Origin: a virus | Lineage: Duplodnaviria > Caudoviricetes | IMG/VR virus record: IMGVR_UViG_3300002092_000107 | Span: 1-35,884 of that record | Length of the DNA stretch: 35,884 nucleotides | Strand: one strand, 5' to 3' | Shown: one piece after another, positions 1 to 35,884 of the stretch | How positions within the stretch are numbered: position 1 is the stretch's first letter | How the letters are laid out: every line of letters starts with the position of its first letter | Notes under the pieces: generated by a model | What the model was told of the DNA's origin: nothing | What the model saw: only the letters and a program-made list of their open reading frames with translations | Database searches by the model: none | Translations under genes and position numbers: made by a program

Positions 1-611
1 GTTGCGTCGGGGAGTTGTATTGTTCCGTCGACGATTTCGAGACACTCGACTGTTCGGGGCTGACCGGGAAGCTTCCAGTTTCTTGTTGTTGGGGGTCGGA
101 GGATTGAGGCGATGTCGGCTGTACGGGTGGGATCGGCGTGCAATCCTTTTGAGGCTGCGAGTTGTTTGAGGAGTTTTGCATTGGGTATCCATTCGTCAGG
201 GGTTAAAGGGCGTGACAGCGGCCAGTAGGCGTGAATGCCGCCACCTGAATAAACGATCGTGGGATGCGGCATGCCCACTTGATCGCAAAAATTTTCAATT
301 GCATCACATGCGGCATCTTCATCAGGATAAGCGCAGGGCTGACCATGGCCGTCAGTGCCGTAATCTATATCCATCCAAAAGCTTGACGCAAACCTCACGT
401 TTTCTGCCTTGCGGTTGACGGGTTCTTTATACATCGAACACGCAAAATAGGCGTCGTACCCCAAAGCGTCCAAGCCAGTTAAGGTTGCGGCGAGATCTTC
501 CGTCGACGAAGAAAAACCCTGTTGGGGGCGCTCGCCTTTTTTAAGCGCCACCCAACATTTGTATCCATCACCTTGAAGAACGTGGTTTAGAAACTCGGCC
601 AGAGACGGCAT
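1..611 (-). CDS. RepB-like (AEP-type) DNA primase, N-terminal part; runs off the window
   Basis: Not in the ORF track because it has no stop in the window. Manual translation from ATG 611: MPSLAEFLNHVLQGDG...FWMDIDYG...PTIVYSGGGIHAYWPL...ADIASILRPPTTRNWK, showing the DxD, SGxGxHxYW and LRxPxTxNxK primase motifs. Confidence 0.85.
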   Translation of the reverse strand, partial: MPSLAEFLNHVLQGDGYKCWVALKKGERPQQGFSSSTEDLAATLTGLDALGYDAYFACSMYKEPVNRKAENVRFASSFWMDIDYGTDGHGQPCAYPDEDAACDAIENFCDQVGMPHPTIVYSGGGIHAYWPLSRPLTPDEWIPNAKLLKQLAASKGLHADPTRTADIASILRPPTTRNWKLPGQPRTVECLEIVDGTIQLPDA

Positions 612-867
612 GAATGACCCACTGAAGATGATTTTTACGTTGATACTGTGTAACGGACATCGGCACCGGGAAATGTTTTCCCGAAGCTATTGCCTTCTCT
701 AGCAGGTCGAGCTTAGCGAGGATCTGTGAATGGCGGCATGCATGGGGAACTACCCCATGCAACCACGTTTCCATCGTGCGGCGCTGGATGCCAAACCAGT
801 GCCCCATATCAGCAATCGAAAGCTCGGCCTTGTCTTTGGCAGAGATTAAGCGGTCGTTGATATTCAT
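568..867 (-). CDS. HTH DNA-binding protein (Cro/XRE-like)
   Basis: LSIADMGHWFGIQRRTMETWLHG HTH pattern; abuts the upstream gene. Confidence 0.65.
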   Translation of the reverse strand: MNINDRLISAKDKAELSIADMGHWFGIQRRTMETWLHGVVPHACRHSQILAKLDLLEKAIASGKHFPVPMSVTQYQRKNHLQWVIHAVSGRVSKPRSSR

Positions 868-2178
868 TTATCCCCCCATCGCTTTACCCAACAGATTGTC
901 GAGCGCGGCGTCTGTTGGCGCTGGTGCGATCGGCACCGCAGCGGCTGCTGGTACAGCGCCGGGTGCGTCAGGTTGACGTTGCAAGAACGCCGGCATAGGC
1001 GGCATCTGCACTGGCGGTGCGACGAGTTGAGGTTGCTGCTGTACAACGCCGGCAGGTTGCGCCATTACCATCTGTGGCATGACGGGATGTGGCATGACGG
1101 GATGTGGCGCTGCTTTGGCTGGTAAGCCCGGAGGTGCAGCGAACACCGGCGGCTGCTGCGGCACCGCCATGGGCGCTTGCAACGGCTGCACTTGCGTGGC
1201 TGCGGCAGCTTCAGCAGCTACCTGCGTCTTGGTGCGCCGTTTCTTAGGCGCTGGCGCAGCAACACCGGCAGCAGCAGCAGCAGGTGCCATCGGATTAAAC
1301 GCTGCGGGCTGTGCGGCCACTGGCGCGACAGGTTGTGGTTGCACAAACTGCGGAGCCTGTGGCATCGCAACGGGGGGCATCATAGGCTGCGCCGGCATGG
1401 GCACAGGCTGATGAACCTGCGGCACCGCCACGGGTTGCTGCTGCGGAATTTGCGCGGTTGCCGGGCGAGGAACGTCAGTCACGTTGGTGACTTCGGAAAC
1501 ATCTTCAGTGCCCTTGAGATCGTCGACGGCGGCGATCTGCTGCTCGTTGACATAGCTCACTGCTGTGAAGACAATCTTCGGATGCGGTACGTTCGGATCA
1601 AACTCCAAACGCATGACCGCAAATTCGAGGCCCATCTTCTGCTGCGACAACCCCTTGGCGATCGTAGCCAAGTTTTTGAGACTGTCTGCCGGTACGCGCA
1701 ACTGATACACAGCGCCTGTAGGATTGTCGGCGAGAACGACGGCGAGCTTTTTGCTGTCGCTGCATGCCTTCACTTGGCTACCTAGTTCGCTGACGCGCGA
1801 ACCCCATGCATTGTTTGGGCACGCTGCGCACGTTCCACATTGCGGGGCAACTGCGCGACTTGAAGGGCCGACGCCGTTGTCAGACCAGCAATCGGGTGCC
1901 TTCTGGTCTTGGCCGGGCACCCACTTTGATGCGTAGAAAGTTTTCGACACATGCGGGTTGACGCCCACGATGATAACGTCGAGGTGAAATGTTGGCACCT
2001 GAAACTCTTGGCCTTGCGGATCCTGAAGTTTCCAACGCCGGCCCTCAATCGAGATTTTGTGGACGGCACCTGAAGACAAGCCACCGAGCGCGTCAGCAGT
2101 CAAGCTGCTGTCGAGACTACGGTTCATCAGATGGGCAGGAAGTTGTGGCGCTTGTTGTTGAACGACTGGCATATTCAT
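868..2178 (-). CDS. Putative ssDNA-binding/replication protein with Cys cluster and long Pro/Gln/Ala tail
   Basis: N-domain PDCWSDNG..QCGTCAACPNNAWGS..KACSDSKKLAV resembles proteins found beside phage PolA/SNF2 genes; ~200-aa low-complexity C-terminus. SSB function is inferred. Confidence 0.6.
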   Translation of the reverse strand: MNMPVVQQQAPQLPAHLMNRSLDSSLTADALGGLSSGAVHKISIEGRRWKLQDPQGQEFQVPTFHLDVIIVGVNPHVSKTFYASKWVPGQDQKAPDCWSDNGVGPSSRAVAPQCGTCAACPNNAWGSRVSELGSQVKACSDSKKLAVVLADNPTGAVYQLRVPADSLKNLATIAKGLSQQKMGLEFAVMRLEFDPNVPHPKIVFTAVSYVNEQQIAAVDDLKGTEDVSEVTNVTDVPRPATAQIPQQQPVAVPQVHQPVPMPAQPMMPPVAMPQAPQFVQPQPVAPVAAQPAAFNPMAPAAAAAGVAAPAPKKRRTKTQVAAEAAAATQVQPLQAPMAVPQQPPVFAAPPGLPAKAAPHPVMPHPVMPQMVMAQPAGVVQQQPQLVAPPVQMPPMPAFLQRQPDAPGAVPAAAAVPIAPAPTDAALDNLLGKAMGG

Positions 2179-2180
2179 GT

Positions 2181-2663
2181 TTATGATCCCCTTACGTTGA
2201 CGTTGATGATTTCGCTGAAGGTGACACCGGGAACGGTTTCACCTGTTTCTTCTTGGTGTTTAATGATCCCCTTTTTCCCGGGTCGGAAATCTGCCAGATC
2301 CCACAACGGGAACTGCCCTAGCACCTCTAACAGACCATTTGTACCACCGCCGATGCCTTGAAACAACTGACCTGCTTGCACCAGCCCTAGTATCTGATCG
2401 GCAGCAGGGCGCAACACGTAGTTGCGGAAGCTAACCGGATCCTCCAACTTGACCGATCGGAGGCGTGACTGGTAGGCAGTGCCATGCGTTGTTTTGTAGC
2501 TGCCAACACCGTCTTGGTTCATCTTTGCAAGAAGCCAAGTCTCGATGTTGTTGAGGCTTTCATTGAGGGGTTTCATCTCCTCAGCATGTCGCGCCGACAT
2601 GACGGCTTGGTCAGCCTTCAATTGCCGGTAACGCTCGATTACTTGTTCGACAGTATAGGTCAT
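2181..2663 (-). CDS. Conserved phage replication-module protein (coiled coil plus KTxxGTAY motif)
   Basis: Start reassigned to ATG 2663 (TAATG overlap with the upstream stop, preceded by AGGAG); MTYTVEQVIERYRQLK...SYKTTHGTAY. Confidence 0.7.
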   Translation of the reverse strand: MTYTVEQVIERYRQLKADQAVMSARHAEEMKPLNESLNNIETWLLAKMNQDGVGSYKTTHGTAYQSRLRSVKLEDPVSFRNYVLRPAADQILGLVQAGQLFQGIGGGTNGLLEVLGQFPLWDLADFRPGKKGIIKHQEETGETVPGVTFSEIINVNVRGS

Positions 2664-2956
2664 TAGTTTCTCCTGTTTGAGCCGGGATGGGTTACGCGCG
2701 ACATGTCCTTGTACGCATTCATGGTCGTGATGATCCCCTGCTTCACCATCTCGCCCACTTGTTCGCCCTTGTCGATGTTCCCGCCGCACGCAAGGAACGT
2801 CTGCACCACAACGGCGATCGCCAACGACACGCTGTGCGTCACGTCGCAGTTGCGACGATCGAGTGACATGCCACACTCTTGAAAGTGCTTAGCAACCGAC
2901 GTGACATAGGCATTGAGTTTCTCGTCTGGCTGATGCAGTTCGGTTTTAAAATCCAT
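2663..2956 (-). CDS. Hypothetical protein
   Basis: TAATG coupling at both ends within the operon. Confidence 0.65.
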   Translation of the reverse strand: MDFKTELHQPDEKLNAYVTSVAKHFQECGMSLDRRNCDVTHSVSLAIAVVVQTFLACGGNIDKGEQVGEMVKQGIITTMNAYKDMSRVTHPGSNRRN

Positions 2957-4536
2957 TATTCGTCTCCCCTGATGATGTCGAGCATGAGTCCTTGGAGACT
3001 ATGCTTTCCGTCCAGCCGTCGGTAAATTTCTCGCTCGATGTTGGTAGATGCGAGCCGCACAACCAGCATTGATTTCGTTTGGCCGGGTCGATTGATACGA
3101 CCGTTGGCCTGTGTGTAGATTTCGGGCTGGTCTGTTGGGCCGTACCAGATAATTGTCGAAGCCGCTGTAAGAGTGAGGCCGTGAGCCATTGTCCGGGGGT
3201 CGGCGACGATGATCCTCGGATGTTCACTATGTTGGAAGTCTTTGAAGACTTCGGCTCGTTTTCCTGCTGAGACTGTTCCATTGATAAGCTCCACGCTGTA
3301 GTGTTTTGACAATTCCGATCTTACCATACTTACCACACTTGTCAAGGGGGCAAAAATAATTATTTTTTCGCGACATTGTTCAATCGCCTCGTGCAGCACC
3401 TGCATGCGCGGCGCTGCGTCGATCTTGTGGATTTCATGCTGTTCACCATACACTGCGCCACAGGAAATTTGGATCAGCTTCATACGCAGGGCTGCCTCGT
3501 TGACCGCAGTGACCGTACCTTTGTCAATCATGATACGTAGCTCACGTTTTAAGTCGGCATATGCCTTCTTTTGACCCGCTGACAACTCAACATTCAGATC
3601 CTGTACAACGAGCGGCGGGAGATCCGTACACTGGTCACGCTCATAGCGAATGGCCGGCTGTAAAACTTCTGCCGTTGTCTTGGCCGCGCCCTTGCGCACC
3701 AACCATTTGAATGTGGAGATGCGGTACATCGTCCGGTCTTTAAAATTCTTTTGGCTCTCGGCATAATCCTTGCGCACGGCGCGTGCTTGTGACCATGCGT
3801 CAGTTGGCTCGTTTGGTGTGGGCGTGCCGGTTAGCCACCAGACGTAAGGCTTGTCAAGTATAACTTGTCGAAGAACCTTATAGCGTAAAGTTCCACTGTC
3901 TTTGTACACCGAACCCTCGTCCACGATGAAGGCATTGAAATTGGGATTGTCTCTAATGGTCTGAGCAAATTCACCCACGGCAATTGATTTGCCGGTACGG
4001 TCAGTGCCAATCGATAATCCATCGTGGTTAATAATGTAGAAGTCTGCGTCTTCACTAAGAAGCCGTTTTCTCTTGGCTCGATCGCCATAAACAACAACGC
4101 CTTTACGACGCGACAAAAAGTTAGCAAAGATTTCATTGAACCACACCGTTTCTAGGGTTGATAGGGGAGAGAGGATCACGCATTTTTTGACGAAGCCTTT
4201 TTGCATAAGGTAGTCGACAGCCCACAGCATCGACAAAGTTTTCATCGTGCCGATGTCGTTCAATATAAAGCTGCGGGGATGTAGCGTTGCAAAAGCCGCT
4301 GTGTGGATTTGATGCTGCGCCGGCTTCCACGGTGGACGGATTGGCCAGTCGTAATTGTGCAGGATAGGCGATACGGCCTCAAAGCCGAGATAGCGCATGG
4401 TTTGCATGCTGTGGAGATCGCAAGGCACCGCCACCTGATTAGGCGTGACGATACGCGCAGTAGGCACAGCAGCGATGATGCGCTGTGGTACTTCAGTCTC
4501 GTACACACAGGCGTTGTATTTATGGCTGTATAACAT
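2956..4536 (-). CDS. SNF2-family (SF2) helicase
   Basis: NDIGTMKT (motif I), IVDEGS (II), LTGTP (III), HGLTLTAA (V), QANGRINRPGQ (VI). Confidence 0.92.
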   Translation of the reverse strand: MLYSHKYNACVYETEVPQRIIAAVPTARIVTPNQVAVPCDLHSMQTMRYLGFEAVSPILHNYDWPIRPPWKPAQHQIHTAAFATLHPRSFILNDIGTMKTLSMLWAVDYLMQKGFVKKCVILSPLSTLETVWFNEIFANFLSRRKGVVVYGDRAKRKRLLSEDADFYIINHDGLSIGTDRTGKSIAVGEFAQTIRDNPNFNAFIVDEGSVYKDSGTLRYKVLRQVILDKPYVWWLTGTPTPNEPTDAWSQARAVRKDYAESQKNFKDRTMYRISTFKWLVRKGAAKTTAEVLQPAIRYERDQCTDLPPLVVQDLNVELSAGQKKAYADLKRELRIMIDKGTVTAVNEAALRMKLIQISCGAVYGEQHEIHKIDAAPRMQVLHEAIEQCREKIIIFAPLTSVVSMVRSELSKHYSVELINGTVSAGKRAEVFKDFQHSEHPRIIVADPRTMAHGLTLTAASTIIWYGPTDQPEIYTQANGRINRPGQTKSMLVVRLASTNIEREIYRRLDGKHSLQGLMLDIIRGDE

Positions 4537-4831
4537 TTTTATCTTTGAAGGGTTCGAACGCGACGGTCACATTCTCCAGACAATCAGCCACAATCACCAA
4601 CCCGCCGGCAAGGGTGATGGCTCGCATCACCAGATCCTGCCACGGCTTCGGCTTACCGCCGGGTCGTTTTACCTCTATGGCAAAAAAAAGACCCCTATAA
4701 ACCCCGACAAGATCCGGCACGCCGCGCATGCCGTAACCATTCATCATTGGAGAAAAAAACCAGAGAGCCGGTGCTAAGCCCTTTAGATATTCTTTGATTT
4801 TGAACTTAACTAGGCTCTCTGGTGTCGACAT
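4520..4831 (-). CDS. VRR-NUC domain nuclease
   Basis: PESLVK..GVPDL..FAIEVKRPGGKPKPWQ PD-(D/E)xK pattern next to the SNF2 helicase. Confidence 0.88.
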   Translation of the reverse strand: MSTPESLVKFKIKEYLKGLAPALWFFSPMMNGYGMRGVPDLVGVYRGLFFAIEVKRPGGKPKPWQDLVMRAITLAGGLVIVADCLENVTVAFEPFKDKNVIQP

Positions 4832-4832
4832 G

Positions 4833-5216
4833 TTACGCCTCGGTATTGGTAAGATTTAAATTAACGCCTTCACTTACTTCCCTTGCTTCTTCGTTGGCAT
4901 TCCCGGCTTCCGCTGCCCCGCTGCGAAGCTCTGCTTCGGCGCTTGCTTGGCTGTTGGCTTCGGGGCTGACTTGCTGGTTTTCTTCATTGTTCACTCCATT
5001 GTACTTAGCCGCCATAGATTGAATGCTGGTCATGGCAGCGGCCACCAGATCGGGATGAAGCGCACCATCTTCACCCAATGTGAAAAGCTCTTTGATCGTC
5101 GTTTCAGTGATGCCGCAATCGTGGTGGACGGCAACGCCATCGGTGAGTACCAGCACTTTAAACTGGATCACGTTGGCAGGGTTTTGTGGAAATGGTGGGA
5201 TGATAGGCTGTGTCAT
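4833..5216 (-). CDS. Hypothetical protein, acidic C-terminus
   Basis: ATGA overlap with upstream gene and GGAG RBS. Confidence 0.65.
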   Translation of the reverse strand: MTQPIIPPFPQNPANVIQFKVLVLTDGVAVHHDCGITETTIKELFTLGEDGALHPDLVAAAMTSIQSMAAKYNGVNNEENQQVSPEANSQASAEAELRSGAAEAGNANEEAREVSEGVNLNLTNTEA

Positions 5217-5902
5217 TTTTTACTCCTGTTGTTTTCGCAATCTTTTACGGGGCAGAACCCGCACAAGGGTGATTGCCGTTTTGCCCATGTGTCCGAAGCA
5301 GCCGCCGTCTCCATGGCGACCAGCTTCAGATAAATCTCTGACCATATGCGCGAGATATCCGCGCGATCATAGTTATACGGCTCACCGATCTTGCCGGTCG
5401 GTAGCCAGATATTGCACGCCGTAATTTTGTCGACTTTGGGGAAGGTTAAGAAGCCGAAGAAGGCAAAGATTTTTACCTGAAAATCTTTCTCGCGCGTCTT
5501 GCCGGTTTTCCAGTCGCCGATAAACATCGCCTTCGGCCACAGCACAGACACGTCGAGTGCGCCCCGCGCGTACACGTCGTTATCAAAGAACCCGCAGGGT
5601 TGCAGATTGCGATTGACGCCGACTTTCATTTCGGTGCGGATATCACCGCCGGTGTTGTGGGCCATGTTGACGATCGACTGCGCCAGAGGATCCCACTTTG
5701 CGTATGCCGGCGGCAAAACTATGTTGGCAGCAACCCGCTTCTCCATTGCGTCATGCACGCGGCGGCCTTCCGCCATCTCCTCAGTGGTGGCCTCTTTATT
5801 TTTGAGGATGAACTTCCAGTGATATTGATGTGGGCAGTTATCGAAGGTGTCGATATGTGTGTATGACCACGGGGGCAGCGTTACTGGCATTCTAAGCTCC
5901 AT
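5213..5902 (-). CDS. Cas4-like PD-(D/E)xK exonuclease
   Basis: WSYTHIDTFDNCP, GRRVH, LDV..IGDWKTGK and C-terminal CxxCx4C (Fe-S staple pattern). Start may be 5890. Confidence 0.85.
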   Translation of the reverse strand: MELRMPVTLPPWSYTHIDTFDNCPHQYHWKFILKNKEATTEEMAEGRRVHDAMEKRVAANIVLPPAYAKWDPLAQSIVNMAHNTGGDIRTEMKVGVNRNLQPCGFFDNDVYARGALDVSVLWPKAMFIGDWKTGKTREKDFQVKIFAFFGFLTFPKVDKITACNIWLPTGKIGEPYNYDRADISRIWSEIYLKLVAMETAAASDTWAKRQSPLCGFCPVKDCENNRSKK

Positions 5903-6081
5903 GCTGCAAACATGCAGCGCATTTGGTTTTTAGCGGCCGTCGTCATGCCGTTGAGGTTGCGTTCCATTCGGAACACCTGACCATAGAGGTCAGCGGCTTT
6001 TCGATAGTCACCCTTCATTTCCGCTTCGACAGCGGCAACTTTTAATTCTGTCTTCATCGCTTCGGTCTGTGATTGTGCCAT
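5881..6081 (-). CDS. Hypothetical protein
   Basis: GAAGGTG RBS; fills the operon gap. Confidence 0.55.
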   Translation of the reverse strand: MAQSQTEAMKTELKVAAVEAEMKGDYRKAADLYGQVFRMERNLNGMTTAAKNQMRCMFAAWSLECQ

Positions 6082-6170
6082 GCGTCACCTTCATTCTTGT
6101 TTTTAAAACTATCCCACAACGGTACGGCGAGGATTAGCGCGATTGCCCCGCCATAAATCCTGCTATCCAT
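6054..6170 (-). CDS. Small membrane peptide (38 aa)
   Basis: MDSRIYGGAIALILAVPLWDSFK...; ATG overlaps the DUF3310 gene end, GGAGG upstream. Confidence 0.4.
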   Translation of the reverse strand: MDSRIYGGAIALILAVPLWDSFKNKNEGDAWHNHRPKR

Positions 6171-6573
6171 TATCGGCCTCCAACCTTTTGATCTCGTCTT
6201 CGATGTGCCATATCGCCTTGCGCAGATCCTGTATCTCAAAATCCTTATCCTTCCGGCCCGCACGCCAAAGATATTTGATGGCATTACCGATGTTGAAGCC
6301 CATGTGTCGGGTGATCGTGATGCACTCAACGCCGGACGGATGGTTGTTATAATGCTTCGGGTGATTGACTGGATCATCAGCATAGTGTTTTTTTATGCCA
6401 GAATTAAGCGCGGCCCCAGCAAGTTCATCCATGATCTCTTTCTCGCGTTTCCGCGTGAACTCATGAGCTTTACATTCTGCGCAACCAAGCCCAATACAAA
6501 ATGTTTGCTGGTGCCTAGAACAATGTGCAAGATCGTCTGTGACCATTTGAAAATTATTTTGTGTATCGGACAT
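6163..6573 (-). CDS. DUF3310 / T7 gp1.7-like nucleotide kinase family protein
   Basis: DPVNHPKHY..VECI..GNAIKYLWRAGRK..QDLRKAIWHI. Confidence 0.85.
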   Translation of the reverse strand: MSDTQNNFQMVTDDLAHCSRHQQTFCIGLGCAECKAHEFTRKREKEIMDELAGAALNSGIKKHYADDPVNHPKHYNNHPSGVECITITRHMGFNIGNAIKYLWRAGRKDKDFEIQDLRKAIWHIEDEIKRLEADNG

Positions 6574-8392
6574 CGTAACCTACCTCAGCTTCAAGTGGGA
6601 TCCCGGGGCACCATGCCGGCGGGGTTGTCAAAAGTTTGTGCAAATAAGCCTTGGCCGCTTCAGCCTGATCGACAGGCACAAGGAAGACGCCTTCGTCGTG
6701 TGTACACATAATGGCCTTATAGGTCTTCGCCATCTCGACCATTGCTTCTGTCAGGATGAGGCGGCTTAAAAACTCAATAATGTTTTGAATGAATTTCGAT
6801 TTGTAAATGCGGCTCTCACCCTGACGGCGCAGAACGGCGAAGTCGGGCTTGCCAGCTTTGCCCTGTCCTTTGTAAATCAGGTTGCTGTAGTCGAGCCACG
6901 CGCCGGTCGGCCCAAACACGCGCTTGTCACGCACGATCATCGGCCCCCATTCCACCTGCGTGCCATTGAACAGCGCCGCAAGGATATGCTCGCCGCGTTC
7001 CCATAGCCCGCCCTTGCCACAGATCTTCGGATGCGTGCGCCGGTAGTGGTCACGCCATGCGGTACCTTCTTCGTCGGTAATATAAACAGGTGGGCCGTAA
7101 GTGCCGCGCCGCGCGGTAAGCGCAATCTTTGGCCCACCGGATCCGAAGCCGCACGACAACTCCACCTGCTTGCCCATGCCGCGCTCGGCTTTATCGGCTT
7201 TGGTGATTTGGCGCTGATAGAACGTGGTCGCCAATTCGCTATAAAGATCACGCCCTTCACGGAAAGCTTGCAACACCCACTCCTCGCCAGCGAGCCAGTT
7301 CAACATGCGGCATTCGATCTGCGACAAGTCACCGACCAGCAGCACGTAGCCGGGTGGGGCCATTAGGCACTCGCGTATTTCGCCAGATCTTGGAAAGTTT
7401 TGAAAGTTAACTTTGTCTTCTCCGCTGAAACGCCCTGATGCGCCTGCGCCATAGTAGCGAAGGGGCACTGTGAGACTGCCCCGTTCACACATGCGGAGGA
7501 GCCGCTCGCAGCGGGTTTCGTTGAGGGTTGACTTTTGCCCGAGGCGGGCATTGCAGAGGGCTGATACTCGGTCGTCTTCATCATCGCATAACTCCTTCAT
7601 TTCCTCATCGGTTTTAGCGAAAGCGTATATTCTTTTGCCTTCGCCTTTAGGGCTTGGTTTAGTTGGGGGTTCGACGCCGAGATTTGTAAGGATATCAGCA
7701 AACTTCGCAGAGCTTTGTAAGTCTGATTTTGTAACCCCAAGTTGCGTGAGGATAGTGTTTTTTTCTTCACGTACTTTAGCAAGGTAAGCCTCCATGCGTG
7801 GGTAATCGAGCCGCAGCACTGGCTGCGTGAACATCCGAATGGTCGTGTCGATAACACGCAACTCCGATCGCGGTACTAGTGGGAGGAGGTGGCGGAAGAT
7901 GATGTACGTGAGTTCCACGTCATGTGCGCAGCCCGCGCTAAGTTGAGCATACACGTCTTGCGGTAAGTCTCTGACCCCTCGAAAAAGGTTGTATGGAACG
8001 GTTTTAGATGGGAGGCCGAACTTAGCAGCCAACGCTTCTAGTGAATGTGATTTGTCATGGGGAAAAATTAACCTCGCCATTGATAGGGTGTCAAAGAAGA
8101 AGGCTGGCTGCACACCGTAGTGGTGTGACAGGATCAGCCCGTCGAATGATGCCTTATGCATCACGACAGCGTAGTCGTTAGTGAGTGAAGCGACCTGCGC
8201 AAAGGTCGGCCCATCCATAACCTCAGTTTGAATAACGGGGTTCTCACCCACGCCCGGAATGTTGTCCATGGTCTTGATGCCAACGCAATGCGTTTTGAAA
8301 CGCGGATCGCGCACATAGGCTTCAGTCGTCATCTTTTTCAGTGTGTAATCAGCACTGAAAAACGTCTCGAAGTCTAAAACCGCGAACTTCAT
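6554..8392 (-). CDS. polA: DNA polymerase family A with 3'-5' exonuclease
   Basis: LDFET (ExoI), GDLSQIECR (motif A), RGMGKQVELSCGFG (motif B), THDE (motif C). Start reassigned to ATG 8392 with GGGGA RBS. Confidence 0.93.
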   Translation of the reverse strand: MKFAVLDFETFFSADYTLKKMTTEAYVRDPRFKTHCVGIKTMDNIPGVGENPVIQTEVMDGPTFAQVASLTNDYAVVMHKASFDGLILSHHYGVQPAFFFDTLSMARLIFPHDKSHSLEALAAKFGLPSKTVPYNLFRGVRDLPQDVYAQLSAGCAHDVELTYIIFRHLLPLVPRSELRVIDTTIRMFTQPVLRLDYPRMEAYLAKVREEKNTILTQLGVTKSDLQSSAKFADILTNLGVEPPTKPSPKGEGKRIYAFAKTDEEMKELCDDEDDRVSALCNARLGQKSTLNETRCERLLRMCERGSLTVPLRYYGAGASGRFSGEDKVNFQNFPRSGEIRECLMAPPGYVLLVGDLSQIECRMLNWLAGEEWVLQAFREGRDLYSELATTFYQRQITKADKAERGMGKQVELSCGFGSGGPKIALTARRGTYGPPVYITDEEGTAWRDHYRRTHPKICGKGGLWERGEHILAALFNGTQVEWGPMIVRDKRVFGPTGAWLDYSNLIYKGQGKAGKPDFAVLRRQGESRIYKSKFIQNIIEFLSRLILTEAMVEMAKTYKAIMCTHDEGVFLVPVDQAEAAKAYLHKLLTTPPAWCPGIPLEAEVGYDVRYTK

Positions 8393-8491
8393 GACCAAGT
8401 TTCCCCATTGACGATCAACGATACTGTGTGCGTAAGTATGTGCTGCAAATCTTTGCAAAGTTGTTGTCGCTTAGCCTCGCGTCGCTTTGGG

Positions 8492-8698
8492 CTATTTCTT
8501 GGCATTGGCCCTAGCCTTTTTAAGTTTCAGCGCGGCCTTGCGGTACCGCTCGCACGCTACGGCCAGCGCATCGTCTAGTTCTTTGACGCGGGCTTCAGCG
8601 ATGCACGCGCGGCGTTCGAGATTGTCATAAGCGACAATTCCTTGAAACATCGGGTGGTTAACAAAAATTGTTGCTCGTTCTGCTTTTATCTGTGACAT
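8492..8698 (-). CDS. Hypothetical coiled-coil protein
   Basis: AGGAG RBS, 68 aa. Confidence 0.6.
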   Translation of the reverse strand: MSQIKAERATIFVNHPMFQGIVAYDNLERRACIAEARVKELDDALAVACERYRKAALKLKKARANAKK

Positions 8699-8806
8699 TA
8701 TTTAACTCTCCTGATTGCACCCGTTGTTGCACACAAGCGACCGGCGCTCTTGTCCAGCTTGTAGGGGAAAAGCTTGCTAAGTAACCACGATGGCGGGCTG
8801 AATGAT

Positions 8807-9031
8807 TTAAGCAACTGGCACCCTCCCCGCCTTCTGGTCATAGAGGTGACGTTCGACACCGTAACAAGCCCAGAGCATCTCTTTGCTGGCCTGTCCGGTT
8901 TTTTCAATGCGCCATAATTTTGACGTTGACGCGCCGAGGAGTTCAGCAGCTTTTTCCTGCGTAAGTTCACATCGTTTGCGCCAAGCAGCTATATCATAGG
9001 GCACCGTTGAGCTTTGTATCTGTTTAGGCAT
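8807..9031 (-). CDS. XRE-family HTH regulator
   Basis: IAAWRKRCELTQEKAAELLGASTSKLWRIEKTG; ATG 9031 follows AAGGTG. Confidence 0.85.
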   Translation of the reverse strand: MPKQIQSSTVPYDIAAWRKRCELTQEKAAELLGASTSKLWRIEKTGQASKEMLWACYGVERHLYDQKAGRVPVA

Positions 9032-9057
9032 TGTTGCACCTTGCAAAGTTAAAGTTA

Positions 9058-9087
9058 AAGTTACCGTTCTTGACATACTTAGTCAAG
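9058..9087 (-). promoter_or_regulatory. Sigma70-like promoter with palindromic operator over the -35
   Basis: TTGACT-17-TAACTT; palindrome CTTGAC-N7-GTCAAG at 9069-9087. Confidence 0.6.
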
Positions 9088-9096
9088 CGTAAAAAA

Positions 9097-9327
9097 TCAG
9101 TCCTGATCCTGCCACCAATACCTAGCGCGTTGCGCCGGTTCTGGTACTTCGGGTTGTGGCATGGTGTAGTGCGGCGGCTCATGGGAAGGCTTGCGGGCAT
9201 TCACCCGCAAGCATGCCTCACACGCCATTATGACAGCTTCGCTATAGGGCTTGCCTTCATGCTTAGCGCGTACCTCATCAGCGAGCGTCTCTAAAACCGC
9301 CTTGCGGTCGTCGTCAGTAAAAGCCAT
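9097..9327 (-). CDS. Hypothetical early protein
   Basis: GGAGG RBS before ATG 9327 (MAFTDDDRKAV). Confidence 0.6.
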   Translation of the reverse strand: MAFTDDDRKAVLETLADEVRAKHEGKPYSEAVIMACEACLRVNARKPSHEPPHYTMPQPEVPEPAQRARYWWQDQD

Positions 9328-9525
9328 TGGATCCTCCACGGTCATATCCTCCAATAGAGTTCTAAGATTGCCTCTACATAGGCGCGGGTGAAGCTGCTCA
9401 ACTCGCTATATTCCATGGCTTAGCCCTCCTCTTTATTCGGCCATGTGTCGCCATAAAGCACACGTCCTCTAAAGTCTTCGTTACATTTTTAAGCGTGGTG
9501 TTGCTCATAGCTGATTCCTTTCATG

Positions 9526-9774
9526 TTAGTTGAGATGTTGCATGACAAGTTTTTGGCAATCAGGCGGTAAGTCTTCAAAGTCGATCCGCCGTCCTAAATG
9601 TCGCCCTGGCATAGCGGTGCAATGCTGGCCGAATCCTTGCGGCGAAAACGGATTTTTACTCATGCCAAGCGCGGCGAATGTTTCTCCATTGCGCTCTGGT
9701 TGATCCATAAAAATAACAGTGAAACGGTCAAAAGATTTTCCGCCAGCGTCATATATGCGAATTGATCCACTCAT
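9526..9774 (-). CDS. Small early phage protein
   Basis: IRIYDAGGKSFDRFTV..LGRRIDFEDLPPDCQKLV; AAGGGTG RBS. Confidence 0.75.
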   Translation of the reverse strand: MSGSIRIYDAGGKSFDRFTVIFMDQPERNGETFAALGMSKNPFSPQGFGQHCTAMPGRHLGRRIDFEDLPPDCQKLVMQHLN

Positions 9775-9796
9775 GGTTGCACCCTTTTGTTAAGTT

Positions 9797-9854
9797 GCTG
9801 ATCTCGTCAGGTGACGCATAACGCCACGACGCCCGGAGGCGTTTCGATCTTAGC
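9797..9854 (-). ncRNA. Type II hammerhead ribozyme
   Basis: Minus strand: GAUC-GAA-ACGCC(UCCG)GGCGU-C-GUGGCG(UUAUG)CGUCAC-CUGACGA-GAUC. Complete CUGANGA/GAAA/GUC core with stems I-III. Confidence 0.9.
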
Positions 9855-10369
9855 CAAAGCGCCGCCCCATGGCCGTGAAGGTGTAGCCGTTTGCCTCTGC
9901 AAATTCGGCTAGATGTTCAATGCTGCAAAGATATTCGCATTCACTTTCCAGTATGTCGATATAAGCCTTGCGCAGCGCCTTCAAAAAATCGTTGTCGATC
10001 TCCTCGCGCTTGTCTTCCCAAGTGTTGCGCTCCTCGCTTCCGTCTTCCGCGTCACAGGCGGGGCCGATAACGTCTAACTTGCGCAAATAATCATGCGCGG
10101 CTTTATAGGTTGCGCAGTCTTTGCCATGATTGCCCGTTATCGTTTCGGCCACTTCCGGCGCGGAAGTAATAAATTCGGCGCTTATTGTTTTGGGGTACAG
10201 GTCAAAGGCTGTTATTTTAAGCCCCACGTCTTTCGCGTCCTGATAGGTGTTTATCCCACCATCCGTGGTCTGTGACGGCTTCCTGTAGCCATTCCCGCGC
10301 GGCGGCTTTCGCCGTTTCGGTTGGCAATTCGTGATACTCATAAACTGTTGTGATGATGTCTTTCGGCAT
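9850..10369 (-). pseudogene. Early phage protein split by an apparent 1-nt insertion (or sequencing error)
   Basis: ATG 10369 with RBS gives MPKDIITTVYEYHELP..GWWD; the downstream frame continues TYQDAKDVG..EYLCS..EANGYTFT. Removing one A at 10250-10252 fuses them. Confidence 0.7.
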
Positions 10370-10396
10370 GATTGCACCTTTTCGAGTTGTGGGGGT

Positions 10397-10615
10397 TTAA
10401 TGCTTTGGCTTGTGCGGCGGCGCAAGGGAAGGCAGGGGCACCGTTAAGTCCGGCGCGGCGTCTTTGTATTCAAACGCGCCGGTTGTGGCGTTGTACTGGC
10501 CGCATTGGTGACCTACGGCGGCTTTGTGGCCATCAAGGGTTAGCGCGGTGTAGGTTGCGGCGTTTGTCGCGGCGGTAAAGGCGAGACAAAGGCATATGAA
10601 TTTAAGGCGTGTCAT
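10397..10615 (-). CDS. Small protein with N-terminal signal/membrane segment
   Basis: MTRLKFICLCLAFTAATNA; GAGGTG RBS. Confidence 0.6.
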   Translation of the reverse strand: MTRLKFICLCLAFTAATNAATYTALTLDGHKAAVGHQCGQYNATTGAFEYKDAAPDLTVPLPSLAPPHKPKH

Positions 10616-10665
10616 GATTGCACCTCTTTCACTGCGTAGGTTACTCTTAGGGGTTAAGTTAGCTC

Positions 10666-10896
10666 TTAGGCATATTTCTTCACTTGATCCCGGAATCCTG
10701 CCGGGAGTCGTTTCTTAAGCTTAATAAAGCCGGTTCTTTCCGAGATATCTAAAATACCGGCTTCATGCATGGCTCTAAAGACTTCCTGAATATCCGGCTT
10801 CCAGTCTTTGATCCCTAGCGCCAATGTGCCGCATTCCGCGAATAGCTTGGATACTTTGAGCCAGGCGATAGGGTAGATCGTGATTGTCTTTTCCAT
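10666..10896 (-). CDS. Hypothetical early protein
   Basis: GGGAGG RBS, 76 aa. Confidence 0.65.
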   Translation of the reverse strand: MEKTITIYPIAWLKVSKLFAECGTLALGIKDWKPDIQEVFRAMHEAGILDISERTGFIKLKKRLPAGFRDQVKKYA

Positions 10897-11061
10897 GATT
10901 AAGCCTCCCTATAAAATTTTGGGCATTCGTGGCCTTCCAGCGGCAACAGAAGCGTTTCGGGTAATCGTGATATATTGGTGGCAGCCATAGCGGGTGTACT
11001 CCGTTTGTGGTTAGAAGCCTCGTAACGTTTGCAGCGTTGCGGGGCTTGGTTTGTGAATAGC

Positions 11062-11090
11062 AATATAAACCAAGCCCTTTCACTTTGCAA
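11062..11090 (-). promoter_or_regulatory. Early sigma70-like promoter with A-rich UP element
   Basis: AAAATTACAAAAATAAACC-TTGCAA-17-TATATT. Confidence 0.65.
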
Positions 11091-11118
11091 GGTTTATTTT
11101 TGTAATTTTCTTGCTTTT

Positions 11119-11358
11119 TCACTTTGCATGGTTTTTAGCTATTTCTTCCAATGTTGTTATAACAGGCTCGTCAAGCTCCTCGGCCATGGTGTCTATTTTA
11201 AGCCAATAGTCACTATGCAATCGGCGCTTGCCATTTATCCACGCACTGACCAAGGGCTGACTAACAAGTAGATATTCGGCTAGCTTGGCTTGGCCATAAT
11301 GGGCTGCTAGCCTTATTAGAGCCTGTCTCCTAGTCATTTCAAACCGACTTACGGACAC
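11119..11358 (-). CDS. Cro-like HTH regulator
   Basis: GQAKLAEYLLVSQPLVSAWINGKR; AAAGGAG precedes GTG 11358 (ATG 11337 is an alternative start). Confidence 0.8.
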   Translation of the reverse strand: MSVSRFEMTRRQALIRLAAHYGQAKLAEYLLVSQPLVSAWINGKRRLHSDYWLKIDTMAEELDEPVITTLEEIAKNHAK

Positions 11359-11384
11359 TTTACACACTCCTTTGTCACGGGTAT

Positions 11385-11422
11385 TTATCACAGATTGTAA
11401 TAATTATCACAAATTGTGATAA
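11385..11422. promoter_or_regulatory. Tandem 19-bp palindromic operators, copy 1
   Basis: TTATCACAGATTGTAATAA + TTATCACAAATTGTGATAA directly upstream of the Cro-like gene; overlaps a minus-strand TTATCA-17-TACAAT. Confidence 0.7.
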
Positions 11423-11901
11423 AGTCAAGTGTGATTTTAGGCTATTTTTTGATTTTATCACAAAATGTGCAAGCATGCACTACGCTCAAGTGTTTGATAT
11501 TTAAGGATTAAGTGTGAGGCGTAGTACGTTTATTACAGAAGTCCGAGGGGACATATAGCTTATTAACTTTTTACTGGTTTACTACGCTGATCGTACTATC
11601 ATGCACTTTGAAGGGTGGTGTAGTCCAGCGAAGCCCAGAGAGAGGAAAGATTAACGCTACGTATATCCTATGTGACTTGTGTAATAAATGATACTATCAT
11701 GCAACTTGACTAGCTACTTTAGGCGCTAAACCCCTGAAATTCCACAAACTTTCAAGCTTGCACAGTCACTTTGCAAAAATCGTCGCTGACACACCTACAA
11801 GCCATTGATAACAATGGACAATTCATGCTTGCACGCTGAAAGTGCAATCATATAACAGTCATGTACTACGCCCCCTCATAGTGAGGTATTTTAGAGCGTA
11901 A

Positions 11902-11938
11902 TTATCACAGATTGTAATAATTATCACAATTTGTGATA
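11902..11938. repeat. Tandem palindromic operators, copy 2 (37-bp direct repeat of 11385-11421, 1 mismatch)
   Basis: TTATCACAGATTGTAATAATTATCACAATTTGTGATA. Confidence 0.8.
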
Positions 11939-12279
11939 TTACTATGCAAGCCTGTCAAGATGCTAGGTTGCATAGTGCTGGGGCGTCTAGCGTGTGAAGG
12001 TGTAGCGCCCCATAGTGAAGGGTCTACACCGCCGTGTCATGCACTATGCAATCGTATTAGGTGTTAGGTTGCAAAGTAAACAGTTTCAGCGATAATGTTT
12101 CAAACTCGGGGGACGGAGGGCCTCGGGGTGGGGGTTTTTAAATTTTGGCAGGTTTGCCAAAAAGTGCGGCCAATTTTTTAAAAAATTTTGGCGCTACAAA
12201 CTACACCCCTCACTTTGCACAGTCATAAATTTTGTGCCCCGACCAGACGGAAAGCCAGCCACAACACCCCACCATCGTC

Positions 12280-12308
12280 TTGCGTCTTGCAATTAACCTA
12301 TGTACACT
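12280..12308 (+). promoter_or_regulatory. Putative promoter of the structured RNA
   Basis: TTGCGT-17-TACACT; 7 nt separate the -10 from G12316. Confidence 0.5.
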
Positions 12309-12315
12309 CTCATTT

Positions 12316-12435
12316 GGAACCGGCTCGGCATCTCCTGCCGGGGTGGGGATCCCGGTGGCCGCACCCTGCCGGAGGTGAGACGCTAAAGGCGCGGCCCGCG
12401 CAAAGCTCACTGCCGATCCCAACAGGCCCGGTTCC
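12316..12435 (+). ncRNA. Unassigned ~120-nt structured RNA (three-way junction)
   Basis: Nested pairings GGAACCGG/CCGGUUCC, UCGGCA/UGCCGA, CUCC..GGGUG/CACCC..GGAG, GUGAG..GCGCG/CGCGC..CUCAC; GC-rich island followed by a U-rich tract. Confidence 0.65.
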
Positions 12436-12451
12436 TTGACTTTTTGTGTGC

Positions 12452-12480
12452 TTGCAAAATGTAAAATTACATGGCATAGT
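12452..12480 (+). promoter_or_regulatory. Putative late-operon promoter
   Basis: TTGCAA-17-CATAGT with ATGTAA-AA-TTACAT palindrome in the spacer. Confidence 0.5.
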
Positions 12481-12519
12481 GCCCGGACAATTTAACGCCT
12501 TCCACATTAGGAGATTACT

Positions 12520-12705
12520 ATGGCGCAAGAAACTCAACAACCCAGCACCGCAGCTCTGCGGGACAACGCAACCACGCTGCTTACTCAGTTAAACGTAATC
12601 CTGACACAAGTAAATGCCGCGCTAACTGGTTTGGCAATAAGTAACATTACGTTGTCGCCAACGATTGCAACCACAATCACCAGCATTGCCGCGCTCGGCG
12701 TATAG
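12520..12705 (+). CDS. Small helical protein (paralog 1)
   Basis: AGGAG RBS, 61 aa. Confidence 0.7.
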   Translation: MAQETQQPSTAALRDNATTLLTQLNVILTQVNAALTGLAISNITLSPTIATTITSIAALGV

Positions 12706-12713
12706 GAATTAAA

Positions 12714-12893
12714 ATGCCAGACCTTTCGGAAATGGTGCAAAACTGCCAAGCCGAGATCATTATGGCGCAACAACGACTAGCGCAATTAAACTTTGCGCTG
12801 GCAAATATCAATCTTGGTCCAATCACTCCGTCAACTGATTTTGGAATCCTCAATAGTCAGGTTATAGCGGTATTAACAACGCTGGATGTTTAG
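12714..12893 (+). CDS. Small helical protein (paralog 2), 59 aa, below the ORF-track cutoff
   Basis: MPDLSEMVQNCQAEIIMAQQRLAQLNFALANINLGPITPSTDFGILNSQVIAVLTTLDV; AGGA RBS. Confidence 0.7.
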   Translation: MPDLSEMVQNCQAEIIMAQQRLAQLNFALANINLGPITPSTDFGILNSQVIAVLTTLDV

Positions 12894-12902
12894 GAGCTAA
12901 AG

Positions 12903-13172
12903 ATGCCATCAATTGACACATCGCTGCCGGGGATCCACGTCACAACCTCGCAGCTTATAAAGGCCGGCAATGGAACGCTTCGTCGCGTCATTGTGAACTC
13001 ATCTACGAGTGGCACCTTGACGGTATATGACAGCATCACAGCCAGCGGTCTGGTGTTGCTCAATGCTTTCCCACTTACCGCCGGCGCAACGCCACAATTT
13101 GATCTGGCATTCCAAAACGGATGCTATTTCTCACTTGGTGGCACCGCCGACATCACAGCAATCTATTACTAA
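12903..13172 (+). CDS. Small beta-rich putative virion protein
   Basis: AGGAG RBS; IKAGNGTLRRVIVN..GTLTVYDS alternating beta pattern. Confidence 0.65.
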   Translation: MPSIDTSLPGIHVTTSQLIKAGNGTLRRVIVNSSTSGTLTVYDSITASGLVLLNAFPLTAGATPQFDLAFQNGCYFSLGGTADITAIYY

Positions 13173-13190
13173 ACCAACCGGAGGTGCGCC

Positions 13191-13667
13191 ATGGGTGTAG
13201 TCAACACAACGAAGTCGATCTTTGAAAAAGCAATGGGCCATCAGGCTGCGGCTCCTGAAGCCGAAGTGAAAATGCCCGAGCAACCTGCGCCTGACGAGAT
13301 CGGGCCGGATGAGGTCGAGGAAGACGAGCGCGACCGCGAGGGTAATACCGACCCGGGCACGAATGTTCCGGTCGAGGATCCTGAAGCCGCCGAGATCCGC
13401 CGCGCGGCGCTGCAACAGGCCGCTGACGACATCAACGCCGCAGCCTTGGCACAAGCTAAAATCGACGCTGAGCCGCGCACCGTTCCGGCACAAGCCATCA
13501 AAATCCAGTCGTTCAAGTACCTGACGATCGGCGCTAACAAAGGCATGTTCCACATCACCAGCACCGATAGCCTTGGCGCTACGTTTACGGAAACCGTCGA
13601 CGCGCCGCCCAACCTCACAGTGGCCGGCGTGGTCGAGTACCTCGAAGGCATCGCGTCAACCAAATGA
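13191..13667 (+). CDS. Hypothetical acidic protein
   Basis: GGAGGT RBS; ATGA-coupled to the KTSC gene. Confidence 0.7.
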   Translation: MGVVNTTKSIFEKAMGHQAAAPEAEVKMPEQPAPDEIGPDEVEEDERDREGNTDPGTNVPVEDPEAAEIRRAALQQAADDINAAALAQAKIDAEPRTVPAQAIKIQSFKYLTIGANKGMFHITSTDSLGATFTETVDAPPNLTVAGVVEYLEGIASTK

Positions 13668-13882
13668 TCCCGACAACGTGGTCTTCCGTTGACAGCAGCA
13701 ACGTCGACAGCATCAAGTACGACACCAACGGCAATAACTTGCACGTGCGGTTTAAAAACGGATCGGAATATATTTACGAGGGTGTAGAGCCGGAGCTTGT
13801 CGAGGGTTTGTACCACGCGAGTTCAGCCGGCAATTATTTGCGCGAGAACATCATCGGCACCTATACGCATCGCAAGGTGTAA
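13664..13882 (+). CDS. KTSC domain protein
   Basis: VDSSNVDSIKYD..LHVRFKNGSEYIYEGV..ASSAGNYLRENI. Confidence 0.9.
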   Translation: MIPTTWSSVDSSNVDSIKYDTNGNNLHVRFKNGSEYIYEGVEPELVEGLYHASSAGNYLRENIIGTYTHRKV

Positions 13883-13883
13883 C

Positions 13884-15863
13884 ATGGGTCAGCGCGAAGA
13901 ACTCCTCCGCGTATTCAACGAGGATCGCATCTATGCGCATGAGGTTTTGTTCGCGCACCGGCACAAGGATGTGACGCCGGAATTTCACAAGCAGACCCTG
14001 CAAAATTTTTATAGCCCGCACCCACTCGTTGCCGAAGAAGCTTTCCGTGGCGCGGCAAAATCAACACTGCTCGAAGAATATGTGATCCTCACCGCGCTGT
14101 TCCGCGAGTGCGTGTTCCCCATCTTTATTGGCAACGCCTATGGCATGGCGGTTGAACGTTTGACAGCGGTGAAACAAGAACTAACTAACAACGACGGGCT
14201 GATCGAGTTGTTCGGCGATCAGCATGGGCCGATCTGGTCTGAGGGTGAAATTGTCCTTGCCAACGGCATCAAGATCCAAGCGATCGGCGCACGCCAGTCC
14301 ATGCGCGGTGTCAAGCACAACGACCACCGGCCTGATCTCGCGCTCATTGACGATCTTGAAGACGAGGAGATGGTGTCGACCAAAGATGCCATCCTCAAAA
14401 ACAAACGCTGGTTCAACGGCACCATGCGCCCGGCGCTGGATCCCAAAGGCAAGATCCGCATGCTCGGCACGCCGCTGCATCCCGACGCGCTGATCGAGCA
14501 GGTGATGAAAAATCCTGACTGGATGACGCTGCGCTTCCCGATCTGCTACATCGACGACAAGGGTGTCGAGCAGTCGACATGGCCGGCACGCTTCCCGATG
14601 GAGTGGATCGCCAAACTGCGGCAGCAATATATCGAGGATGGTGCGCTGACCGAGTTCGAGCAGGAATACATGTGCCGGAGCGAAAGCGCCGCGCTCAAAC
14701 CTTTCAAGCCTGACATGATCCAAGTCGCGCCAGTGCGCACCACGTATCTTGCTAAAAAAATAATCGTTGACCCCGCAAGAACGGTTGACGAGAGGCGGTC
14801 GGCTCAGACAGGATATGTTGTCGAAAGCTGGATGGGTAACAAGCTCATCATGCACGAAGCTTTCGGGCGGTTCCATCGCCCTGATGAAATCGTCGATACA
14901 ATTTTCAAACTCGACGAGGAGTACAACCCTGTTGAGATCGCGGTCGAAGTCGATGGCTTGGAAGAATTTCTTATGCAGCCTCTGCGCAATGAGATGCTCA
15001 AGCGCGGGCGGGTTCTTCCAATTATTCCAGTGCGTGCGCCAAAAAATAAAGACGCTTTCATTACCGGGCTGCAACCGTTCTATATCGCAAAAGAAGTTAT
15101 CCACGCAAAATCTCTACCCGAGTTGGATGCTCAGCTTTTACAATTCCCGAAAGGGCGCAAAGACATTCTCAATGCTCAGGCATATGCGCTTCGCCTACGT
15201 TCAGGACAACCTGTGTACGAGGATTTTCAAGACGCGCACGTTGCCGAGGCGCTTGACATTGATGCCCGACGCCCTGCGTTTTTGGTCATGTCTGCTCGGC
15301 CTACTACAACGGGAGCGGCACTGGTGCAGCTTATCGACGGCACCGTTAGGATCTACAAAGATTGGATAGAAAATCGCACCCCGTTGGAATGCTTTAAAAA
15401 CATTCTCGACGACGCCACCCTCGTGGCCGCACGCAAGGTCGAGATCATCGTCCCCATGGAACAGTTTGAAAAATACACCGGCCATGGAATCCCGGGTGCC
15501 GCGCGACTGGCTCGGGCCGAAGTTAAGCCCGGGGCAATGGCTGTGACCTGCGAGGGCAACCTAAAAGATTATTTGAGCAAGACGGTACGCGGCGAACAGG
15601 CGCTGCTGATCGACATGGAGGCCCGGTGGGTTATCAACGCGTTCGCCGGCGGGTATGGGCGAAAGCTTAATACTCAAGGGGTTATATCGGACAAAGCCGA
15701 CGACAACCAATATCGCATAGTGATGGAAGCGATTGAGGCGTTCATCGGTTGGTTTGGCAATCTTAACGATAGCCGTGACAATGACCCAAATCGTCGGTAT
15801 GATACCACTAAGGACGGACGCCAGTTCCTGACCACCCTACCAGTAAGGCGACCACATGGCTGA
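13884..15863 (+). CDS. terL: Terminase large subunit with C-terminal extra domain
   Basis: FRGAAKST (Walker A), LALIDDLE (Walker B), LGTP, FEQEYM, IVDPA nuclease motif, FPKGRKDILNA. Start reassigned to ATG 13884. Confidence 0.92.
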   Translation: MGQREELLRVFNEDRIYAHEVLFAHRHKDVTPEFHKQTLQNFYSPHPLVAEEAFRGAAKSTLLEEYVILTALFRECVFPIFIGNAYGMAVERLTAVKQELTNNDGLIELFGDQHGPIWSEGEIVLANGIKIQAIGARQSMRGVKHNDHRPDLALIDDLEDEEMVSTKDAILKNKRWFNGTMRPALDPKGKIRMLGTPLHPDALIEQVMKNPDWMTLRFPICYIDDKGVEQSTWPARFPMEWIAKLRQQYIEDGALTEFEQEYMCRSESAALKPFKPDMIQVAPVRTTYLAKKIIVDPARTVDERRSAQTGYVVESWMGNKLIMHEAFGRFHRPDEIVDTIFKLDEEYNPVEIAVEVDGLEEFLMQPLRNEMLKRGRVLPIIPVRAPKNKDAFITGLQPFYIAKEVIHAKSLPELDAQLLQFPKGRKDILNAQAYALRLRSGQPVYEDFQDAHVAEALDIDARRPAFLVMSARPTTTGAALVQLIDGTVRIYKDWIENRTPLECFKNILDDATLVAARKVEIIVPMEQFEKYTGHGIPGAARLARAEVKPGAMAVTCEGNLKDYLSKTVRGEQALLIDMEARWVINAFAGGYGRKLNTQGVISDKADDNQYRIVMEAIEAFIGWFGNLNDSRDNDPNRRYDTTKDGRQFLTTLPVRRPHG

Positions 15864-18033
15864 CGACATCAAAGATCCCGTTGAGACAGAAGAACCCAAA
15901 ACTGGTGCCGAAGTTGCGGAGCCGGAGGAGGAAGAAGTTTCTGATGTTGAGGATCGCACAAAAGATTTTTCAAAGTACGTTAAGGTTGCTACGCAACTTG
16001 ACGAGTTGTTCGATGCCGTCATTCAGGGGTTTGAGGACAAGCAAGAGCAAAGTGAAGACATCGACCGCTTTTGGGATGTCTACAATTGCGTCCTAAACGA
16101 AAACCAAGCCTATTTCGGAAATTCACAGGTCTATGTTTCTGCTGTGGCCGATGCGGTGGACGCACTTACCACAAGAGACAATAACATGCTTTTCCCGGTA
16201 AATGGTCGCTACGCTTCTGCAATTGGCCCTAGTGGTACAGTGCCTTATGATCTTATTGCTCTCCTAGACCATTATGTGCGCCAGACAAAGATGCGCGAGA
16301 ATATCGTGCCTTGTTTGCTGCGCACCGGCAAAGTGACCGGCCATTATATTCTCGGTGTTGGTTGGAAAGAAACCACGTTGCACACCATCAAAAAGAAAAC
16401 CACTGCAACGATCGAAGACGATCAAGGCGTACCGATCGAAGGCGCTGAGGAAGTCGATGATATTGAAGAAGAAGAAATTACGATGGGGATGCCCACGCTC
16501 GAAGTCAAAGATCCGCGCGATGTTTGTTTACTGCCCGCCACTGTTGATAATGTTTCTGATTGTACTATTGTTGCCGAGCGTTTGCATATGTCCAAGAGTG
16601 CGGTCGAAGATGCGATCGCCGACGGTACGTTCGAGGAGGAACCCGGCAAAGAGTTGTTAGAAAACTTTTCGTCGCGCACCACCGGCAATGAAATCGACAC
16701 AGCCAAAAAAGCTTTGGATAACGTCGGCATTAAAACCAACGGTAAGGGCAGCAAGACTGCCATCATCTACCGCGTCTGGTCAACCATCAAACTCAAGGGA
16801 AAGCAGAAGCGACTATGTGTATCGTATTTTGGCGGGAACAAAATAAAACTGGCTTGCAAACGCAATCCGTATTGGAACGACAGAATACCATTACTGGCGC
16901 AGCCGGCCCGAAAAATGGCAAACGCGGTTGCGGGCAAAAGTATTATTTCAAAAGTTGAAGATTTACAGTATGCCCTAAACGACGCGACCAATATGGGGCT
17001 TGACAGCGCACAATATTCGCTTTGTCCCATTACCGCAACAGATCCCGCAAAAAATCCCCGTACTGGTTCCATGGTTTTAAGCATGGGCGCGTTGTGGGAA
17101 GTGGATCCGAACAGCACAAAGTTTATGGAATTTCCACAACTTTGGAAAGAAGCCTTTTCCATGGCGCGGTCGCTTATGGATCAAATCATGCAGAGCATGG
17201 GCATTAATCCCGCGCTGCTGCCACACGGTAATGCCGGCAAGAAACCATCACAAGCTCAGATCGCGCAGGAGCAACAGGTCGCGCAGGAAACAACCGCCGA
17301 CAATATCGCCATTCTCGAAGAAGGAATTTTCAACGGGTTGCTCGCGTGGTTCCATGATCTCGATTATCAGTTCCGCGATAAAAAAATTGCAGTCCGTCAG
17401 TTTGGTCAACTCGGTGCGCAAGCCAAGATGCAGGAAGTCGAACCATTCAAAACTTACACGGCCTACAGCTTCCGTTGGTACGGCACCGAAGGCACGAAGG
17501 CAGTACAGGCTGTACAGCAGCAGATCTCCGCAATGAACGTACTGGCAAAGATCCCGCCCGAACAGTTGAACGGTCGGAAGCTCGACATTGGCCCGATCAT
17601 CGACCAGATCGCGGAAGTCGCGTTTGGCCCGCGCGTTGCTCCATATGTTTTGATCGACCAACGCCATCAATTGTCGATGAACCCAATGGAAGAAAACGAT
17701 TTGCTGCTGCACGACTTCCCGGTGACCGTTCAGGCCATGGACGACGACGTGGCTCATCTCAAGGCACACATGGAAGCCGTTAAGATGCACGTCGGTTTGG
17801 ATAGCCAAGCCAAAGAGCTTTTCAAGTTGCATATCCTTGCGCACATCAACCAAATGAATGCAAAATCTCAAGCATCTGCGGGCGGCAAGCCTCCACAAGG
17901 CCAACCCGGTGTTGGCGCTGCACCCGGCGGCCCGCGCCCCGGCGCACAGGCGGGGCCACCAAAACCCATGCAACAGCCCGCCGGTGCTATTCACCAAGAC
18001 CAAATGGTCGATCCCAACCGCATGCCCCGCTAG
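15856..18033 (+). CDS. Portal protein (podovirus type)
   Basis: 725 aa directly after TerL; helical, Gln/Pro-rich C-terminal extension. Confidence 0.85.
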   Translation: MADDIKDPVETEEPKTGAEVAEPEEEEVSDVEDRTKDFSKYVKVATQLDELFDAVIQGFEDKQEQSEDIDRFWDVYNCVLNENQAYFGNSQVYVSAVADAVDALTTRDNNMLFPVNGRYASAIGPSGTVPYDLIALLDHYVRQTKMRENIVPCLLRTGKVTGHYILGVGWKETTLHTIKKKTTATIEDDQGVPIEGAEEVDDIEEEEITMGMPTLEVKDPRDVCLLPATVDNVSDCTIVAERLHMSKSAVEDAIADGTFEEEPGKELLENFSSRTTGNEIDTAKKALDNVGIKTNGKGSKTAIIYRVWSTIKLKGKQKRLCVSYFGGNKIKLACKRNPYWNDRIPLLAQPARKMANAVAGKSIISKVEDLQYALNDATNMGLDSAQYSLCPITATDPAKNPRTGSMVLSMGALWEVDPNSTKFMEFPQLWKEAFSMARSLMDQIMQSMGINPALLPHGNAGKKPSQAQIAQEQQVAQETTADNIAILEEGIFNGLLAWFHDLDYQFRDKKIAVRQFGQLGAQAKMQEVEPFKTYTAYSFRWYGTEGTKAVQAVQQQISAMNVLAKIPPEQLNGRKLDIGPIIDQIAEVAFGPRVAPYVLIDQRHQLSMNPMEENDLLLHDFPVTVQAMDDDVAHLKAHMEAVKMHVGLDSQAKELFKLHILAHINQMNAKSQASAGGKPPQGQPGVGAAPGGPRPGAQAGPPKPMQQPAGAIHQDQMVDPNRMPR

Positions 18034-18036
18034 CCC

Positions 18037-18423
18037 ATGGTCAACACAGCGGCATACATGCGGGCCTATCGCGCCAAAAACAAAGATAAAGTTCGGCAAT
18101 GGGAAAAGAACCGTCGGGAGCGGGACAAAGGTGATCGCGCTGAAAGACAGCAGGTTCGGCACTATAAAAAATCTTACGGGTTGCCGCCGGCAGAATGCAG
18201 GTTGATGAAGGCACGCGGTTGCGATATTTGCGGCCGGCACAGACAGGTTATGTGCATTGACCACTGCCATGAAACGGGAAAAGTAAGAGGCGTTTTGTGC
18301 AACAAATGCAACACCGCATTAGGTTTCTTGGACGAAGACGTAGTGCTAATGCAAAAAATGATTGCTTACACAATTTCAAAGTGTCAACCCCTTAAAGTAC
18401 TACTTGCCAAAGTGAATGGCTAA
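18037..18423 (+). CDS. Endonuclease VII-like His-Me (homing) endonuclease
   Basis: CDICG..IDHCHETGKVRGVLCNKCNTALG. Confidence 0.88.
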   Translation: MVNTAAYMRAYRAKNKDKVRQWEKNRRERDKGDRAERQQVRHYKKSYGLPPAECRLMKARGCDICGRHRQVMCIDHCHETGKVRGVLCNKCNTALGFLDEDVVLMQKMIAYTISKCQPLKVLLAKVNG

Positions 18424-18432
18424 GGGTAATAT
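18404..18432 (+). promoter_or_regulatory. Putative promoter for scaffold/capsid genes
   Basis: TTGCCA-17-TAATAT; CAAAGTGA/TCACTTTG inverted repeat at 18408-18439. Confidence 0.5.
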
Positions 18433-18502
18433 CACTTTGACCACCGAGTTGTGCTCGTTAGCACTTCGCATTGTTGGCGTTACCAACTACAGGGAGTAAG
18501 TC

Positions 18503-19282
18503 ATGCCGCCAGAAGATACCGAAGACCAAGTTGATACCAATACCGTTGTTGACGATGAAGTCGAGTTAGATCCCGCAGAGGATGACGATGATCTTTTACC
18601 CGACGACGAAGACGACAATGAAGGCGACGATGAAGACGAAGATGAAGGCAAAGGTGATGTCGACCCTGCTGCCGCAGCACCGCAAGGTGGTGATGGTAAG
18701 CAACCAAGCCGGCGAACCCTTCGCGTTCAGAAACTAGAGAAGGAACGAGACGCCGAACGCCAGAAGGCTGCTGAATTGCAAGCTCGACTGGACGGCATCT
18801 TGATGGCGCAGCGCCAACCTGCACAGGATGATGCTGCACTACGCGCCGAACAAGCTAGAGTTGCCGCAATGGATCCCGTCGAGCGGGAGCGTTACGAAGA
18901 CAAAAAGCGGATCGACGCACTTCAGGCTCAGGTTTCAAATCTTGGCTTCGCACAGGCCGACGGTTTGGATCGCGCAAGGTTTGAGGCGAAAGCGGAACTT
19001 AACCCCGTCTATAAAAAGTACGCACCTGCCGTTGAAAGGGCTTTGGAAGAAATGCGTGCCAAGGGCGTCAACACAACGCGCGAAGCACTGCTGACCTACA
19101 AACTTGGAGAGGCAGCGCGGAAGAAGTTGGAAGCTGGTGCCGGTGATGGGAAGCGTCGTAGAGAGGCCGCTCAGAACCGCGTCAGTAAAGTGAATGGTCG
19201 ACCAGCAAATATGCGGGGCGACAGTTCAGGCACAGGTAAAGTCAAAACCGAAGAAGATCGTCTTCGCGGTGTTCAAATCTAA
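18503..19282 (+). CDS. Scaffolding protein
   Basis: Very acidic N-terminus, coiled coil, position between portal and capsid genes. Confidence 0.75.
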   Translation: MPPEDTEDQVDTNTVVDDEVELDPAEDDDDLLPDDEDDNEGDDEDEDEGKGDVDPAAAAPQGGDGKQPSRRTLRVQKLEKERDAERQKAAELQARLDGILMAQRQPAQDDAALRAEQARVAAMDPVERERYEDKKRIDALQAQVSNLGFAQADGLDRARFEAKAELNPVYKKYAPAVERALEEMRAKGVNTTREALLTYKLGEAARKKLEAGAGDGKRRREAAQNRVSKVNGRPANMRGDSSGTGKVKTEEDRLRGVQI

Positions 19283-19309
19283 GGTCAAGGGGATACGCCC
19301 TTGACCTTA
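19280..19309 (+). promoter_or_regulatory. 12-bp stem-loop between scaffold stop and capsid RBS
   Basis: TAAGGTCAAGGG-GATACG-CCCTTGACCTTA; no U-tract follows. Confidence 0.7.
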
Positions 19310-19325
19310 TAACTCGGAGGTCAAC

Positions 19326-20699
19326 ATGGCTAGCGTCAACGCATACCCTACCTTTTCGGCTGATATAAGCAATTACATTCAGAAGAAAACTCTGCCGCTC
19401 GTTCAGCGTCAGCTTATCGCTTATCAGTTCGGCGATATGCTCCGTCTGCCGAAACAACGCGGCACGATCTACACGGCTTCCCGTTATGATCGTATCAACT
19501 TACCGTTCGCTCCTTTGAGCGAAGGTATCCCTCCGGTCGGCGAAAGCCTCGTACTGGTGCAGGTCAACGCCGTCGCTCAGCAATGGGGCGACACGGTTAC
19601 CGTCACCGACGTGGCCGACTTCACGATCGAGCATCCTTTGTTCAAGAAAGCGATCGAGTTGGTCGCGCTGCAAATGTCTGAAACGCTTGAACGTAACACG
19701 TTCAACAACCTTCTGGCTGGCACGCAGATCAACTATGTCAACACTCGCGGCGCTCGCGCTTCGCTGTTGTCGACGGACGTTCTGAACCCCCACGAAGTCA
19801 ACCGCGCATTCGGCGCTCTGATTACGATCGGCGCTCCGATGTTCAATGGGATCTCTGGTGAAGACCAGAAGATGCCGGCGGATAAACCGCATATGTCCTC
19901 AAAAGACCCTCGGGCCTTTGAGCATTTCGTCGCAATGGTTCATCCATTCGTCGAACAGGATATGCGCGAAAATCCAACGGTCGTCACTGCATGGCAGTAC
20001 TCCGATGTGAACAAACTCTATAACAACGAGCTTGGTTATTGGGGTGGCATGCGTTGGTGCCGGTCGAACATGATCCCGTTCTTTACGGGCGTCACTGCTC
20101 CGACGACTTCGCCTTCCGCATCAAACGGTTCCTACACCGCAAACACCACTGGTGGATTGCTGGCTACGGGCACCTACTACCTGCAAATCACCGGCTCTGT
20201 TACGCAGAACGGTTACGAGCAGCGTGTCGGCATCGTGTCGACTGGTATCTCCGTCACCGGGCCAAACGGCTCGATCTCGGTTACCACACCGAACGTCGCG
20301 GGCTTCACTTGGAACGTCTACCTCAGCACGTCGACATCGCCGGCGAACTTGGGTGTCACTTCCGGTGGCCCGAACTCCGGCCCGCTCGCTGGTCAGGCAG
20401 TTCAGTTGAACGGCAACACCACCTACGTCATTAACAGCGTAGGCTCGGCTCGCGTACCTCCTGCTGCTCCCGCAGCCGGCGTGTCCGTGTTTCCGACCTT
20501 CATCATCGGCAAGAGCGCCTATGGTCAGGTGATGTTGGACGATCCGAAATTCAGCTACCTGTCCGGTGGCGATAAATCGGATCCTCTCAACCAGTTGAGG
20601 GTTGTGGGTTGGAAGGTCATGTACGGCACTATACTTTTGAACCAGAATTTCTTCATGAGGATTGAAAGTTCCTCAGCATTTTCAGCCACTTTCGGCTAA
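19326..20699 (+). CDS. Major capsid protein, N4-gp56-like
   Basis: PLSEGIPP, QQWGDTVTVTD, HPFVEQD, DKSDPLNQLRVVGWK motifs; strongly biased codon use. Confidence 0.9.
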   Translation: MASVNAYPTFSADISNYIQKKTLPLVQRQLIAYQFGDMLRLPKQRGTIYTASRYDRINLPFAPLSEGIPPVGESLVLVQVNAVAQQWGDTVTVTDVADFTIEHPLFKKAIELVALQMSETLERNTFNNLLAGTQINYVNTRGARASLLSTDVLNPHEVNRAFGALITIGAPMFNGISGEDQKMPADKPHMSSKDPRAFEHFVAMVHPFVEQDMRENPTVVTAWQYSDVNKLYNNELGYWGGMRWCRSNMIPFFTGVTAPTTSPSASNGSYTANTTGGLLATGTYYLQITGSVTQNGYEQRVGIVSTGISVTGPNGSISVTTPNVAGFTWNVYLSTSTSPANLGVTSGGPNSGPLAGQAVQLNGNTTYVINSVGSARVPPAAPAAGVSVFPTFIIGKSAYGQVMLDDPKFSYLSGGDKSDPLNQLRVVGWKVMYGTILLNQNFFMRIESSSAFSATFG

Positions 20700-21164
20700 G
20701 TAGCTGATTGCTGACTGAAGAAGTTCTACGGAGTGTTTGAATTGTCCGAGGCCCATGTTGCAGTTGGTGCAAAGCAAGCCTCGGACTTTTTCAGAGGAAT
20801 GACAGTGGTCAACATGAAAAACTTTTCCGCGCCCTTGTGGATCAGTCGTTTTGCAAATCAGGCAGCGCCCGTTTTGTGCGGCGAGCATTTTGTCGTATTG
20901 GCCTTTTGTTATTCCGTAATGTGTTTTCATGTCATAAAAACGGTAGCGGTCCGGGTTCTTTGCATAGCGCTCGCGCTGTTTCTCTGCAATCTTCGCGAGG
21001 TTTTTTCGACGGTATTCATCATGCCTAGCCGACATGCAGGGCTTGCAGTAAGTTTGATAGCCGGTACTGTTGCTCTTTCCTTTACTATACTCAGTCATCG
21101 GTTTAAGTTGTTGGCATCGTGGGCATGTCTTTCCTTGGGAAAGATCAAGTTTTGGATAAGGCAT
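20682..21164 (-). CDS. Endonuclease VII-like homing endonuclease, antisense to the late operon
   Basis: N-terminal CxxC..CxxC; QNGRCLIC..HVDHCHSSEKVRGLLCTNCNMGLG; AAAGGAG RBS. Confidence 0.9.
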   Translation of the reverse strand: MPYPKLDLSQGKTCPRCQQLKPMTEYSKGKSNSTGYQTYCKPCMSARHDEYRRKNLAKIAEKQRERYAKNPDRYRFYDMKTHYGITKGQYDKMLAAQNGRCLICKTTDPQGRGKVFHVDHCHSSEKVRGLLCTNCNMGLGQFKHSVELLQSAISYLAESG

Positions 21165-21215
21165 TTTGGTTCTCCTTTGTTAAATGAACCAACACTCTAT
21201 CAAGGGGTTTAACAG

Positions 21216-21506
21216 ATGGCAACAAGAACTTTAGGCACCGCAGCAACGACCACCTTGACCGCGCTGCAATATGTCAACGGCATGGTTCCTGCGGATCTGG
21301 CTACGATGAATGCCGGTATCCTCAACGATCAGGTCGGTAAGCCCGCTTACCCGAACTGTTTCCAAACCAATGGCACCCTGTATATCCCGAACCGTGGGAT
21401 CCTTCAGTTAATCCCGGGCGACTTCGTTGCCTTTGATCCTGCAACCGGCTTCCCAATTTTGTTATCGGCTGCTGCCGCTGCCGGTGCCTCATACGTCCAC
21501 ACATAA
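21216..21506 (+). CDS. Putative minor virion/decoration protein
   Basis: Follows the capsid gene; Ala/Thr/Gly-rich. Confidence 0.65.
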   Translation: MATRTLGTAATTTLTALQYVNGMVPADLATMNAGILNDQVGKPAYPNCFQTNGTLYIPNRGILQLIPGDFVAFDPATGFPILLSAAAAAGASYVHT

Positions 21507-21519
21507 ACAGGAGAAGACA

Positions 21520-21990
21520 ATGGCTCGTAAAAAACCCACTCTACCCGTTGGCCTTGGTGACATGCCGGCGTATCTCGAACACCACGTTGAGACTGTCGAT
21601 ACACCGACGCTCAGCATGGCCGAAATGAAAGAGATTGAAGCTCAGGCCCGCGAAGAAGTGAACAAAGAATTGAAGTCCCGTTTGAAGGCCGACTTCCTCG
21701 CTAAGACCAAAGCGGATCTTAAAAAGAAAGCTTTGTTTAGCGCCGGCACAAACGCCGTGGGCGACAAGCTTGAACGGGTGCAGATTGATCTGCCGAAGTT
21801 CTCCAACCGGATTGCGCTCGATGGCGTTATCTATCTCCACGGCATGACATATGACTTTACACAACAGCAAGCCGCTGTGGTAAAAGAAACGATCAACCGC
21901 CAGTGGTTGCATCATGCCGAGATCAACGGCCTCGACATGAATGAATATTTAGGCCGTCAACCCAAAAACGAAGTCGCAAGGCTTGGTTAA
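21520..21990 (+). CDS. Hypothetical protein
   Basis: Start reassigned to ATG 21520 (AGGAG RBS). Confidence 0.7.
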   Translation: MARKKPTLPVGLGDMPAYLEHHVETVDTPTLSMAEMKEIEAQAREEVNKELKSRLKADFLAKTKADLKKKALFSAGTNAVGDKLERVQIDLPKFSNRIALDGVIYLHGMTYDFTQQQAAVVKETINRQWLHHAEINGLDMNEYLGRQPKNEVARLG

Positions 21991-22004
21991 ATAAAGGTGC
22001 AAAG

Positions 22005-22436
22005 ATGCAAGAAGCAAAACAGGTAACTGCTACAGAAGAACTTCTGGACACGATCAAGAAACTGCCGGGCTATGTTTTTGAGTTGTCGGCAGATTTTGGT
22101 TCAGGCCGCAACTTTTCCATTCGAGGTAACTTCGGTGTCGGGGAAAGCCTCGAAACGATGAATGCCGAGATGGACAAATTGGTGCGTGTCTGCGATCGCC
22201 AGCTTTCCAAAGCGGTTATCGCCAACATTGAGGAAGACTTGTTCAAGCACGAAAAGATGCTTGAAAAAGCGATCCGCGATTATCAGGCCATGGAAGGCCG
22301 TCGTGAAGGTCACAAGACTTTGCCGGCGACTGAAAAGGCCGCTCAGGAAAATCAGAAAGCGACGGTCGAGGAACTCAAAGCCATGATCGCTCGCAAGAAG
22401 CTTTTCCTTGAGAAAACCAAAAAAGATGCGGAATAA
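22005..22436 (+). CDS. Hypothetical coiled-coil protein
   Basis: AAGGTG RBS; operon context. Confidence 0.7.
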   Translation: MQEAKQVTATEELLDTIKKLPGYVFELSADFGSGRNFSIRGNFGVGESLETMNAEMDKLVRVCDRQLSKAVIANIEEDLFKHEKMLEKAIRDYQAMEGRREGHKTLPATEKAAQENQKATVEELKAMIARKKLFLEKTKKDAE

Positions 22437-22439
22437 ATT

Positions 22440-23141
22440 GTGGCATACACTGCACAGAAGATCGTCCAAAAAGCATGTGCGATAGCGAAGGCTCCGGGGT
22501 TTATTGCCTCAGCCGGCGAGTATCTCAATATGATTTTGGCTGATCTCTGTCAGACGTATGACTTCGATTTTATCCGCGAGACACAAGTCTTACAAGCTAG
22601 CCCCGTCACTAACACTGGTGACGGGGCTTTGCCTATAGGTTATCCGCTTAATGCAGATCATTTGCGCACGCGCGAAGTTTTTTATCGCGTCAACGGTGTC
22701 ACTTTTTATTTAACGCAGATACCGCTTGAAAAATTTGACCAGTTACCCCAATCGACGGGCGCAACAAATTACCCTTGCAATTATGCCATTGATCCAAGCA
22801 CAACCCCGTACACAATTTACTTTTATGAGCCGCTTGTTATACCATTGACGATCTTCATTCGTTATCAGCCACAAATGGTCGACATTACTACTCCGGAGAC
22901 AAGTAATGTTATTCCTTGGTTTCCCAATCAGCGATACCTTATAAAAAAACTGTCTGCCGATTTGATGAGCGACACGGACGACGCGCGGCAAGCCAAGTAT
23001 GAGGAAGACGCTGAAAAAATGTTGCGGTTGTTCCTTGAGATGAAGGACGACAAGGAAAATTATGCGCAGACAATTAAACTCGATCGCAATGTCTTCCGAG
23101 GTGGTGGGGCTTTAAAGGCGACGAAGCAACAACCACTATGA
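22440..23141 (+). CDS. Head-tail adaptor (tail tubular A-like)
   Basis: Size and position; TAQKIVQKAC..EYLNMILADL..YDFDF N-terminal helices typical of podovirus adaptors. Confidence 0.7.
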   Translation: MAYTAQKIVQKACAIAKAPGFIASAGEYLNMILADLCQTYDFDFIRETQVLQASPVTNTGDGALPIGYPLNADHLRTREVFYRVNGVTFYLTQIPLEKFDQLPQSTGATNYPCNYAIDPSTTPYTIYFYEPLVIPLTIFIRYQPQMVDITTPETSNVIPWFPNQRYLIKKLSADLMSDTDDARQAKYEEDAEKMLRLFLEMKDDKENYAQTIKLDRNVFRGGGALKATKQQPL

Positions 23142-23148
23142 GGCCATC

Positions 23149-25188
23149 ATGCCCTTGGTTAAAACAAAGCCCATACGGTTTCGCCCTCGTAGCTTGGCTG
23201 ATGCCCTAGACGGTGATAACGAAGCCGAAGGCGCTTGCTCCGCGCTCATAAATCTTATTCAGGATCCATCAACACCGTCGTGCTTGCAATGTCGTCCGGC
23301 GGCACAAATACTTTCCACGTTTTCCGGGTTTAGTTCTCCTGGTGTTGTTGCCCAAGCACTTCAAGTCAACAACCTCGTCTATGGCATGATTGCGTCTTCG
23401 CGTAACGCCGGTCACGATGAGCCGTTTGTTTTCAACCTAACTACCGGCGCGTTTCTGACGGTCAACGGCATCGTCAACTCGAACACGCCTGTCACGCAAC
23501 CAACGACCGGCGATTGGGCCGCACCCTCAATGGCCGTCGTTGGTACTAAAGTTATCGTGGTACATCCGGGTTTTGCTGGCTTAGGCAACGTAAATTATTT
23601 TGGTTATTTTGACGTGTCGAATTACACACAAACACAATTGGGAAATGTTGTAAACGGCAGCAATCAAATCACCGGCAATATGTCTATAGGTGCGCTCGGT
23701 TTCGGCTATACTATTTCTGGTGCCGGCATACCGGCAGGCACAACGGTTACAAATTTAGTAAATGTTACGCCGCAGACCGCCGGCACAACAACATCAGGTA
23801 GTCCTAATATAACCGGGGTAGGTTCAATTGCTGGTTTTGCCGCAGGACAGCCTATTACCGGTGTGAATATCCCGCTTGGTGCCACGGTTGTTTCTGCCAG
23901 TGGCACAACCATTGTTATATCTGTCAACGCCACAGCCACATCAGCTTCACCCGTTACAATTTCTGCAACAGGCACTGCTATAACAATGTCGGCGAATGCC
24001 ACGGCCACTACCTCGCAGGAAAGCATTACGGTCGCCGGCGGAACGGCTGGTACGCCGCTCTGGTGTGCGGGCAACACAACAAACATCCCACTGACCGGGA
24101 TACCAACCAACGTCAACAACTTTAACAACCGCGCTTATATTTCCGTAGCGCAGTATCTGATCCTTTGTGATCCGCTATCGCTCAATGTATCACAGGCGTC
24201 ACAGGCGCTGACCGTGGGCGATACGTCGCCAATTACGGCGCTTCAACCATTGACGATCGTCAACCCGGCCACTTCCGCGCCGGTGCAAGGGCTACTGGTT
24301 TTCAAACAAAATCTTGTCACGCTGGTTACCGGCGATCCGACACAAAACAATCTTGCCAACAATATGCTGTCGCCTTCAGGCGTCGGCACCACTTCGCCGG
24401 ATGCGGTGTGTGCAACAACGACCGGAGTTTACTTTGTCGACGTGGACGGTCTGCGTTGCGTCGAGTTGTCTGGTAACATCACGGATCCTTTGCCCGACGT
24501 GCGCGTTCCATTCATCAATGCAATCAACCGCACGCGCATTAGCGCCGCGTACAATGCTGGCATCTACCGTGTTTGTTTGCAACGTGGTGATGTCAGTGGA
24601 ACGCCGTGGCAGGAATTTTGGTTCGATCTAAAATATCGGTTATGGACAGGCCCGCATACTTTCCAGCAGCAAGTTATTTTGCCGTGGAAGGGAAGCTTTG
24701 TCGCATTCTCGAACGCTTATCCCGCGACACTTTATCAAACCGATCCAGTGCAAACGGCAACCAGCACTTTTACTGAAAACGGTAATTTGTTGGCATGGAC
24801 ATATTCGACTTGCGCTTTGCCGGATAATGAAGATTTGATGCAAAACTCCTTAGTGGTCAGCGCCATTAATTTATCTTTCAAGTCGGGTGAACCAACAATA
24901 ACTTTCACGGCGACCGATGAAAATGGAACGGTATTGGGGGTTGCAAATCTAGCCCCGACTAGCGGCACAGCAACACTGTGGGGGTCTTTTGTTTGGGGGG
25001 CGGCACTTTGGTACGGACAGCAGTTTGGATTGCAACCACAGCAAATCCCATGGACAAATCCAATTACGTTTAGTAAACTAATTTTTACGGCCTCGGCACC
25101 AAGCACTTTGGGATTTCGTATAAGCAACTTCCAAGCGCTTTACCAGCCACTAGGCTATGTGGCTGCGGCAATTTCAGGCGTTATGTAG
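23149..25188 (+). CDS. Tail nozzle/hub (tail tubular B or P22 gp10-like)
   Basis: 679 aa, beta-rich, follows the adaptor; C-terminal WGSFVWGAALW. Confidence 0.7.
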   Translation: MPLVKTKPIRFRPRSLADALDGDNEAEGACSALINLIQDPSTPSCLQCRPAAQILSTFSGFSSPGVVAQALQVNNLVYGMIASSRNAGHDEPFVFNLTTGAFLTVNGIVNSNTPVTQPTTGDWAAPSMAVVGTKVIVVHPGFAGLGNVNYFGYFDVSNYTQTQLGNVVNGSNQITGNMSIGALGFGYTISGAGIPAGTTVTNLVNVTPQTAGTTTSGSPNITGVGSIAGFAAGQPITGVNIPLGATVVSASGTTIVISVNATATSASPVTISATGTAITMSANATATTSQESITVAGGTAGTPLWCAGNTTNIPLTGIPTNVNNFNNRAYISVAQYLILCDPLSLNVSQASQALTVGDTSPITALQPLTIVNPATSAPVQGLLVFKQNLVTLVTGDPTQNNLANNMLSPSGVGTTSPDAVCATTTGVYFVDVDGLRCVELSGNITDPLPDVRVPFINAINRTRISAAYNAGIYRVCLQRGDVSGTPWQEFWFDLKYRLWTGPHTFQQQVILPWKGSFVAFSNAYPATLYQTDPVQTATSTFTENGNLLAWTYSTCALPDNEDLMQNSLVVSAINLSFKSGEPTITFTATDENGTVLGVANLAPTSGTATLWGSFVWGAALWYGQQFGLQPQQIPWTNPITFSKLIFTASAPSTLGFRISNFQALYQPLGYVAAAISGVM

Positions 25189-25204
25189 TTGGAGTATCAA
25201 CAAA

Positions 25205-25942
25205 ATGAGTATAATACCATCTTTACCGGTCACATTGCAAAATGGCACAACGGCTGACGCCACACAAGTGATGGCTGATTTTAATTCTATAGTGACCAAC
25301 GTTAATAACAACGCCGCCAATAATGGTCTCAATTCTAATATTACCTCTTTGACTGGTTTGACAACGCCACTCAGCACTTCGCAAGGTGGTACAGGAATTG
25401 CTTCACCCCCAGCAAATTGCGTTTTGGTTTCTGAAGGATCTGGCGCTTTTATGCCTGTTGGACCGGGACTTTCAGGTCAACCATTGGTTAGCAACGGTTC
25501 AGGATCGGATCCTAGTTTTCGTTGTCCTTATCGCATCGGCGATCTTTATTTCAGCACAATATCTGCAAACCCAAGTACTTTTTTGGGCGGCACTTGGGCT
25601 GCTTATGCTGCTGGACAAGTGCTTATCGGTGTGGGGAGTTTTACAGACGGAAATAGTACTAACAAAACTATTGCGGCCGGTCAACAGCTTGGCGAATATC
25701 AGCATACTCTTGTCACTAATGAAATGCCATCGCATACACACCCAGATAGCGGCCATGTTCATGGTCATGGCATGCTGTTATCGGCACCGGGAACCGGGCA
25801 GAATGCATCGGGGTCTCCAAACTTTATTGATTATGCAAATACCCAGACAGGATATGCAAACCTTCAAAATACCGGCGGCGGTGGGGCACACAACAACATC
25901 CAGCCGTCGATCGGCGTTTATGTATGGCAGAGGACAGCATAA
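25205..25942 (+). CDS. Short tail fibre/needle protein
   Basis: LQNGTTADATQVMADFN anchor; NSNITSLTGLTTPLSTSQGGTG; HTLVTNEMPSHTH..GGGGAHNNIQPSIGVYVWQRTA tip. Confidence 0.78.
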   Translation: MSIIPSLPVTLQNGTTADATQVMADFNSIVTNVNNNAANNGLNSNITSLTGLTTPLSTSQGGTGIASPPANCVLVSEGSGAFMPVGPGLSGQPLVSNGSGSDPSFRCPYRIGDLYFSTISANPSTFLGGTWAAYAAGQVLIGVGSFTDGNSTNKTIAAGQQLGEYQHTLVTNEMPSHTHPDSGHVHGHGMLLSAPGTGQNASGSPNFIDYANTQTGYANLQNTGGGGAHNNIQPSIGVYVWQRTA

Positions 25943-26250
25943 TGGATTTACCGATCGACGACTTGATGAAGGTTGGCACAGGCGGTGCCGGCGGCGTGGG
26001 TATCATGACCCTGATCGCGCGGTTCTTGCGTGGGGATATAAAGAGGATCGAAATGGCGCAAAACAAAATCAACGCAGACATCTATGCTAAGGTCAGCGAA
26101 GCTAACGCCTTGATTGCCCGCAACGAGTTAGAAGCGGCAAATCAATTTGTGAAAAAGCCAGACTTCGACGCTTTGCGCAACCATATCGACCTGCAGTTTA
26201 TCGACCAGCGCAATTTCTTTTTGCAACTCTTTCGGCAGAGAAAAGAATGA
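25942..26250 (+). CDS. Holin-like protein (weak hydrophobic segment plus coiled coil)
   Basis: TAATG coupling; lies directly before the lysozyme-like gene. Confidence 0.45.
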   Translation: MDLPIDDLMKVGTGGAGGVGIMTLIARFLRGDIKRIEMAQNKINADIYAKVSEANALIARNELEAANQFVKKPDFDALRNHIDLQFIDQRNFFLQLFRQRKE

Positions 26251-26681
26251 CCATTGGCATGACGCTGAACAATCCGTTTGACCTTGAAGTCAACCAAAGC
26301 TTCAAATGGAACGGCGAGATCCGCCCCTCTGCTAAGCCACCATTTTGCCAGTTCGATACGTTGCTTGACGGCGTTCGCGCCGGCCTCAAAGACCTGCGTA
26401 ATCAGCAAACTGTTCATGGCCTGAATAACTGGACTGACATCATAACGAAGTACGCTCCGCCAAGCGAAAATGACACGTCGGCCTATATCATGGCGATGTG
26501 CAAAGGCACCGGCACTTACCCGAAAGATTATATCAACCTTTCCGATCCTATCTTTCTTGCTTTAGCTGGCAAACGTGTTATGATACAGGAACAAGGGTAC
26601 AATCCATGTACCGACGAGCTTCTCACACAGGCTGTGAATGAGGTGCTTGGTATCACACCAGACGAAGGAGACAACACATGA
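26247..26681 (+). CDS. Lysozyme-like protein (candidate endolysin)
   Basis: LNNPFDL..QFDTLLDGVRA..IITKYAPPSENDTSAYI motif of phage lysozyme-like proteins. Confidence 0.7.
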   Translation: MTIGMTLNNPFDLEVNQSFKWNGEIRPSAKPPFCQFDTLLDGVRAGLKDLRNQQTVHGLNNWTDIITKYAPPSENDTSAYIMAMCKGTGTYPKDYINLSDPIFLALAGKRVMIQEQGYNPCTDELLTQAVNEVLGITPDEGDNT

Positions 26682-27016
26682 GTTTTTTCAGCGATCTTTT
26701 TTCCGGCAACTTTTTGGCAGTTGAACACGACATTGCTGCTTCCGTTGCAAAGCTGCCTTCATGGGCACAAACGCTTATTACAACGCTTGAGACGGACGAA
26801 GGACAAATTTTGAGTGGTTTGGTTACTACCGCCGCCCAAGATGTTTTGACTGGCGGATTAACGACGGCCAACTTTACAGCCGCTGCCAAAGATGTGGCTA
26901 ATAAACTTGTTAGTCAAAACATAACCCTTGGCACACAGACCGTCTACGCGGCTTTAAATGCTGCCGTTGCAGCAGTGGCCCCCACGGCACCGCCGGTATC
27001 GGTGTCGGCATCGTAA
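26678..27016 (+). CDS. Amphipathic helical protein (lysis accessory?)
   Basis: ATGA overlap, AAGGAG RBS. Confidence 0.6.
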   Translation: MSFFSDLFSGNFLAVEHDIAASVAKLPSWAQTLITTLETDEGQILSGLVTTAAQDVLTGGLTTANFTAAAKDVANKLVSQNITLGTQTVYAALNAAVAAVAPTAPPVSVSAS

Positions 27017-27028
27017 GGAATAACGTTT

Positions 27029-27259
27029 ATGCCCACTTGGTTAATCACTGCCTTACTTAAATACGTTCTCCCGATCGTAATTCAATGGCTTCAAAAAGAA
27101 GGCTATTTGGATGCGGGTGAGGCTTTGATTTCCAAGGGGGCTGTAGCGATAGTTTCTGAAGTTCGTTCCCTCAAAACTTATGACCAATATCCCGGTGATC
27201 CTCCCGCGCCTACGGGCACGACGAATATGACCACAGGCGGTGGCACGCCGGTGACATAA
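27029..27259 (+). CDS. Small protein with amphipathic N-terminus
   Basis: MPTWLITALLKYVLPIVIQWL; AAGGA RBS. Confidence 0.6.
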   Translation: MPTWLITALLKYVLPIVIQWLQKEGYLDAGEALISKGAVAIVSEVRSLKTYDQYPGDPPAPTGTTNMTTGGGTPVT

Positions 27260-27717
27260 TGATCCAGTATCAGCAGGAACGCTTCGTTGACCTGATGCCG
27301 GAACTTCCCGAGATTTTCTACAAGCACTGGAACGATATAGCCCTCGACAAAGACGTGATCCCACTGGATCCCGCATGGGATGAATACATGCGTTTGGAGG
27401 CTATCGGGGTTTTGAAGATCACCACCGCCCGAGATGCTGGCAGACTGGTTGGCTACGTTTTTTCCCTTGTTCACCCCCACCTTCACTATAAAAAGTCGCT
27501 GACGGCCTATACCGATTTGATGTATCTAAGGAGCGAATATACTAAAGGTTTTGGGATCTTTCGCTATGCAGGGTTGATCCGGCATAGTGAAAAAATGTTG
27601 CGTGACTTAGGTGTGCAAAAGCGCTATCTTATGACAAAGGTTTACCATGATCTAACCCCGCTCTTTGCAAGGTTGGGCTATCGGTTTATCGAAAAGATTT
27701 CTGCTAAGCTGCTTTAG
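27259..27717 (+). CDS. GNAT-fold acyltransferase
   Basis: TARDAGRLVGY..DLMYLRSEYTKG..LFARLGY. Confidence 0.8.
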   Translation: MIQYQQERFVDLMPELPEIFYKHWNDIALDKDVIPLDPAWDEYMRLEAIGVLKITTARDAGRLVGYVFSLVHPHLHYKKSLTAYTDLMYLRSEYTKGFGIFRYAGLIRHSEKMLRDLGVQKRYLMTKVYHDLTPLFARLGYRFIEKISAKLL

Positions 27718-27728
27718 GAGTTAAGCCC

Positions 27729-28715
27729 ATGGGCGGAGCCGTATCAAGTATTTTTGGATCAAGCCCACCCTCGGCTCCCAACCTTCAGACGTACCAACCG
27801 CAGTACACGTCTCAGGCCGACACAAGCTCGTTTAACGCAATTAACCAAATCCAAAATAACAACCCCTATTTACAAAATCAGGGCACATACCAGTCTATTG
27901 AGCAACAGGGTTTGAACAATCCTTATGCGACCGGTGTACAAACTGCCGCAAATGCCGCTGGTCAGCAGTATGCTGCGTTGGGCACACAAGGCGCTGGTGT
28001 GGCTACAGGGCTTAATCAAGGAGCCATGACACTGCTGCCGTATGTCTCGCAAGTCGAGAACACGGCCATGGATCCGCAGAACGCGCTTTACAATCGCACG
28101 CTGCAACAGGTGCAGGATCAGGCAAATGTATCGAACGCGCAAAATGGTTTGACGGGTTCGCCTTATGGCGCGGGCACGTCGAATGCCGCGACCAGCAATT
28201 TCAATATCGACTGGCAGAATAATCAACTCGCGCGGCAGACGCAGGGCGTCAACGCTGCGGCCACTGGCCTTGGCGCGGTTGGTGCTGCCGGTAACAACGC
28301 GCAGAATATTGGCACCGCTGCCGCCGCAAATACCGGCATGGCTGGCGCTGCACCGAACGCCGCTTATATCAGCAACCTCGCCAACATGTTGAACGCGCTG
28401 AACAGCTATGGCACGAGCCAGACTGCGGCGAATAACAACACGCAAACTGCGCAGCAGGATTTCCAGCAATACCTCGGCCTCGGCGCGACACAGGCGAACG
28501 CTCAAGCCAATCTCGACAATATCAACTTCCAAAACCAGAACACGGCAGCAGGAAATCAAAACGCGTTTTTGGGTAGTATTGTTAACGGCATAACCGGCGG
28601 CGCTTTAGGCACTGCCATTAACGGAGCCGGTAGTAGTTTGTTAAGCGGGGCTACTGGCGGAGCGTTGAATGGTGCATCAAGCACAGCCGACTGGGCCGCT
28701 TTTTTAGCAATGTAG
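27729..28715 (+). CDS. Ejection/DNA-transfer protein 1
   Basis: Gln/Asn/Ala/Gly-rich, MGG start, follows the GNAT as in podovirus internal-virion modules. Confidence 0.7.
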   Translation: MGGAVSSIFGSSPPSAPNLQTYQPQYTSQADTSSFNAINQIQNNNPYLQNQGTYQSIEQQGLNNPYATGVQTAANAAGQQYAALGTQGAGVATGLNQGAMTLLPYVSQVENTAMDPQNALYNRTLQQVQDQANVSNAQNGLTGSPYGAGTSNAATSNFNIDWQNNQLARQTQGVNAAATGLGAVGAAGNNAQNIGTAAAANTGMAGAAPNAAYISNLANMLNALNSYGTSQTAANNNTQTAQQDFQQYLGLGATQANAQANLDNINFQNQNTAAGNQNAFLGSIVNGITGGALGTAINGAGSSLLSGATGGALNGASSTADWAAFLAM

Positions 28716-28724
28716 GAAAACAAA

Positions 28725-30047
28725 ATGGCTGGCTATCAAACCGCATATGACGCTTACCAAACAGGACAAGCTGCGGCCCTAGCGAATTTGTTGCGCGGAT
28801 TACAGGTGCAACAAGAGCAGGCAAATGCAGCCGGTCAAAATTTGGCTGGTAATGCGCTAACGGCCAATTCTACAGATCCGACAAGTCCCGCTTCAGGCAT
28901 GAATGCACCCGGTACCCCGGCTGGTACTGGTGCGCCACCTAATTTGACGCCTGCGCCGAACCCTCCGCCCGTTACACAAGTGCCTATGCCCGGAGCCACA
29001 CCCATGTCTGCTGGCCCCATACCGCCACCCCCTTCGCCCGGCCAGATGCCGGCTGCGCCACAAGGGGCGTCGATCCCGCCAATTTCCGCTTCGCAGCTTC
29101 AGCCGCCCGGCCAAGGCACACCGCCTATAGCGCCAATGCCGTCGCCGGCTGCTCCGCCCGCCGCGCCCGCAGGTCAGGGGCCAGCTTCCGCGCCGCAAGC
29201 CAACCAGATGGGTCAGGGCACACAAAATCCATGGTGGAAAACGATGGCTGCGCAGATCAAACAACAGAACCCTAACGCTAGTGGTCGCGATGTCATGGCC
29301 GCATTGAATGCGATGCAGCCGGTGATGAACGCGACGAACCGTCAACAGCTTTCGGATCTGCATATGCAGCTTGCCATGCAGAAGTTGCAATCGGGTCAGG
29401 CCACGCCCGAAGAAATTGATTTTCTTGCCAACGAGGTTGCCAACGGCAATCAGTCGATCTTGACGCGCATGCCCGCGCCGGTGCGCCTCGCCGTCATGGA
29501 AAAGCTTGAACAGGGCGGCACGTCTGGCTCCGATGCGGCGAACGCCGCCACAACCTATCACGGTAAACAGTCTGAAGCTGCCGCCGCCGGTCGTCGCACT
29601 GGTAACATTGACGTAGCTGTTAGCGGCGGGCAAGAAATTGCGCCTAAAGCTTTGGCTGCTTCCGCCGGCGTGCCGCGCTCAAGCTGGTTGCTGGCAGGAC
29701 AGATGGGAAACTGGCTCAAGACACAATCGAACGATCCCGCGCTCGCCAAATTCCAAGTCTTCAACCTCGGTTTGTCGCGCGAATATGCTCAGGCTTTCGG
29801 CGGTACCGTGGCCGCTCAACAGCACGCCCAAGAGGTGTTGGGTACGGCCAAGGATCAGACAGCTTACCGCGCCGCTGTGGAAGCGTTGCAAGAAGAAATG
29901 GCTGCAGCTCAAAAGGGTGGCGAACGCGCCATTCAGAAGGCGGGTAGCGGCGGCAATTCAAGGCCACAATCCGAACTTGCACCGGATGATGGTGGCGGAA
30001 TTAAATTAAATATTCCCCCTCCACCTGACGGCTTTGTGGTGCAATGA
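28725..30047 (+). CDS. Ejection/internal virion protein 2 (Pro-rich region)
   Basis: Position; Ala/Gln-rich helical segments. Confidence 0.65.
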   Translation: MAGYQTAYDAYQTGQAAALANLLRGLQVQQEQANAAGQNLAGNALTANSTDPTSPASGMNAPGTPAGTGAPPNLTPAPNPPPVTQVPMPGATPMSAGPIPPPPSPGQMPAAPQGASIPPISASQLQPPGQGTPPIAPMPSPAAPPAAPAGQGPASAPQANQMGQGTQNPWWKTMAAQIKQQNPNASGRDVMAALNAMQPVMNATNRQQLSDLHMQLAMQKLQSGQATPEEIDFLANEVANGNQSILTRMPAPVRLAVMEKLEQGGTSGSDAANAATTYHGKQSEAAAAGRRTGNIDVAVSGGQEIAPKALAASAGVPRSSWLLAGQMGNWLKTQSNDPALAKFQVFNLGLSREYAQAFGGTVAAQQHAQEVLGTAKDQTAYRAAVEALQEEMAAAQKGGERAIQKAGSGGNSRPQSELAPDDGGGIKLNIPPPPDGFVVQ

Positions 30048-30048
30048 T

Positions 30049-32196
30049 ATGGCGATTGCATATAACCAGCAGACTGGCGAGGCGCTCTACTCAGAAGGCA
30101 GCGAATGGAAACCCGCAAAAATAGCTATGAACCCAAAAACCGGCGAGCGCGTGGCGTTCGATGGGAAAGCATGGCAACCGCTGCAATCGAAGCCACTGCC
30201 CGGCAAAACGGAAGACGGATTGACCACCGGCAGCAAATTTGCCGACAAAACGCTCGATGTGTTGGGTGGCCCCACCTACGCAACCAATGAAGCCATTTAT
30301 CACGGTAAGGAAAGCGGCGACATCCTGAAGCAGGGCGTCAAGGACATTCCGTCGAGCTTTGTCAACCGTGAGAAGCAGGATTGGCAGGGCGTTAAACAGG
30401 CATTCGAAGATACTGGCAAAGCCGAAGGCCCGGTCAGCGGCATGTATAACGCCGGCAAGACGGCGTTGCGTGCGATCGGCATGCCTTTCGAAGCTATCAA
30501 CGTTCCATTAGAAAATACCTATGGCCGCATGGCTCAGGCTGGCGCAGCGCACCACGGCACGGAGCTGAAGCCCGAGGAAGCCGCGATCGTGCCCGAAATG
30601 GCATTGCCGGGCGGCATTGGCGGTAAAGCCAAAACAATCCCCAAAGCCGTCGCTGCTGACGAGGCCACCGCTGCCGCCGCAGGGCGCATAGGCATCAACG
30701 CTAACCGCGTTAAGGATGCCGACCAGATGCAGGACGCCCTGCGCACCGGGATTAATCAAACGAAGGGTGACATCACCACGGCCAAAGGTGTCGCGCCGGT
30801 CGCTTCCGATCGGGAACTGGCCGAGCAAGTTGCTAAAGGCATCGGTGACAAACGCGATCAGGTCAAGGCGCTTGAAAACGTGCGGTGGGAAAAAGCAAAA
30901 GAGGCCGGCGCACTCATTCCTGCTGATGGCGTTTCCAATATCGAGGATCTTCGCCGCATGGTTGGCCAGATCGGTAAAGAGTTGAAGGGCACTGGTGGCG
31001 AGCTTGCTTCAGATTTGCGCAGCCAGAAGTTAGGTCACGATAGCGATATCCTTGATCTACGCGATAAGATCCATGAACTTGAAGAAGCAAACGTTGCCGG
31101 CGAACATGTGAGTGAGCTTGGCAAAGCTAAAATGGAATTGAAGGCCAAGCGCCTTGAAACCGCGCGGCAGCAACTAGACCAAAAATTAAAAATATCTGAC
31201 AACCTCGAACAGCGTATCGCTGAAGCCGACAAAGCTGAAAAAGCCGCCGATACAGGATCTTTGCCTACAAAAATTGAAACTGCCGCAGACCTTATTCAAT
31301 TGAAGCAACACCTAAACGATGTCAACCCTGCCAACCTATCTGCTGTTGAATTGACACGTCTGAAAGACAGTAAGGCTGCTGTGGACGCTGCGCTTGGCGA
31401 ATTAAAAGGAGCAAAGCCAAATATTAAGCTTTCGGCCAATTCAAAATTACGTTTCCAAGATCCCAATAAAATCAATTTTGGTGATTTGCTGACCAAGGCT
31501 AACCGACGCACTGAGGTAAATGCCGAACGCTATGGCGGTGACGCTGCCAAACAACTCGGTGTCGACAAGGCATTTATCGCCGCAGAAAAGAAAACAGGTC
31601 GCCCGCTGGTCGGCAAGGATGCTACCACTAATGCGATCGCCGGGACTGAAGGCATTGTTGATCGCATTCAAAGCACCGCACATGTCGATTGGCTTAAGGC
31701 CAATATGCGCCCGAAGGCGTTCAATCAGTTGATGGCGAATAAGCTCGCCAAAACTCTGGATGAAGTGGGGTGGGATGCTGACGCCCTGCGGCAGAACCGA
31801 GAATTTTTAAATTATGTGGTTAATGATGGCGTGGGTATGAAAACCAAAGTTGTGCAGCAAAAACTCGACGACCTGCAAACGATATTGGATAAGGCGGAAG
31901 CTGCCGGCGCGTCGGGTAAAATGTTAGGCAAAGCCTATCGCGGCAAAGATCCAAACGTAACCCGAGCTTTAAACGCCGCTAAAGCGGCATCGGCCACGGT
32001 TGCGGCTGGTGGACACCCTACGACATATGCGCTAGCCAAGGCGGCTGAAACTCTTGGTGGCGGAGGCACGGCGGAAGCTAAGCGGCTTATGCAAATGCAA
32101 AAGGAACTAAAGCTTAAAACGCCGAAGTATATCCCCGGCGAAGCTATCGGCGCCGCGCTCGGAGGTAATTCGGCGTCCGGCTTCAAGGATCAATAA
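30049..32196 (+). CDS. Ejection/internal virion protein 3
   Basis: Start reassigned to ATG 30049; duplicated N-terminal AxNxxTGE..W motif; long helical protein. Confidence 0.65.
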   Translation: MAIAYNQQTGEALYSEGSEWKPAKIAMNPKTGERVAFDGKAWQPLQSKPLPGKTEDGLTTGSKFADKTLDVLGGPTYATNEAIYHGKESGDILKQGVKDIPSSFVNREKQDWQGVKQAFEDTGKAEGPVSGMYNAGKTALRAIGMPFEAINVPLENTYGRMAQAGAAHHGTELKPEEAAIVPEMALPGGIGGKAKTIPKAVAADEATAAAAGRIGINANRVKDADQMQDALRTGINQTKGDITTAKGVAPVASDRELAEQVAKGIGDKRDQVKALENVRWEKAKEAGALIPADGVSNIEDLRRMVGQIGKELKGTGGELASDLRSQKLGHDSDILDLRDKIHELEEANVAGEHVSELGKAKMELKAKRLETARQQLDQKLKISDNLEQRIAEADKAEKAADTGSLPTKIETAADLIQLKQHLNDVNPANLSAVELTRLKDSKAAVDAALGELKGAKPNIKLSANSKLRFQDPNKINFGDLLTKANRRTEVNAERYGGDAAKQLGVDKAFIAAEKKTGRPLVGKDATTNAIAGTEGIVDRIQSTAHVDWLKANMRPKAFNQLMANKLAKTLDEVGWDADALRQNREFLNYVVNDGVGMKTKVVQQKLDDLQTILDKAEAAGASGKMLGKAYRGKDPNVTRALNAAKAASATVAAGGHPTTYALAKAAETLGGGGTAEAKRLMQMQKELKLKTPKYIPGEAIGAALGGNSASGFKDQ

Positions 32197-32465
32197 TGGA
32201 CGGCTCGGTTTTAGACATCAAAGGCGCGGCAATTAGGCATCCTAAAACTGGCATCATCTACACCGGCCCTACCCACCCCGAAATTGCTAAAGAATATGGC
32301 TTTCCGGGATCTGGTGATTACTGGCATCATAACCGCAAGAACGCCGGCTTCGTCTTACGTGATGGATCTTTTGTTAATCGCGATCAGGCACTGAATCGGT
32401 ACGGCGTTGACGAGACACACGCCATGGAAGACGCACAAGAAAAATACCGGGAGGCTCACCGATGA
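32196..32465 (+). CDS. Small phage protein (AAIR..YTG..H..GFV..GxFVxR motif)
   Basis: Coupled at both ends (TAATG, ATGA). Confidence 0.7.
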   Translation: MDGSVLDIKGAAIRHPKTGIIYTGPTHPEIAKEYGFPGSGDYWHHNRKNAGFVLRDGSFVNRDQALNRYGVDETHAMEDAQEKYREAHR

Positions 32466-33775
32466 AAATTCTAGTTATTGACAAATACGGGGCATCGCTC
32501 AACTGGACACGCCGCTGCGTCGCCGATGGCCACAAAGTGAAATGGTATGTGCCCACTGATGAAAAAGTGGCGCTGGTGGGAAAGGGCATCGTTGAGCGCG
32601 TGTCAGATCCGCGCGAGTGGTATCGTTGGGCTGACATGATCTTTTTCACTGACAACACTAAATGGTTGCATGAGGCCGATGCATGGCGTGCTGCCGGCTG
32701 GCCGGTAATTGGCCCGGGCGTTGAAGGGGCGAAGTGGGAAATCCTTCGTGATGTCGGCCAGAAAGTGTTCAAAGCCGCTGGCATCAAGGTTGCCGACAGT
32801 AAAAAATTCACGACGTATGATCCTGCCATCGCCTATGTCAAGCGCGAGATGCGCCGCTTCGTCTCGAAGCCCTGCGGCGACGAGGAAAACAAGGCGTTGT
32901 CGTACTGCTCGAAATCACCCGCTGACATGGTTTACATGCTCGAGCGCTGGAAGAAAAACAAGACACTTGCTGGGGAATTTATACTTCAGGAGTTCACCGG
33001 TGGCACCGAGATGGCTGTGGGCGGCTGGTTCGGCCCCGGTGGCTTCAACCGTGGTTGGTGTGAGAATTTCGAATTTAAAAAGCTAATGAACGGGGATCTC
33101 GGAGTTGCCACAGGTGAGCAGGGTACTGTTGTTCGCCATGTTGCCAAATCGCTCTTGGCCGACAAGGTGTTAAAACCTGTCGAGAGTGCGCTGGAAAAAA
33201 TTAACTATGTGGGATATATTGATGTCAACTGCATCATCGACGACCAAGGGGTGCCTATGCCTTTGGAGTTTACGATGCGTCCGGGCTGGCCGTTGTTTAA
33301 CATTGAGCAAGCGGTGCATAAAGGGGATCACGCAGAATGGTTGATGCAACTATACGAGGGCAAGGACGCCCGCAACTTCGAGTTGGACACGGTGATAGTC
33401 GGCGTGGTGATGTCGATACCGGATTACCCGTACAGCCACTTCACGAGGAAGGAAGTGAACGGAGTACCGCTCTATGGAATGACGAAATCAATCGAGCATT
33501 CAGTGCATCCCTGCGAGATGATGATGGGGGAAGCGCCGCTGGAAGTGAACGGCAAGCTCCAAAACTCCCCGATGCTTTGCTCAGCGGGGGATTACGTCCT
33601 AGTGACGACGGGAACGGGGGAGACGATCTCGGAGGCGAAGAAGGGAGCCTATCGGGTCTTGAAAAAATTAAGCATGCCCAACTCCCCGATGTATCGGACG
33701 GATATCGGCGACAGGTTGAAGAAGCAATTGCCGGTAATACAGCAGATGGGCTACGCCGCCAATTTGAAGTTTTAG
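32462..33775 (+). CDS. PurD-like ATP-grasp ligase
   Basis: FILQEF..GTE, NFEFKKLMNGDLGVATGEQGT, LEFTMRPGWP, YRTDIG correspond to phosphoribosylamine-glycine ligase motifs. Confidence 0.85.
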   Translation: MKILVIDKYGASLNWTRRCVADGHKVKWYVPTDEKVALVGKGIVERVSDPREWYRWADMIFFTDNTKWLHEADAWRAAGWPVIGPGVEGAKWEILRDVGQKVFKAAGIKVADSKKFTTYDPAIAYVKREMRRFVSKPCGDEENKALSYCSKSPADMVYMLERWKKNKTLAGEFILQEFTGGTEMAVGGWFGPGGFNRGWCENFEFKKLMNGDLGVATGEQGTVVRHVAKSLLADKVLKPVESALEKINYVGYIDVNCIIDDQGVPMPLEFTMRPGWPLFNIEQAVHKGDHAEWLMQLYEGKDARNFELDTVIVGVVMSIPDYPYSHFTRKEVNGVPLYGMTKSIEHSVHPCEMMMGEAPLEVNGKLQNSPMLCSAGDYVLVTTGTGETISEAKKGAYRVLKKLSMPNSPMYRTDIGDRLKKQLPVIQQMGYAANLKF

Positions 33776-34050
33776 AAGCGGATCCCAACAAGCTTGATGC
33801 CGCCGTCGACCTTGCGCTCAATACAGCGATTGACATTCTTGAACTGGAATACCTGCCCACCAGCCACACGGATTATTATCGTCAGTTGACCTTGAAGAAG
33901 GACACGCTGAGCGTTGTGATTAACGCCGGCCTGAAGGCTGACGAAAACCGCTTTCGTCGTAAGCAGCATGATGTGGTGGCAAAACTATTTGCGATCGCAC
34001 GCGCGGATAAGAAACTCCTGCCGATTATCGAGAACCCGCCGCAGCTTTAA
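33337..34050 (+). CDS. Hypothetical protein overlapping the ATP-grasp gene by 439 nt
   Basis: Only Met in the frame, preceded by AAGGGGA; C-terminal ~90 aa beyond the overlap is globular-looking. Confidence 0.6.
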   Translation: MVDATIRGQGRPQLRVGHGDSRRGDVDTGLPVQPLHEEGSERSTALWNDEINRAFSASLRDDDGGSAAGSERQAPKLPDALLSGGLRPSDDGNGGDDLGGEEGSLSGLEKIKHAQLPDVSDGYRRQVEEAIAGNTADGLRRQFEVLEADPNKLDAAVDLALNTAIDILELEYLPTSHTDYYRQLTLKKDTLSVVINAGLKADENRFRRKQHDVVAKLFAIARADKKLLPIIENPPQL

Positions 34051-34113
34051 TTATATGAACTTACTGCACGTCGTGCGGGAAGATCCTATTTTCGACTATG
34101 ATGGTGCCGTCGT

Positions 34114-34257
34114 TCATGCCGCCACCGGACCTTCGGGATCATCTGGCTTTATCGTATAGCGTGGCCGGTATGGTGCCGCGTTCACGAACATGGCCCAACG
34201 GGCGATGTCGTGCGTCTGGTTGTCTTTGCCTGTAGTGATGTCGGTCAGGAGTTTCAT
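34114..34257 (-). CDS. Short ORF resembling the N-terminus of a small phage membrane protein; possibly a remnant
   Basis: MKLLTDITTGKDNQTHDIARWAMFVNAAPYRPRYTIKPDDPEGPVAA (47 aa). Confidence 0.4.
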   Translation of the reverse strand: MKLLTDITTGKDNQTHDIARWAMFVNAAPYRPRYTIKPDDPEGPVAA

Positions 34258-34628
34258 GTATTAGCCGGATACGCTGGTTGCGCTGGTAGCGACGTGCTGG
34301 TTGTGTCGGTTCCGTCAACAATCGCTCTCAACGCCTTACGATAATACACGAAGGCCACAACGTCAGCAGTTGTCGCGGTTATCAGTCCGAGCGAGATCGC
34401 TTCTTGGACACGAAACATGGTTATGTCGGTTTTGGTTAGGGCGGTTTGGGCTTTTTGGGGTAATGGTATAGGCACGGGTGTCGGAGCAGGGGGCGCGGTA
34501 AATACGCCGTTGGCGTAGGTCCAGCCGATGCCTTGATTGGTTACAAGAATATCCGCTTTGTTCAATGGGGCGTCTGCCGCATAAACATTTGTGACAAGGC
34601 CGTTTTCTATGATTGCGTAATTTGACAT
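34254..34628 (-). CDS. Tail fibre assembly chaperone-like protein
   Basis: NYAIIENGLVTNV..GIGWTYANGVFTAP..YRKALRAI..LPAQP; directly after the fibre gene. Confidence 0.75.
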   Translation of the reverse strand: MSNYAIIENGLVTNVYAADAPLNKADILVTNQGIGWTYANGVFTAPPAPTPVPIPLPQKAQTALTKTDITMFRVQEAISLGLITATTADVVAFVYYRKALRAIVDGTDTTSTSLPAQPAYPANT

Positions 34629-34629
34629 G

Positions 34630-35883
34630 TTAGCTACTCACATATTCGGTTATAACCACTAAACCCGCTGCCCCTGCGCCGCCAGCGGCACCAGTCGCTG
34701 AATTGTTTGAAACACCACCGCTTCCCCCGGCGCCGCTACCTGAAGCAGTATTTCCAGCCACGAAACCATTTACAACAAGAGGCCCAGGAGCGCCCCCGCC
34801 CGCCAAAGACGACCCACCAAAGCCCCCCGCTGCGGCAATCGCGACAGTCGTAGCGCAGATACCAGCCCCACCGGCGGCACCGGACGCGGCTATATCGCCT
34901 GTTCCAATGGCACCCCCAGCACCACCACCGCCGCCGAACGTTTGCCCAGCAAATCCGCCCTGACCGCCGTTAGCAATACACAAAGAACCCACCGACGTTG
35001 TTCCTCCGGCTGTTCCGTTATTGAGTCCGGCAGCGCCACCATTTCCAGCCGCACCTATTGTTACCGTTTGGGATGACCCAATTGCAGCGGCTGTAGCCGT
35101 CTTTTTGGAGTACCCGCCAGCACCACCACCGCCGCCGGAATCGCTTGTTCCAACACCCGCAACAGTACCACCACCACCACCACCACCGCCCCAACATTCG
35201 ATAACGGCATAAACGAGACCTGTGCTTGGCGTATAAGTCCCGGAAGATGAGAATTTCTGCACATTGATTTTGTCAATCAATGGCGCAGAAACAGAATTAC
35301 CGTTGATTGTGGGTGATGTGCCTTTAACAACAGAACCAGTTCCGGTGGTGGCCAATTCGCCAAGCGTTCCGGCGTTATTATATTCAATATATCCCGACGT
35401 TCCACTTGATATGGTCGTAGTGCCAACTATTAAATTTGCTGCGGCCACGCCCGTTGTGCAACTTGAACCGCTTGAACAGCTTATGCTGTACGTGCCCGAA
35501 GCCGGATTGCCGAGAATGTTGCTAAAAGCCGTTGCTGCGGTCGTGCCCGCCGTACCGCCATTGGCAATTGCTACCTGTCCTGTCAAAGACGCGGTAGGAA
35601 AGGTTCCACTGCCCACAAGACCAAGATTTGAAAGTGCCGTAACTAAATTACCGGTTGGTTGTACAATGGGAGTAACGCCATAAAAACCAATTTTTTGCGT
35701 TGTGGCCGTTCCGAAATCTGTACCCGTCGTCGCATCCGTAACAATGTTATGCGTGGATAGAGTCAGGTTGCCGTTTAACGTCTCGCTTGTCGCGGTTAAG
35801 GCGGTAAAGTTTCCGGTATTGGCCGCTGTTCCACCAATGGCCGGTGGCGATGCCAGATAGTTAGTAAAGCCCGTTCCTGATAC
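34630..35883 (-). CDS. Tail fibre with glycine-rich C-terminal domain; 5' end outside the window
   Basis: Frame is open to the window edge; FSSSGTYTPS..ECWGGGGGGG..GAAGLVVITEY. Confidence 0.82.
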   Translation of the reverse strand, partial: VSGTGFTNYLASPPAIGGTAANTGNFTALTATSETLNGNLTLSTHNIVTDATTGTDFGTATTQKIGFYGVTPIVQPTGNLVTALSNLGLVGSGTFPTASLTGQVAIANGGTAGTTAATAFSNILGNPASGTYSISCSSGSSCTTGVAAANLIVGTTTISSGTSGYIEYNNAGTLGELATTGTGSVVKGTSPTINGNSVSAPLIDKINVQKFSSSGTYTPSTGLVYAVIECWGGGGGGGGTVAGVGTSDSGGGGGAGGYSKKTATAAAIGSSQTVTIGAAGNGGAAGLNNGTAGGTTSVGSLCIANGGQGGFAGQTFGGGGGAGGAIGTGDIAASGAAGGAGICATTVAIAAAGGFGGSSLAGGGAPGPLVVNGFVAGNTASGSGAGGSGGVSNNSATGAAGGAGAAGLVVITEYVSS

Positions 35884-35884
35884 A

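Follow-up and report, generated by a model that had tools for sequence, protein, structure and literature searches.

The c4 antisense RNA of phages P1 and P7 (RF01695) is a structured phage RNA with loops that pair around the ribosome-binding site (RBS) of an mRNA of the phage itself and so prevent its translation; the target dealt with in PMC12197685 is an antirepressor mRNA, with a function in immunity. Start-Associated Sequences of cluster K mycobacteriophages, as outlined in PMC3203893, are asymmetric 13-nt sequences standing in one orientation a few nt before the ATG of non-structural genes only; they overlap the Shine-Dalgarno (SD) sequence and carry conserved bases beyond those that pairing with 16S would account for, and what reads them is left there as an open question. 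The 6C sRNA and other C-rich-loop sRNAs, as presented in PMC6486639, use their C-rich loops as seeds for several mRNAs. A likeness of another kind is offered by the phi29 prohead RNA (RF00044; PMC5340915), a junction-based RNA of about 120 nt transcribed from a promoter of its own.

The phage RNA described here can be compared with each of these. It resembles c4 in being structured and in its proposed action near RBSs, here through pairing of 5-6 bp, but no RF01695 match was found (0/4 records at E 10), the RNA is longer, with two junctions and one 5-6-nt seed, and its candidate targets are many and dispersed. The tag that it would read shares asymmetry, orientation, position and SD overlap with the Start-Associated Sequences, but is 5-6 nt long, lies in the late operon at three of its seven sites in the DNA analysed, and has a candidate RNA reader encoded here. 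Compared with the C-rich-loop sRNAs, the RNA is phage-borne, folds differently and had no Rfam match.

Genome setting

The window, that is, the whole stretch of DNA analysed, is the 35,884-nt IMG/VR record IMGVR_UViG_3300002092_000107, an 89%-complete virus record of a podovirus-like phage. PHROGs and Pfam comparisons assigned leftward replication genes, among them polymerase A and an SNF2 helicase, and rightward virion genes, namely the large terminase (TerL, phrog_38; 13884..15863, + strand), an SU10-type portal with its adaptor and the major capsid protein. The RNA element sits in the divergent control region, ahead of the virion-building genes. No cultured phage was close, the best identities being 30% for TerL, 33% for the polymerase and 26% for the capsid protein. 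Relatives were collected by TerL searches (11 and 69 loci).

A preliminary description of this DNA had placed the RNA ahead of a packaging module with a KTSC gene directly before TerL and with no recognisable TerS. Both features were found. The KTSC-domain gene (13664..13882, + strand; PF13619, E 4.7e-18) immediately precedes TerL, and in most relatives of 48-93% identity it lies directly before or near it; the domain is described as DNA-binding in PMC9503650. No TerS family match was obtained among 54 ORFs with PHROGs or 51 ORFs with Pfam, and an acidic 158-aa late ORF considered as TerS had no usable Atlas match.

At 12103..12195 (+ strand) lies a DNA motif composed of AACTYGGG, a G-run and phased A-T tracts. 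It is common to the family, being kept down to about 37% TerL identity, and is not part of the RNA, which lies about 120 bp after it. Contigs L080 and L087 begin inside the G-run, which would fit a site where packaging starts or the genome ends, and the motif is a candidate pac or terminus signal. The control region also holds TGCA(A/T)AGT repeats, nine of whose 11 copies in the window cluster at 11082-12219 (chance mean 2.8), and a duplicated 41-nt palindrome, with copies at 11381-11421 and 11898-11938. Together these appear operator- or iteron-like, and an HTH gene lies at 11119-11391 within the repeat-rich region. At the RNA's position, relative L083 (3075-3150) has some 25 C-rich nt between a promoter and a terminator hairpin, followed by a second promoter; this is possibly a tiny anti-SD sRNA. 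An acetyltransferase-like gene (27259-27717) and a GARS-like ATP-grasp gene (32462-33775; 85-96% conserved) lie within the late virion operon of the window. The portal and scaffold genes are separated by an endonuclease VII gene (18037-18423), and the capsid gene is immediately followed by a 160-aa ORF in antisense orientation (20682-21164; 72% in G002); both are probably mobile endonucleases.

The RNA element and its homologues

The element covers 12316..12435 on the + strand and is 120 nt long (113-118 nt in homologues). It follows a predicted sigma70-type promoter at 12280..12308, in which the -35 hexamer TTGCGT (12280-12285), a 17-nt spacer and the -10 hexamer TACACT (12303-12308) are followed by seven further nt and then G12316. 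The preliminary description had given this promoter and start, and the geometry TTGnnn-17/18-hexamer-7 nt-G recurred in 4/4 homologues; the promoter scored below the threshold of a promoter consensus scan. The U-rich tract described after position 12435 is present at 12436..12445 (+ strand) as a possible 3' end, and is weak in L003. Further downstream on the same strand are a predicted second promoter, which would serve the late operon (TTGC..-17-TGnCATAGT; 12452..12480; conserved in 3/4), and the SD sequence of the first late ORF (12509..12515; start 12520).

Four distinct copies of the element were found among TerL relatives, namely those of the window (= L001), L002/G002, L003-5/G051 and L079/G004, whose TerL proteins are 93%, 77% and 69% identical to that of the window, respectively. 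The element itself is 82% identical to the window in L002, 69% in L003 and 58% in L079, with 49-54% in the upstream and 53-60% in the downstream flanks. All four copies are syntenic and stand behind like promoter geometry, and the phages bearing them form one TerL clade (support 100 in a quick tree of 32 rows). Homologue lengths differ from the window by 5, 2 and 7 nt, and the element is therefore not coding.

In the viral pattern scans that were scored no other copy came up, only the six known contigs. At least 120 loci came from the metagenome scan, in 5 of 64 parts, and none of the 120 listed was real (100 scored by model, best E 0.07; 120 by stem test), while genome scans gave no TerL relative and 0/66 element-pattern matches that passed the covariance model. 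A structural descriptor scan of records up to L138 did not recover copies of the L003 type and contributed nothing beyond G-U-rich noise, and blastn against GenBank phages gave chance matches of 25-37 nt. The covariance models of Rfam 15 (including tRNA, SRP, 6S, Y RNA, ribozymes and riboswitches) did not match, the only hits being off-target at E 2 and 4.2. A tRNA search of the window found none, in agreement with the preliminary description. Likenesses to tRNA, Y RNA, the SRP Alu domain, HDV-like RNA, CRISPR repeats and 16S helix 45 were considered and dropped, as their motifs were absent. No description of this RNA was found in the literature searched, though large motif tables in supplements could hold it. 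On comparative grounds, the element is a real, undescribed structured phage RNA absent from Rfam 15.

Conserved fold

Helices P1-P5 were proposed from the first three sequences, and a covariance model was then built on those three. This model found L079 blind, at the syntenic place, with E 0.0025 in 901,225 bases. Relative to the window, L079 kept 26/26 pairs with 11 two-sided changes, and the minimum free energy (MFE) folds of L079 and of L002 each equal the model fold.

Where the preliminary description had a single three-way junction, comparison of the four sequences gives two junctions. All helices are on the + strand. P1 joins 12316..12323 to 12428-12435 and corresponds to the 8 bp of end pairing described before; the additional 6 bp claimed there form at 6/6, 6/6, 4/6 and 2/6 positions in the four sequences and were not retained. 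P2 (12324..12342) is a hairpin with a pyrimidine-rich loop, L2 (12331-12335), that is anti-SD-like in 4/4 sequences. P3 joins 12346..12351 to 12415-12420. It contains the complementary GGGAU and AUCCC noted earlier, which form a nested helix and not the loop-loop contact then suggested: all six pairs show two-sided change, and GGGAUC/GAUCCC of the window is fully swapped to CAAAGC/GCUUUG in L003. P4 (12352..12372) carries loop L4 (12359-12365), whose CGCACC is the longest invariant unpaired stretch, and P5 (12374..12411) is a variable arm. Junction bases AGG, AA and GC are also invariant.

In a hand alignment 102/104 pair cells hold and 14/26 pairs change on both sides. A model-fitted alignment gave 95% pairing and two-sided change at 15/33 pairs, which 0/500 shuffles reached and from which slid registers dropped to 36-58% pairing; fitted alignments lean toward the model, and a formal covariation test would need more than four sequences. 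With alifold, P1-P4 were obtained (SCI 0.81; 0/300 shuffles as low). There were 11 G-U cells against one A-C, including a U-G to G-U swap, which fixes the + strand. The window sequence by itself folds no better than shuffles (z -0.67), so the evidence for structure is comparative. In the window the conserved fold lies 0.7 kcal/mol above the MFE fold of the preliminary description, which was rejected because it fails in L003 and L079. Two tests set beforehand for the claim of an unassigned RNA with its own promoter, a search of Rfam and covariation among homologues, gave no family match and paired changes in four sequences, both outcomes in favour of that claim.

A tag complementary to the loop

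Seven window genes, four of them leftward early genes and three late, carry a tag, AGGUGC(A/G), 3-6 nt ahead of the start codon, and this tag is complementary to the CGCACC of loop L4. On the - strand, GGUGC is located at 9036..9040 (before a 74-aa early ORF, start 9031), 9779..9783 (82-aa early ORF 9526-9774), 10374..10378 (50-aa ORF 10217-10369) and 10620..10624 (72-aa early ORF 10397-10615). On the + strand, GGUGCG at 13183..13188 precedes the acidic 158-aa late ORF and is retained in both G002 and G051 (31% protein identity), GGUGC at 21996..22000 precedes a 143-aa late ORF, and GGUGC at 30038..30042, before a 715-aa late ORF, was seen in the window only. The 158-aa and 143-aa ORFs are tagged in 3/3 large genomes, with proteins down to 31-33% identity. 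L079, a 5.8-kb fragment with 11 genes, has the RNA, but none of these genes, the acidic ORF included, is tagged. By PHROGs, Pfam, Atlas and PDB comparisons the tagged ORFs were mostly without known function; the computed fold of the 143-aa protein, a beta-hairpin plus a coiled coil, matched nothing in the PDB at E 0.001, and close relatives of this protein occur on further contigs.

When hairpins with CGCACC were scanned for, the same loop turned up in a second clade, carried on a 10-15-bp stem downstream of the capsid gene. Such hairpins follow the capsid stop codon at L082:16441, L088:7755, L089:7181, L092:10821 and L094:12571, and one more, on the - strand of L497 at about 2983-3023, was found after the hypothesis was formed. 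After the hairpin come a short U-rich run and then, ahead of the following SD, AAGGUG(U/C)G, with GGUG(U/C)G 10-14 nt downstream; from these sequences, hairpin and GGUG(U/C)G form a candidate terminator or pseudoknot element. The homologue of the 143-aa ORF is tagged in 4/4 scored hairpin-clade records versus 0/10 other relatives, and L497, the later find, also has the tag before it. The RNA clade and the hairpin clade are each monophyletic, and the tree does not show them to be sisters.

GGTGC-N2-6-ATG was found at 27/306 genes of nine loop-bearing records versus 14/714 in 23 others, and at 0/306 genes in antisense orientation. The 27 tagged genes fall into 16 gene clusters, one doubtful; gene calls were heuristic, and the 27 include one duplicate and one probable internal start. 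When starts were chosen blind to the motif, GGTGC ranked first of 1024 pentamers by gene (21/300 versus 2/306 in near relatives) and second by family (15/190 versus 2/197). The RNA clade alone gave 11/171 versus 2/306 genes. The rank of GGTGC was 1-3 of 1024, whether the RNA clade was taken by itself or with the hairpin clade, and in the hairpin clade alone it was 2 by gene and 6 by family. The two clades may share the loop by descent or exchange, so that enrichment p-values overstate independence; the idea of a loop and tag was formed post hoc, only two clades carry the loop, and the RNA is known from four copies. Another pentamer, GTAAA, was enriched as strongly as the tag in RBS windows of loop-bearing records (16/300 versus 3/710).

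AGGUG is itself an SD core for a standard 16S tail, and the C that follows is not favoured by standard 16S pairing; AGGTG was followed by C in 19/26 cases in loop-bearing records versus 6/19. Of 25 tags, 17 continue with A, 7 with G and 1 with U, so that A outnumbers G, the base with which pairing to the loop would be longer. Pairing is 5-6 bp overall and only 5 bp in 18/25 tags, and the duplex of bare loop and tag is computed at -8.6 to -10.2 kcal/mol. As loop and tag are both invariant, they give no loop-target covariation. The tag resembles the TGCA(A/T)AGT DNA repeats of the control region, and one tag lies in a dyad with such a repeat.

A proposed antisense RNA for tagged ribosome-binding sites

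In our best reading, which we hold tentatively, the element is a stand-alone, C4-like antisense RNA that would occlude tagged RBSs. The RNA would be transcribed from the promoter at 12280-12308, and its 3' end would lie at P1 or be trimmed back to it. The CGCACC of L4 would pair in trans with AGGUGC(A/G) tags of the phage's own mRNAs and hold translation of the tagged genes down; a kiss of 5-6 bp would compete with the 30S subunit because the tag overlaps the AGGUG core of the SD. The rigid scaffold would present L4 and protect the RNA, and L2 may add a general anti-SD contact. This reading builds on what sequence comparison established, namely the fold by covariation, its strand, the invariant loop, the tag and tag enrichment in loop-bearing phages. 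Separate promoters before and after the RNA, the second in 3/4 copies, were counted in favour of a stand-alone transcript.

Alternative explanations

Put-like and riboswitch-like leaders offer one alternative. The element could be a cis-acting leader of the late transcript that forms its structure on read-through RNA and acts by termination at the U-tract, or on translation of the first late ORF through a pseudoknot of L2 with the SD, and we regard this as unlikely. The RNA always lies directly upstream of that ORF. L2 pairs with its SD in 4/4 copies (-7.1 to -10.0 kcal/mol), with a U-A, U-G and C-G series at one position, but any anti-SD loop pairs with any SD. Two folds lie within 0.7 kcal/mol of each other in the window, but the alternative fold is not conserved. 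The weak U-tail of L003 and a UGYG in all four 3' tails that could pair with L4 were counted for a leader; the second conserved promoter between RNA and ORF in 3/4 copies was counted against it, and the genome-wide tag would be left unexplained.

Improbable to a similar degree is that the RNA is a decoy or ligand for a protein of the host (defence, RNase or ribosomal) or of the phage, bound through the invariant loop and junctions, and that the RBS tag has another reader, for instance a protein or a host with an unusual 16S tail. The invariant junction bases in a compact, clade-restricted accessory RNA would suit a bound protein, and the purine after the tag in 24/25 cases fits a U partner better than the C of the loop. 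GTGCA without the leading G, however, was not enriched (2/300 versus 10/710). A host with an unusual 16S tail as the reader is not favoured: no tail with the G variant was seen among 301 Pseudomonadota genomes, of which perhaps only some contain a 16S end and which may not cover the host. Under this explanation the complementarity of loop and tag in two clades would be left to chance.

The preliminary description had likened the RNA to phi29 prohead RNA and raised, as speculation, RNA-assisted packaging or an RNA decoy; a part in the motor we now consider very unlikely. Its size of about 120 nt, its own promoter, its distance of about 120 bp from the pac- or terminus-like motif and the lack of an identified TerS speak for it. 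The phi29 pRNA gene likewise lies near a genome end. The element has two junctions instead of one, and lacks complementary interlocking loops, L2 and L4 having at most 2 complementary bases in 4/4 sequences. RF00044 did not match at E 10 in 4/4 records, which is not decisive because pRNAs share only 12% sequence, the features conserved according to PMC5340915 being secondary structure and interlocking loops. The motor here is of terminase type (TerL phrog_38, SU10-type portal) and accompanies a family A polymerase. Motor and replication genes of phi29 type were not encountered.

The RNA was not found in most relatives. Thirteen other near-complete relatives had no full-length match, although a highly diverged copy elsewhere could escape, and an improved model run on 50 records matched three from the clade and otherwise a single 34-nt fragment (E 0.93). 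KTSC precedes TerL also in L006, L008, L010 and L011, which lack the RNA, and the TerS family PF03592, the one tested across relatives (G000, G002, G005-G050), was absent in 14/14 near-complete records with or without the RNA. The distance from the pac-like motif to the first gene is below 200 nt in 5/14 relatives compared with 343-417 nt in the RNA clade. Since the terminase, the portal, the KTSC-TerL order and the absence of a detected TerS are all shared with relatives that have no copy of the RNA, it looks accessory, which argues against a part in the motor.

That the element acts as a signal in the DNA itself or codes for a small protein, as its place beside the pac-like motif and operator-like repeats and three overlapping frames of 70-83 aa might suggest, is scarcely credible given the G-U excess with its U-G to G-U swap, the unequal lengths and the want of a family match for any of the frames.

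Implications

More speculative than the antisense reading itself, and at present doubtful, is the idea that CGCACC/AGGUGC is a portable, RNA-addressed translation switch, in which one reader loop would be borne by two carriers, the two-junction RNA and the hairpin or pseudoknot 3' of the capsid mRNA. Such a switch would control about 7-9% of phage genes, and genes would join or leave the regulon through a five-base tag. If this is true, an RNA reader would be supplied for start-associated sequences. A tempting but unsupported pRNA candidate has meanwhile been removed. If the loop reads the tag, a phage without an RNA polymerase of its own could use a five-base address at the RBS to regulate genes dispersed over its genome, and the question of who reads start-associated sequences, as put in PMC3203893, would become testable with a 120-nt RNA.

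Follow-up and report, generated by a model that had tools for sequence, protein, structure and literature searches.

Few examples of conserved long same-strand overlaps are known in tailed phages. Rz/Rz1 of lambda and T7 are nested spanin genes, out of frame on the same strand, with an internal start. Long codirectional overlaps are held to be nearly absent in prokaryotes (10.1101/724807), and in a study cited there, all 715 codirectional overlaps of >60 bp seemed to be nonexisting. Overprinting itself is well known in viruses; in genes such as B, E, and K of phiX174, a younger, disorder-prone +2 frame lies on an ancestral frame, and +2-frame de novo proteins are reported to be more disordered in the review treating them (PMC8227390). 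The locus described here, where a gene that we call X overlaps a ligase gene, is a conserved new case. It shares with the phiX174-type genes the ancestral frame and the younger, disorder-prone +2 frame, but it lies in a tailed double-stranded DNA phage of ~42 kb that shows no obvious pressure on genome size, the new part is confined to an N-terminal extension, the overlap has been naturally undone repeatedly, and the host frame is an accessory gene whereas the overprinted frame leads into a core gene. Like Rz/Rz1, X is a conserved same-strand, out-of-frame gene of a tailed phage with an internal start; unlike them, it has no membrane anchor or lipoprotein, its overlap is partial rather than nested, and its product is not known to partner with that of the ligase.

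X can also be compared with the terminase small subunit (TerS), an essential protein with a two-helix oligomerization core and N-terminal DNA-binding parts (PMC9958956), homologues of which are used by satellites to redirect packaging (PMC9618062). Similar to TerS (T4 gp16/44RR2; PMC9958956), X has two long antiparallel predicted helices and variable N-terminal modules, and it is present in one copy per genome and carried by satellites (PMC9618062). However, X has no sequence or fold match to TerS, has no helix-turn-helix here, and is not adjacent to the gene for the terminase large subunit (TerL).

The DNA studied (IMGVR_UViG_3300002092_000107, positions 1 to 35,884; Caudoviricetes), referred to as the window throughout its 35,884 nt, covers most of a podovirus-like phage genome of ~42 kb. 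The minus strand encodes a DNA polymerase A, a SNF2 helicase, and an exonuclease; the plus strand encodes TerL, an SU10-type portal, capsid, adaptor, an acetyltransferase, and three probable ejection proteins, so labeled from gene position. The plus-strand genes end with the one for a PurD-like ATP-grasp ligase, followed by X, and a tail-fiber operon converges on both. An 89-aa open reading frame (ORF) at 32196 to 32465, with no family match, is coupled to the ligase start. A long gap at 11400 to 12500 separates the divergent early and late operons and is a candidate promoter and packaging-site region. A promoter/terminator scan gave signals no better than chance. An endonuclease VII gene lies between the portal and scaffold genes (18037 to 18423) and is missing from the close relative G006. 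TerL has ~220 extra C-terminal residues (window 15200 to 15863), conserved in 40 aligned relatives, which by eye resemble a second, degenerate RNase-H-like nuclease domain. The features of the overlap are as follows.

32462..33775, plus strand: PurD-like ATP-grasp ligase, 437 aa (GARS_A, residues 100 to 275; GARS_C, residues 313 to 418); host frame of the overlap
33321..33327, plus strand: Shine-Dalgarno (SD)-like site AAGGGGA, within ligase codons Lys287-Gly288-Asp289
33337..34050, plus strand: gene X, 237 aa, in the -1 (+2) frame relative to the ligase; its ATG consists of the last base of the Glu292 codon and bases of the Trp293 codon
33337..33775, plus strand: overprinted part of X, residues 1 to 146; Gly/Asp/Arg-rich, predicted to be mostly disordered
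33661..33670, plus strand: GAAAAAATTA, a proposed slippery site; not conserved
33757..34011, plus strand: helical core of X, with helices at about residues 141 to 148, 151 to 169, and 180 to 225; mean pLDDT of 87

The initial annotation read this ORF as a probable overprinted gene. That reading is supported, with the refinement that overprinting is limited to the N-terminal 146 residues of X. The -1 frame is indeed stop-free over the 439 nt shared with the ligase; synonymous codon resampling predicted 7.7 stops for this stretch, with not one stop-free outcome in 20,000 trials. As also claimed, the only Met of X is residue 1 and has a good SD, AAGGGGA, 9 nt 5' of the ATG. The duplex energy of this site (-7.8 kcal/mol) was the best among the nine start-like codons located within codons 1 to 170, the runner-up being -3.3. 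The described shift in ligase codon choice was also evident: Thr was encoded by ACG at 8/8 positions in the overlap versus 3/12 upstream, none of the Gly, Thr, Val, Ala, or Pro codons within the overlap ended in T, and T occupied 1/64 four-fold sites there versus 36/136 outside. Contigs of three further runs (X2 to X4) span the stretch in exact pieces with no indel listed inside the overlap; therefore, a sequencing slip is unlikely. Among the sequencing runs listed for the stretch, none was of RNA.

We evaluated conservation of the open frame in 178 relatives of the ligase, of which the best 80 were kept (63 distinct; 51 representatives <90% identical). Stops were counted without row selection, only at sites at which a -1 stop could arise through a synonymous T. 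Before ligase codon 300, the 51 representatives (from the best 80 of 178) carried -1 stops at 502 of 2,765 possible sites; after it, they did so at 25 of 1,056. Four relatives without the overlap accounted for 23 of these 25 late stops (23/110 sites), and the remaining 47 representatives carried 2 in 946 late sites. The +1 frame showed no stop depletion in the 51 representatives. Stops in the overlap frame of homologs, with the gene starting near 33770, had been named as the observation that would speak against X; instead, an open frame reaching the downstream domain was found in 45 of 50 representatives and was missing from 5 (L037 was counted apart). The open length from the start site was ~145 to 155 codons in 44 representatives and 107 codons in L057, and the overlap was maintained among ligases merely 52 to 68% identical. 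L037, which has a partial second copy of the region, was excluded from the start, SD, four-fold/heptamer, and T3 analyses and analyzed separately. These counts confirm that the second frame is protected from stops beyond chance and that the observation is real and conserved.

The start site is under selection as well. Stops were frequent through ligase codon 291 and then ended at Glu292-Trp293, the position of the ATG in the window. The base before the Trp codon was A in 36 of 46 relatives (14.9 expected from codon usage); junctions before other Trp codons, used as controls, showed a smaller excess (88/467 versus 63.5 expected). Among the 45 overlap representatives, the start codons were ATG (36), GTG (7), TTG (1), and CTG (1). 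Anti-SD pairing in 46 relatives averaged -6.15 kcal/mol versus -5.24 kcal/mol after resampling, and 0 of 300 simulated means were as strong. The Gly288 codon was GGA in 17/44 cases versus 11/85 at other Gly-Asp pairs. As counterevidence, the ATG was still present in two of the four no-overlap representatives. Judged from these sequence comparisons, the overlapping gene is very probably translated. An additional ATG is found at the ligase stop in some relatives (the L006 group, L076, and L079); with these and the 107 open codons of L057, shorter forms of X may exist.

As the alternative raised in the initial annotation, a programmed -1 frameshift at GAAAAAATTA (33661) would yield a ligase-X fusion; the ATG would then be incidental. 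The sequence G AAA AAA at 33661 occurs in the window and in the 97%-identical L003, but a slippery heptamer was present at the site in only 1 of 50 representatives and is absent from the 85%-identical L004. Stop depletion is already evident from the ATG onward, ~100 codons 5' of 33661, both the ATG and the SD are enriched among relatives, and the duplicated copy in L037 restarts X independently; weakly pointing the same way, searches found no fusion of greater length. Frameshifting is thus not supported and is extremely unlikely. A start near 33770 by an unusual codon or reinitiation, with the open frame as a by-product of codon bias, is very unlikely: although a few relatives carry an ATG at the ligase stop, the window has no start-like codon with an SD there. 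The -1 frame does echo the conservation of the ligase, as such a by-product would, but the same genes have normal stop rates before codon 292, and the no-overlap genes have them throughout.

The open second frame is accompanied by constraint on synonymous sites of the ligase, a check suggested in the initial annotation. Four-fold divergence was 336/1,107 (0.304) in the overlap versus 774/1,745 (0.444) outside (17 disjoint pairs, P = 6e-14). Of the three no-overlap pairs, one was also less divergent in the 3' region (8/71 versus 35/134 synonymous), and G3 increased in the 3' region of no-overlap genes as well. T3 fell from 14.7% to 5 to 6% at ligase codons 293 to 400, even at positions incapable of forming stops, and this drop was absent from no-overlap genes; the residue composition of the overprinted part therefore seems to be under selection. 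Constraint at the level of individual residues is weak, because merely 2 of 59 columns are nearly fixed.

The overlap has natural controls. On the ligase tree, a quick tree in which the outgroup forms a long branch, the no-overlap genes require four changes, all forced by well-supported branches; the simplest reading of this topology would be one origin and four losses. After each loss a separate X was found, clearly in three cases (G002, E = 4e-17; G003/G023, E = 3e-6; G005/G025/G028, E = 8e-5 or better) and weakly in G004 (hhalign E = 0.0033, probability of 9.7%; missed by HMMER). G001, a 31% fragment, yielded no X. In G003 (L145:957-6872), ~12 tandem paralogous Ala-rich ORFs with a common leader lie just 5' of the stand-alone X.

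G019 duplicated the region and separated the two frames. Its first copy (L037 copy 1) has an intact ligase and four stops in the X frame; its second, a partial duplicate, has two ligase-frame stops and an open X frame of 155 codons from a TTG with an SD and, by eye, retains both ends of the overprinted part. An endonuclease VII gene (L093:7151-7819), antisense at the ligase end, precedes the partial duplicate. Some short X proteins also preserve overprinted text: the last 42 overprinted residues were matched at E < 0.01 by 8 of 57 (a partly hand-picked set), and by locus, such a match occurred at 1 of the 10 phage loci lacking the ligase and at none of the 7 loci in islands or elsewhere. On these matches, some stand-alone X genes seem to be freed descendants of the overlapping form; the DNA context is known for one, L099. 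A ligase-frame relic was not detectable upstream of stand-alone X genes in 17 loci. The ligase of L079 extends ~27 codons more, so that the overlap enters the first helix of X, and P0150 resembles a freed relative.

Regarding the two products, the ligase shares ATP-grasp and GARS_C domains with PurD, the phosphoribosylamine-glycine ligase (TIGR00877); unlike PurD, it lies among virion genes and scores 80.4 bits, below the equivalog cutoff of 288. PurD homology spans the overlap, up to ligase residue 418, and a 47%-identical outgroup ligase of a distant phage has neither the overlap nor X; therefore, the ligase frame is ancestral and only the front end of X arose de novo. This ligase ORF (MW202796.1, 42140 to 43456) is left unannotated in the public record.

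The C-terminal hairpin of X is an older family than the overprinted front end. The initial annotation had predicted a helical C domain, and the AlphaFold model contains helices at about residues 150 to 226. Residues 1 to 115 were modeled at low confidence (pLDDT < 50) without helices, and the remainder formed a helical hairpin (mean pLDDT of 87 in the hairpin model). The disorder proposed for the N-terminal part agrees with this model; its proposed acidity is only modest (27 Asp plus Glu and 17 Lys plus Arg, with 22 Gly, in residues 1 to 146). The hairpin profile matched 1,143 representatives at E ≤ 0.001. Gene callers sometimes predict the overlap form, because 54 of the best 150 hairpin matches are full-length overlap forms; many others are 125 to 160 aa long. 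In the nine clusters checked, family members were either hypothetical or had no name, and none was found in cultured phage records. One hairpin match was carried by 37 of 39 ligase-selected records. Matches extending to the hairpin, as opposed to the overprinted part alone, numbered 45 of 47. Six phage loci that lack the ligase have X by itself at the equivalent position behind the ejection genes, and the ligase was not matched in three such records that are ≥95% complete (a search run with no positive control).

The hairpin family is also found in integrase-primase islands. X was identified in a 9.3-kb island of this kind, bounded by 46-bp att repeats at tRNA-Lys, in an alphaproteobacterial genome; similar X-bearing islands are L106, L109, and L124. 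A further X-like gene, shorter and oppositely oriented, follows the primase in islands (L219:13499-13882 [-], E = 2e-5; L106:6475-6867 [-], E = 4e-4), a possible partner or inhibitor. The X-containing frames L121:1385-2107 and L124:5353-6054 have an N-terminal winged-helix look by eye and no family match.

Our best guess for the function of X, from context and domain fusions, is TerS, with the balance even between its being right and wrong. A structure search of the C domain, TerS included, had been suggested; the genomic context lends support, and the fold searches (full model and hairpin model) gave nothing above background, with a best Z of 6.6 to generic hairpins and no TerS listed, a result that excludes nothing. 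Searches of 150 X members against families gave no match, one TerS PHROG appearing at E = 0.066. Scans of X and its relatives against Pfam (a copy without the T5 TerS family), PHROGs, and NCBIfam found nothing consistent, a PDB sequence search with the X profile reached a best E value of 0.25, and an Atlas search with the X core of the window gave no usable match. The nearest named Atlas clusters were T5 TerS (0.87) and DUF5681 (0.83), which are leads only, 0.87 being below the bar of the tool.

Genome context bears on this assignment from both sides. The only conserved gene upstream of TerL is a KTSC-domain gene, which directly precedes TerL in 33 of 44 loci (window copy, 13664 to 13882). Terminase_2 was detected in 0 of 33 records, with the control detected, and the P22-type TerS family had no match anywhere in the 33 records, in a search that was uninformative. 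In the window, X lies 18 kb from TerL rather than next to it, as would be expected of a TerS gene; in G002, and for the weak G004 copy, it lies 0.5 to 1.5 kb from TerL and is divergent from KTSC/TerL. An HGGxSTG domain is fused to X in L133, probably also in G004, and is adjacent to X in G002. This domain is also encoded by gene 1 in cultured phages of Bacillus and Staphylococcus (annotated as TerS in 2 of 15), but it stands alone in G035; the Bacillus TerS core did not align with X, and a literature search found no work linking HGGxSTG to terminase. The X of the window has no N-terminal helix-turn-helix, and some relatives carry HGGxSTG instead. P22 gp3 and T7 gp18 are terminase small subunits, and P22 gp3 likewise is not known to have a helix-turn-helix. 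Also counting against TerS, other small universal genes without a name are present in these genomes.

Two other functions are each unlikely. X could be a regulator of replication or transcription, such as a partner of the primase or a factor controlling late genes, which satellites carry for their own cycle. The failure to find a TerS match for X would fit, as would its location directly 5' of a prim-pol/VapE gene in G003, G005/G025, and islands L109 and L219; the placement just 5' of the primase gene in G003 and G005 also weighs against TerS. However, X is the last late-operon gene in most phages, after the ejection genes, and it co-occurs both with the lytic-type DNA polymerase A and with integrase-bearing replication modules. 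That same position after the ejection genes, together with the disordered charged region and amphipathic helices, would suit a head-assembly or virion protein (a scaffold-like helper, capsid-size factor, or ejected protein), and satellites often encode helical proteins that redirect capsids. Against such a role, a separate gene occupies the scaffold position (18503 to 19282) in 7/7 genomes compared, X is fused to the HGGxSTG domain, and X relocates to early operons.

Overall, we favor, at a probability of roughly 50%, an internally started X composed of an overprinted front end and an older hairpin, possibly TerS. While the ligase is being translated from the late transcript, ribosomes would likely bind at the internal SD and produce the 237-aa X, and the position of this start inside an actively translated frame would hold the level of X down. 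The hairpin would form an oligomeric ring and engage TerL. Historically, an accessory ligase may have landed between the last ejection-protein gene and X, which would then have taken its start from within the ligase, so that the 3' third of the ligase would now carry two messages. The optional enzyme is thereby tied to a needed gene, because deletion of the ligase removes the start of X. Possible escape routes are gain of another X, duplication of the region, or ligase loss with overprinted scraps retained, and each observed escape appears to supply X by another route. Given the composition bias and the motifs retained, part of the disordered front end may be functional.

A literature search found nothing on this locus, nor any work joining phage virion, purD/ATP-grasp, and overlapping genes; subscription papers fell mostly outside the search, and supplementary gene tables could list the ORF. 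Annotation pipelines will truncate or drop genes such as X. With four losses, a frame-splitting duplication, and freed genes that retain overprinted text as natural controls, the 439-nt overlap is a tractable system for following the origin, constraint, and release of a de novo segment. It is a tentative and somewhat doubtful joint reading that an uncultured podovirus family hides the start of an essential, unrecognized TerS 146 codons inside an optional enzyme gene, entangling the enzyme with packaging; that the overprinted text gained function, in that a short motif which arose by reading the C-terminal motif of PurD in the -1 frame is kept after gene separation; and that satellites hijack these phages by means of this subunit, which they carry as well. 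X could thus be the TerS that is missing in a large phage family and in its satellites.
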